Shown: positions 1 to 64,000 of the stretch, piece after piece
How the letters are laid out: every line of letters starts with the position of its first letter
How positions within the stretch are numbered: the first letter of the stretch is position 1
NCBI RefSeq assembly: GCF_021869535.1
Contig: NW_026262581.1
Coordinates: 25,420,001 to 25,484,000 of the forward strand
DNA: 64,000 nt
DNA from: Mytilus californianus
Taxonomy: Eukaryota
Reading direction: 5' to 3'
Notes under the pieces: generated by a model
What the model saw: the letters and a program-made list of their open reading frames with translations, nothing else
Told to the model about the DNA's origin: nothing
The model's database searches: none
Program-made: the position numbers and the translations under genes

Positions 1-386
1 TTTTCCTCGGAGTTCGCTATTTTTGTCATTTTACTTTTTTGTAAGTAATTCATTATATATAACATGTATAACTTTGTAAAAGGGGGAAGCTATGTTTATA
101 CACTTGTGTCATGACATTTTTATCGCGGAAAAGCAGATTTCCAATACAGTGTGAACCAATACGATTGTATACTTTTGTGTTTATAAAAATCCTTCACATG
201 GATGTGATAAAGATATCAAGACTGACAATATAAACCGACAAAACTGTTCAACTGTTTGAAACTCACATTGGAATAAATAATGAAATTCATTCCCGGTTCC
301 GTGATTGTAAAGGTTACAAGTTTATAAAAAATAATATGAACATTTAAATAGTAAAATATAGTGCCATAATTACTTGAATAAAATTA

Positions 387-860
387 AGACAACAACCCGA
401 CCACAGAGCAGAAAACAGCCCAAGGTCACCAATGGGTCTTCAAAACAGCGAGAAAATCCCGCACTCAAAGGCGAGCTTCAGCTGGCCCCTAAACAAAAAT
501 GTGTACTAGTTCATAGAAAATGGACGTAAACTCCGAAATATATAAATGAACCGAAATTAAATAAAAACCAACAATGGCCAGAGGTTCCTGACTTGGGATA
601 GGCGCAAAAATGCGGCGGGGTTAAATATGTTTTGTGAGATCTCAACCCTCCCTTATACCTCTAGCCAATGTAGAATAAACAAACACACAGCAATACGCAC
701 AATAACTCAGTTTAAAAGAAGTCCGAGTCCGATGTCAGAATAGGTAAGAGAAATAACTAAAACTAAGCAAAATGACAATGATAACATAAACTAACAAATG
801 ACTACTAGTTGTTACTGACATGCCAGCTCCAGACCCAAATTAAACTGATTAAAAGATTAT
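387..860 (+). repeat. Abundant mytilid interspersed repeat, family A (probably retroelement/Penelope-like terminal region)
   Basis: Homologous copies at 23437-23841 (-), 34583-35070 (+) and partial copies at 22235-22420 (gacaacaacccgacc...cagctggcccctaaac...cctgacttgggacaggcgc...gtccgagtccgatgtcagaa). Confidence 0.85.
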
Positions 861-2018
861 AAATTCATCGTATGAAATATGCATGATATATAAATTCCAA
901 TGTATAATCTTTCTAAGCACGTGGTACATAGCTCGAAATTGGGTGGTGTTGGTTTGGGCACTTTCTTCGTACTGAGTGGTAGGGATGCAAGACTGGTATG
1001 CGTCACTACTTCAAGCTTATAATAATAATTTGATAGCGGACAGAATGTTTGAATGAATATATATATAAGGTCGTTGATTATACTATACTATCCGAAACTA
1101 CTTTAAATGATATTAGTTATTCGTAAATCTCATATATATTTTAACTCTTCTAATTTATGTTCATAGGTAAATATTTAATTTTATTATATGTACTTTTTTT
1201 GTCAGAACATGTTTATTACTTTATATGTTATTTTGTCTCTTGTGGAGAGTTTTCTCATTGGAAATCATACCACATCTTCTTGTTTTTTATAATTATTGAG
1301 TACATGTATGTATTTTTAGTATTAAAAATATGAGCAAAAGGTGGGATACCTAATGTCTCAGCTGCTTATTTCTTCCAAAAATTATTGAAGTGCGCCCTCC
1401 CCACATTCCCCCTCGAGAATATATATAAGTATTCATAAGATACGTGTCGCATTCTATAAATTGTTTACTTTAAATTGTTTTACTGTAAATTAACAGTTTT
1501 AAATGTACATGTACACTTACCTTTACGCTAACAATGTACATATCCACATTTACATTATGGTAACTAATGCATAATGAATAAATCAATAAATAGATCGGTA
1601 AGTTATGTTATCCTGGTTATGCAATACATAAAATGTAGGTCATAGTAATTTTCTGAAAACGTCTATTTAAAAAACACGACTGCCATGTTCACGGAGTTAT
1701 TTGATTTCCCCTTGTTTTATTATGATACGATAAGTATCAGATACAGAACAAAGGTAACAAAACAAAGAGGCTAGTAATATAATAGCCGTTGTCGTATAGT
1801 TTTTCTGCACGAGTAGTTCGGTCAATATACGGCTGGTTGTTACCAGCCCGTTTCTTTCGTTACTTTTGTTTTGTATGTGACGTGTACAACGTTTTTAATT
1901 TAAAGTAATGCATTTGGAAGACTACTGCATAGTTAAAAAGATTAAACACATAGTTACTTGTCTATGTACAACGATGTTTAGAGATATTTAATCTTTAATA
2001 AATTAGGGATTTTGCGTA

Positions 2019-4326
2019 AGCTAGGTTAACACTGCCGATCAGATCAACTCGATGATCCGATTGTCCAAATTTCCACGACCAAGCGTAACCAAATTCTTTA
2101 TCGGCCTTGTTTACTACTTCTACTCGACCGCTATCCGACTGTACACGACTTTAACTCGACCATTCACGACTCCTTAATGACTCCATCACGACTCAAATCC
2201 GATCACTAATTGAATACATATTCGATTATTCCGACCAATTCACGATCTCCACACAATCTTCAATTGACTAGCTAGACCAAATCAACTATACTCAATTTCA
2301 GCTCGATCTCGACCAGACCAGATCGACCTGATCGTAAAGGGGTCGTAGGGATAGTCATGAATTGGTCGGGTATGTACAATTTCAGTATAAAAAAAGTCTG
2401 AATGTTTTATGCCCCGGCGCAGCGGAGGAGGCATTAAGTGTTACCATTGTCCGTCCGTACGTACGTACGTGCCAACAATTAGTTTCCGTTCTCTAACTTT
2501 ATTTTGCCTCAACCAACTGTTATGAAACGTATACACAATGCTTATTACCATAAAACACAGATCAAGTGCGAATTTGAAGTGCGAATTTGGTTGGCGTCAC
2601 TTTTACCGTTCTTGAGAAATGACCCTTTATAACGTTATATGCAAGCGGGGGGCATTATCTGTGTCCCATGGATACATTCTCAATTTAGTTGGTTAGATTC
2701 AGTAGTTCACTGAAGGTCAGAGTAAAATCATACATTTAAAATATCTACATGGAAATAAAGCAGTTGGATTTGTGGCACAGGTTAAAAGCTGTGAAGGAGC
2801 TTGAAGAGAACGTAGAAGACGAACAAGAAGGCGTAGACAGCAACGGGCCCCGATAAATCTAGGTGAGGCAGTGGCTGACACGGCAACCACTGTATGGGCA
2901 GTATGAGAGACTTGCAGGAGCTCAACAAAGAGGACCCCAATGATTATAAAAACTTCCTCAGAGTGGACGCTGATATGTTATGAGAGTTTACTGCTCTTTG
3001 TTTGAAAATACACCACCAAATGAGATTTGTCACTAGATTGTTACTTAAGTTAGATAGCAGTATACATAAATTTTACCATCCCCTTTTCCTTGCTTTCTTA
3101 CAAATTGAGCTTATTTGTTTCATATATGTGCATATGTATGTAATCAGTATTTTCCATAGATTTGATATCCAGTAGTTGAATGGTTTAAAGATAATTTCTT
3201 TTTGGTGTATCCATGGCAACAACCTGTATGTATTTGCTAAAAATATTGCAAAAAGGGGGGTAAAGATGTCACATATTTCCCCAAAATTTGGCCAAAAGTA
3301 GAATTTCAATCCCTTGGAGTTATACCTTTTCTGAAACTGTTTACATATATCTACCAAGAGATCAAATAAAAATCATTTGTCATTTTGGTGTCTTGTGGAG
3401 AGTTATCTCATTGGCAATTATACCACATCTTCTTATTTTTATACTACAAATATTTCTGGACCTACGAAAAATACGGACAGTCAAACAGAAAATAGCCCAT
3501 AAAACAGGTAAAAAATAATATTGATATTCTAATAAACCCACTATGAAGGCTACATTAGTCGTCAGCTGTCTAAAAATGAATTTTATTGCACAATTACTTT
3601 CATATTTGAAAAATCCTCCGGGGCCAAAATGCAGGATCTGCTTCCCTTCCGGAGCACCTGAGATCCTTGCAAAAGTTCAGACAAGTACTGTACATGGAGG
3701 AATTTTTGCGGAGTTAATCTTTTATACAGTTAAAAATAAACAGTGACAATATTTTTTTGCAGAGAGTAAATAAGATCTGCACTCCCTTTTAAGGAATCGT
3801 GTAGCAGTCATGTGTACTCGTGTATGACCGAGTAGAGATCGAAGAGTGGTCGAATTTGGTCGCGTAGAGATCGGGTATTGGTCGAGTTGGTCTGGGATCA
3901 AAAATAATAGAAGTCGCAGTGTTCTAGATGCGATCGGGCATTGGTCGAGTTAATCTAGACCACAGATCAAACAGGTTGGCGTTGATCGGGAAATGATCGG
4001 ATATTAGACGAGCAAAGGTCGAGGTGATCGAGTACTGATCGGTAAAATATTTGTATTCCGACCAAACTCGATCTCTACACGATCCTTTCCCGATTAATTC
4101 GACCGCTACTCGACGAATTCCCGATCTCTTCTCGTGTGACTGGCTTCTCGATCCTTACTCGAATTTTTTTGACATGTCAAAAATTCTCGGGTAGAAAGTC
4201 AGATCGATGACGAGCAAGGTAGACAACCCCGAAAAACGTAGATTGAGTCAGACCAGTCTCCCGATCACTTAATCTGTCTTGATCGGGCTTAATCGAGTTG
4301 ATCTGATCGTCAGTGTGAACTTAACT
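2019..4326. mobile_element. Deleted PIF/Harbinger-like DNA transposon with ~28-bp TIRs and a transposase N-terminal relic
   Basis: gttaacactgccgatcagatcaactcgat at 2025 is inverted at 4292-4320. 2800-2990 (+) translates, with breaks, to RRRRQQR..VRQWLTRQPLYGQYE..QELNKEDPNDYKNFLRVDADM, typical of Harbinger transposase N-termini. TSD not resolved. Confidence 0.7.
2404..2690 (+). mobile_element. Pearl/CvA/HINE-type non-autonomous element nested in the Harbinger relic
   Basis: ttttatgcccc...ggcatta subterminal inverted repeat, gtcc/gtac microsatellite, 3' gcggggggcattatctgtgtcccatggatacattc end. Confidence 0.6.
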
Positions 4327-5914
4327 TGAACACTACAGCTTCATAATTCTTCAAGCTGTGTCCGAGTAAAATTATTGTTGATATTATAATTACTTTGATA
4401 CATATCGGGATCGTAGAAGTAGATTGAAAAGGGGCGAGACTTCTTAAAGTGACAAGCAAAACAAAATCTAGTCTAGTATTTTAGAAGTACGTAAATGTCC
4501 GCTATGGTAGCTATTGTGTATTTCAATAACAACAAAAGAAGTTCCAAAAAGTTGTGCAGAATGGGGGACATAGTTTTGCATCTTACTCTTGAAAGTGTGT
4601 GAAGCGGGTATTATCCATTTTATCGACTCCTATGCCTCTGCATATATATACGACATCCACTCCAACAAAATATGCACCCACTCCATTTTAAATTGAGGAC
4701 AGTTGCCCCTACCACGGCTCATACGCCCCTCCACTCCCAAATAAACAACATACGTACGTACAAACAAATAAAATAAACAACAAAAATATGAATAATAAAT
4801 TTAAGACATTTACAAATCAATGAAGTATGAAAACTAAATAAGAAAGAGAAATCAGACAAACGTAAAAACAAGTATAGCTATTAAATCAATGAAATGAAGA
4901 AAACATACAAATCTAAAAAATAAAAGCTGTTCCTCTTGCTATGAAGAATGATATGTGTTGCAAAATATTGGATTTTGGCTTGTTTTTTTGGGGGGATACA
5001 CATACATGTATTTAGGAAATATAATTTTTCAGTGAATTTTTGAACTCATTACTTTTATGTGATATTCGAGTAGACCCAAGTATTGATCACGTGACAAAAC
5101 TTTTGTCATGTCCAAAATTGGTGGTAGTTTATTTGATGTTGAGTCTTATTTTACGCTTTCACAATTAGACTTGTGTCCCTGAAGATGAAAAGAAAAGAGG
5201 AAAATTAGTTTTGCGATTAGTTCGATCTTGACGATTCGAAAGATTTCAACCGAATTTCTATAAATCAAACCGACGAAAGGTTTGTATATGGAACATTTTA
5301 TGACTCTTGCAGTCAGTAAATTCGTAGAGACTTTATTTAATTTCAGCATTTTTAGACATAAATAGCTTTGCTATAAATGCAAATTTTATGAACACTTTTC
5401 ACATAATTTTTTTTTTATAAAAACTGTTAATTGAGTTACAAGGTGTACGATAAAGTGCCTATGTACTGACTCAATGCACGAGTGACTCTTATCATAAAAG
5501 TGTCCGTGCAACTTCATAAAAAGTGTCCGTGTAACAGCCGTTAATGTAATGTTTCTATAGCTCTGCTGGGAGCAAAGTCGTACAATTGGGTATATTTTAA
5601 CTCCATGATTTTTACAAAAATGTACCCGATGATTGAAATACCAACTTAATCAACTGGAACGGCTTACTAAAAACCAAATATGTTTCGAATGGAATTTACA
5701 TTGGGCTCACAAGGGGCAACATGAGATTTTTACACAAAAAAAAAACAATTAAAAAGTACAAAAATCAATTACGAGGGAAAGAGTTAGTTGATTGGTAGAA
5801 TGTTAACGGAAACAGAACAAAATAATAGAAAAACGAACTTCATAAAGGTACAGAATTGTCTCATTGGCAATCATACCACATCTACTTATTCTTACATATG
5901 TATTATTTATTATC

Positions 5915-6275
5915 AAAAAATTGCCTTGTATATGATGTAGAAGATGAAAAACATTTTTTATTAGATTCTGAATTAAATAAGGAGCTGAGAAACAACTTTT
6001 TTGATAATTTGGAAATAAACTTTTCTGTTAAAGATTTGTCTGATCAAGAAAAGATCACCCCATAAACACCATCACCAGTAAATACATTGGGGTCCTTTAT
6101 TAAAAAGTCATTAGAACTGAGGACATTTGACTCTGGACTATTTACTGTTATTAACTGATTGTGTATATTTATGTGAACTACAGTTATATTGTATACTTAT
6201 TTTGTTATCGTCACAAACTTATTGTTTAAAGTTTATTTGGCAATACGCATTTGAATTGAATTGATTTGAATTGAT
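5915..6275 (+). mobile_element. 3' fragment of an L2/CR1-like LINE (ORF2 C-terminus plus tail)
   Basis: VEDEKHFLLDSELNKELR (EDExHFLLxC-type motif), later LGSFIKKSLELR, then a (gaatt)n tail at 6252-6275. Confidence 0.65.
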
Positions 6276-7748
6276 ATAAAAGGGAATAACATTTATACAA
6301 CGTACATGTAATACATTTACGTTCTTAATGTTTAACGGTTAGAAGTATTTTAGATCAGTCCAAGTTGTCTCAGCATTTAGTTTCATATTTAAAAGACATC
6401 ATGCAATATAGAACCTTTTCAAAATTGTCTGGTAGATATTGGAGTTGATTGCAACACTGCTTTGTCAAATTATTTAAAATGGATTTATCACGCGGGCTCG
6501 CATCACTCTCGGAAAAACTATGGAAATTAAAAAAGTTTCCAATATTGAAGAGATTTTATATCAGTAGCTCTTCTTATATTATGTCTTTGTTACTGGATAA
6601 TACGAGGGTGTGTCAAACATTAATAAAAACATTCCATTGCAGCTGGTTTTTCTGAAATCTTTTAACTAAATGATAAATAATTGTTATCAGTATAATGGAA
6701 AATGCGATTGTCATACTGGTGAGAGGTTTAGCTAGCTATAAAACCAGGTTTAGTCCAGCATTTGTTACATGAGGACATGCCAAGTCAGGAATATAACTGT
6801 TGTTTTCTATTCGTTTGATGTGTTTGAGCTTTGATTTTGCAATTTGATAATGGAATTTCTGTTTTGAATTTTCCTCGGAGTTCGGTGTTTTTGTTATTTT
6901 ACTTTTCTTATGGACAACGATAAATATGAATTCAAGTTTGAATGCGATTTATCTCGAAATATGTCGTCATTCGTTCAAACGTCGACAACCACAGGTTGTT
7001 GCACGACTTAAAATAAAAATAGTTGACACAATGAATCTCGTTATTACTAGGTTCATCATTCAAAATGAAAATTATTCTCATTCATAAAAAAATCAAATCT
7101 ATTTTGCCAGTGGCAGCAGTGATTTTTTTTTACCATTGGATAATACTTTCAGAATTGCTGCTCGGCATATCTGAAGAAAGACCTTTACATGATAGAGCGA
7201 CATTAACATTTTAAAGTTCAATACTAAACATGTATACACAAGTATATATTAGATAGTAACGTGCGCAAGAGCTGATACGAAAGAGGTTCTAAATGGCCCG
7301 AGAACACAGTTTTTTCATAGTGCATTTCTTTTGTAGTACTGCAACTGACCTCGAAAAAGACGCTTAATTAACAATTATAATGTACTAGAATAACACAAGG
7401 TTTGAAATTGTTTTAAATGATAGAATACTATTTATATTTTAGTTTTGTCTGGTCGTAAAAGTTTTCTTTGGAATCATTTTTGTTAAGCCCGTTCATGAGG
7501 TATCCCACAATTTACGGTTTTAGATAATCACCTTAAATTACAAAAAAATAAATGTTTTGTTCAATTTCAGGCTCTTAGTTAATATTGAATGCTGAAGACA
7601 TAAATACAATACCATTACCGAATAAAACTTTGAAACTTAAAGTTGGCAGTTGTGTAGATGGATATTTATATATAAACATTTCAATATGAAGCGGTCGTGA
7701 ATTTTCTTTGACAGCATCCTACAAACTATTTTTTCTAATCTTTTTTAA

Positions 7749-8022
7749 GGTGGTACCTAACACTACAGGGAGATAACTCTTTAAAAATCAGCTTAACGTT
7801 TTAATAACGTTGTATTGTTAATGAAATATTAAGCTTCTCAATGATCAAAATTTGTGTTTGTCAAACTGCTATATAACCAACGAAATTTTTCTGATAAAGT
7901 GGTTGGTTCAAATTTTTTGAAATTTTTATATTTTTGTCAAAGGGTCAAAGTAAACATTTTGTCAAAATTTTATGAAAATTAAACGAGCCAAATTAATATT
8001 AGTCAAGGTGTTGGGTACCACC
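7749..8022. mobile_element. 274-bp TTAA-specific (Kolobok/piggyBac-like) MITE
   Basis: TTAA|GGTGGTACC...GGTACCACC|TTAA, perfect terminal inverted repeat and TSD. Confidence 0.85.
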
Positions 8023-8264
8023 TTAACTGGACCAAATCACTTCTTCAATACAACAATCATTTATTTGCCTAAATTATTTACAGGGTAATTTCCATCCCCC
8101 GTTATTGCAAATGTAATCTTAAGAAATAAACTGGGGGTATGTATGAAAAACATTTGCAAGTAATACACTCTACTAGCCCTACGTCCCAACCATAGCAAAA
8201 CAAAAAGGAATTTATAAAGATATACATACAATGTACCATAATTGCTTTTGTGTATAGATATATA

Positions 8265-8770
8265 AATAAGGAGATGTGAAATGATTGACAATGAGACAAC
8301 TATCTACCAAAGTTCAATTAAAGTGGATGTAAGTAATTATAGGCAACCGTACGACATTCAACAATGGGAAAAAACCCATATCGTATAGTCAGCTATAAAA
8401 GGCCCCTGACATGACAAAAATGAAAAATTCATTTGAGAAAACTAACGGCCTTATTCATAGCAAAAAAAAAACGCAATACAAATATGACATGCATGAACCA
8501 ACGACAGCCACTGAACTACATGCTCCTGACTTGGAGTTAAATATATTTGAAGGCGCAAAACCTCCCCTAACTTGGGACAGTGGTGTAACAGTACAAAATA
8601 AGAACAAAGTATAAAAATCAGTTCAATACAAAGCAGAAAAAATCTAACAAAAACAAAGACCGGACGCGGCAGGGTATTTATACATCCCTCACAACAAAAA
8701 AGACACATAGTACAGATCTGAGAGTACTCCCGCAGTTACTGCGAGCTAGTTCAAAGCTAATAACAACTAA
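8265..8770 (+). repeat. Abundant mytilid interspersed repeat, family B (tgattgccaatgagacaact...cagctataaaaggcccc)
   Basis: Fragments recur near 1230-1290, 3380-3440, 5855-5890, 11380-11605, 30855-30990, 31235-31465, 33470-33700, 42525-42660 and 51810-51900. Confidence 0.8.
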
Positions 8771-10189
8771 TAAAAGATTCGTATATCTAAGACTCTAATA
8801 TCAATCAGTACACTTCCAATGGATTAGTGTAAAGGCGTCATACAGTCAGAGAAATTATTTCCCTCGTGCAATGCCAAAATATAGGTTCCAAAACATAGAA
8901 GTACCGTGAATATCAAATGTGTATAATGATACTATAAAGTATAGTTTTTTTTATTAAAAACAAAATCAACTTGATTTAAAGAATGGAAAGAGTGATTCGT
9001 CCATTAGTTATGTCAAAACTGAGGATGGGAAACGCATAATTTATCATTATACTTTAATTTAAATGTAGAAATATTTTGTTTGTTTATGTATTACATTTTT
9101 ACTTTTAAAGTTATCAAATGATTTTCAAGCATTTGAGAGTTGCATTAAAATTGACCTAGGGTAAATACGAAGATAAATGCAAGAGGTTTCAACGCTGGTC
9201 ATATTTAAAGCAGTACATATATCTCGAACGACTGTTTGCATGCGAGCTAGCAGAACGAATAATTGATATGTTCTTTTGCAGCCGTTCCACAAATATGTAA
9301 TATTTTCTCAAAGGATATTCTTACTGTGGATGCTTCGAAATTCACCGTGACAGCGTCTTCAAAGTAGTATAATAAGTTGGGGCTGAAATGTATCATGTAA
9401 GATGTTATGCATGGTACAATTTGCTGACATAGTGCGGGACATTTATTTAGAAAATCATTGTTTAAAGATGGAAAACCAATTTTTATCTGTTTGCAACAGT
9501 GAAGACTCACTTGAAATCATATATTCATATTTATGTCACCCCTTTGGAAAAGGGGGAACATATTGTTATTGTACGATTTTATATTTAACATATTTTTGTC
9601 CAGCTTAGTTTTCGGAGATCACTTGACAAACATTGATAAAACTGCACCATAATGACAATCCCCATGTGCAGATGTGCACTTATGGTTTGGAATGTTAAAG
9701 ATTGCTGCCTTTTCCATGGAAACGGCAAAAATGTGAAAACCCGAAAGGTGCTCCAAATATAATGAAACATTCGAATGTGTGTCATCCATCTTTAGAACTT
9801 TCAAAATGGCAACATTTGCCAAAGAAACAGTCCAAATGAAAAAGAAACGGACACAAAACCTACACCGCCGTACCAATAGTTTGAATTGTATAATTGAAAT
9901 GATTGCCGTTGGAATTTTTAAGATTGCTGCTGTTACCATGGAGATAAGGCTAAAAGTGTAACATATATTGACCCATATGGGATCAAACGTCAAAGTAACA
10001 TTTTCATACACATTTTAAGCTCAAACCCAGTTAATAGTATTGAAATGTCATCTGTCTTTTAAATTTGAAAAAAATGACCGACGTTGTCATGGAAACAGCT
10101 ACGTTGTGAAAGTTTGAAAATGCATAAAAAAAACACCTTGTTAATTTGAGTCAAAGTTCTGTAATCAAGTGTCAGTGAACACGCCTAAT

Positions 10190-10437
10190 TCATGCATAAT
10201 TCATCTCTAGCTAAGGGGTTCAATTGAAGGTCACATGAATACGGATTCAATGAGTTCGAATTATTTACTTGCAAGTGAATAATTCATCATCGATGTTTCT
10301 TAGCTTATTTTGACAAAATTGAACTACATTTGCTGCTAAAAGCGAATTATTATTTCACTATTTCACATTCATTAATGATTGATAAAAAAAAATCATATCT
10401 TAATTTTTGTGTACATCTCGTAGCTAGTGCCCCTTTA
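10190..10437 (-). mobile_element. Terminal fragment of a TTAA-type non-autonomous element
   Basis: Ends atctcgtagctagtgcccctttaa (reverse complement ttaaaggggcactagctacgagat); the partner end was not found. Confidence 0.4.
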
Positions 10438-12308
10438 ATAAAGAAAATCACAGTTTCAACCTTACCTGTTTGCAACAGTAAAAACTCCGTTGAAATCATA
10501 TCTCTATATTTTTTTTTTCTTGTCAAATATTTGTGAAAAGTTTGAAGTAACTTCAGTTATGCCATAAATGATAAAGATTTTATCAGCTCAGCACCTATTT
10601 CCTATTCTTCTAAAAAGAAGAAATTTAAATTGAATGCTTTTATTATACAACGAATTAAAGCTATGAATATAGTCATGTTCAGCATATTCTAGAGAAAAAA
10701 ATGTAAGATAGTTGCTTAAAAAACAATAGCAAGACAACCAAACAAAATTTCATATTTATTGCAAAAACCTCATCAAAGATATTCAGCTTTTATTTAGCGC
10801 GAAACAGCATCACGTTACAACAATTATTAGTAAACTTTAAAAAAAAAAATGGGATTATATTTTAAATTGCCTTACGTTTAGATGGTAAAACGGACTAAGG
10901 ATAATATAAAAATGAAAGAAGACAAAACAATCAAAATGTAAAAACAAAGAAAGGCAGAACAATGAAGAATTGAATGCTTCTTTTTGTAATTTGATTGGGT
11001 GTTAAAGAGTTGAACGAATAACATACTGTATGAAACGTGGAAGCTTTATTCTATAAAAAAAATGTGACGTTAATCAACGAGCAATGCATAATACAACTAT
11101 AGAGTCAAAATAAGTTGGATAATCCTCCGAACCTTCCGCCTACGTACGACAGATAAAGCGTTCAAAATTCAAGACTAAATTTACTTCAACTTTGACATTA
11201 TAAGCAAAAGGAATAACTATGCGTGTATTTTTTTTCAAACTTTCACTTTTCGGAACTTGTTTTATCTCAAAATAAAGCATAACGATTGCAAGAAGTAAAC
11301 ATAGTACTCTGTTTGTGTCTCATTGTATTTGTGAATATTCCGAGTCAGGAGTATGTAAATCAGTGGTTGTCACTTGTTGCTGTGTATCATATTTGTTCTT
11401 TTCTAATGTTTTGTGCATAAATTAGGCCGTTGTTTTTTCTCATAAACTATTTTACTTTTGCCAATTTTATAGTTACTAATAGTATACGGTATGGGTCTTG
11501 TACATTATTGAAGGCCGTACGGTGACCTATAATTGTTAACTTTTACGTCATTTGGTCTCTGGTGAAGAGCTGTCTTACTGGCAATGATACCACATCTTCT
11601 TTTTTTACATGTACATTGTTGTGCGTTGTGGTTATTTGGTACATTTTGTACATTGTATATAAACACCTCTATTATTAAACACCCTGTGTTGACCATTTGA
11701 AATCTTCAGGCTATTATGATGTCTTATTCTCAGAAATTTAATTCATGCACACGGTCTACATGGACAAAGTTGTGTACAAGAACAACGTGTACATGAAAAG
11801 CATATAATATGATCTTATTTGTCTAGTAGTTGTTGGTATGACGAGTTTCATGAAGATCATATGTAGAGAACCATCTTTAAAATATACAGAGGAATGATGA
11901 TAATATGTGTCTTCAAATTTTATTCTGAAATTAGAATCATTTTCAGTTTTTTGGTAGATTACTGTTTGTCATAAATGTTTTTCGCATATTGTTTAAGCAC
12001 AAATCAAGCCGTTTATTATTTAGTTTGATTTTTTTCTAATTTTGTCATGCCAAACCATCATAATTATAGTTTACAATATGGTTTGTGTTTTGCCCCTTAA
12101 TGATAGCCGCACAGTTACCTTTTATTGCTTACATCCACGTAGTTTGGTCTTTCGATGGTAGTTGTCAGTGTTGCAATCATATCCCATAATCTTAATTTTA
12201 TATCAATAATGATGAAGTGAAACTTTGTAAAACATAGAATTTAGCATTTTTTTTTCTTTAAATTGACACGTAATTTTCATAACGACTGATATAGAAAACA
12301 AACATACA

Positions 12309-12980
12309 TCTATATTACTAAAATAACGAGGTCCAATTTGTTAGCCGGCATGACGTTAAAACGACGAATCAAAGAATTCAACTTTATATATAACTAGTAT
12401 AGGACAATATTGTTGATTTAAAATAACATCATTCCAGGCCCTTTTGCATTCCACATGATTAGTATTACTAATAATTAATAGGTTCCGGGTCGAATCCGAT
12501 ACCGATACCATAGTATATGTCTCATGTTTGTATGTTCTGTACCTTCCTCCTTTAGTAAAAGCAACACCATGGGTTATGGTGTAAAGGAGGACATTTGTCA
12601 CACTGTATCGATACAATTCAATAAGATATACAAACACTCGCTCACCTGATTCGCTCATTCTCAAAATTAAACAAAATGCAAAATATAAAAACAATCATAT
12701 GCAGTTTCCGGTTGTAGTAAGAAAACCAGGACGGTTTCAAATAGTTTCGGGTTGAAGTAAGGAAAACAGGATGGGTTCAAATAGTTTCGGGTTGAAGTAA
12801 GGAAACCAGAACGGGTTCAAAGACGGGGAAAAATTTTGAAAGCAGAGAAAACTGGCACCTTATAATCAGCATGACTTTATCAGAATGCCATAATTACGAA
12901 TACCTCAAATCCAGTCTAAAAATAATGCGTAGGAACTTTATTTCAATGACAGACCAGTGACACTCGCGGGTGTGTTCTAG
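12309..12980 (+). mobile_element. Non-autonomous Helitron-like element
   Basis: A|TCTATATTACT... 5' end, acactcgcgggtgt hairpin then CTAG|T 3' end (AT insertion site), internal ~42-bp tandem repeats at 12710-12825. Confidence 0.6.
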
Positions 12981-13483
12981 TACTCTACAATACTCAGAGG
13001 GTTTTAAGATAAATCCTTATTTTAATTAAAAATTAGTCTTTGTATTTTTTTTTCTACAAAAAAAAATATTCTCGTCAAAGTAAGTTATTAATTTGAGTAT
13101 TTTCAAATTAAAATAAAAAATTTAAAAAAATCATATTGTTGAATGGTGAAATTACCTTAGGTTTTCTATTTGATTGTACGGTGTCTTCCTCCTATTCCCA
13201 CTTTTTAAAAATCACTATTCCTTCTATTCCCACATGCAAATAACAATAGATGTTTTGATAGATAATTTGTTTGTATAACAATCAAGGTTAATTAAAAATT
13301 CACGTAAGATTTTCCCGTATTTTTTAAAAGAAAACATATATCTTACACTGTTTAAGTATAATATTATTTAAAAACAAATTTAATACACTGTTTATTTGTA
13401 ATATGTTTTTCTTCTTCAAAGAATTACTTTAAAATAAAAAATAAGTCAGATAAATAGAAGTAAGATTAAAATATCATTGAAAT

Positions 13484-14310
13484 TGTATACGTAAAAAATT
13501 GTCATCCGAACAAATAAATTGATGATAGATAATATTATAACAAACTTTCCCATCTTGCAAGATTTCCATGTACAACAAACGCAAGAAGGACCTACCAGTT
13601 TTACCAAAAACTGTTGATGAAATCAACATAGATGGTATTTGGGCACGTACTACCAAAGGTGACCCATCCCTGCTAGCAGACGACAACACAGTTGGGCGTA
13701 TGTAAATCTTCAGTACTCAAAAGAATCTAACACCCTTAGCAGCTGCAGATATCGCCATCCGATATGCAGCATATTCTGTATTACCCTGGCATCAACACAA
13801 AAGGCTGTGTTTCCACTACACACAATGCATCTGGAGAAATGCACAAGAAACAGGGATTCAGGTTCAATACAAGTAAGACAACAACATTCATCAAATAGTA
13901 GCCGTGCCGCTGTCCTTCCACTTACTGCTGAGGTCGAAGATGTGTGGTTTAATGCCCTAACCAACATAGATCAGATTGATACTAAAATCAACTACACGCC
14001 CTTTACAGACTATATTATAACATACTGGGCAGAACAGAACAGTCACCTTTACACAACACAGGGACCGAGGACTACACATCATCTAAAGGGATGGCACAGC
14101 AAGCTGAAGAAACATGTCCAGCATGCACATCCAAACATCTTTAAACTCATAAAACGACTGAAACATGAGGAAGCTTTCAACGCCCTGACCATGATCCAAT
14201 ATGTCGAAATCAACAACAGATTAGAAGAGCTTAAGGTTAGACACCGCAACCAGGAAGTCACAACAGTACAGCTTGGTGATGCAGCCTCCCACCTTCTTCA
14301 CGTTGAATAG
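13484..14310 (+). pseudogene. Degenerate Mutator-like (MULE) transposase
   Basis: Across frames: SMYNKRKKDLPVLPKTVDEI..WARTTKGDPSLLADD, FHYTQCIWRNAQETG, AAVLPL..EVEDVWFNAL, GPRTTHHLKGWHSKLKKHVQHAHPNIFKLI. Stops, frameshifts and deletion of the first DDE segment. Confidence 0.85.
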
Positions 14311-14826
14311 ATTAATAAACTTTATACTGCACACGTTCTATTTGAGCAGTCAAAATGCGTTGACTGTATATTTCTATGTCATATACAGTCACTGACCCGA
14401 TATCACTTTTCCTCATGAATATTCAAATAGTAGAGCCAAAACTATATTTAAATATTCATGACGAGCGCTTCAATCTGTCCTTGTTTCCAATGTTTACAAT
14501 GAAGCGTGGAACGACTCAAATTTGTTTCTTTTACAATTGTTAAAAAAAACGTATTTCACTTGTTTATTTTTTTTTGTTTAAAACCTATAAGTCATTATGT
14601 TTTATGCTTATTGTTGATATTTTAGTCCATACTCATACTCAAACGAATTCGTTCACCAACGATTGGTTTCAACCGGTAGATTAATGTACATTTCATTGTG
14701 CTGTATGTTTCTCCGCCAAATGTGAGGCCTTTTTAAAGGGGGATTTTTTCCAATATTTAAATCAAATAAATAACAATAACACAACAAACAACAATTAAAA
14801 ATGTGTTTTTCTAGATTGCAGTATAA

Positions 14827-14975
14827 AGACAATAATAGTGTATTGACTTGACATATCAACGATATAAGGATTCGGCCCGAAACGGGGAAAAAGCTCGGCA
14901 GAGCCTCGCATTTCCCCGTTTCTAAGCCTCATCCTTATATCGTTGATATGTCAAGTCAAGACACTATTATTGTCT
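14827..14975. repeat. 149-bp fold-back (palindromic) element
   Basis: agacaataatagtgt.ttgacttgacatatcaacgatataagga inverted at the far end; inner aaacggggaaa/tttccccgttt stem. Confidence 0.9.
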
Positions 14976-17559
14976 ATTTAATAGACTTATATACAGTGAA
15001 TTTCTAATGTGTGTGCTACAATGTGTGATTTTTTTTAGTGCTGTTAACTTGTATTGTTTGTTTCATATTATAATGCTTGCTTGAATCTACTGTTGAACTT
15101 GTGTTATAAAAAAAATAAAATAATTTACTTATATTTGTTTCCATTTCTTTCATATTTACTTTAATTAAAATTACAAACCTGCTCGTGCATTTTTCATTGT
15201 TATTCAACGCAAAATAATTATCGAAGATACCTGGGACGATCTCATTTCACAAAGGATTTCTATTGTCTACTTATTGTACCTCGAACTTAAATACCCGGTG
15301 TAGGTCTCTAAGTTGAGGTTCAATTTACTAAAAGTTAATCGGGCATGACTAATTAGATACGCCCTCTTAAAATCAGGGGGTCCAAATAGGATCGGGAAAT
15401 AACACCCAGCAAAATACCATAATTTACAATTTTTGAAAATTTTTGATTCAAAGTGCTTTTGGTTGCTTTAATATCTCCATTCAATAATCAATCGGTGGAA
15501 ATACTAACCTGTCCCCAACCGAGAGATGTTGGCTGCAATAGGAATTTATTTAAATAAAAAAGTCCATATCTCATTTACTTATAGTGGGCGTTATTGTTTG
15601 TAAATTCATGACGTTTTGTTTTTTGGCATTCGTCTACCGTGGAGAAAAAGAGGGAAGGAGGGCTAATAGCTTAGCTTACGACTTCGATCATGATTCAACT
15701 GTATTCTATTACGGCATACGTTTTACTTCTAGCGAACACTCTGCCTTATTGTAAAAAGTGCCACTTTAAAATTGTAATCATTTGCCTCAGGTCGATCCAC
15801 TTTGCATCTCGTCGTAAATATGCATGACATATTTGCCACTGGACATAAAAGGAGCAATTAATAAATCAGCTTCATTTAGTGACGTATAATCATTTGGTTT
15901 CAGTAAATAATCGTCACCCAAGGGTGTCTGTGGAATAGAAATATGGTCACTTGGTCTTTTTCCGACCGGCAATAAAACGCTTGCCAAAGTGGGGCGTCCG
16001 TTTGGCTTTGCGGGATGTATCAAGTTTGCAGCCACGTCCGGTCAGATTGGGGACGTTAAATCCGATGCCTCGTGTACAGAAAGTGCCACGCTCTTTGCAC
16101 GTTAAGAACCCTTGCAACAACTCTTTGAGGGGTCCGTAGGTGGCCTGTTGCATGGCAAAATTTCTGTCCCTATCCAATATATCCTCATTGTCAAGTGGCA
16201 GTCCAAATTTCCCCGACCATCATCCCAGATGGCCTCTATTATTACAAAACCTACTTATTGTATTTATGAAATATTTGCCACTGGACGTTAAGCAACCAAC
16301 AATCAATAAATCAATAAATAATCGACTCAAACAGTTTTCCAATTTTATACTAGTATTTCATTTTTATTTAAGTATGAATTTTTAAGAGTAAATCTTTCTT
16401 CCATCATTTTTCTCTTTGCATTTAATCTTTTTTTTTAAACATTACAAAAACGTTGTCGTGGTTCACACCAGGGGTTACATTATATCCTTTAGCAAAACTA
16501 ATAGGAGAGGGGATAAGAACAGAAAAACGATCTTCACTGAGTGCCAATAACTCATATATTGAAACGAACAATGACGGCTGTCTCGTCTACGTGTCAACAT
16601 TTGCTGTTTCAAGTTTATTTATATCTCAGACTGGTATAAGAGTTGCCATAAAAGCAAAAATGGATAAAAAATGTTGACAACAATTTATTAAAGGATTCAA
16701 CTTATTTTGGGCGTTTCATTTATTTATTTTTTAGATATTGTTTTGCTAATCGGTTTCGTTATATTTTTTTTTTCATCTACAATTGTCCTAGCAAAAGTCG
16801 CAAAAAATGTGTTAAAATCAGCCATGCGACTTATTTGAAAATATTTAGCTGACCTTTCTTGTTGATTACACATTTCGATCATTCAACTCGTGCATTGATC
16901 GTTTTTCCACTTAAAGTTTTTTTAACGTATAGATAGCGTGAAATTCTCACTACACCAGGAATCGGATATACATTCCTATTTCGATGGGACATAACTGCAT
17001 ATTTATATATCCGATTAGCCAAACAAATGCACCCATTTAGCAAGGTATACTGTGGGACGGGAGAGGTCTCGAGATGTCAATATTTTTATACCCAAGGGAA
17101 TCATTTGATTTTGAATAAAAGGTGATAAAGATATACTGTACATTAATGCGAGAGCAACACAAATACACAGACATTTCAAAACATTTATAGTCAACTTTCA
17201 GTTTTTTTTTTTTTTTTTTGAAAGATCCGTATAACGAAAAATAATCAGTGAAAACCGCCTAATGACTTAATAATAGTTATATGGAGTTAACTCAATAATA
17301 ATTACCGTCAAATATTATATATACCAAAAGTCACATTTGATTTAATACTATTTACCGTCAAAGATATCCCAACAATCACTAGTCTCTGGTTGAAAAATTT
17401 CACCTGCCCTATTTTAATTTTGATCGGTGAAAATTTTAGAAGTTGTAAAATAAACCAGTAAAAGAAAAACACTTCACTGTATAATAAAACGGTAAAATAA
17501 ATGATGATAATGGATGACGACCAGCGGCAAATAAAAAGTATACGAGTATTAACCCCGCA

Positions 17560-17815
17560 TTTTACTAGACTGACACGCTGAGTCGGTGTTTTTACACGTA
17601 AGTTCCCAAGATATTAGTTCGCAGGAAGAAAAGTCACCCGACCCTGACACATTTCCGACTCTGTGCCGACCAGTCTGTGCTCCTACTCTATGATGTCACG
17701 TGTTAAGCGTTGAAATAGCCAATACTAATTTAACGTCTTTGTTTGGACCGGTCGGGATTCGAACAAACGACCTCCCGCTCTCAAGGGGAACATCTTCACA
17801 TGAGACCAACCAGTA
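17560..17815 (-). mobile_element. tRNA-derived SINE (mollusc Meta/MESC-like central domain)
   Basis: Reverse strand has box B GTTCGAATCCC, then ggtccaaacaaagacgttaaattagtattggc...agactggtcggc...aatgtgtc. Confidence 0.6.
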
Positions 17816-19397
17816 GAGCGGTAGTACATAATATACCAAAACCTCAAGTACAATAAACAATACAGTTTCACAGGCTTCTCACAGTTACAGACAGTAAATA
17901 CTAAAGCGAGCTAAAAGTATCTAACCTAAATTAAATGCGTGAAATGATATTGTAAACTACACGTAAACATCGATGATCGACTTTAGTGTAGATTTCATGG
18001 ATCAACGCTCTCGGCAAATTAAAAACTCTTGCACAAATTATTTGAGTGGTCCGAATGTGGTCAGCTGTTGCAAGTCTAAATTTCTGTCCTAATTCAATAC
18101 CCTCATTTTCCAGTGGTATTTTAAAGTTTCACGTCCAACCTCACTGTCGACCTCCTATTGCACGACCTACCTATTGAGTATTGTATTTAAAGACTTTATG
18201 TGTTATAGTCATGAACATGCATGAAATATTTGCCACTGGACGTAAAGCAAACAACAATCAATCAACTTCATAAATTGTTCTGTGTACTTAGCACTCAAGG
18301 AAAAAATCTTGTAAATTGCTTTAATGTACTATTTCCATTTAAATTTTTATGGGTTTTTTTTGTGTTTTTTTTCCCTTCAATTTATTACATAACTGACTGC
18401 TTATAAAAAAGTTTTAAATATTTTTTACTATGGTTCTTATCTACTGTTTTAATACGATTTATAACATGATGTTTTGTTAGGCAAGGATAAAACTAAGAAA
18501 GGTAAGTTTTTTCAGGTGTTTTGCTTCAATTGGACATAAAATGGGAATAACTGACGACTAAAATAAAAGGGTTTGTTTTCATATAATACATCGAACTTAC
18601 GAATTAAGTCACATAAACACGTTTTGATCGGGTCAGGGAAACCTAGTTTATGCTATAGATGTCAAATTTATGCTTTTTAAAACGATTTTATTCATTGAAG
18701 TTTGCATGCATAGTTTTTATTTAAAAAAAAAACCAAAGCAAGATCTATTAATTAATTGGACTGAACAGACAACACTAATTATTTTGCATTCGCATGTAAC
18801 GTAGTGTAGGAAAGTTACAGAATCAAAAAAGGAATGAACATTTACCGGATGAATATTGTGAAGGACCTTATGCATCTAGGTCTGTTCGATTAAAAGTTCT
18901 GAAACAAGCTGTTTAAAAAGCTAATTGATTTGAAGAATTTACTTACTGTTTTCTTAGGTCTGGTTTGTTTCATGATTACTGACAGATTAAAAACACCAAA
19001 TATATATATAACAAAAATTTGTAGTGCAGAATATTCATTGGTCAGTTATAAATGAGGTACATATAGGGTTTTGAATGCCTCATTTTTTAAATAAAAAATC
19101 GTTATTTTGAAAAGTTGGATTAAAAAATATAAATTTACCCCCTAATTTTGTAAAACTATCATTTGGTGTTATTTTAATGCTAAACAGAATATAATAAATG
19201 AATAATTGAATGATGAACTGCCATTTAATCGGTCCGTTTCCGTTGCAATTTGGTAACTGTTAATTGTATATATCAGTCTGAGTACTGTTTAACTCTCATT
19301 TAAGGTGAACATATTTAGACTCGTCCAATTTTGGGGAATTAGGTTTCTGCGAGTGCTTTTTGTGTACTTTTCTTATGTTTTTGACGGTTTGTAAGTC

Positions 19398-19556
19398 AGT
19401 AAAAGTTCAATGATTAAGTTAATATTGACATTAAAAGACCTCCTCACAAAAAAGGGCTGTTCAATTCCCCTCGCCCTTCGGGCTCGGGGATCTGAACATC
19501 CCTTTTTGTTCGGAGGTCTTTTAATATCAATATTAACTTATCATTGAACTTTTACT
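19398..19556. repeat. 159-bp fold-back (palindromic) element
   Basis: agtaaaagttcaatgat...aaaagacctcc arms inverted across the whole length, closing on a gccc-ttc-gggc loop. Confidence 0.9.
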
Positions 19557-20389
19557 ATTACACACAGAATTCATACACATACAAAAATAACCTATTACCT
19601 CTCCAAAAAAACACTTGTCAATTAAAAATTGATTAAACAATGTTATACAGTTTAATCCTTTGTTTGCACAAGTTTTCCCCCTATTCCCACATGTAATTTT
19701 AATTTTCTTACCAGATTTATAAAAAGTGGGAATAGGAGGAATGAACCTATTGTACTTTGCGATATATCAACTTTAAATTTGATTAACAATTCAGTAAAAC
19801 AAACATATTTGGACGACTTAATAAATAATGATACACTTGAAAATTTCATTTTGAATATTTTTGTAACTATGTCACAAATCTCTCGTGATATCAGCTTTGT
19901 CGTTTGCAGTCTCCAAATTTTTAAATGAATGCAGATGTTCGTTGTTAAGAATAGCCGCTCGGTGTGTTTTTTAATGAAATTTAGGCAACATTAATTAGTC
20001 TATAGCTACACAGATGTTCAAATCTTATCAATCGATAAAAGATATTTTGAAAGTATCAAACAGAAAAAGAAGGAATCGTCTACACTTTGAAAGGAGCATG
20101 ACCGGGTGTGTCGATTAGGTAATTTAAAACATCTCGTGCTATGCATACATAACCCGTCATTGGAATCCGCACTCAGATCTACTGTTACCTTTAATGTGTT
20201 TTTCTTTTCTTTTATACAAATAGTTTTAAAGGGAAAGTAACTATAACTCGACTCTGAACTTCCCGCGTGACGCAATCATGAATCTGTCATTTCGACTTGC
20301 TCATGGCGATGACACACCTCTCAGGACATGACAAAGGTATTAAAAACAGGATACCCTATCATATCTGACTTCACCTGATATGAAAACAA

Positions 20390-20645
20390 GAATGAACCCT
20401 GGTTTGTACTAGTCCGGATTTGAAGGGTGCTAGTTCACATGATGCTTTATTGAGTAGACAGACATGTCAAACTTCCCGGAGACATTGTACTTACTCTGAG
20501 CCGACCAGACTTTGATCTTACTCTTGGCGCCCCATAAATGGCAGAGGTGGAACAATAGTATACATTTCTTAATTCTAGGTCTCTGGATTGACCTGGCGAG
20601 GGATCGAAACCTCGAGCTCTGGCACCCGAGACGAGTACGCTACAA
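20390..20645 (-). mobile_element. Diverged copy of the same tRNA-derived SINE
   Basis: Box B-like ggtttcgatccc and the same central motifs as 17560-17815. Confidence 0.5.
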
Positions 20646-21056
20646 CAAAACAGTTAAAGCGGTTAATTTTGGTTTATTTTCCGTAGAAAAATTCTGCTAC
20701 TATGATATAGTTTGCATCTTGATGGTACTGTCTGAGCTAGAGATATGTCAATTTCTTATAAATACTTGTCTGATCATATTCAGAGAGAAAAAGACGAAAC
20801 ACCACCTATATCTGTTTACAATTTGAAAGTTATATTGTCTGATACTAAGTATTTGAACCTGATTTGTAAGAGTTTGGAAAAAAAAATTTTTTTTTGATAC
20901 AAGATTGTTTTGTTGCAAGTCAAAATTTAGGAAAAATATAATTTGACCGAAAAATACATTTCAGACAATGCCAAACTAGATGAATATAAAATGTGTTCAA
21001 TAATTGTAATTTATCAGAATATTTCAACCTGAAAATTTGTCCTCACTATTTATTTA

Positions 21057-21460
21057 AGGATGTCTGCTCCTCTTGTTTTTGCAAATTAATTTGGCCAAAT
21101 ATTCGGACTCATCTGGTTTTATCCATGTAGTGCCATTAAAATTTTTGCCTGCAAACCCCTACTTTTCTTTTCATAGTTTTATTACATATAGTCAAAAAAG
21201 CCATTTTTGAAAATCTTATAAAATCCTTGTTATTTTTCATAGTTATTTAAAGAAAAAAGGTGCCAATGTTAAATGTATGAAAAATCTAGAGAGAATCACT
21301 TCCCGTCAAATTTTCAATGGCTTATATCTCGAAAACAAGCACACGAACCCTTCAATTTATCTGCTTTTTAAGTTCCTTTATTCATATACTTTCAATTTAT
21401 AACAGTCTTTTAAAAAGCTTGTTATTTTGAAACAGATCTAGAGTAGCGAACATTCTTAGA
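21057..21460. mobile_element. Degenerate TTAA-type MITE
   Basis: ttaa|ggatgtctgct ... agcgaacattct; termini are imperfect inverted repeats. Confidence 0.4.
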
Positions 21461-23436
21461 GCTTGACTTAAAATTTTTCTAAAGACATGAATTTAATGTG
21501 TTATTGTTTTGAGAAAAAAGAGAATACTATATAAATTTTATCTATTACTTTTCTATCCATCAAATAAAAGCACCAGTAGTTGATATTTATCGTCATAATA
21601 TTAATCTTATATCAATACTCACCACCTTATCGAGAGCGATAAGAAGTACACGTGAATAACAACAATACTATGTAAAAGCGATATAAGAAATAAACATATA
21701 TATGAACTATATACAAATGAAAACTAAGTTCATTCCATATTGTGTCCCTTGTTTTGCCACAGAATAGTTATATGTCTAATAAACTCTCTTGTTTGGATGT
21801 CTTGTAGAAAGGGTTTGAATAGTCTATTAGTACCAATTAAAATACATTTCATCTCGTTACGAATTAACTTAATAGAATGTTAGTACAATGTTATTTGAAA
21901 TATACATAGACTTACTTTTCCATGTACTCCAAAAAGGTATGTTCCGGTAGGTATTTAAACAACTTAAAACAATATGATAGTAGTAGAAACAAAAACTTAA
22001 TTTCGCTATCGGTGGCTTTCGGTTTAATTGGGTGTAAGGTCTCGTCACCTTCAACCTTACCTCACATGTTACATGGGTGAACTGCATTCCTTCACATACG
22101 CTTAGATCGGAATTATCCGAAAAGTGAAAATAAGTTTTTGGAAGAATTGGTTTTATTTTATTGTTGCCAAAAGTACTAGATTCAAAAACCGGATGTAGGC
22201 TTCAGCTTGTCCCTTAACAATAATGTATACAAACGGGAAATGTGTCAAAAAGACAACAACCGGACCATAGAGCAGAAAACAGCCAAAAAGACCAATGGGT
22301 CGTCAACACAGCGAGAAAATTCTTCAACTGGAGGCGGGCTTCAGTTGGCCCCTACACAATAATGTATACAAACGGGGCATGTGTCAAAGAGACAATAATG
22401 CGACCATAGAGCAGAGAACAGCCCAAAAAAACGAACAACAAAATAAAGTAAACTAAACGGGTAGCCATAGCTGGATTATTTCACTACATTTTAGTAAAAA
22501 CAATTGTCTGTCGTTGAAAATAAAAAAAAGCAAAACAGTCAACAAGATTTTAAAGGTTATTTGTATTTTGTTTCTACAAAATACATTTATTTGAAAATCC
22601 TTTTAGCTCAAAAAGTAATATAAAATCAAGATTGTTTATCTCTAATATTTCTTTCAAAGTGTCTGCTGAATAATGCATACATGGAATCAAATATTTTTTT
22701 TTAGAAGTTCTTAGCTTAAATTAAGACGACTTCAAAAAGTGATGCTGCACAAACCATTTCCGTTTTATAGCCTCATTATTGACGAAAAAACGAGTAAAAT
22801 CTAGTCCACAATACACTACACAGAAAACTAAAATTTGAACAACACATACCACATCAATATTCGGGGATAAAATCATGTGCTCCGGAAGGGTTATCAGTTG
22901 CAAGGCTGAAAGGATTTGGTACGCCATACCTATACTTTCTTCTCAAACCTTTACTTTTCGGACCTTGTTTTTTTCTTTTATATACCTGACAAATGTTTTC
23001 ATAAAGTAAACATACTCTGTTCTGCATTGTCGTTATTTTGTTCATATTGCCATAAATTGTAGAAATACCTCTATTATTGAACAAAAAAATGTATCACTCT
23101 TTTACTTAATTTCAAATGACTTCTCAATGTTATCATTATTAAAACGAGTCAATGGCGTAAAATTAATACTAGAAGCATATATCACAATAAATGTCATTGT
23201 ACTTAAGTGTGTTGCACTTGCTTTATTCCATTTCATCTGTGTACAGTTACAAAGTTAATTCTGAAACTTAACACACAAGCTTTGTTCTTTTGTATTGCAC
23301 AAGGTTTTAATTGAATGTTCCAATTAAGTGCGATATATCTATACTATTTTTGTTCTTTAAATTTCAGTTTTCTTTTACCTCTCTTTCTGTGTGTATATGT
23401 CTAAAGTGTGAAATCTTGTGATAAAAGTACCTGACA

Positions 23437-23841
23437 CTTTTGTTTCCTATTCTGACATCGGACTCGGACTTCTTTTAAACTGAGTTTTACTGTGCGTATT
23501 GCTATGTGTTTCTTTATTCTACATTGGCTAGATGTATAGGGATCTCACAAAACATGTTTAACCCCGCCGCATTTTTGCGCCTGTCCCAAGTCAGGAGCCT
23601 CTGGCCGTTGTTAGTCTTGTATGTTTTTATTATTTTAGTTCATTTGTATGTTTTTGAGTTTAGTGTGACGTTCATTTTCACTGAACTAGTACACAGTTTT
23701 ATCTAGGGACCAGCTGAGGACCACCTCCGGGTGCGGGATTTTCTCGCTGCGTTGAAAACCCGTTGGTGGCTTTCGGCTGTTGTCTGCTCTTTGGTCGGGT
23801 TGTTGTCTCTTTGACATATTCCCCATTTACATTCTCAATTT
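23437..23841 (-). repeat. Family A repeat copy
   Basis: Reverse complement of the 387-860 and 34583-35070 sequence. Confidence 0.85.
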
Positions 23842-26154
23842 AACTTCAATTGTACGATAGATCTTATAAGATTGTTTCTTAATTCTGGATTGGTTCCTTT
23901 ATGAGAAATACATGTGATTAACAACTTTATCATGTAAACAAAAGATAAAAAACATATGAATAAAATAAAATTAAAAAAAAACTAAGTGCATTCCGGATTG
24001 CGGCCTTTTGTTTGTCCCTAAATACGTCTTATTTCATGTACCTCTACTTTATGATTTCTATAAAAAAAAATACCCTGGTTGTACATTAGGATCAATGGGA
24101 AAAGAGAAACAAATCTTCCTATAACGAAAAAAACTCCATATACAAGTGATTTTAAGTACTATGCAGTTTAAAATATACGTTCACTTACTTTACCATAAAC
24201 CCTTATAACAAGAGTTATGCCTCATCACCGTCAACTTTACGTCAAATTGTATATAGGCGAACTATATACTTTCATTTAAGACTAGGCCAGAAATATCCAA
24301 AAGTGGTTGGAAGAAGTTTGTTGTATTTTGAAATTGTCGAAAGTGTTAGTATATCTGTGTGAAATCTAAGGATGCTGGTGTCGTGTAGGAAAAAAAGAAA
24401 AAAATCACCACGAAATAAATCATAAAAGCAAACAACAAAATGACTAAATAACAAATAACAAAAACCTGAAGATGCTGATAACATTGAATTAAGTGGGGTT
24501 TTTTTATTTGTTTTTTTTTTTGTTTTTGTTTTTTTTTATCGTATATCATTTCATAAAAAAACAGTCGTAGAACAAGAATTATAGCGAAACAACACAGCCA
24601 ATCAAATTATTTTAAAGGTAAAAGTTTTAAAATTAAAATTTTTCAATATTACCTCAAAAAGAAGGATGCCATTAACAATTTTAAATCAGTCTGCAGCTAC
24701 GTCAATCTTTTCTTTGGTTTTTAATAGTCTTCCCCTTTCTATCTTTTAACAAACATGCACTTTAATCAATCGGCTGATTTCATTATACATTAAATACCAG
24801 GCTTGAAACTACGACAGACGCACTACGTCTAAAAGACTCATTAATGACGCTCGAATGAAAAAAAGGTAAAAGGGCCAAATATATTACGAAGGTGAACAAC
24901 ATTGAGGACCCCAAATTCCGAAATGTTTTGCCAAATACAGTTATGTTTTCTTTTCCTGTGGTATAAAACTTTCGTATTTCGTAAAATTCCAAGTTTTTTA
25001 TACAGTTGATTTTTTTTATTCTCCTATTCTCTGACTGCTTTTGGCGTCTTTACACTTATTTTGTTAGTTAATATGTAATGATTGATACGTAGGGCTTGGC
25101 AAACCTGATTTATTTTATCAGTTGTGGTTGACTTTGGACTAGGTCTCATTAACTGCTAGTACTCTTTTATCGGTGCTTTTCGCCTTATGCCTGTTTGTTA
25201 GTTTTTCTTTTGGTGCTTCTTACCGATCTTTTGAGTGAAGCTATTTGAAAAGAATTTTTACAGTTTGTTCTAATTTTTAACCGTTTTCAAATTTCAGGAA
25301 CAATACCGACAAATGAACTAAGCAAAATAAGCAAATGGTTGCTTCCTGAAAGTTTTGTTAAGTCGAAAAAATCAGTTTGACAAAGTGTATCTATCATTAT
25401 CTTCTTAAATTGTAGGGTAATATCTGTAAGGTAATATCTATTTCTATGTTATTTTAAAGACATAAGAAAATCAATGTTTAAAGAAAGACGACCCATTTTC
25501 ATCTATTTTGAACATACAAAATTCAGTTCTAACGTTTAATTTCATAGTATGTTTCAAGCGATAAATATAGCTGCGAACATATTTTATAAAATGTGTACTC
25601 CATTGCAAAGAAACCAACAACAAGATAACACAAACTAATGTTATAGTGATTCAAAAATAACATCATTAAAAATACCAAGCTTTTATTTAAGAAATACATA
25701 CACGAATTTTGTCTACACCAGACTCGTGACATATGGTTGAAACAGAAGACTGCATTGCACAAAACGCATTTTAGTAGTTTTTGTAAAATGTATAGATTAT
25801 CCAATTTTCTGGAAATTGATTTCGCAAAATATCAGCCGCGAGCGTTATAGGAAACTTGGTGGCGAGTGAGCGTATATCTAATCGCAGATAACTCGATGAT
25901 CTGTTTAACGTTCTATCTCTATCTTTTCTCCCTCCCTCAGACAGTTTAAGATTGGCAAAACAAGTTGTGTCCATTTGTTGGCTCTTTAAAAGTCATCTTA
26001 TGTGTTTCAATTTACACCCTGGATTTTAGCTATACAATGCCTAAATAGTTAATTGGTATCAATTAATTAACAGTGCCACCAAAACTACAATATTGATGTT
26101 TAAGAAAGTTGAAATATACATTGACATTAATTGTTTTCTTCATACCATGATGTT

Positions 26155-26285
26155 TTCCTACCGAAGGTCGGTGGTTCTCTCCGTGCACTCCGGCTTCCTC
26201 CACCAATAACAACTGACCGCCACAAAATAGCACAATAGTGTTGAAAGTGGCGTTAAACACCAATCAATCAATCAATCAATCATAC
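26155..26285 (+). mobile_element. 3' part of a SINE with (aatc)n tail
   Basis: ggtcggtggttctctccgtgcactccggcttcctccacc...gaaagtggcgttaaacacc followed by aatc repeats. Confidence 0.6.
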
Positions 26286-26789
26286 CATGATGATATGTTT
26301 TGTTAGAGAAGAGAGGAGGAATATACCAATAAGGATATTCAAACTAATAAGTATAAAAAAAACGATCAGATATTCAATAGATGTGTGGTATGTCGTGGTA
26401 GAAATAACAAAAATTAATTTTTATCATCATCTGAACTTGAAGAATATCATATATATTGTTACGCAAAAAAAGGTACCGGCTTTATTTGATACATTGTAAC
26501 AGTGACTCTGATAAAATGAAATGTTCATGTTTGATTGGAATGAATCATTTCAAGATGTTTATGAGATTTTCGTCAATTTCATGTATCTATAGCTAGATAA
26601 ATGGTATCTTCAGATGGAAGAGCTTAATTTAAAAATATGAACGGTAATGTTGACCTTATCAGACTATTTAAAAACACGTTAAAACATTATATATCATACT
26701 TTTATAACTATGTGTGGGGTGATGAAGATGTTGGAAAAACGTCTTTCATGAAAACACGTGATGATGTAAGAAAAAGGTAAACAGACAAA

Positions 26790-27035
26790 AAACAAATCAC
26801 AAAACACAACATGGAAAACTAAAGACTGAGCAACACGAACCCCAGCAAAAACTGTGAGTGATCTTAGGTGCTCCAGAAGGGTAATCAGATCCTGCTCCAC
26901 ATGTGGCACCCGTCGTGTTGCTCATTTAAGTACAAACCCGGTGGTAATTCTAATTCGGCAGGTCACACTCGGGGAAAAGGGGACGGGATTGTAGTTACGA
27001 CATTTGGAACATATCCGTCGTCATTTGTGAAATGT
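26790..27035 (+). repeat. Interspersed repeat family E
   Basis: gactgagcaacacgaaccc...ggtgctccagaagggtaatcagatcctgctccac; fragments also at 3635-3675 (-) and about 22878-22900. Confidence 0.6.
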
Positions 27036-27316
27036 AAATGGTTAAGGCTAAAATAAACCAATGAGTAACATGGGAAAATCCATTAAATGCATACAGCTTG
27101 TTATTCATGATAATCAAAAGTACTTCGTATATCCTCATTAGACATTATTTGCCTTTTTCCTCATATCAAAGGCAATACATTTTCCTTTGCCCTAATTGAA
27201 CTTAGAAGTTTTTCTAGACTGTAACGAGACACGTATATCTAAGTGCTAAATTTAAATGCAAGGAAGATCAGTAAAAATTGCATAGAGAAAAGCAACCACA
27301 ACCTATATATATTTTG

Positions 27317-27600
27317 TAGGGATGGCAACGAGTACTTCACCCCTTTGTTGATCATTAAATGTGTTTTTTTACGGTTCCCAAATGCTGTTGTTTGAGTAAA
27401 CATTTTTCTATATATCTGGTCCTACGTAATAATGTTGAGGATTTTACGTTCATAAAACAAGACAACGGCCCACAATAAATAACATGGATGTAATTTTGTG
27501 TTTTCATTTTGTAAAAGTTTTACCGAGCGAGTACTCGAGTATCGCTCGGTAAATCCAACGAATACTCGATGAGTAAATCTTCATCGAGTTGACATCCCTA
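27317..27600. mobile_element. 284-bp hAT-type MITE ~100 bp downstream of the TIR stop codon
   Basis: TAGGGATGGCAAC / GTTGACATCCCTA termini and an exact 8-bp TSD ATATTTTG (27309-27316, 27601-27608). Confidence 0.9.
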
Positions 27601-27697
27601 ATATTTTGACAAAAAAGATTGACCTATTTTTTTTTCTTTGGTTCTAACAAATGTCTGTCCATTCTTCTTTTTTCAATAACTACTGTTTGCACAGTAC

Positions 27698-28008
27698 TTA
27701 TTCAGGCAGAAGGGCTCTTTTCAGTTTTATAATTTCAAAAATATAGTCATCATCATTAGTAAAATCAGCGTATGTTATGTGTCTTAGTTTATCTGGAATA
27801 TCACACGCCTCCAGATAAAGTGGAATGATACAGTCTTTTCTAGATTCCATTGACTCAAGTAATGCTTGATTGGTCTCAAACTGACACCAGTAGCTGTTAA
27901 CAAACTTATTGGTTATAACCAATAAGATCTTTGAACTTTTCCTGAGAGAATTTTCAATATTTTCAAATATGAATTTACCAGGTTCAAAATCTCGGTCCGC
28001 TATACAAC
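27698..28008 (-). CDS. Terminal coding exon: remainder of TIR domain (G-CIADRDFEPG...SYWCQFE...IIPLYLE...KLKRALLPE*)
   Basis: Acceptor tttttcttttAG|GT at 28010-28009. Phase 1 matches the upstream donor and rebuilds VVLR-G-CIADRDF across a 563-bp intron. TLR-like BB loop RDFxPG and WCxFE motif; TAA at 27700-27698. Confidence 0.93.
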
Positions 28009-28571
28009 CTAAAAGAAAAATAAATCTTAGCATTTTTTTTTATATTTTACTGTGGGAAAATAAACCGATTAATAATACAATCCACGTTAAAAGGAACATT
28101 TTTTCTATTCTTGTGTGTATCTTGTCAATGCTTGTCAAGATTTACGTATTATTACATGTATGAAGATTTGCATTTAGAAATGTTGTATTTGTTTTTCTCT
28201 AATTTCATATTTCATCACTGGGTCGATACCATAGCTGGTAGACTGATTGTCGCAGAAGTTTCATCGGCTCAGTAGTGATGTGTTATAACATACCCTTCAT
28301 AAAATTTTTAGAACTAAGATTCCAACTCCTCCTGGCATTATGTGATTTTTTTATTCCTTTTAGGCTCTTTTAAATATATCCTGATATATTCAAGCATTTA
28401 TACATCTTTGGCTTTAAATATAAATTTAAACGTAGACGGTGAAGGGCGTATGGACGCAACACAATAATGACGTTTTTTTTAAATATGTTCTAATTAATCC
28501 TACTGCTGAAACCAAAATTTCAATACCCCACATCTATCTATACGTTCAAAGTACCTTTAAACTATGCGTAC

Positions 28572-30672
28572 CTCTAAGGACCACATCATCCTCTGTAAAA
28601 GCAGATTCTAAATCAGCTACAAGTCGACTCAAGACCCAGTCAGCATCTTTATGACTATGAGAGACAAAGAAGTCGTAGACAAATCCTTCTGATGAATTAT
28701 TGTTTCCTGGTCCAACTGGAACTGAATTCGTTTGAGAAATTTCTTGTAGCTGTGGCTCAATGTCATCCATAAGGTTCAGGTCTGGAACTGATCTTATGTA
28801 TTCATGGAAAATTTCTGAATTTTCTATGTCATGAGTCAACAATTGAGTACAAGTTTGTACGCACTCAGTAATCAACTTTACCCTGGGGCCGTCTAATATG
28901 TGCGGTATCTTGAAAATGTCCCCAATTACTCTCATTAAAGCCTCTTTCTCGTGTTTGAAAATGAATTTATAAACATCTTGAATCTTTTCATATTTTTCTT
29001 TCCCTTTCATCATTGTAAACACGAACTCTTTCAATAGATAAACTACATTTGGTTTTAAATCCACCTCCTTCATATATCTTTTTATCATGTATCGACATGC
29101 AAGCTTTAGTGCAATATTTGATTTAGTATTTGATAAAGACACAGCTCGCTTCATCCAGTCAACGGCAGATTTTATCTCATCTAAGTCATATAAAACGGTT
29201 CCCATATGATATGCGAGAAAGTAGTTAGTTGGACCGCCTTGGTGGAGTCCAAAGTTAAGGTAATCTAAAGCATTAAGTAAATACCTTTTTTGAAATTCTT
29301 TAACGTACCTAAATCCATATTCCCGTATGTCTGGAAACTTTGCTAAAAACTGACAAATTTCGACAAGTTGGCATATTGATCTGGGTGTTCCTTTCGAAAT
29401 AAAGCATTGGTAACCATCGTTGACTGCAAGTTCGAAAAAAGTTCTTGCTTTTGATTTATTATATCCAAAATACACCTGTCCGAGGTCTTTTCTGACTAAC
29501 ATTCTGGTGCTATAACCAAACCAGTTTAAAGAACTTTCATTTATAGAACTTGATAATAAACGTTGAGCTTTGTGGAGCAAATCTTTTTTATCTTTTGGTG
29601 CACGATGCTGTTCTGATAAATTCCATAATGCTCTTCCATAACGATTCAAAATAAATGTGTCACTTCTATTCATTACTTGTGCTCTTTCAAATGCTGAAAT
29701 TGGATTATTCATAAAAACTCGAAAGAGCTGATCACTGATAAAAGAATAATTATCATCAGAAGTCAGAAAATATTTCTGTCGTCGGATAAGAATGTGTCCA
29801 ATAAGTGCATACGACCTTGCTTGGTATATAATAAAATTTTGGTTCGTTGTACCTTTATTTGTACTTATTTTCCAAAATATTTCCGTTGCTTTTAGGGTGA
29901 TGTCTTTCTTTTCTTGAAATCTATCTCTGCCATCTTCGGAACTTAAATCTTTAATGGAATCGTATTTTCTATTGAGTGCTACACCTATGTAAAAAGTCCA
30001 AATAATGTTCTCAATCGTAACGTCGAACAAGCCTCTGGCCTGCTCGAATTTCTCAAGAGCTGTTATTCTTCTAGTGAGCAATTCACTTTGGCGTTTACAT
30101 TCAATGGCCAATTGCAAATTGCTCAATGCTTGTTTATTGTGATAAACGCATCGTTGTAAGTAATCTTTCCTTCGCCCTGTTCCCTTTTTATGCTCTGATA
30201 ATAACATCCTATAGCTTTCAGAAAGTCTATTTTTAGAAATGTGTTCGATGTTTGCAGATTCTTCATTCAAAATTGCATATCCTTGTTCCATTAAGCATAT
30301 TGATTTTGTGCGAAGATCATTAGCAGTTTTGCCTTGCAAGATATTTTCTAGTCTTGACTTGTACTGATCCGCTTCTGTAGTTCTATGGAGAGTACGACTG
30401 AGTTGCTCTATATCTGCTAATGCATTTAAGTTTCTGGGATCGCGCCTTAGTATATTTTCTAGATATTCCCTTGATTCGATCTTTCCACGAGATGACTTGT
30501 TTTTCAAGATGGCGATCATGTTTTGCAAAACATTATGGACTATGATGTGTTCCTCAGTTAGACGTTTGTTCAAGCCTTCTACAGAATCTGCGATTAATTG
30601 CATATCGTTTTCAAATGCAATATTTAAGTTCAAATTTGAAAGTCCTGGCACAATGGCAACATATTCCGCCAT
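28572..30672 (-). CDS. TTC22-like: TTC22/IFIT-like TPR solenoid + start of TIR domain, large coding exon (700 codons + 1 nt) of an ~803-aa TPR-TIR protein
   Basis: Uninterrupted 726-codon ORF. First ATG is at 30672 (caaATGG), with an in-frame TAG at 30732-30730 upstream. Motifs match TTC22 as I recall it, in order: IVPGLSNLNLNIAFE~YLPGHFHLEMQLNFE, PRNLNALAD~PGNLNAWAN, CLMEQGYA~CLAEQGYA, FILNRYGR~PILNRLAK, LNWFGYSTR~LNWQAYCTR. Ends with TIR box 1 YDFFVSHSHKD and a donor AGAG|GTACGC at 28571 (phase 1). Confidence 0.9.
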
Positions 30673-32285
30673 TTGATAAGTTATAAAATGTATACTATCA
30701 AATATAAAGTCTTTTTCAGTTTGCAAAACCTAACTTTGTTTATCTGTAAAAGGAAATAATTACTATCTTAAGTTATCTTAAGTATGTTGATGAAGGATAC
30801 GATAGTCTATAAAAATATTCATTAAACATAGAAAAATATAAATTAAAATACGAAGACGTGATATGTTTGCTAATGAAACAACGTACCACCAAAGACCAAA
30901 GGTGGAGGATGTAAACAATATTAGGCCACCGACCGGCTTTCAACAATATGCAAACTCATACCGTATGGTAAGCTTTAAAAGACCTCGGATGTAAAAAAAT
31001 AAACAATTCAAAGGTGAAAAACTACGGTAATAAGCTTATATTTGTCAGCACAAATGTATATGACAAAAAAATGTTCTGGATTCCCCCTAACAACATTGTT
31101 ATGACTATTTTCATTTTGATGCAGCATATGTATATTTATAAACCTTTAGTTTAGTTTGGAATGGTCTTGGTTGCTCACATGGTTGACGTGATTGACGTCT
31201 ACAGACAAACTACAGACGATCTACTTTTATATAGAAATAAGAAGATGTGGTGTGAGTGCCAATGAGACTACTCTCCATCCAAGTCACAATGTGTAAAAAG
31301 TAAACAATTATAGGTCATTTTACAGCCTTCAACACGGAGCCTTGACTCGCACCGAACAGCAAGCTATAAAGGGCCCGAAAATGACTAGTGTAAAACAATT
31401 CAAACAGGAAAACCAACGGTCTAATCTATAAAAAAACGAGAAACGAGAAACACTTAAGAACCACATGCTAGATTATTTTAGGTGGATTATACTAAGTTGG
31501 AATCGGATCCAATACTACTACTCTACAATTCGACATTTATTACAAAAGATAAATTCATTTAAACTAAAACTCTTTTCAGAAATATGGGTATTTGATGCTA
31601 CTCCGTAAACAATGTATCTTGCCACTTTTCACGCTCTAACGGTACCCTCTCTAACTTTAAAATGAAAACTGGTACAAAACAAACCAGGAAGAGTTTTAGT
31701 AGGATCGTAGACAACTTTGACATGTTTGAACGTCTATAAAACACGACTCGGGTTTATGGTGACACCTCGAATCGTTTAAAGAGACAACTCAGACCGTCCT
31801 ACAGACAATGGCTACTGTATCATTTGATCGATTTGAAGGCATATATCAAAGACAACTAGGATCGTCAATAGACACAAATATTAAAACATATACGGTATCG
31901 TATTGTAAGCTACTGAAGGCCACGCTATAAAAAAAATAATTAAAAAGAGAAAACCATGGCAAAACAAATACAACAACCACTGAATTACAGGTTAAAATGA
32001 CTTGGAATAGGCAAACATACAAAATGTTACGAGATTAACAATGTAAATTGAGCTATTAATAAACTCTCCATTAACCTTTGAAAGTGGTATAACAGCAAAG
32101 CATAAGAACAAATTGTATCTGTTGGATACGAAGTAAAATAAACAACTAACTACTGGAACATTTTAATACACCTCGAGTATTCTGATACATAAATCAGGCA
32201 TAAATCATTATAAATAAATAGTGTTATGGTAAATAGTGATACATTATGAAATTAAAATCATGTTAATTATTGCTTGTACACTTAC

Positions 32286-32363
32286 CTTTCATCTAACATA
32301 TCTACACTGAATTGTATCAATAGTTGATAGTATACATTCTAAACAAACAGATATATAAGTACG
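32286..32363 (-). other. Putative upstream exon of the TPR-TIR gene, copy 1 (78 nt, ends ATGAAAG|gtaagt)
   Basis: Acceptor-like aatatctgtAG| at 32365-32364 and strong donor at 32285. Paralogous to 32822-32898. Confidence 0.5.
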
Positions 32364-32575
32364 CTACAGATATTATATAATGTTTTAAATGGAGGTCAGC
32401 TGTTATATTTTATTGATAGTTATTTTCTGAAAACGTCTTTTCAGAAATGAGGGCAAGCGATTTCAATGAGGAGGATTTTTTTTTATTTACTGATGTAACA
32501 AGATACATGTTAGATAAGTGGGTATATCTTATACATCCGTCAGTAACATGCTTTACTTACATAAATGTACCCAGG

Positions 32576-32746
32576 TGCGGATCCATGATTATGAAAAAGG
32601 GGGAGCCCCTTGCAAGCCAACGTTTGGAGTGATACTTGTAAATAGTCTAAGTATGCATTTATCATATAAGAAGTTCCAGAAGAGAGCCCGGGTCCCCTTG
32701 CACCCCCCCCCCCTTTTCCCCCTCTCCCCCTAAATCCGTTTTTGGT
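32576..32746. mobile_element. Small caggggcggatcc-type MITE lying between the two duplicated upstream exons
   Basis: caggtgcggatcc...ccctaaatccgtttttg, flanked by gtacc on both sides. Confidence 0.5.
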
Positions 32747-32821
32747 ACCCGAGTTCTGCCAATCAATCAAACAAATTGTTTAATTATCAAATTGTAAATT
32801 AATACTCGTACGCTTGCTTAC

Positions 32822-32898
32822 CTTTCATCATCTGATATATCGATCTACACTTAATTCTATAAATAGATCAAAACATTCAAAGCAAACAAACAAATAAG
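32822..32898 (-). other. Putative upstream exon of the TPR-TIR gene, copy 2 (77 nt, ends ATGATGAAAG|gtaagc)
   Basis: Same acceptor (aatatctgtAG) and donor context as 32286-32363; the two copies are best conserved at the splice sites. Confidence 0.5.
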
Positions 32899-33875
32899 CT
32901 ACAGATATTATATAATTCAATAATGTATTTTAAAAGGAGGTCGTGTGTAATTAGTAACTTCTGAAGCATCTTTATCGATATTTTTTTTAGGAATTATAAC
33001 GATCATGTACACGGATGACATTTAATTTTTTAATCTGTTGTAATAAGATAAAATTAAGACATAATTGGATTTATTTAAATTTCCTACTTAACAAGCTACG
33101 GACGAAATGTACTCAAGTCATCCAATCTATGAGGATTGTTTACTGAATATTTAAAAGTATTTTTGGGTCAGTCGAAAACAAAAAGTGACGGCATTCAATA
33201 GCGTTTCAATTAGAAATACAGGGGCAGTTATAGACCTGCACAGAAAAATGGACGGATAAAAGAGAAATCGAGAAAGTAGAGAAATTTTATAGAGAAAAGA
33301 AGGGAATGAGAGAGGATATGGAAGAAGAAAAGGAGAGGCAGAGGCATGGGCAAGGAGGAGATATATGTGTCCTCTAATAAAACTTAATTAAAAAACTATC
33401 TGCATTTACATGTTCATTCCCATCGAATTTATTATTGATCTCCTAATTAGATTTCAAGACCAGCAATCCAACATGTGTGATATGATTGCAAATGAGACAA
33501 CTATCCACAAGAGACACAGGACGAAGATGAAAACAAGCCACTTTTGGTCACCGTCTGACCTTTAACAAAGAACAAAACCTATACATTATAGCGAGCTGGA
33601 AAGGCTCCTGCATCACAAAATCTAAATCAATTCAAAAGATAAAACAAACGGGCTCATTTATTCTAAACACAATGAAAGAAAAATAAACATTGGAGACACC
33701 AAAGAACGACAATGCTCGTTCATAAGACATAGCGTATGCTCGTTTTTTAAGTCAATGTTCATGGGTTGATAATCTCTAATAGAACACATTTATTTATATC
33801 CAATTGACACTTGATTTGGAAAATTCCTATGATAACTAATAATTTTAAAATGACTTCTTCAAATATAAGACTTAC

Positions 33876-33950
33876 CCTTGATAAGTGTTACAGAATTATA
33901 TTTGTTCATGTTTGCAAAAATGAGCAGACATGTTGACATATATAATATAT
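33876..33950 (-). other. Possible first non-coding exon of the TPR-TIR gene (5' boundary unknown)
   Basis: Strong donor CAAGG|gtaagt at 33875, with an AT-rich TATA-like stretch near 33940-33960. Confidence 0.3.
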
Positions 33951-34582
33951 TTGTGATATAATTATCATGGGGCTCAGCATCACATTTGAAATGGTTAAAG
34001 GTCAGGGAATTAAAAAGAATAAAAAGCTTCAATGATAAGCTTGAATAAAAACAAGGAATGAAGTGATTTTATTCACAGACGCTGAATATTTTCTGATACG
34101 TTTGTAATATAATATTTTATTCTTGTTTCGGGATAAATATGATTTAAATGAAAATATTTCAATGCAGTTTTTGTTCTCAAGAAAACTTATCAGTAAACTG
34201 TTTATTATTAACTGCAATTAGAATCATTTGAAGTTTCTCGTGATGTCGGGAGAAGTGTTTCTTTATTCGTTCAAACTATTTGCCAAACAGTAAGTGTGCG
34301 CATTAATATATAAATCGCTAGCACAATAAATCTCATTATTTTTAGGCTCCCTTGCAATTGTATTAGTATTCCTTTTTAGAAAAGCCATGGCAATTTTCCA
34401 CAAAATTCTAATGTCAGTGGGTGGAGTGACATTTCTTATTACTTTTTAAGACATGCGCGAAGTTGCCTTTTGGCATATCTGAAAAAACACTTAGTAATAC
34501 ACATATATATCTACAGTTTACCATACGGTTTGGGTTTTGCTCATTGTTGAAGTCCGTGCAACGACCTATCGTTGCATTTAGT

Positions 34583-35070
34583 AAAATTGAGAATGGAAAT
34601 GGGGAATGTGTCAAAGAGACAACAACCCGACCATAGAACAGACAACAACCGAAGGCCACCAATGGGTCTTCAATGCAGCGAGAAACTCCCGCACCGGAGG
34701 CGTCCTTCAGCTGGCCCCTAAACAAATATGTATACTAGTTCAGTGATAATGGACGTCATACTAAACTCCAAATTATACACAAGAAACTAAAATTAAAAAT
34801 GATACAAGACTAACAAAGGCCAGAGGCTCCTGACTTGGGACAGGCGCAAAAATGCGGAGGGGTTAGTCATGTTTTTTGATATCTCAACCCTCCCCTATAC
34901 CTCTAGCCAATGTAGAAAAAATAAACGTACAACAGTACGCACAGTAAAACCCAGTTTAAGAGAAGTCCGAGTCCGATGTCAGAATAGGAAACAAAAGAAA
35001 ATAAACAAAATGACAATAATACATAAATAACAACAGACTACTAGCAGTTACTGACATGCCAGCTCCAGAC
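34583..35070 (+). repeat. Family A repeat copy, between the membrane-protein gene and the TPR-TIR gene
   Basis: High similarity to 387-860. Confidence 0.85.
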
Positions 35071-35946
35071 CTATTCAATATACATCTCTGGCTTTCAAAT
35101 AATTGGGGTTGAGCGTTTCTAATGAAGGTAATTTCAGAAAAGCGCTTCGGACACACAAAATTTATAAAGATTTATTTTCATTTTCATGAATATTTGGCGA
35201 TCCATGATCATCGGAATCGGTTTTATTACACCCTTTATTATAACGTATAGAGATTGATTGACATGTGATGTACGCATAAAATGAATACTTTTACTATCAA
35301 CTCTAACTATTATAACTGGATGTATAGTAGTAAGTATACTACCTTTAGCTTTATACATTTTGTTTCTGAATTCCTTCATAGGTTTCGAGTTTGGTCGTAA
35401 GAAAAGGTGTCTATTATTTTGACTTATGATAGTAAGTATATATTTGTACTACATTTAGCTTAATACTTTTATTCTGAATTTCTTCATAGGTTTAGAGTTT
35501 GTTCGTAAGAAACTGTTACTTTAACCGGTGTCGATTATTTTGTACATGATTGTACACTACAGAACGATGTACACATTAACGATGTACCCTCATCAACCTT
35601 ATGAGAGGCGTATTTACGATTTCAGGTGTTTAGCTGAATTTATCCTGAATGACCATAGATCTAGCTTCGATTAACCTTCTGAATTCATGCAACAATAAAT
35701 TTTTAATTTTGACGTTAATTGCAACATTTTACGGGAACTAGCGCGTGTCTTTAAATATTGGCAGACAAATTTGAATACAAGTTTTACTACGTCTATTTAT
35801 GAGAAAAGGGATAATGTGAAATATTCAGATTGCTGTAGGCGTGTATGGTGACTCATCTTGATTGAATGATTACTTCCATCATTGTTTTAACATTGTTCAA
35901 GACTTATGCTTTTAATGAATATCAATGAACAGTATGTACAATGTAG

Positions 35947-36897
35947 CTACAAAGGAATGTCATGCATATCTTTATCGTCAATATAGTATTTTGGCGCATC
36001 CACAACTTTATTGTCTTCTGACGCTGAAAATTTATCATTATCTATTTCATTATCCTGATTTTCCAAGGCTTTATGAACTGATCGGTCCATTTTGAGGTCA
36101 CGTGATAGCGCTTTATTGTCTTTATTAGAATTTTGTTCATGATCACTTTCTGGCTTTTTAAATGAAACATTGTTCGTCTCTGTAACTGTGTGTCCAATGC
36201 TGGCAGTTTGATCGGTGGCTTTATTGGTAACAGTCTGCTCTAACTTTACTTGTTGAACAGACACTTCATCGTTAACAGTTTGTTTTGAATTAACTTGTTG
36301 AGCAGAAACTTCATAGTCAGCTGTTTGCTTAGCATTAACTTGTTGACCAGACATATCATCGTTAGCAGCTATTTTTGCATTAACGTGTTGACAAGACACT
36401 AAGTCTTCATCGTTAACACTTATCTTAATATTATCATGTTGAGCAGACACGTCATCGTAAACAGTTTGTGTATCATTAACTTGTTGACCAGACACTTCAT
36501 CGATAACAGTTTGTTTAGAAGTAGGTTCTTCGTCACTCATTTTATTGGAAATAGTTTGTTCATCTTTAACTTCTCCCGTTGTCACTTTTTCGCTATAAGA
36601 TTTATCGGTATTTGATTCTTGTTTAACGCTTCTTTCGTTAACAGTTTTATCAAAATTCTCAATTCCGTTAACAGTTTGTTCACAATGTTCTTCTTGGTTA
36701 CCAGTTATTGTATCGTAAACAACACGTTCAATATGCATCCCCACTGTTTGGGATTCTGGTTTGATGTTGCATGTAAAAGAAGTTTCGTTTTCATCATCCG
36801 ATTTGCTTGAGGTAACGTACCCGTCATTGTCGTTGCCTAACTCAACATCGACTATCGCAGAATTTCTTGGTGTCTCAGGCAGTTTTCCAGTCATAAC
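35947..36897 (-). CDS. Orphan membrane protein, terminal coding exon: acidic, low-complexity cytoplasmic tail with 15-aa repeats, ends KYYIDDKDMHDIPL*
   Basis: 316-codon open frame in AT-rich DNA; acceptor ttttttgatAG|GTT at 36899-36898 (phase 0); TAG at 35949-35947. Confidence 0.82.
   Translation of the reverse strand, partial: VMTGKLPETPRNSAIVDVELGNDNDGYVTSSKSDDENETSFTCNIKPESQTVGMHIERVVYDTITGNQEEHCEQTVNGIENFDKTVNERSVKQESNTDKSYSEKVTTGEVKDEQTISNKMSDEEPTSKQTVIDEVSGQQVNDTQTVYDDVSAQHDNIKISVNDEDLVSCQHVNAKIAANDDMSGQQVNAKQTADYEVSAQQVNSKQTVNDEVSVQQVKLEQTVTNKATDQTASIGHTVTETNNVSFKKPESDHEQNSNKDNKALSRDLKMDRSVHKALENQDNEIDNDKFSASEDNKVVDAPKYYIDDKDMHDIPL
36200..36560 (-). repeat. Coding tandem repeat, ~45-bp/15-aa unit (KQTVNDEVSxQQVNx), about 7-8 degenerate copies
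   Basis: Visible in translation: KQTVIDEVSGQQVND, TQTVYDDVSAQHDNI, KIAANDDMSGQQVNA, KQTADYEVSAQQVNS, KQTVNDEVSVQQVKL. Confidence 0.85.
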
Positions 36898-38194
36898 CTA
36901 TCAAAAAACAAGTAAAAAAATAAAAATGGTCCATCTTTTTTAGAAATGCTGAATAAGGATGAGTGTAAAACACTTGCAAAAGTGTTGCAGGTTTCATAAA
37001 ATATAAATGTATTCCGGGTTCGATTCTACCAATGTGTTTTGGGTATTGAAATATGATCATGACTGGACATTTTACATCCGGCAATAAAACAAATTTTAAA
37101 GAGGTTTGCACGTTTGCTGAAAACATAAATTAAAAGCCACTTTAAACGTAAATGACTGACATGCAATTACATGTATGCTGTCAAGGTACCTATAATATAT
37201 AAACTAAATTTCAAAGTATATGTTTCATCAATAGTTTTTAAGGGGTGTAATCAGTGGAACAGGAACATCTTGAATCATCCCCCAGTTCTTATTTGGGTTC
37301 GTGCAGCTTATATTATCCTATAAGTTTATATTTTGTGTCTATCATTATCAAAACTAAGTTTAATATGTATATGCAGTTATCTTTCTTTATGCATGTATAT
37401 TTTGTGCACAAATTGTATTGATGTCCCAATTATAATTTGTACAGAATTTTTTGTACAAATTATCAAACATTTTTTTTTTCACAAAAAGTATTTGGATAAA
37501 CAAAGCACACTTTTTTGGTTAAGCTTATAACTGTAATATATGGATGACTACATGATAGTCTATAACCATACAATATATGCGCATTTAATACCAATCACAA
37601 CGGTAATCGAATGTAAACATAGTCACATGGAATTTGATTGGATCTAAGCCACACATTAGAATAGTACCATCCCTCCACATGTTAATGGGTCCATGCAATA
37701 ATTACTCTTCTAAATACGTTGTATAAATTCTAATTTCGTGTCGTACGAAAAATGCCTTTATCCACGAAGTCCAAGTTCATTGACCTTTCACCCACTATAT
37801 ATATCCAGCCATTTTCAGGCCTCATAATTTCATTTGTATTCACAAATGGAACTAACACAAGCAATCAGCAGAGGATAACATATGAAATTTAGGTGAAATG
37901 ATGTGTTGTTTATCACATTCATATGAACAAAATATATCACATTCATACATGAGAGAATCTCATAACTGATCAAAATTATGAAACAAACCAGTATCATTTA
38001 CATTAAAAGTATGTTTCATTATTATACGTTATTTTGATTGGCTAACAGTAATCTCGCTTCATTCTTCATTTCAAAATCAATTGCATGAATTGAAACATAC
38101 ATGATGACACACGTTTCCACAATAAAATGCACAGGTAAATAAAAGAAAATCTTGATAGTAATCGTGTTAATTCATGATCATAGCGAAAAAATGT

Positions 38195-38310
38195 AATTTC
38201 ATAGGGTTGTAAAAGCGTTGACCGTGCGTACATTTTTAGAATGTACTTCGGTCAAGTTGAACGCTTTTACACCCCAATGAATTTACAAAAAGAAGCATTC
38301 AATTCTTAAA
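38195..38310. repeat. Hairpin element just downstream of coding exon 2 of the membrane protein gene
   Basis: tgtaatttcatagggttgtaaaagcgttgacc...aacgcttttacaccccaatgaatttaca; related half-copy near 10965-11045. Confidence 0.6.
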
Positions 38311-38350
38311 TAAAACAATTTCTTTTCATTCACATAATCAAATATCTTAC

Positions 38351-38399
38351 CGGATTATCTCTAAAACTTACTTCCTGGAAATTCTTTTTCTTTCGAAAC
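38351..38399 (-). CDS. Orphan membrane protein, coding exon 2: (R)FRKKKNFQEVSFRDNP, polybasic stop-transfer segment
   Basis: Acceptor ttttactttaaAG| (38401-38400) phase 2; donor CCG|gtaaga (38350) phase 0; alternative donor GAA|gtaagt (38371) also phase 0. Bridges the phases of exons 1 and 3 exactly. Confidence 0.75.
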
Positions 38400-39866
38400 C
38401 TTTAAAGTAAAACATAATACTGAGCATAGACGAGTTCACAACGTAATGATACGTTAGTTTTATATAGGAGACGCAATGGATAAGCGTTGGTTCGTTAAAG
38501 AGATATTATAATCACGGTAATGGTTGAACGTGGTATCTGACGAATAATCTGAGTTTGAGTATCTCAGTCTTACATTGTCCTATGGATCCCGAAAAACTAA
38601 TTTTCATTTCATGCAGTCACTTAAGTACTAGTACTCTTTCTGTCTTAATACTGTTAATTTCTGTATATATTGCATGTGTAAGTATGGTTAAATATGGATT
38701 AATCATCATCAGATTTGGAATTTTGAGTATCATTTTAAAATGACAATTACCTGTTGCATTCCTTTTTTGCAGCACGTAAGCATAATCTGTATGCAGCAGA
38801 TGTTAAATTCATTTGATTAGCATTGTTCCTTATATTCGGTAAAGTAATTATGATACATTAACTTCTGTTTTATGTTAACTTCTTAAGGCTTAATATTTTA
38901 TCTATAGCTTTAACAAGACTTCTTTCGACTGGCGGGGATCTGATTTTAAGGGGATCGTATAAAATACCTTATTTTCGATTTAAAGTAATGTCACACAATA
39001 TATCCCAATGAGATTACAGAATATAAATCAGTAAGTATGAGCTTGAATATTGCAAATAGATAAGAATAGAACAAGAGAATAATAAATTTGGACTATTCCA
39101 TGGTTTGATTGAATGATAAATTGGCGTTTGCTTAACGTCCAGTGGCAAATATTTCATGCATATCTAAAGTGAAAACACAATAGTTGGATGTTAATATACC
39201 CTACATTGTACTATACAGACACTCTCCTTTTGATTTATAACGTGCTAGCTTTCAAGGTAACAATCCACAGAAAGACAAATCATGACATACTCTGACAAAT
39301 TAATCTGGTTTTTACCTTTAATCCTAAATTCTTATAGCGAAAATACAAATTTTGAAGATTTTGGTTTTATCCAGCCCGAAAAGTACAAAGTTTAACTAAG
39401 CGACAGACAAAGGTATTTCACGGTTATAAGTCATGAAACAAATATAGAACGTTTACGATCATATGTCATATATATTCGTTTCTGATTAACGCAGTGATGA
39501 TGGCGTCTTTAAAACATAGACGAAGATTGTTCAATGATGAAAATACCAAAAACACCAACCACAATCAGTGTACCGATCCAAGGGAACATCTCTACTAAGT
39601 GTATATGATATTTTTAATGAGTTCTAACGAATGAAGACGGTTTCTACGATTGTCCAAGAGGGACAACATTACAAGCCGACAGACCATATGCCAGCTGAGG
39701 ACTAATTTGCTTTGATGACTAGTCATATGAGTCTGTTTATACCTCCGGCTACCTAACTTGTTTCAGTTTGGTTTGTATTACTTATGGCTGAGTTTTCAAA
39801 AAAATGTTTACGCGCATTTCTGTTTTTTCTGTGTTCTGTTTCAATTTGCATTGTCCTCATTTTCAA

Positions 39867-41964
39867 TAAGGGGCTGTTGATACCGCCTCTCTACTTGTCT
39901 TGATTTGCAGTAAGAGGCTGTTGATAACGCCTCTCTACTTGTCTTGATTCGCAGTAAAAGGCTGTTAAAAGCGCCTCACTACTTGTCTTGATTCGCAGTA
40001 AGAGGCTGTTAATAGCGCCTCCCTACTGATCTTGATTCGCAGTAAGAGGCTGTATATAACACCTCTCTACTTGTCTTGATTCGCAGTAAGAGGCTGTTGA
40101 TAACGCCTCTCTACTGGTCTTGATTTTCAGTAAGAGGCTGTTAAAAGCGCCTCACTACTTGTCTTGATTCGCAGTAAGAGGCTGTTAATAGTGCCTCCCT
40201 ACTGATCTTGATTCGCAGTAAGAGGCTGTATATAGCACCTCTCTACTTGTCTTGATTCGCAGTAAGAGGCTGTTAATAGCGCCTATCCACTACTCTTGAT
40301 TCAGTAAGAGGCAGTTAATAGTACCTCTCTACTTGTCTTGATTCGCAGTTGAGGCTATTAATAGCGCCACTCTGCTTGTCTTAATTCGCAATAAGAGGCT
40401 GTTAATAACGCCTCTCTACTTGTGGTGATTCGCAGTAAAAGGTTCTTAATAGCGCCTCTCTACTTGTCTTGATTCGCAGTGAAAGGCTGTTAATAACGCC
40501 TCTCTACCTGTCTTGATTCGCAGTAAAAGGCTGTTGATAACGCCTCTCTACTTGTCTTGATTCGCAGTAAGAGGCTGTTAAAAGCGCCTCACTTCTTGTC
40601 TTGATTCGCAGTAAGAAGCTGTTAATAGTGCCTCCCTACTGATCTTGATTCGCAGTAAAAGGCTGTATATAGCACCTCTCTACTTGTCTAAATTCGCAGT
40701 AAGAGGCTGTTAATAACGCCTCTCTACTTGTGTTGATTCGCAGTAAAAGGTTGTTAATAGCGCCTCTCTACCTGTCTTGATTCGCAGTGAAAGGCTGATA
40801 ATAACGCCTCTCTACCTGTCTTGATTCGCAGTAAAAGGCTGTTAATAACACCTCTCTACTTGTCTTGATTCGCAGTAAGAGGCTGTTGATAAAGCCTCTC
40901 TACTTGTCTTGATTCGCAGTAAGAGGCTGTTAATAGTGCCTCCCTACTGATCTTGATCCGCAGTAAGAGGCTGTATATAGCACCTCTCTACTTGTCTTGA
41001 TTCGCAGTGAGAGACTGTTAATAGCGCCTATCCACTAGTCTTGATTCAATAAGAGGCTGTTAATAGCACCTCTCTACTTGTCTTTATTCGCAGTTGAGGC
41101 TATTAATAGCGCCACTCTGCTTGTCTTAATTCGCAGTAAGAGGCTGTTCATAACGCCTCTCTACTTGTGTTGATTCGCAGTAAAAGGTTGTTAATAGCGC
41201 CTCTCTACTTGTCTTGATTCGCAGTGAAAGGCTGTTAATAACGCCTCTCTACCTGTCTTGATTCGCAGTAAAAGGCTGTTAATAACGCCTCTCTAATTTT
41301 CTTGATTCGCAGTAAAAGGCTGTTGATTACGCCTCTCTACTTGTCTTGATTCGCAGTAAGAGGCTGTTAAAAGCGCCTCACTACTTGTCTTGATTTGCAG
41401 TAAGAGGCTCTTAATAGTGGCTCCCTACTGATCTTGATTCGCAGTAAGAGGCTGTATATAGCACCTCTCTTCTTGTCTGAATTCGCAGTAAGAGGCTGTT
41501 TATAGCACCTCTCTACTTGTCTTAATTCGCAGTAAGAGGCTGTTAATAACGCCTCTCTACTTGTGTTGATTCGCAGTAAAAGGTTGTTAATAGCGCCTCT
41601 CTACTTGTCTTGATTCGCAGTGAGAGGCTGTTAATAACGCCTCTCTACCTGTCTTGATTCGCAGTAAGAGGCTGTTAATAACACCTCTCTACTTGTCTTG
41701 ATTCGCAGTAAGAGGCTGTTAATAGCGCCTATCCACTAGTCTTGATTCAGTAAGAGGCTGTTAATAGCACCTCTATACTTGTCTTGATTCGCAGTTGAGG
41801 CTATTAATAGCGCCACTCTGCTTGTCTTAATTCGCAGTAAGAGGCTGTTAATAACGCCTCTCTACTTGTGTTGATTCGCAGTAAAAGGTTGTTAATAGCG
41901 CCTCTCTACTTGTCTTGATTCGCAGTAAAAGGCTGTCAATAACGCCTCTCTACTTGTCTTGATT
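39867..41964 (+). repeat. Intronic satellite, 44-bp monomer, about 48 copies, with higher-order repeat structure
   Basis: Consensus taagaggctgttaatagcgcctctctacttgtcttgattcgcag. A variant block (gcctatccacta...gattca) recurs at about 40280, 41026 and 41727. Confidence 0.97.
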
Positions 41965-42079
41965 GTGAATTTTAAGAGAATCAGGACTACACAATTGTAC
42001 TTATGATGAAAAAATAAATTGCATTTTGAGGTTGTCTACAATAGGATGGTACAAAGAAAAAGTAAATACGTGTACTCAC

Positions 42080-42183
42080 CTGTAAATGTATTTTATGTAC
42101 AGATACACTATGACAACAACACCAATTAAAACAACCAATGGAATCACAACAACAAGAGTGATCGTTGTTGTTTTGTCCACCAT
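42080..42183 (-). CDS. Orphan single-pass membrane protein, coding exon 1: MVDKTTTITLVVVIPLVVLIGVVVIVYLYIKYIY (TM helix)
   Basis: aagATGG start with in-frame stops upstream, ~23 hydrophobic residues, donor TACAG|gtgagt at 42079 (phase 2), acceptor ctcAG| at 42203. Not in the ORF track. Confidence 0.8.
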
Positions 42184-43700
42184 CTTTGTTTCTTATAATT
42201 ATCTGAGTTACAAAAAAAATCATAATACAATTTATATCAAAGATATATGTTCTTTCAAAGTATTATTGCTTCTTATATTTTATATGGATTTAAAATCGGT
42301 TCCCTTATGTTTAGCTTGTAAAAACGGTTATTTTTAGCTGTACAAAAGATTGACGGTTCTCATTTATTTTTCCTTTTTATACATTGCACAATGTAGCGTT
42401 TTTCTGCATTAATTGTTCTTGATATTTTTTATATGAAATCTAATACAGCGGGCCAATATAAGAGTGTAGGAAGTGATGATATTTACATCAGCGGAATATT
42501 TCCTTTGATATAAAAAAAGTAAGGAGAGGTGGAATGATTGCAAATGAGACAACTATTCACCAAAGTTAAAATGAAGTGGATGTAATCAATTATAGACAAC
42601 AATACGACTTTCAACAATGAAAAAACCCATAACGTATAGTCGTCTATAAAAGGCCCCGAGTAATACCGATAAAATTTATAGGACAGTTAAATTGTTTTTG
42701 GAAAAGGTTAAGTTTTCTTTTTTTTAAGGATCAAGCAACAAAAACAAAAACAAATCCAATGAGGTAGACTTTACAATACATTCGTAGCATATTTACAAAC
42801 CATATACGCCTTACCTCCTTTTGAACTATTTCTTTCTGATATTCGCTGTAATATGATATCTTGGAGTTCGGAACTTTCTACCTCAATTTCACAACAAGGT
42901 TGTTCCAAAACAACAGGATAACAGCCAAACACGAACAGGATATCACAATGAATGTATTCTGACCTGATAAAACACGAGTCTTTTATTAAGATGTCAAAAG
43001 ATAGATAAAGATTTTTATTTCAGCGTGAATTTCCGGATCACAAGATTTAATAAAATTTTAAGATAGTGGTATGGGTATTTCAACCCATATCTAAAAAATG
43101 TGTTAAAGTGTATTTTGATCATTATCTTAAAAACGAAACTTACACTATCTTACCAAAACGCCTAGGGGACATACGAACATTTTAAAGTACATGAGATAAA
43201 AACACATGTCCCCTCCCGATAAACCGTTAAACAGAACTTTACTCATATAATTAACATGAATAAAAAGCAAGAAAAATCTTCTTTTTACGTACTTTAATTT
43301 TCATACTGTAATGTTGAGGGGAGGGGGGGGGGGGGGGGGGTGCGTTCCTTATTCCTTCAGAGGTTAAATTTCAGAAGAGCGATTCGGGCGCATCAAATGT
43401 AACGGTGTCATTTTCATTATTCATTACCGCTTTTCGAGTGAATGAAATGAAATATGATCACATCAATTTTAATGTCAGTTTAAGTTTCAGTCCAAGAGTA
43501 TATATTTCATTTATTGCTATATATTAATTTCCTTTCCTGATATATATTTTAGATGAATGTAATATACTGCTGGACTTCAGATAACCAGAAATCAATCAAT
43601 ACATACAATCAATATCCAGACTTCAATTCTCTTATCAATGATGTTATTTTGTTGACATAATATATTTTGATATAACTTACAGGGAAAAAAATAAAATAAA

Positions 43701-43702
43701 TA

Positions 43703-43756
<54 letters not shown>
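43701..43756 (+). repeat. (TAA)n microsatellite
   Basis: Direct reading. Confidence 0.95.
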
Positions 43757-43758
<2 letters not shown>

Positions 43759-45064
43759 ACATAAACTACATGTATATACCTTAATCGTACGTACGATCCA
43801 TTGAATGAAAAAAATGTATTATTTAGTAATGGATGAAATTACAGTAAAGGATGTATTAACTTCGTTTTAATATAAACCCACACGTATGTAAAAATAAGAT
43901 GGGATTATATATCTTACTTCTTTATCCAGATTTAAACGGATTACATACTCTGGAAATAAAAAGAGTGAAGACATTCACCTAAAAACTATTTTTGCATGTT
44001 AGATAGTTAAATAAATGGTGACCAATAGATATATAATGGTGACCAAAGGATAGTTGACGGTGACCAAAACAATGGCAAAACCAGTTAACAATTTATTGGT
44101 GTATAGTGGTTTTATCTGACAGACGGTGTTACTATCAATAGCGATTGAATTATTTCAAATCATATATGCATAAGATGACAATAACACAGCGAATGGCTGC
44201 ATTTGTAATTTTTGTTTTTACATTCGTACATACATTGTATGTCTTTGACCATTTAAAACATGGCAGATTTCTGCAATCAAGCAATTCGGTCAACACAGTT
44301 TCAGTCTCAAATCACAGAACATGATACAATTTCTGATTGTCATAGTATCCCCCGATTTCATTCTGAAGTAAACATTTAGGCTACCCATCCGTCGATATAT
44401 CAATACGTCAATATAGTTTGTAAGAAACGATTATTGGGACTTCTCAAATTAAAAAAATCGGTTAACACAGTTTCAGTCTCAATTAAATCACAGAAAATGA
44501 TCCAATGTTTTACTGTCATGGTACATGTCTCCCCCTTTTCTTCTGGACTACATTTAATTCCACCCACCCGTCAATATGTCAACTTGTTAATAGAAATCAA
44601 AAGAATACTCACCAAAGATATATTTGTTTACTTTTAAGTATGTAAGAATCCGTTTTATCACAAACAGGAAGTAGAAGATTTAACATACTTGACCTGTTTT
44701 CTACAAAGAATTTTTAAGGTGAAAATTTAAAAAAAAGAATCAAATTTCTTACTTGTTTATAAATAGCATTGACACCTTTTACATTTTATTCATTTCCTTG
44801 TAAATTTTAATTCTGTCCTGGCGATTATTCATCTATTTCCGGTATTTACGAGAAAATTAAGAATAATACATGATAATGTGTACTGATATTTTAAATATTT
44901 TCAGAAGTGATAGGCCAATGACTTAAAAATTTGACATTTCAAGCAATATTTTTCTCGCAAAAATCGGTCTTTTTATCTTTTCTTAGATGTTTAGTGCCAC
45001 TTATATACCGCTGTTAATCAATAAAAACTTAAAACTGTACTTGAAATAATTTAAATTATTGCTT

Positions 45065-45310
45065 AAAATGTATGATTTGGTCATTTTTATAAATTTACTT
45101 TTTGCAAAAGTATGAATTATTCGAAAAACTAAGGATTTTCTTATCCTAGGCATAGATTACCTTAGCCGTATTTGGCACAACATTTTGGAATTTTGGTCCT
45201 CAATGCTCTTCAACTTTATACTTTAATGGCTTTCTAACTATTTTTATCTGAGCGTCACTGATGAGTCTTATGTAGATCAAATTATAAGCCTGGTACCTTT
45301 GATAACTATT
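45065..45310 (+). mobile_element. Retrozyme/Penelope-like repeat monomer with a partly deleted type I hammerhead ribozyme
   Basis: gagcgtca-CTGATGA-gtcttatgtaga at 45250-45276; the GAAA, stem III and cleavage triplet are missing. Related copies at 24790-25010 (-), 46140-46290 (-), 48460-48530 and 50050-50110. Confidence 0.6.
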
Positions 45311-46140
45311 AAAGAGTTAAAATGTAAGGGGCAACCACTGACTACAAGTAATTACTTCTTAAAAGTGATAGTTTATTTCGAATATATCCATTTTGTGTTT
45401 TACTTATATTCGCCTTGGTCCATCATGTATGTCAGTGGTATATTAAATGCAGAACTAACAGTCCTGTTTTTTTTTATATATTTTTAAATTTTAAAGAGAT
45501 ACATTCTAAACAACTTCAGTGGCATATATCTCGTTAAGTGTTTACACATCTTTTGCTCTCAAATATTTGAGTTTATTAGATCCAGTATATGCTTTTAACC
45601 CAACTCATGACAGAGGTATTTTTTTTTATTTTGATATCAATCATAAAATTTCAATTTATTTTCGTCCCCTTATAATAAAACATTTAACCTACAGCAAACC
45701 TTTCGTTTTGACGTCACAAAACAGTAAAATGTTAATTGTCGTTATCATTAATAAATTAAATGTTGTTGAAATCCCTCTGAATATTACAATAGTTGATAGT
45801 CATCATTCGTTTTTATTCATAAGACCGTTAAATGTTAACTGACATTAGTATAAATTTTATTGAAATCAAATTTGCTTTATAATATATGTCAGACCACAAA
45901 ACTGGTTAGAATACGGTTTAGTCAATAATAAAGACTAATACTGGTAGTATATTATATTCAAATAAATTCATACCTCATGATCTATATATTCATTTTCCGA
46001 AATTAAAACATTTTAATTGAAATTAGATGCGAAAAAATAAAATTTAATAGGCTTGAAGAATATGAAAACTATTAACATACTTATAGAATTTGATGTAATG
46101 AATAATAAAATCATTATAGATGTCAGGATTTAATTGTGTA

Positions 46141-46190
46141 TTCCAGTCTCGCGTTTCTTCTACAAAAGACTCATGAGTGACCTTCGAATC
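46141..46190 (-). ncRNA. Decayed minimal hammerhead ribozyme
   Basis: Reverse strand: gaaggtca CTCATGA gtctt-ttgt-agaa GAAA c-gcga-g ac tggaa. Full topology, but G5, the stem II closing pair and the NUH site are mutated. Confidence 0.5.
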
Positions 46191-46479
46191 AAAAAGTTTA
46201 AAAGGCCAAATAAATTACGAAGCTGAAGATCATTTAGGACAAAAAGTTCCGATAGATTTGCAAAATACAGATGTATGACTGATTCATCGGGAACCTTTTG
46301 TTAGCAATATCGGTATACATGAAAAATCCGCATGATAGTAGACCATTTATAATTGTTGAAGTTGTTATAAAGTCTCTACAAAGACAATATATTTTAGAAA
46401 GATGAAAAACAACAAATGATTAGAGTACGTTTGGCATGACGCTTGATTCACACATAAATTTCCTCCGGTACACTCGTAA

Positions 46480-47370
46480 GGGAGCTACCATTTGATTAAA
46501 AATTTTGTCCTGCATTTTTTTTAGTTGTGTAGCAGGAGCAATTTTGCTGGAGATTCGGGGATGCGTACCAGAGCTTGTTCTAGTTTGTGAACTGATTTAA
46601 ACGGAGACAATGGATGCCAAATGTAAAAGCGCTATCTAAATATCTAAGTAAATGAAAACCAAAAACAGTGAAAACAATATATAATTTATTCAATAAGTAC
46701 AACTTTTATCATGAAATCCAGAGATTTTTGAAATGGAGCATTCAAGGACTTCAATAATTACCCGTATTAAGAAGGCTTATGGCAGATGCACTAACCTTAA
46801 AGGGAAGTTTTGGAAAAGCATAGCTTTCCTTGGTTTTTTTTTATCGTTAAGCTATCCTTGGTTGCACTGAACTTCAGTCCTCAGACAAGTCAACATAATA
46901 ATTCCAAACCACTTATATAAAATGTATAAGATTTTCAAAGAAGGTTATAAATGATTTGCGACGATGCAAATACTAAACTTTAGAATATAAATAAATATCT
47001 TTTACCAATGAATTCCAAATATCAATATCTATTCAATTTAACAAATATGTACTGAATAAGATTCATGTAAATTATTAAATAAAGAAATATGAAATTTATA
47101 GTTTTAAACAAGGAAAATAACAATTACATAATAATACTGTCTGCCACAGTTGTAATCTCTGTCCGGACTTTTTATTTTTCACTCTATTCGGTCCTGCCTT
47201 TTTTCATTAGTTTATCCTGACTTTTTTTACATAAATTGTCATCCTGCCTTTTTTTTTTTGCCAAGTTGCTCATCCTGCCTTTTTTTTTTAATCAAAACTC
47301 CTGTCCTGCCTTTTTTTTTTTAAATTTCATCCTAGCCCCCTCCCCTCATAAAAATCAAATGGTAGCTCCC
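46480..47370. mobile_element. PIF/Harbinger-type MITE with an unrelated internal insertion
   Basis: TAA|GGGAGCTACCATTTGATT ... AATCAAATGGTAGCTCCC|TAA, with internal tgtcctg/catcctgcc repeats. One-ended relatives at about 52707 and 58485. Confidence 0.8.
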
Positions 47371-47459
47371 TAAACAGCCACTTCAAAAATCGATAATTTA
47401 TAAACATTTTTTAGCATAAAACTAAAGTCACATATAAATACAACAGATAAGTAACTTAC

Positions 47460-47535
47460 TTATGTTTGAGAGATAAAAGGATTTGCAATCTTAGTTTTAG
47501 CAACAAACACAACAAGTCCAACTGTTCTTGTTTAT
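47460..47535 (-). other. Putative 5' UTR exon of the membrane protein gene
   Basis: cttttacAG| acceptor-like site and CATAA|gtaagt donor; no ATG inside. Confidence 0.35.
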
Positions 47536-47798
47536 CTGTAAAAGTAGTTAGTCCAGAAATGATCCGGAAGGCTTTCCAGGAGACATGAAAGAGTAGCTGC
47601 AGCAAATCTTTTTTTGTTTTATCTGTCTCGATGTTACATGTTACCTTGGGTTATTTCAAAGATATGATTGTATCTAGATGTTAAATTATTCGAATACTAA
47701 GGTTTTTTGCCCTAGGTATAATAGATTGGCTTAACCTCATTAGGCACATCTTTTTGGAATTTTCAACTTTTAATGCTCTTCAAAGTTGTATGTGATGT

Positions 47799-48439
47799 TG
47801 TTGAAAAGACCGCGAGACCGGCAACGTCGCGAATTACCTTTGTATCCAAGGTCGACGTTACATTGGCGACTCCACCTTAGCTTTAATTATAGTAACAGTT
47901 AAACGTCAAACTGTATAACTGTTGTTTGTTATTTAGAGTCAGATAATTATAAGAAATCGTTCCTACATTTATGGTGCCGTGACTAATGGAGTTACCGAAG
48001 CCCAAATCGATTAGATGGGCAATCGTAGTGCCGTTACCAGACTTTTACGAAAATTTGCCGAAGCAAAAGAAAGTTCTGCATTCGACAGAGAGGAGCTGTT
48101 AGCCACATACGAAAACAGAAGAAGTTACTCGACACACTGAATGAACAAATTGTGAATACATCGGAAACAGAGGATACAGAGACTTTAATCTTAATTTAAT
48201 GTAATTTATATACTGTTTTTCAATTTTCTTTTAATCGTATTACTAAATTACTTTTTTGAGGCCCCGAGAATGTTGAGAAGACCGCTGGTCCGGCAGCGTC
48301 GAGAATTACCTTTGTATCCAAGGTCGACGTCACATCGGCGACACCACCTTAGCTTTAGTTATAGTAACAAGTAAACGTCAAACTGTATTACTGTTATTTG
48401 TTATTTAGAGTCAGATAACTATAAGAAATCGTCCCCACA
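47799..48439 (+). mobile_element. 641-bp BEL/Pao-derived miniature LTR retroelement (TRIM-like)
   Basis: 169-bp TG...CA LTRs (47799-47967, 48271-48439); PBS TGGTGCCGTGACT (47972-47984); gag N-terminus from ATG 47986; PPT gaggccccgagaa; 5-bp TSD GATGT/AATGT. Confidence 0.85.
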
Positions 48440-51077
48440 AATGTGGCCTTCCACCTGTTTTGATTCGAGTGTCATGGTCGTCTGTCGTACAAAATTATAA
48501 GCCTGGGATATTTGATGAGTTTTTGAACTATAATCACGATATTTCGTATACATGCGACTTGTTTGAGACTCACTCATTAGAATCGTTTGGTTTAACGTCC
48601 CTGTGGTCTTCGGATTCCATATTCCACATGCTTAAGTGTGGAGTCGTAGGATTCAACATCCTAAGTGCAGAGTCATTGAATTTAAAATCCAAATTGTGAA
48701 GTCATTTGATCAAACTCGAGCAGACCTTTCTATGTGACTGAAGTAATTATATACATTTTATCTAGAAAAATGTCCTTTTATTGAGAAAAGGTTTTCATGT
48801 GAAAATAAAAAAAAATAAAACATAATTTTTTTCGCAAAAACATTTCTTACAAAAGCGTCAAATGTTAAGATCTGGAATCAATTTGGCGAAAAACATAGAA
48901 TAACTAGTGGAACTTGTTGCAAGCATTTACAGTCAAGCATTTTGTTTAGGATAGATTTCTTTCTCAATTATTTCAGAAATTTTAAATGATTTACAGTCAA
49001 AGTACATGTAGGTATCTATTCAATATTTCTTCAGTAAAGAAACTTATATTAAATGAGTATGTATATATGTATTGCCTTTGAGTTGCGTATTTTTATTTCA
49101 TAACTATTTTTCATTTGAATGGTTAATTATTATTCTTTTTTTAAGTACACGAAAGAGTGTTTTGCTAACTAAAGACTGAAAAATTTGACAACGGACCAAA
49201 ACCGATATATATATATATATATATTTACAGAAATGTTTTTTAATTGATTTCTAATTTGAAAGAAGTTTGAATGGTTTTGTTTGATTTTTATTATAAAAAT
49301 AATAATGGATCAGATTATAATATGTTTTTAATATTTATACATCACAAAGACGAGGGTTAAGATGTACTGCATAGGAATGGTTAATTATAAAAACCGAAAA
49401 CTCATAATACTGGTGTAAAATCATTGAACAAAATCATAAAGGGGAGAACGTACCAAAGTTTGAAGAAAATTGACAGTTCTCTTTTCTTAACTTGATTGAA
49501 GTAGTTTTATTGCTTTTAAATAATGAGTCAGATAATTATAAGAAATCGTTCCTACATTTATGGTGCCGTGACTAATGAAGTTACCGAAGCTCAAATCGAT
49601 TAGAACGGGCAATCGTAGTGCTGTTACCAGATTTTTACGAAAATTTGCCGAAGCAAAAGAAAGTTCTGAATTCGACAGAGAGGAGCTGTTAGCCACATAC
49701 GAAAACTTACAACAGAAGAAGTTACTCGACACACTGAATGAACAAATTGTGAATACATTGGAAACAGAGGATATAGAAACTTTAATCTTAATTTAATATA
49801 ATTTATATTTATATATTGTATTCAATTTTCTTTTCTACGTAAAGTACTTTTTGGAGGCCCCGAGAATGTTGAGAAGACCGCGGTTCCGGCAACGAATTAC
49901 CCTTGTATCCAAGATCGATGTCACATCGGCGTCGCCACCTTAGCTTTGGTTATAGTAACAAGTAAACGTCAAACTGTATAGCTGTTATTTGTTATTTAGA
50001 GTCGGATAATTAAAAGAAATCTTCCCACAGATGTGGCCTTCCACCTGTTTTGATTCGAGCGTCATGATCATCTGTCGTACAAAATAATAATTATATTTGA
50101 TGAGTTTTTGAACCATAAGCACGATATTTGGTGTACATGTGACTTGTTTGAGACTCACTCATAAGAATCATATGGTTTAACGTCCCTATGGTCTTCGGAT
50201 TCCATATTCCACATGCTTAAGTGTGGAGTTGTAGGATTCAACAATCTAAGTGCAGAGTCATTGAATATAAAATCCAAATTGTGAAGTCATTTGATCAAAC
50301 TCGAGCAGACCTTTCTATGTGACTCAAGTAATTATATAGATTGTATCTAGAAAAATGTCCTTTTATTGAAAAAAAGTTTTTATGTGAAAATAAAAAAATA
50401 AAATATACTTTTTTCACAAAAACATTTCTTACAAAAGCGTCAAATGTTAAGATCTGGAAAATATTTAACAAAAAAACATAAAATAACTATGTGGTACTTG
50501 TTTGCCAGCATTTACGGTCAAGCGTTTTGTTAAGAATATGTTTGTTTCTCAAATTACAGAAATTTGAAATGATCTACAATCAATGTACGCGTAGGTATTG
50601 ATTCATTATTTGTTTAGCAAAGAAACTAATAACAAATGAGTATGTATATATGTATTGCCTTTGAGTAACTTATGTTTTTTTTTTCTTTTCATAACCATTT
50701 TATTTTAATGGTTCAAACTTGTTTCGTACATGAAAGTATGATTTGTTAACTAAAGACTTTGAAAAAAATTGACAACGGACCAAAACCAATATTGACAGAT
50801 TTTATTTTTTAATTGATTTCTAATTTGAAAGAATTTTTAATGTTGTTGTTTGATTTTTATCATAAAAATATTAAATGATCAGATTATAATATATTTTAAA
50901 TATATATTTATCATAACGACGAGGGTATGGGTGTACTGCATAGGAATGGTTTATTATAAAAACCGAAAAATCAATGGACAATATCATGAAGGTGCAAACG
51001 TAATAAAGTTTGAAAAAGAAAATGAAAGTTCTCTTTTCTTAACTTGATTGAAGTATTTTTCATTGGTTTTAAATAAT
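47936..51077 (+). repeat. Older tandem duplication, two ~1.59-kb units (47936-49524, 49525-51077)
   Basis: Collinear similarity at an offset of ~1589 with many substitutions and indels. Confidence 0.92.
49525..50029 (+). mobile_element. Second copy of the mini LTR element (5' LTR truncated by the duplication junction)
   Basis: Same PBS; gag ORF 49575-49796 (MKLPKLKSIRTGNRSAVTRFLRKF...); 3' LTR 49867-50029 followed by GATGT. Confidence 0.85.
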
Positions 51078-51289
51078 AGTTGTAAAGAAATTTGATGTTG
51101 TTACATGAATAGAAATAATATGAATACAGCTTTACACTTAGCTGAGTTCAATTATAAACAAGTTCACGGCGCTGATTCGGTTTATCGTTTTTGTTTGATT
51201 TTAGTCGTGCAACTGCGGTTATTTACTAAAACAGTTCAGTTAAAAGCTTATGGAAAATAAGATAACATTTCAATAGGGAGAGTCCTTGT

Positions 51290-51311
51290 GGGGGGGGGGG
51301 GGGGGGGGGGG
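51290..51311 (+). repeat. Poly-G run of 22 nt; a second run of 18 nt at 43323-43340
   Basis: Direct reading. Confidence 0.9.
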
Positions 51312-52123
51312 TTATACTTATGGGGATTTGTTTGGGAGACTTCGTAACAGTATCTTGTTACAATCAGTAATTTTCTTGTTTTCTTCAAACATATACATAT
51401 ACTTTGAACGATTTGTGTGAATAGGAGCAACATCAAAAATCGAATGTTTCCTTTGTCACGTGTTGTGTGTAATGAAAAAATAACTATGTATGACGCCTTT
51501 GTCCCAAGTGGATGACGGAACAAAATGCTTATGAAATACTTATAATATGACCGAGTAAGACATACACTTATTATCTTTTATATTATTTTAAATTAATTTA
51601 CCCAAAAATTATGACTTTCTACACCAAGGCAAAAAAAAAAATAAAAATCACTCATGTCACAACCGTACATGGATGTACGTACCTTATTTCCCTAGACACG
51701 GCGCGATATAGCTTTTGCGGCATAAAACAGTCAGCAATAAATCAATCAATCAATTACTATGTCCCTAGATGATGTATATCAACTGTATTTACTTAATAGT
51801 TACATTTAATATAAAGATAAGAAGATGCGGTATGATTGCCAATGAGACAACTCTCCACAAGAGACCAAATGACACAGAAATTAACAACAAATTAACAATT
51901 ATAGACTGTTTTCAAGTAGACAGCAATTTGGTGTGCGCATATTGCTTCTTAATTAAGAGTAATTGAAGCTTTCGAACAGTAAGTTTCAGCCATGTGGGTT
52001 TGTTCAATTTCCGACGTACGATTCATATCCGTTCCTTATATGCTTCGCAATACTCCAATTAAACTTTTTCTTTTGGGGTTGGTAGAAAAGAAGTAATCCA
52101 AAAAAGATATTGGAAAGTTCATA

Positions 52124-55095
52124 GAATCATGTGCATAACAGTGTAGCCGAGACCATTGATTGGCGCGCTAAAATATCCCATTGACTGGGTCAGATTAGGT
52201 GAACGTTCGTCTGTAACGCCCAAAACTCACGACGTATTTATTATAGACATTTAAACTGTGAGGTCACCAAAGGGTCTCAACGCCTAAATAAAATAATTCG
52301 AAAAACTAATCAGGAATAACCTTTGTGTTTTGATTTATATTGAATACTTACACTGAACTGCGGCCAAGCTTAGTGAAAGGTCGTGCAACATAATCAGTCA
52401 AACAAACTTTATTAGATTAACTCGTTAAGGAATGATCGTTTTCATTGGTCAATTCAAACCTTCGACCTCACACCTGCGAAAATAGAACACGCGTACTAAA
52501 AAGCTGAATGGACTGATCAGTATTCACGTAGCCGGTCAAGGTCGTTAAAAACTTCCATCTTCGTATTCCCGAACATGATTGTGTTCTTGATTATCCCATG
52601 GCAATTCTAGCTTTTATACATGTGCATGTAAAATTTTAAACTTTAATCTTAACAGTCACGTCGAAATATTTAATTCAACTGTCTCCTCTCAATTGGTCCT
52701 TGATTAAGGGAGCTACCATTATATTTTGATTTGGGGTGAAGGACTTGGATGAAACATTTTGTCCTGCATTTTTTTTAGTTGTTATCTCTGTCCTGTCTTT
52801 CTATTTTTCAGTCCGTTAGGTCCTGACTATATTTATTCGTTTATCCTGATTTTTTACATAAATCGTCATCCTGCCTTTTTTTTTGTCAAGTTGCTCACCC
52901 TGCCTTATCTTTTATTCAATGGACTTGATGAATTAACGTTGTACTTGAAATGAAACCGTACTTAACTACAAAAATAACCAAATTACATACTAAAGATATT
53001 GCTCGATTTTCATAGTAAATGGGTTTGTGTTATAAACTGTCATGTTCATTATTTATATTCTTTCATAAGTTTTAGGATAGTGTGATTTTTTTTCTGATTT
53101 AGTTTACTTGATTTTGAAAAAAAAATCCCGAAATTCTAAGTAAATTCAGAACATGTAACCAGCCATGCTTTGTTTAGAGAAAAAATGGAGATGGCAAACC
53201 ATGGCACAGTGGAAGGAAATGTACTTTATAAACTCCAGCGATATACTTTCTTAATTTATAATTAACAGTTTTGCTATCCTCGGTTGAAAATTATACATTG
53301 TAAATATTTAAATAGTTGCATAGAAAACAATCAGTTTTAAACAGTGTGGTTATTCACTAAATGTATTGATAAAAGGTGACTCCATTTTTGTACATACTTT
53401 TACAGTAGTCATCCTTAGTTTCTTAATATTTCGTTTATAAGTTTATCATACATGTATGATTTTGTATTTCATGCCACACGTTACTTTGGCGGATAGTTCA
53501 ACAATGTTATGCAAAGCTCTATTCTTACGGTATGAAATTAAAGGATAAATTTTCAACCAATTAAAATCGAAAACAGTACATTTATATAGTTCCTTATAAA
53601 CTACGACATTTCTCACAAGTATTTATTTATTTTTTAGTTCCACACATGCAAAAATAAAGTCTTCGCCGATGAAACATTTCAAACCTTTTTACACCAACAT
53701 GCCTTCACTGAATTCATTTGAATTTCGTGGTGACCATGATAGTACATTGCATAGTACATCTATATTCACGTGCACACATGGTACGATCTTTCGGGGACAA
53801 TTTGCTCGTTTATGACACGTCATTTCTGAATGACCAAACGCTTAGCTACTTTATTTTCGTTTTATAGCATGAAAACAATAAAAGAGGAATGTGCAACCCA
53901 TCATAAATTTGAAGTGGATCAGTATTATGAGATCCATCATAAGTAACTACGACATTGTCAGGATAATAACCTAGCGTCAATATGAAAGAAATTAAAGTGG
54001 TTCATACATTCATCCGTATAAAAGCGGCACATGTATTTTATTTTATCCTTATATTTTCATAGTGCGGTACAAGTGCTGCGTGCATAAAGAATATTACTTA
54101 ACACAAATTATTAGTATAATATTTCAACCCCACTATTTGAAATTCACAAAATACTTATTTAATTATTTCGACCAAAAATCATTGTTTTTTACGTTCGTAG
54201 TAACGTAGTACATTCCATTGTCGGTCACCTGTGTCAATTCACGTGCACACAACAACTGTTGTTGTATTTAAATCGTTCGGCCAATGAAATGAGACGTTAC
54301 AAGTTGTTTGTTTGTGATACGCCAGAATGTTATCAATGAATTATCAATCGCTAAACTTGACTGCATTTCAGTGTAAACGTTCTTTACTTGTGTTTTCGTT
54401 ATGTTTTAATAATCAATTTTTATGATATCGCACGTTCTTTCCGCAAAAAAAAAAAAGGATTTAACTGGCTTTAAAAGTTAGAATGCATGTGTTGATTATT
54501 ATCTTTTTTTTCGGACGTCAAAGCGATTTAACAATTGCGGTTGCATGTCCAATTATGTCATCTTTTAACTTTTTTCTGTTCAAAATTTTATTTTAGAACG
54601 AATGCATGATCAACTTTAAAAAGTGTGCGTACACAAAACATATAGACAAAATATACTTCTGTCCTGTCTTTTTCGTACTTGCAAGTTATTAGGCAATAAA
54701 AAGGCTATTTGGATCAAGCCTTGTGGAATTTGCATTTACGTTTTTGAATAGGTAAAATGTATAGTTTGGTGAACTTTTCTGCTAACTACTATACTTGTGA
54801 AAAACCCTTGGCAACAGAAACATTTTCAGCCTTTTTTTTAATCGACCCAATTTACATAGTAATGGACGACTTCGTACATTTTATGATCGCAAATAAAATA
54901 TGTATATAATATACTGTGCATTGTAGTTCGTATATATACTGAAACCCTTTGGCAACCCCACAGTTTAAATGTTTATAATAAATACGTCGTGAGTTGTGGG
55001 CGTTACAGACGAACGTTCACCTAATCTGACCCAGTCAATGGGATATTTTAGCGCGCCAATCAATGGTCTCGCCTACACTGTTTTGCACATGATTC
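52124..55095. mobile_element. 2.97-kb non-autonomous DNA transposon with ~155-bp TIRs and TA flanks (copy 1)
   Basis: TA|GAATCATGTGCA.AACAGTGTAG.CGAGACCATTGATTGGCGCGC... inverted at 54940-55095|TA; no transposase ORF. Confidence 0.85.
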
Positions 55096-56829
55096 TATTT
55101 AGTGTAGTGTTTTGTAGTATGGAGCAGAACGAATATGAAATCTGTGCCGACGATTGGGATAGGGATTAGCTAGAAAAATAATAACATCTTCAAAATACCA
55201 TAATCGGTCCTTATAAGTGAGATGAACAACTTTTAACAGACTGCTATCTGTATTCCATTTTCAACAACTTATTATAGGACGAAAACATACGATGAAACCA
55301 GACTTGAGACAAGCATCAAAAGGTGTCAGGGTTAAAAAAATGTATTATATTTTTTTTAATCTCTATCCGTGATATTGCAAAATATAAATATAATTATTAG
55401 TATACACGTACATGTATAATCAGTTCAGCAATTTTGGTATCAAATTCGGCAGATTTCAAGGGTACAAATCAAAATATACAAAATAATTCTGCTCCATAGA
55501 ATGTTCATATTAATTGAAGGCAAGAACAAACTATGTTATCTGTTGACATATAAATTAAACTTCATATCGTTTGCGTATTCAAAAACAAAATGACATTTTC
55601 ATGTTGTCCTTCTAATATCGGCCGCTGTACTTCAGAGTAGATGTTGTACATTAACAAATAACCAAATACATGTAAGCACATGAATCATCTTTTAGCCAGT
55701 GCTTCCAAAGAACCATTGCTGATCTTTATACAAGACCTACTATCCCCGATAATCTATTAATGAATGCATACAATGTAATTACGGTTTCATGATACAGTCC
55801 GCACGAATATTTATCTCGACGAATCGAGTTACGGTGGTGATTTACTTACATCGAATGAAAGTGAGGTTATCAGAGTTAAGACAGGACTTTTAATTTGAGG
55901 GATTTAACGAACAGTTACGACGTTTTGGAATAGACGGATAATGATAATTTTTACATTTTTCATTCCACTATATTTTTTCGTTTATTTACAAACAACCAAT
56001 GGTAAGTTTAATACATTTTTTTTACCATGTCATCAAATAAAATGCATGTGTAAGAATTTATTCAAATAAAAAGGCAATCTAATAAGTAAAGCGATAAAAT
56101 AAAATTTTAATAGACTTATTTAAAATACTATGTCATTTAGAATAGAAGTATAACATTTTTTATTATACAATTCATCTAAAATATATGGATTTCGTTTTTT
56201 ATTTAACAATTCTATCACATTTTTTTTTCATTATCATCTATTTGATATATTTACTTTATACTGATAGGGTAAACAAGTGATGATGAACCAATTATTCTTG
56301 TATTTTTTTGTATAGCAGCGTAGTCAATTTCGTTACGTCTTTTATTTTTTAAATTTCAACTTAGCAGCATGTATTTCTTGATTATCATAGAGCTTTTTAT
56401 ATTTATGGTACCTAAATGTAATATATTTCATGGAATTTTTTATATTTTTTAAAAACATTTCTCAAACCTCCGCTTTCCTATCACTTTTTTTTTTCTTGGT
56501 AAAATACGGCGTTAACAGTTTTACAATTTCTTATAACAATAATGCATTAACAAAATGTGAGACAAATTTCGTAATTACAAAAATTGGGAATCTTTGACGG
56601 CAAAATAATACAGAATAAAGCTTAAGAGTTATAAGGAAATAAACCACATTTTGCATATTCAAAATCTCTAGATTTAATTAATTATATCTCAATTTTCACA
56701 CGAGGGCCTACACCAAATTTGTTTCGGCTGCTCAATTGATTTTAACAATAATATGTTTATAGTCTCTGAAATAAAGATCTACACAAAATATAAATGCAAA
56801 TACATGTGTTCTAACTTATAAAACTCTTT

Positions 56830-57018
56830 TCTGTATTGATAAACAAGGTAGGTTTACTTTTAATTGTAACTGTTATGAGATAGATATAGCTCTAAATGTT
56901 CTCCTGGACAACATCTATGTAAGTTGTTTCGGCAATACAGTTTATCGACAGGTTGTGCGTCTTCCTATGGGCACCCATTGCGTCTCTACAATAGCAGACT
57001 GTTTTCTGTATTGTCAGT
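56830..57018 (+). pseudogene. Penelope-like reverse transcriptase fragment (duplicate at ~62609-62797)
   Basis: LNVLLDNIYVSCFGNTVYRQVVRLPMGTHCVSTIADCFLYC resembles the PLE RT motif F..YRQ..GIPMGTNCAP..ADLFL. Confidence 0.7.
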
Positions 57019-57040
57019 GATTGTTATTAATCACAGTTAA

Positions 57041-57638
57041 GGTAGATGGGGGTTCTTAATTAAAATCAATAGAATTTTTTAATAACTTGACAAAATGTAG
57101 TTTATATGATGGCTTTCTTAAATATATAATAAAAAGTATGGATCATGGGGCTTTTTTTTCAAGCTACATGTTGTGCAAAATTGTCAGATGTTGTGTAAAT
57201 TATTCATGGGAAAACACAATTTTGGGTGATAGAAAGAAAACTAAACCATAGAATTGTAAGATAAAATATAAGAAGATAGCTCTTATAATGGGCTTTCAAA
57301 ATAGAGATAGAAACATTAGGGTCACGGGACTCTCTTTCTTGCTACAAAACAAAATAGGTGATTTCATAACACATTCCAGTATAAAAGTTACATTATCTGA
57401 GTTTTATCCACCTATATGACAAAGTTGAAAAAATTGAATCAAACAAAATATATTCTGTATTTGTAGAAACAGACGCAAAAATATGATAAAACACATAATT
57501 TTCTTCATTCAGATGAAAAGTCTAACACATGAATGACATTCTTCTTCCAAAATTTGTAAATTTCATTAAAGATCGAGACCCGATTGTTTAATTTCTGCTT
57601 GTTTACAGTCCAAGATGGCGGAAAACACCCGTGCTACC
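57041..57638. mobile_element. 598-bp TTAA-flanked MITE (duplicate at 62820-63417)
   Basis: TTAA|GGTAG...CTACC|TTAA. Confidence 0.7.
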
Positions 57639-57901
57639 TTAATGACCAAACTTAGCAAGGATACTAGGTCTAAATTACATTTAATAGAAAAATTTAGACA
57701 GCAATTTGGTGTTCGCATATTGCTTCTTAATTAAGAGTAATTGAAGCTTTCGAACAGTAAGTTTCAGCCATGTGGGTTTGTTCAATTTCCGACGTACGAT
57801 TCATATCCGTTCCTTATATGCTTCGCAATACTCCAATTAAACTTTTTCTTTTGGGGTTGGTAGAAAAGAAGTAATCCAAAAAAGATATTGGAAAGTTCAT
57901 A

Positions 57902-60874
57902 GAATCATGTACATAACAGTGTAGCCGAGACCATTGATTGGCGCGCTAAAATATCCCATTGACTGGGTCAGATTAGGTGAACGTTCGTCTGTAACGCCCA
58001 AAACTCACGACGTATTTATTATAGACATTTAAACTGTGAGGTCACCAAAGGGTCTCAACGCCTAAATAAAATAATTCGAAAAACTAATCAGGAATAACCT
58101 TTGTGTTTTGATTTATATTGAATACTTACACTGAACTGCGGCCAAGCTTAGTGAAAGGTCGTGCAACATAATCAGTCAAACAAACTTTATTAGATTAACT
58201 CGTTAAGGAACGATCGTTTTCATTGGTCAATTCAAACCTTCGACCTCACACCTGCGAAAATAGAACACGCGTACTAAAAAGCTGAATGGACTGATCAGTA
58301 TTCACGTAGCCGGTCAAGGTCGTTAAAAACTTCCATCTTCGTATTCCCGAACATGATTGTGTTCTTGATTATCCCATGGCAATTCTAGCTTTTATACATG
58401 TGCATGTAAAATTTTAAACTTTAATCTTAACAGTCACGTCGAAATATTTAATTCAACTGTCTCCTCTCAATTGGTCCTTGATTAAGGGAGCTACCATTAT
58501 ATTTTGATTTGGGGTGAAGGACTTGGATGAAACATTTTGTCCTGCATTTTTTTTAGTTGTTATCTCTGTCCTGTCTTTCTATTTTTCAGTCCGTTAGGTC
58601 CTGACTATATTTATTCGTTTATCCTGATTTTTTACATAAATCGTCATCCTGCCTTTTTTTTTGTCAAGTTGCTCACCCTGCCTTATCTTTTATTCAATGG
58701 ACTTGATGAATTAACGTTGTACTTGAAATGAAACCGTACTTAACTACAAAAATAACCAAATTACATACTAAAGATATTGCTCGATTTTCATAGTAAATGG
58801 GTTTGTGTTATAAACTGTCATGTTCATTACTTATATTCTTTCATAAGTTTTAGGATAGTGTGATTTTTTTTCTGATTTAGTTTACTTGATTTTGAAAAAA
58901 AAATCCCGAAATTCTAAGTAAATTCAGAACATGTAACCAGCCATGCTTTGTTTAGAGAAAAAATGGAGATGGCAAACCATGGCACAGTGGAAGGAAATGT
59001 ACTTTATAAACTCCAGCGATATACTTTCTTAATTTATAATTAACAGTTTTGCTATCCTCGGTTGAAAATTATACATTGTAAATATTTAAATAGTTGCATA
59101 GAAAACAATCAGTTTTAAACAGTGTGGTTATTCACTAAATGTATTGATAAAAGGTGACTCCATTTTTGTACATACTTTTACAGTAGTCATCCTTAGTTTC
59201 TTAATATTTCGTTTATAAGTTTATCATACATGTATGATTTTGTATTTCATGCCACACGTTACTTTGGCGGATAGTTCAACAATGTTATGCAAAGCTCTAT
59301 TCTTACGGTATGAAATTAAAGGATAAATTTTCAACCAATTAAAATCGAAAACAGTACATTTATATAGTTCCTTATAAACTACGACATTTCTCACAAGTAT
59401 TTATTTATTTTTTAGTTCCACACATGCAAAAATAAAGTCTTCGCCGATGAAACATTTCAAACCTTTTTACACCAACATGCCTTCACTGAATTCATTTGAA
59501 TTTCGTGGTGACCATGATAGTACATTGCATAGTACATCTATATTCACGTGCACACATGGTACGATCTTTCGGGGACAATTTGCTCGTTTATGACACGTCA
59601 TTTCTGAATGACCAAACGCTTAGCTACTTTATTTTCGTTTTATAGCATGAAAACAATAAAAGAGGAATGTGCAACCCATCATAAATTTGAAGTGGATCAG
59701 TATTATGAGATCCATCATAAGTAACTACGACACTGTCAGGATAATAACCTAGCGTCAATATGAAAGAAATTAAAGTGGTTCATACATTCATCCGTATAAA
59801 AGCGGCACATGTATTTTATTTTATCCTTATATTTTTCATAGTGCGGTACAAGTGCTGCGTGCATAAAGAATATTACTTAACACAAATTATTAGTATAATA
59901 TTTCAACCCCACTATTTGAAATTCACAAAATACTTATTTAATTATTTCGACCAAAAATCATTGTTTTTTACGTTCGTAGTAACGTAGTACATTCCATTGT
60001 CGGTCACCTGTGTCAATTCACGTGCACACAACAACTGTTGTTGTATTTAAATCGTTCGGCCAATGAAATGAGACGTTACAAGTTGTTTGTTTGTGATACG
60101 CCAGAATGTTATCAATGAATTATCAATCGCTAAACTTGACTGCATTTCAGTGTAAACGTTCTTTACTTGTGTTTTCGTTATGTTTTAATAATCAATTTTT
60201 ATGATATCGCACGTTCTTTCCGCAAAAAAAAAAAAGGATTTAACTGGCTTTAAAAGTTAGAATGCATGTGTTGACTATTATCTTTTTTTTCGGACGTCAA
60301 AGCGATTTAACAATTGCGGTTGCATGTCCAATTATGTCATCTTTTAACTTTTTTCTGTTCAAAATTTTATTTTAGAACGAATGCATGATCAACTTTAAAA
60401 AGTGTGCGTACACAAAACATATAGACAAAATATACTTCTGTCCTGTCTTTTTCGTACTTGCAAGTTATTAGGCAATAAAAAGGCTATTTGGATCAAGCCT
60501 TGTGGAATTTGCATTTACGTTTTTGAATAGGTAAAATGTATTGTTTGGTGAACTTTTCTGCTAACTACTATACTTGTGAAAAACCCTTGGCAACAGAAAC
60601 ATTTTCAGCCTTTTTTTTAATCGACCCAATTTACATAGTAATGGACGACTTCGTACATTTTATGATCGCAAATAAAATATGTATATAATATACTGTGCAT
60701 TGTAGTTCGTATATATACTGAAACCCTTTGGCAACCCCACAGTTTAAATGTTTATAATAAATACGTCGTGAGTTGTGGGCGTTACAGACGAACGTTCACC
60801 TAATCTGACCCAGTCAATGGGATATTTTAGCGCGCCAATCAATGGTCTCGCCTACACTGTTTTGCACATGATTC
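57902..60874. mobile_element. Copy 2 of the long-TIR element, inside the duplicated unit
   Basis: Same termini shifted by 5778-5779. Confidence 0.85.
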
Positions 60875-63800
60875 TATTTAGTGTAGTGTTTTGTAGTATG
60901 GAGCAGAACGAATATGAAATCTGTGCCGACGATTGGGATAGGGATTAGCTAGAAAAATAATAACATCTTCAAAATACCATAATCGGTCCTTATAAGTGAG
61001 ATGAACAACTTTTAACAGACTGCTATCTGTATTCCATTTTCAACAACTTGTTATAGGACGAAAACATACGATGAAACCAGACTTGAGACAAGCATCAAAA
61101 GGTGTCAGGGTTAAAAAAATGTATTATATTTTTTTTAATCTCTATCCGTGATATTGCAAAATATAAATATAATTATTAGTATACACGTACATGTATAATC
61201 AGTTCAGCAATTTTGGTATCAAATTCGGCAGATTTCAAGGGTACAAATCAAAATATACAAAATAATTCTGCTCCATAGAATGTTCATATTAATTGAAGGC
61301 AAGAACAAACTATGTTATCTGTTGACATATAAATTAAACTTCATATCGTTTGCGTATTCAAAAACAAAATGACATTTTCATGTTGTCCTTCTAATATCGG
61401 CCGCTGTACTTCAGAGTAGATGTTGTACATTAACAAATAACCAAATACATGTAAGCACATGAATCATCTTTTAGCCAGTGCTTCCAAAGAACCATTGCTG
61501 ATCTTTATACAAGACCTACTATCCCCGATAATCTATTAATGAATGCATACAATGTAATTACGGTTTCATGATACAGTCCGCACGAATATTTATCTCGACG
61601 AATCGAGTTACGGTGGTGATTTACTTACATCGAATGAAAGTGAGGTTATCAGAGTTAAGACAGGACTTTTAATTTGAGGGATTTAACGAACAGTTACGAC
61701 GTTTTGGAATAGACGGATAATGATAATTTTTACATTTTTCATTCCACTATATTTTTTCGTTTATTTACAAACAACCGATGGTAAGTTTAATACATTTTTT
61801 TTACCATGTCATCAAATAAAATGCATGTGTAAGAATTTATTCAAATAAAAAGGCAATCTAATAAGTAAAGCGATAAAATAAAATTTTAATAGACTTATTT
61901 AAAATACTATGTCATTTAGAATAGAAGTATAACATTTTTTATTATACAATTCATCTAAAATATATGGATTTCGTTTTTTATTTAACAATTCTATCACATT
62001 TTTTTTTCATTATCATCTATTTGATATATTTACTTTATACTGATAGGGTAAACAAGTGATGATGAACCAATTATTCTTGTATTTTTTTGTATAGCAGCGT
62101 AGTCAATTTCGTTACGTCTTTTATTTTTTAAATTTCAACTTAGCAGCATGTATTTCTTGATTATCATAGAGCTTTTTATATTTATGGTACCTAAATGTAA
62201 TATATTTCATGGAATTTTTTATATTTTTTAAAAACATTTCTCAAACCTCCGCTTTCCTATCACTTTTTTTTTTCTAGGTAAAATACGGCGTTAACAGTTT
62301 TACAATTTCTTATAACAATAATGCATTAACAAAATGTGAGACAAATTTCGTAATTACAAAAATTGGGAATCTTTGACGGCAAAATAATACAGAATAAAGC
62401 TTAAGAGTTATAAGGAAATAAACCACATTTTGCATATTCAAAATCTCTAGATTTAATTAATTATATTTCAATTTTCACACGAGGGCCTACACCAAATTTG
62501 TTTCGGCTGCTCAATTGATTTTAACAATAATATGTTTATAGTCTCTGAAATAAAGATCTACACAAAATATAAATGCAAATACATGTGTTCTAACTTATAA
62601 AACTCTTTTCTGTATTGATAAACAAGGTAGGTTTACTTTTAATTGTAACTGTTATGAGATAGATATAGCTCTAAATGTTCTCCTGGACAACATCTATGTA
62701 AGTTGTTTCGGCAATACAGTTTATCGACAGGTTGTGCGTCTTCCTATGGGCACCCATTGCGTCTCTACAATAGCAGACTGTTTTCTGTATTGTCAGTGAT
62801 TGTTATTAATCACAGTTAAGGTAGATGGGGGTTCTTAATTAAAATCAATAGAATTTTTTAATAACTTGACAAAATGTAGTTTATATGATGGCTTTCTTAA
62901 ATATATAATAAAAAGTATGGATCATGGGGCTTTTTTTTCAAGCTACATGTTGTGCAAAATTGTCAGATGTTGTGTAAATTATTCATGGGAAAACACAATT
63001 TTGGGTGATAGAAAGAAAACTAAACCATAGAATTGTAAGATAAAATATAAGAAGATAGCTCTTATAATGGGCTTTCAAAATAGAGATAGAAACATTAGGG
63101 TCACGGGACTCTCTTTCTTGCTACAAAACAAAATAGGTGATTTCATAACACATTCCAGTATAAAAGTTACATTATCTGAGTTTTATCCACCTATATGACA
63201 AAGTTGAAAAAATTGAATCAAACAAAATATATTCTGTATTTGTAGAAACAGACGCAAAAATATGATAAAACACATAATTTTCTTCATTCAGATGAAAAGT
63301 CTAACACATGAATGACATTCTTCTTCCAAAATTTGTAAATTTCATTAAAGATCGAGACCCGATTGTTTAATTTCTGCTTGTTTACAGTCCAAGATGGCGG
63401 AAAACACCCGTGCTACCTTAATGACCAAACTTAGCAAGGATACTAGGTCTAAATTACATTTAATAGAAAAATTTAATTGCACTAATCGTTTCGTCTTTTC
63501 ACTTTTGTTTGTGTGTATTAAATACCAATCTGTTGAGTAAAGTATTTTCCAACTGATACATGTTCTTATATTGGCAGTTTTTAATACTAATCTAGATCAG
63601 AGACATATATATATGTGTATATATGTCTCTGTCTAGATAAAAAAAAAAAAAAAAAAGCGACTGGTTGGGATCTACAAAAAAAAGGTTAACCACTCAATAT
63701 TATAACAATGTGCCTGTCCGAGGTCAGAAATTGGGTGGAAGATGGGATGGGTTTTTGCAAAAAGTTACAAAATATTTTCCAAGTTTCAAATAAAAGATGT

Positions 63801-64000
63801 TTCTTCTTTCAGAGAAATTAGCTGAATGACTGCACGTCCAAGTTCAGGCAATAATCTGACCTTAATTGTCCCTCCCAATAACTGGCTAATCCACTTACTT
63901 ATTTGACCATAGCATACATTGGCCTCAGGTTTCTACACCATGATGTACAATACTGCCCTAGACCCCAGATGGCTAATCCCCAAATAAAATTACTACACAG

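What the first reader, a model, noticed from the sequence alone, without database searches (positions are those of the whole stretch)
27698..30672. TTC22/IFIT-like TPR solenoid fused to a TIR domain: candidate cytosolic sensor-signalling receptor
Seen: one intact ~803-aa reading frame with ~670 aa of helical repeats followed by a TIR with YDFFVSHS, an RDFEPG BB loop and WCQFE. Known: vertebrate TTC22 has no TIR; IFITs are TPR proteins that bind viral RNA ends; TLR/IL-1R TIRs with the BB-loop proline recruit MyD88-type adaptors; the alpha-C glutamate is catalytic in SARM1, plant and bacterial NADase TIRs but is also present in non-enzymatic TLR TIRs. Inference: the N-terminus also aligns by eye with IFIT N-termini (HNVLQNMIAIL~HNLLAYVKHL; RNLNALAD...EADQYKSRLENI~RSLVTWGN...EAQTYLDKVENI). 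No signal peptide or TM is present. This suggests a soluble TPR-ligand/TIR-output receptor, parallel to bacterial TPR-plus-effector defence proteins. TIR-TPR architectures have been catalogued in bivalves, so novelty lies mainly in the TTC22/IFIT link and the function.
Basis: partly seen in the sequence, partly recalled or inferred. Interest (0 to 1): 0.8.

Follow-up and report, generated by a model that had tools for sequence, protein, structure and literature searches.

The report
Mussel TTC22/IFIT-fold TPR protein with TIR
A mussel gene encodes a soluble protein in which a helical-repeat domain, related to vertebrate TTC22 and predicted to fold like the antiviral RNA-binding IFIT proteins, is joined to a Toll-receptor-type signalling domain, which makes it a plausible but untested intracellular immune sensor.

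Summary
On the minus strand, 30672-28572 and 28008-27698 splice across a 563-nt GT..AG phase-1 intron into an 803-aa protein. The gene also has a 5'UTR exon ending at 32286.

- **Splicing:** paralogues, a colinear 803-aa Mytilus coruscus orthologue, and spliced RNA reads and contigs all support the intron.
- **TIR (C-terminus):** it is a TLR1/2/6/10- and MyD88-like scaffold TIR. There are no LRRs, no transmembrane segment and no signal peptide, so the "TLR13/TLR2" labels on the orthologues are misnomers.
- **TTC22 homology (N-terminal 625 aa):** hhalign against vertebrate TTC22 gives 98.2% probability, E 3.7e-14, over 484 colinear columns. Hemichordate "TTC22-like" proteins bridge the two.
- **Family:** the same TPR-TIR architecture occurs in other bivalves, a brachiopod and echinoderms. 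This genome holds at least 14 open copies plus pseudogenes in five tandem clusters.
- **Selection:** purifying (dN/dS 0.18 for the N-domain, 0.08 for the TIR).

The function, a sensor that signals through TIR assembly, is inferred and not shown. The scan had not found this before on other DNA.

The parts
32286..32317 (-). 3' end of a non-coding 5'UTR exon. The donor is ...GATGAAAG|gtaagt at 32286/32285. The 5' end of the exon was not determined.
   Evidence: The 30-nt loose end of an 1810-nt RNA contig (run X1) that leaves the gene at about 30745 matches 32288-32317 exactly. Zero matches are expected by chance. The canonical donor was read.
30744..32285 (-). 5'UTR intron (gt..ag, 1542 nt)
   Evidence: The acceptor is ttttacag|ATAAAC, and the exon starts at 30743.
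28572..30743 (-). Main exon. It holds 71 nt of 5'UTR (with an in-frame TAG) and codons 1-700 plus the first base of codon 701. The ATG is at 30672.
28798..30672 (-). N-terminal TTC22-superfamily TPR solenoid with a predicted IFIT-like fold, residues 1-625. It is basic, with pI 9.3 and net charge +20.
   Evidence: AF2 model; hhalign to TTC22; VIA-align to IFIT5/IFIT1; charge
30067..30258 (-). Lineage-specific basic insert, about residues 139-202. It is poorly modelled (pLDDT below 50) and has no counterpart in the TTC22 alignment, yet it is the most conserved stretch of the protein.
   Evidence: pLDDT; the hhalign gap at query residues 143-222; sliding-window pN of 0.000 against the orthologue and 0.017 against the paralogue for residues 151-200
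28687..28797 (-). Acidic, variable linker, residues 626-662
   Evidence: low pLDDT at the start of the TIR model
28572..28686 (-). First part of the TIR domain (beta-A and alpha-A, box 1 YDFFVSHS at 28654-28677)
28009..28571 (-). Phase-1 intron (563 nt, gt..ag) that splits the TIR domain before the BB loop
   Evidence: The RNA junction skips 563 nt, and RNA read depth in the intron bins is zero.
27698..28008 (-). Last coding exon, holding the rest of the TIR. The BB loop RDFEPG is at 27977-27994, the alpha-C motif WCQFE at 27875-27889 and the stop TAA at 27698-27700.

Best explanation
This is an intact, transcribed, three-exon Mytilus gene for a soluble cytosolic protein with two modules.

- **Module 1, about 625 aa.** It is a basic TPR solenoid homologous to vertebrate TTC22 over its whole length. 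It is predicted to adopt the clamp-like multi-subdomain TPR architecture of IFIT1/IFIT5 and not a regular TPR superhelix.
- **Module 2, about 140 aa.** It is a TIR domain of the TLR1/2/6/10-MyD88 scaffold type, joined by an acidic linker.
- **Family.** The gene belongs to a tandemly duplicated birth-and-death family that is old: bivalves, a brachiopod and echinoderms carry the same TPR-TIR fusion. Hemichordate TTC22-like proteins and vertebrate TTC22 are TIR-less members.
- **Most likely mechanism (inferred, not shown).** The TPR clamp binds a cytosolic ligand, and its basic charge and IFIT-like fold favour a polyanion such as RNA. Ligand-driven clustering then lets the TIR domains seed cooperative TIR-TIR assembly with MyD88-type adaptors, feeding the conserved NF-kB pathway.
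- **What is shown:** the gene model, splicing, purifying selection, TTC22 homology, the IFIT-like predicted fold, the scaffold-type TIR, and the absence of LRRs, a transmembrane segment and a signal peptide.
- **What is inferred:** the ligand, oligomerisation, the partner and an immune role.
For: - **Gene model and splicing:**
- **Selection:** dN/dS against the M. coruscus orthologue is 0.18 (N-domain) and 0.08 (TIR). Against the neighbouring paralogue it is 0.17 and 0.13. A stop-riddled copy shows 0.62 and 0.34.
- **TTC22 homology:** (98.2%, E 3.7e-14; 99.3%, E 8.8e-21; a direct hit of hemichordate TTC22-like on window 30265-30582, E 3.9e-7).
- **Scaffold-type TIR:** the profile against PDB finds TLR2 at 9e-27, then TLR1/6/10/15, MyD88 at 1e-9 and AbTIR only at 5e-4. 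The TIR model is nearest to TLR1, MyD88, Hydra TRR-2, MAL and TLR2 (E 1e-9 to 1e-7), with SARM1 at 9e-5.
- **Cytosolic location:**
- **Charge:** the N-domain is basic across mytilid paralogues (pI 8.2-9.3 in 14 of 15, and 7.6 in one), whereas vertebrate TTC22 is acidic (pI about 5.2).
- **Family expansion:** at least 14 open copies plus copies carrying stops, in five clusters.
Against: - No ligand, partner or induction data exist.
- RNA support at this exact locus is thin. Of 46 reads, only 5 are at least 99% alike, and many could come from alleles or paralogues.
- IFIT similarity is between a predicted model and solved structures. No sequence-level IFIT signal was found, and Foldseek alone ranked IFIT among generic TPR proteins.
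- No stretch shows dN/dS above 1, which arms-race sensors often show. The highest values are 0.58-0.74 at residues 301-400.
- TPR domains usually bind proteins, so the solenoid could be a scaffold and not a sensor.
Confidence: 0.5

Rival explanations
1. It is an adaptor or regulator and not a sensor. The TIR docks on activated TLR or MyD88 TIRs, and the TPR array is a protein-protein scaffold that recruits or sequesters downstream factors, acting as a positive bridge or a negative regulator of TLR signalling. This is what has been proposed for other cytosolic bivalve TIR-domain proteins.
For: - The TIR is closest to receptor and adaptor TIRs.
- TPRs classically bind peptides; LGN and OGT are also good structural matches.
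- The literature treats bivalve cytosolic TIR-DC proteins as putative adaptors (PMC10279657; PMC6321704).
- Overall purifying selection fits a conserved partner.
Against: - The best fold match is the ligand-clamping IFIT architecture, not a peptide-groove TPR.
- The strongly basic charge is specific to the mussel clade.
- Large tandem expansion with pseudogenes is more typical of receptors than of hub adaptors.
Confidence: 0.27
2. It is an enzymatic TIR effector. Ligand binding by the TPR domain activates NAD+ cleavage by the TIR (catalytic Glu745 in WCQFE), as in SARM1, plant TNLs and bacterial TIR defence proteins. The outcome would be NAD+ depletion or a nucleotide signal.
For: - The alpha-C W-x-x-x-E glutamate is present here and in all mytilid and Tegillarca copies aligned.
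- A sensor repeat fused to a TIR parallels bacterial and plant systems.
- A related unnamed protein fuses TPR-TIR to an Endonuclease_NS effector, so effector logic exists in the superfamily.
Against: - The glutamate is not conserved in the wider family. Echinoderm and other members read WCKQA, WCKKA or lack the motif.
- The same glutamate occurs in non-enzymatic TLR TIRs. The TLR2 alignment shows WCKYE.
- In both sequence and structure the domain is much closer to TLR1/2/MyD88 than to AbTIR, SPARTA or SARM1.
Confidence: 0.13
3. It has a non-immune housekeeping role inherited from TTC22, for example ribosome- or RNA-associated chaperoning, and the TIR serves only as an oligomerisation module.
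For: - Vertebrate TTC22 has been linked to RPL4 and m6A (abstract of PMC13693868).
- The protein is under purifying selection.
Against: - Ttc22 knockout mice have no phenotype, and the authors themselves suggest a host-defence link.
- Tandem expansion with many pseudogenes and a TLR-type TIR are immune-gene hallmarks.
Confidence: 0.07

Closest known systems
Vertebrate TTC22 (tetratricopeptide repeat protein 22) and hemichordate 'TTC22-like' proteins
   Same: They are homologous over essentially the whole TPR array. hhalign gives 98.2% probability and E 3.7e-14 for query 21-604 against TTC22 14-535. Shared motifs are DPxNLNAxAxL, CLxEQGYA and NWxAYxTR.
   Different: - TTC22 is 560-570 aa, has TPRs only and is acidic (pI about 5.2). 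The mussel protein has a C-terminal TIR, a conserved basic insert of about 60 aa and a basic solenoid.
- In the tree the window gene sits in a separate bivalve clade and is not the TTC22 orthologue.
IFIT1 / IFIT5 (interferon-induced proteins with tetratricopeptide repeats)
   Different: - No sequence-level homology was detected.
- IFITs have no TIR and act by sequestering RNA 5' ends.
- RNA binding and pocket residues were not tested here.
- IFITs are interferon-induced vertebrate genes (my own knowledge).
TLR1/2/6/10 cytoplasmic TIR domains and MyD88 TIR
   Same: The TIR carries box 1, the RDFxPG BB loop and the WCxxE alpha-C motif. Identity to TLR2/TLR1 is 28-35%, E 9e-27 by profile.
   Different: There is no LRR ectodomain, transmembrane helix or signal peptide, so it is not a TLR. 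There is no death domain, so it is not MyD88.
Oyster TIR-STING (PDB 6wt6)
   Same: It is another molluscan soluble protein that fuses a TLR-like TIR to a cytosolic ligand-sensing domain. Its TIR matches at E 1e-11.
   Different: Its sensor module is STING, which binds cyclic dinucleotides, and not a TPR clamp. The domain order is reversed, with the TIR at the N-terminus.
Bivalve cytosolic TIR-DC / 'ecTIR-DC' families (Gerdol et al. 2017, Dev Comp Immunol 70:145)
   Same: They are cytosolic TIR proteins found in bivalves, brachiopods and echinoderms and absent as such from vertebrates. This matches the phyletic pattern described for the ecTIR-DC families (as quoted in PMC6321704).
   Different: I could not read the catalogue. 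I therefore cannot say which numbered family, if any, this is. I also found no paper in the library that links any such family to TTC22 or IFIT.

Membership tests
TIR domain (Pfam PF13676 / PF01582) | HMM match above the curated cutoff | tested here: met
   TIR_2 scores 58.7 bits (cutoff 28) and TIR 36.2 bits (cutoff 21.3) on the last exon alone. The family profile hits TLR2 TIR at 9e-27.
TIR domain (Pfam PF13676 / PF01582) | Box 1, BB-loop (RDxxPG) and alpha-C motifs; alternating beta-alpha fold | tested here: met
   YDFFVSHS, RDFEPG and WCQFE are present and conserved in the family. The AF2 model has pLDDT 83.9 and TM up to 0.92 to solved TIRs.
Toll-like receptor (orthologues are labelled TLR13/TLR2 in M. 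coruscus) | Leucine-rich-repeat ectodomain | tested here: not met
   There is no LRR family in the Pfam scan, and the N-terminal 625 aa are TPR-like helices.
Toll-like receptor (orthologues are labelled TLR13/TLR2 in M. coruscus) | Signal peptide and single transmembrane helix | tested here: not met
   The maximum 19-residue hydropathy is 1.42 and there is no hydrophobic N-terminus.
TTC22 family | Full-length colinear homology to vertebrate TTC22 | tested here: met
   hhalign gives 98.2% and E 3.7e-14 over 484 columns. The bridge runs through hemichordate TTC22-like proteins.
TTC22 family | Orthology to vertebrate TTC22 (same clade in a family tree) | tested here: not met
   In a quick ML tree, vertebrate TTC22 groups with hemichordate TTC22-like proteins (SH-aLRT 92) inside a group that holds echinoderm and brachiopod TPR-TIR proteins. 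The window gene lies in a distinct bivalve-only clade.
TTC22 family | TPR-only architecture of about 565 aa | tested here: not met
   The protein is 803 aa with a C-terminal TIR. Vertebrate TTC22 entries carry only TPR Pfam families.
IFIT family | Detectable sequence or profile homology to IFIT proteins | tested here: inconclusive
   No IFIT chain appears at E<=10 in HMM-to-PDB searches with four profiles. Profile-profile comparison could not be run because no tool returned IFIT sequences.
IFIT family | IFIT-type multi-subdomain TPR clamp fold | tested here: met
IFIT family | Basic pocket residues that bind the RNA 5' end (PPP or cap0) | not testable with these tools
   No residue-level structural alignment or model coordinates are available. 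Only bulk charge is known (pI 9.3, net +20).
IFIT family | Induction by interferon or virus | not tested
   No challenge RNA-seq was available, and only baseline low-level reads were seen.
NADase TIR (SARM1 / plant TNL / bacterial TIR) | Catalytic glutamate on alpha-C | tested here: inconclusive
   Glu745 is present, but the same residue occurs in non-enzymatic TLR2, and it is lost in echinoderm and other family members.
NADase TIR (SARM1 / plant TNL / bacterial TIR) | Closer kinship to enzymatic than to scaffold TIRs | tested here: not met
   TLR2 scores 9e-27 against AbTIR 5e-4. By Foldseek, TLR1 and MyD88 score about 1e-9 against SARM1 9e-5.
ecTIR-DC families of Gerdol et al. 2017 | Match to one of the catalogued domain architectures | not testable with these tools
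   The paper is not held. Citing papers describe only family 6 and family 14 architectures.

The most novel reading that the evidence does not exclude
The TTC22 superfamily is the ancient, pan-bilaterian sister of the vertebrate IFITs. On this reading, an IFIT-fold clamp that recognises non-self RNA ends was originally wired directly to a TIR output. Mussels, brachiopods and echinoderms keep this one-protein sensor-plus-signaller, while vertebrate TTC22 and IFITs are TIR-less descendants. This would give IFITs an invertebrate origin and give the orphan gene TTC22 an immune ancestry.
Probability: 0.15. Interest if true: 0.85.

Novelty: new variant of a known kind. Interest (0 to 1): 0.6.

Why it matters
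- **Bivalve immunity.** Cytosolic TIR-domain proteins are abundant in bivalves but functionally blank. This one gains a testable hypothesis because its non-TIR half is homologous to TTC22 and predicted to fold like IFIT1/5, the vertebrate sensors of viral RNA 5' ends. Bivalves lack interferon and IFITs yet mount antiviral responses, so a TPR-clamp-to-TIR protein could be a direct link from nucleic-acid recognition to MyD88/NF-kB signalling.
- **Vertebrate TTC22.** TTC22 has no known physiological role and gives no knockout phenotype (PMC13693868). Its nearest invertebrate relatives carry a TIR domain, which points to an immune ancestry.
- **Annotation.** The orthologues named "TLR13" and "TLR2" in M. 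coruscus are not TLRs.

Tried and rejected
- **HMM-to-PDB searches for IFIT.** Searches with the mytilid, vertebrate-TTC22, hemichordate and merged profiles returned no IFIT chain. The merged profile A5 simply became a generic TPR detector.
- **Third word-index protein search.** Run with the merged alignment at E<=10, it recovered only Mytilus members plus bacterial TPRs, and neither TTC22 nor IFIT. No IFIT sequences could therefore be obtained for hhalign.
- **Apparent intron loss in paralogue L009.** The match ran on to residue 742, but it is read-through into the intron with a stop.
- **Sliding-window dN/dS.** No stretch exceeded 1.
- **Literature.** The Gerdol 2017 catalogue is not held, and no paper links TTC22 to TIR or to IFIT evolution.
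- **Bacterial promoter/terminator scan of the 3' flank.** It is irrelevant for a eukaryotic gene and found nothing.
- **Complex prediction.** Not used, because no specific partner claim rests on it.
- **Rooting the family tree.** The tree is unrooted, so it cannot decide between one TIR loss and one TIR gain.
Full report
**Organism and locus**

The window is C1:25420001-25484000 of a 1.65-Gb, 175-contig assembly. It is AT-rich, with GC about 0.32. The nearest proteins are all from Mytilus: M. coruscus 93.6%, M. trossulus 86.9% and M. edulis 79%. The assembly size and contig count recall the M. californianus reference. That is from my memory only and was not verified.

**Gene model**

- The 726-aa minus-strand ORF at 28546-30726 holds an ATG at 30672, preceded in frame by a TAG within the same exon.
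- The frame leaves at AGAG|gtacgc (exon end 28572) and resumes after ...ttttag at 28008, ending at the TAA at 27700-27698.
- Splicing out 28009-28571 (563 nt, phase 1) gives 2412 nt, or 803 aa.

Four independent lines support the intron.
- A colinear, gap-free 803-aa M. coruscus protein has an identical junction, VVLRGCIADRDFEPG.
- Eleven paralogous loci in this genome, at 35-80% identity, break the tblastn match at the same residue (about 701). They resume with the rest of the TIR several hundred bases downstream. An apparent exception, L009, is read-through into the intron.
- RNA-seq reads of run X21 cover exons only, with zero depth in 28070-28525. They lie with the first mate on the + strand, as expected for a minus-strand transcript in most stranded libraries. 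One read joins 28008 to 28572.
- A 317-nt contig (depth 53.7) from run X1, a related organism, makes the same 563-nt skip.

An 1810-nt X1 contig leaves the gene at the ttttacag acceptor at about 30744. Its 30-nt overhang matches 32288-32317 exactly, next to a canonical AG|gtaagt donor. The gene therefore has an upstream non-coding exon and a 1542-nt 5'UTR intron.

RNA support for this exact copy is thin. Only 46 reads mapped from about 6% of the run, and only five are at least 99% alike.

**Is the gene functional?**

- Against the M. coruscus orthologue, dN/dS is 0.18 for residues 1-625 and 0.08 for the TIR.
- Against the intact paralogue just outside the window (C1:25417248-25419122, 80% identical), it is 0.17 and 0.13.
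- A copy with nine stops gives 0.62 and 0.34.
- No 50-codon stretch exceeds 1. The maximum is 0.58-0.74 at residues 301-400.

**The TIR domain**

- Pfam TIR_2 has E 1e-15 on the last exon alone.
- The family profile hits the TIRs of TLR2 (9e-27), then TLR15, TLR6, TLR1, TLR10, TLR3 and TLR5. It also hits Hydra TRR-2, oyster TIR-STING (1e-11), MyD88 (1e-9) and MAL.
- Bacterial AbTIR appears only at 5e-4, and SARM1 does not appear at all.
- An AF2 model of the orthologue's TIR (pLDDT 83.9) is nearest to TLR1, MyD88, TRR-2, MAL, TLR15 and TLR2 (E 1e-9 to 1e-8). AbTir scores 9e-6 and SARM1 9e-5.
- Box 1 (YDFF) and the BB-loop Arg-Asp-Phe are invariant or nearly so across the wider family. The alpha-C glutamate of WCQFE is kept in the bivalve copies but replaced in echinoderm and other members. 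It is also present in non-enzymatic TLR2.

I therefore read this as a scaffold-type TIR. NADase activity is possible but is the less likely reading.

**Not a TLR**

There is no LRR match. The highest 19-residue hydropathy is 1.42, and there is no signal-peptide-like N-terminus. The source labels "TLR13" and "TLR2" on the M. coruscus orthologues are misnomers.

**The N-terminal domain and TTC22**

- Pfam gives only sub-threshold TPR hits. A single-sequence PDB search finds nothing.
- AF2 with a 15-sequence family alignment gives a confident all-helical model: pLDDT 82.9, pTM 0.76, about 30 helices.
- A profile of residues 1-625 (A2), run against 1.84 billion representatives, finds 299 proteins at E<=1e-3 and 166 at E<=1e-10.
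- Named hits are from other bivalves (Tegillarca, Mizuhopecten, Argopecten, Potamilus), the brachiopod Lingula and the echinoderms Asterias (annotated "TTC22-like"), Amphiura and Acanthaster.
- They also include the hemichordates Ptychodera and Glandiceps, both annotated "TTC22-like", 552-556 aa.
- Most long hits also carry a C-terminal TIR. The hemichordate proteins do not.
- The Ptychodera protein finds vertebrate TTC22 at about 4e-26 over 90% of its length. It also hits this very window (30265-30582) at E 3.9e-7 in a search of the window's own genome.
- Directly, hhalign of the Mytilus-only profile against 14 vertebrate TTC22 sequences gives 98.2% probability, E 3.7e-14, over 484 columns (query 21-604, TTC22 14-535). 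Against the hemichordate proteins it gives 99.3% and 8.8e-21.
- Shared signature motifs are DPxNLNAxAxL, CLxEQGYA and NWxAYxTR.

Homology to TTC22 is therefore shown.

**The N-terminal domain and IFIT**

- Sequence-level searches never reached IFIT. I could not obtain IFIT sequences for a profile-profile test.
- Foldseek placed IFIT1/5 among many generic TPR proteins.
- Independently, the ESM Atlas model of the hemichordate relative has TTC22 (TM 0.64) and an IFIT5-like cluster (TM 0.64/0.71, 414 aligned) as its two nearest structural neighbours. Generic TPRs score 0.52 or below.
- Language-model features put TTC22 clusters first (0.97-0.98) and IFIT1/2/5 clusters next (0.95-0.96), for both the mussel domain and the hemichordate protein.

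The IFIT-like fold is therefore supported at the level of predicted structure. Common ancestry with IFIT is plausible but not demonstrated.

**Features specific to the mussel clade**

- The solenoid is basic in the mytilid paralogues: pI 8.2-9.3 in 14 of the 15 aligned and 7.6 in the other, with net charge +1 to +21. Vertebrate TTC22 is acidic (pI about 5.2, net -19 to -26) and hemichordate proteins are acidic to neutral. The TIR is acidic (pI 4.7).
- Residues about 139-202 form a basic insert with no TTC22 counterpart and low pLDDT. It is nevertheless the most conserved part of the protein.
- In residues 151-200 there is no substitution at all against M. coruscus, and pN is 0.017 against the 80% paralogue. 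I cannot explain this segment.

**Family dynamics and history**

- This genome holds at least 14 loci with uninterrupted matches of about 485 aa or more. It also holds numerous copies and fragments that carry stops.
- The copies lie in five clusters: C1 25.21-25.45 Mb, C165, C88 57.65-57.75 Mb, C132 40.96-41.30 Mb and C110.
- In a quick ML tree of 54 N-domains, the window gene sits in a bivalve-only clade. Vertebrate TTC22 and hemichordate TTC22-like form one TIR-less clade (SH-aLRT 92).
- That TIR-less clade lies inside a well-supported group (96) that also holds echinoderm and brachiopod TPR-TIR proteins.
- The tree is unrooted, so one loss and one gain of the TIR are equally parsimonious. 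Still, the TIR-less proteins are a minority lineage within a TIR-bearing radiation.

**Mechanism**

Shown: a soluble two-module protein under purifying selection, with a TTC22-homologous solenoid of predicted IFIT fold, a scaffold-type TIR, and membership of an expanded birth-and-death family.

Inferred: ligand capture by the basic clamp, clustering, TIR-TIR nucleation with MyD88-type adaptors and NF-kB output.

Rivals:
- a TLR-pathway adaptor or regulator whose TPR binds proteins (0.27);
- a ligand-activated NADase (0.13);
- a non-immune TTC22-like role (0.07).

**Known versus new**

The proteins are already in databases as uncharacterised or TIR-domain-containing entries. Cytosolic TIR-DC families in bivalves were catalogued by Gerdol et al. 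2017, which is cited in PMC10279657 and PMC6321704. I could not read that paper.

I found no paper linking such proteins, or TTC22, to IFIT or TIR. TTC22 itself has no established physiological role. Knockout mice show no phenotype, and the authors speculate on host defence (PMC13693868).

I therefore rate this as a new variant of a known kind, with moderate-to-good interest.

Noticed in passing
window 27500-27613: A high-copy repeat sits just past the gene's 3' end. Contig word depth there is about 52,000 (X15) and 27,000 (X16), against 30-150 across the gene, and RNA reads fall on both strands with many different flanks. It is probably a transposable-element fragment.
   Followed up: no
window 30067-30258 (residues about 139-202): A basic insert is absent from TTC22 and modelled with pLDDT below 50, yet it is the most conserved segment. 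Residues 151-200 show no nucleotide change at all against M. coruscus, and pN/pS is 0.03 against the 80% paralogue. Its function is unexplained; it might be a binding motif or an NLS-like KKGTGRRK.
   Followed up: partly
L014:74-3643 (Logan SRR28036160; proteins P0108 and the similar P0169): Relatives of about 1185 aa from an unnamed organism extend the same TPR-TIR architecture with a C-terminal Endonuclease_NS (PF01223, E 9e-31) domain, giving a sensor-TIR-nuclease fusion.
   Followed up: partly
G000:C1:25417248-25419122 (about 0.9-2.8 kb before the window's first base) and C1 25.21-25.40 Mb: An intact 80%-identical paralogue lies just outside the window on the same strand. Further along are copies with 1 to 9 stops and fragments, forming a tandem birth-and-death cluster.
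   Followed up: partly
G000:C121:80991965-80993011 (L015): The best match in the window's own genome to hemichordate TTC22-like (E 2e-15) lies in an 820-aa open frame. It is probably the mussel member closest to true TTC22 and, by its size, probably also carries a TIR.
   Followed up: no
window 32360-32380, minus strand: A TATA-like string (tatataata) lies about 80-90 nt upstream of the 5'UTR exon's donor. It is a possible core promoter, but the transcription start was not determined.
   Followed up: no
window 40001-42000: This is a local GC-rich block (GC 0.428 against about 0.32 elsewhere) with strong negative AT skew (-0.168). It lies inside the neighbouring finding's span (35947-42183).
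   Followed up: no
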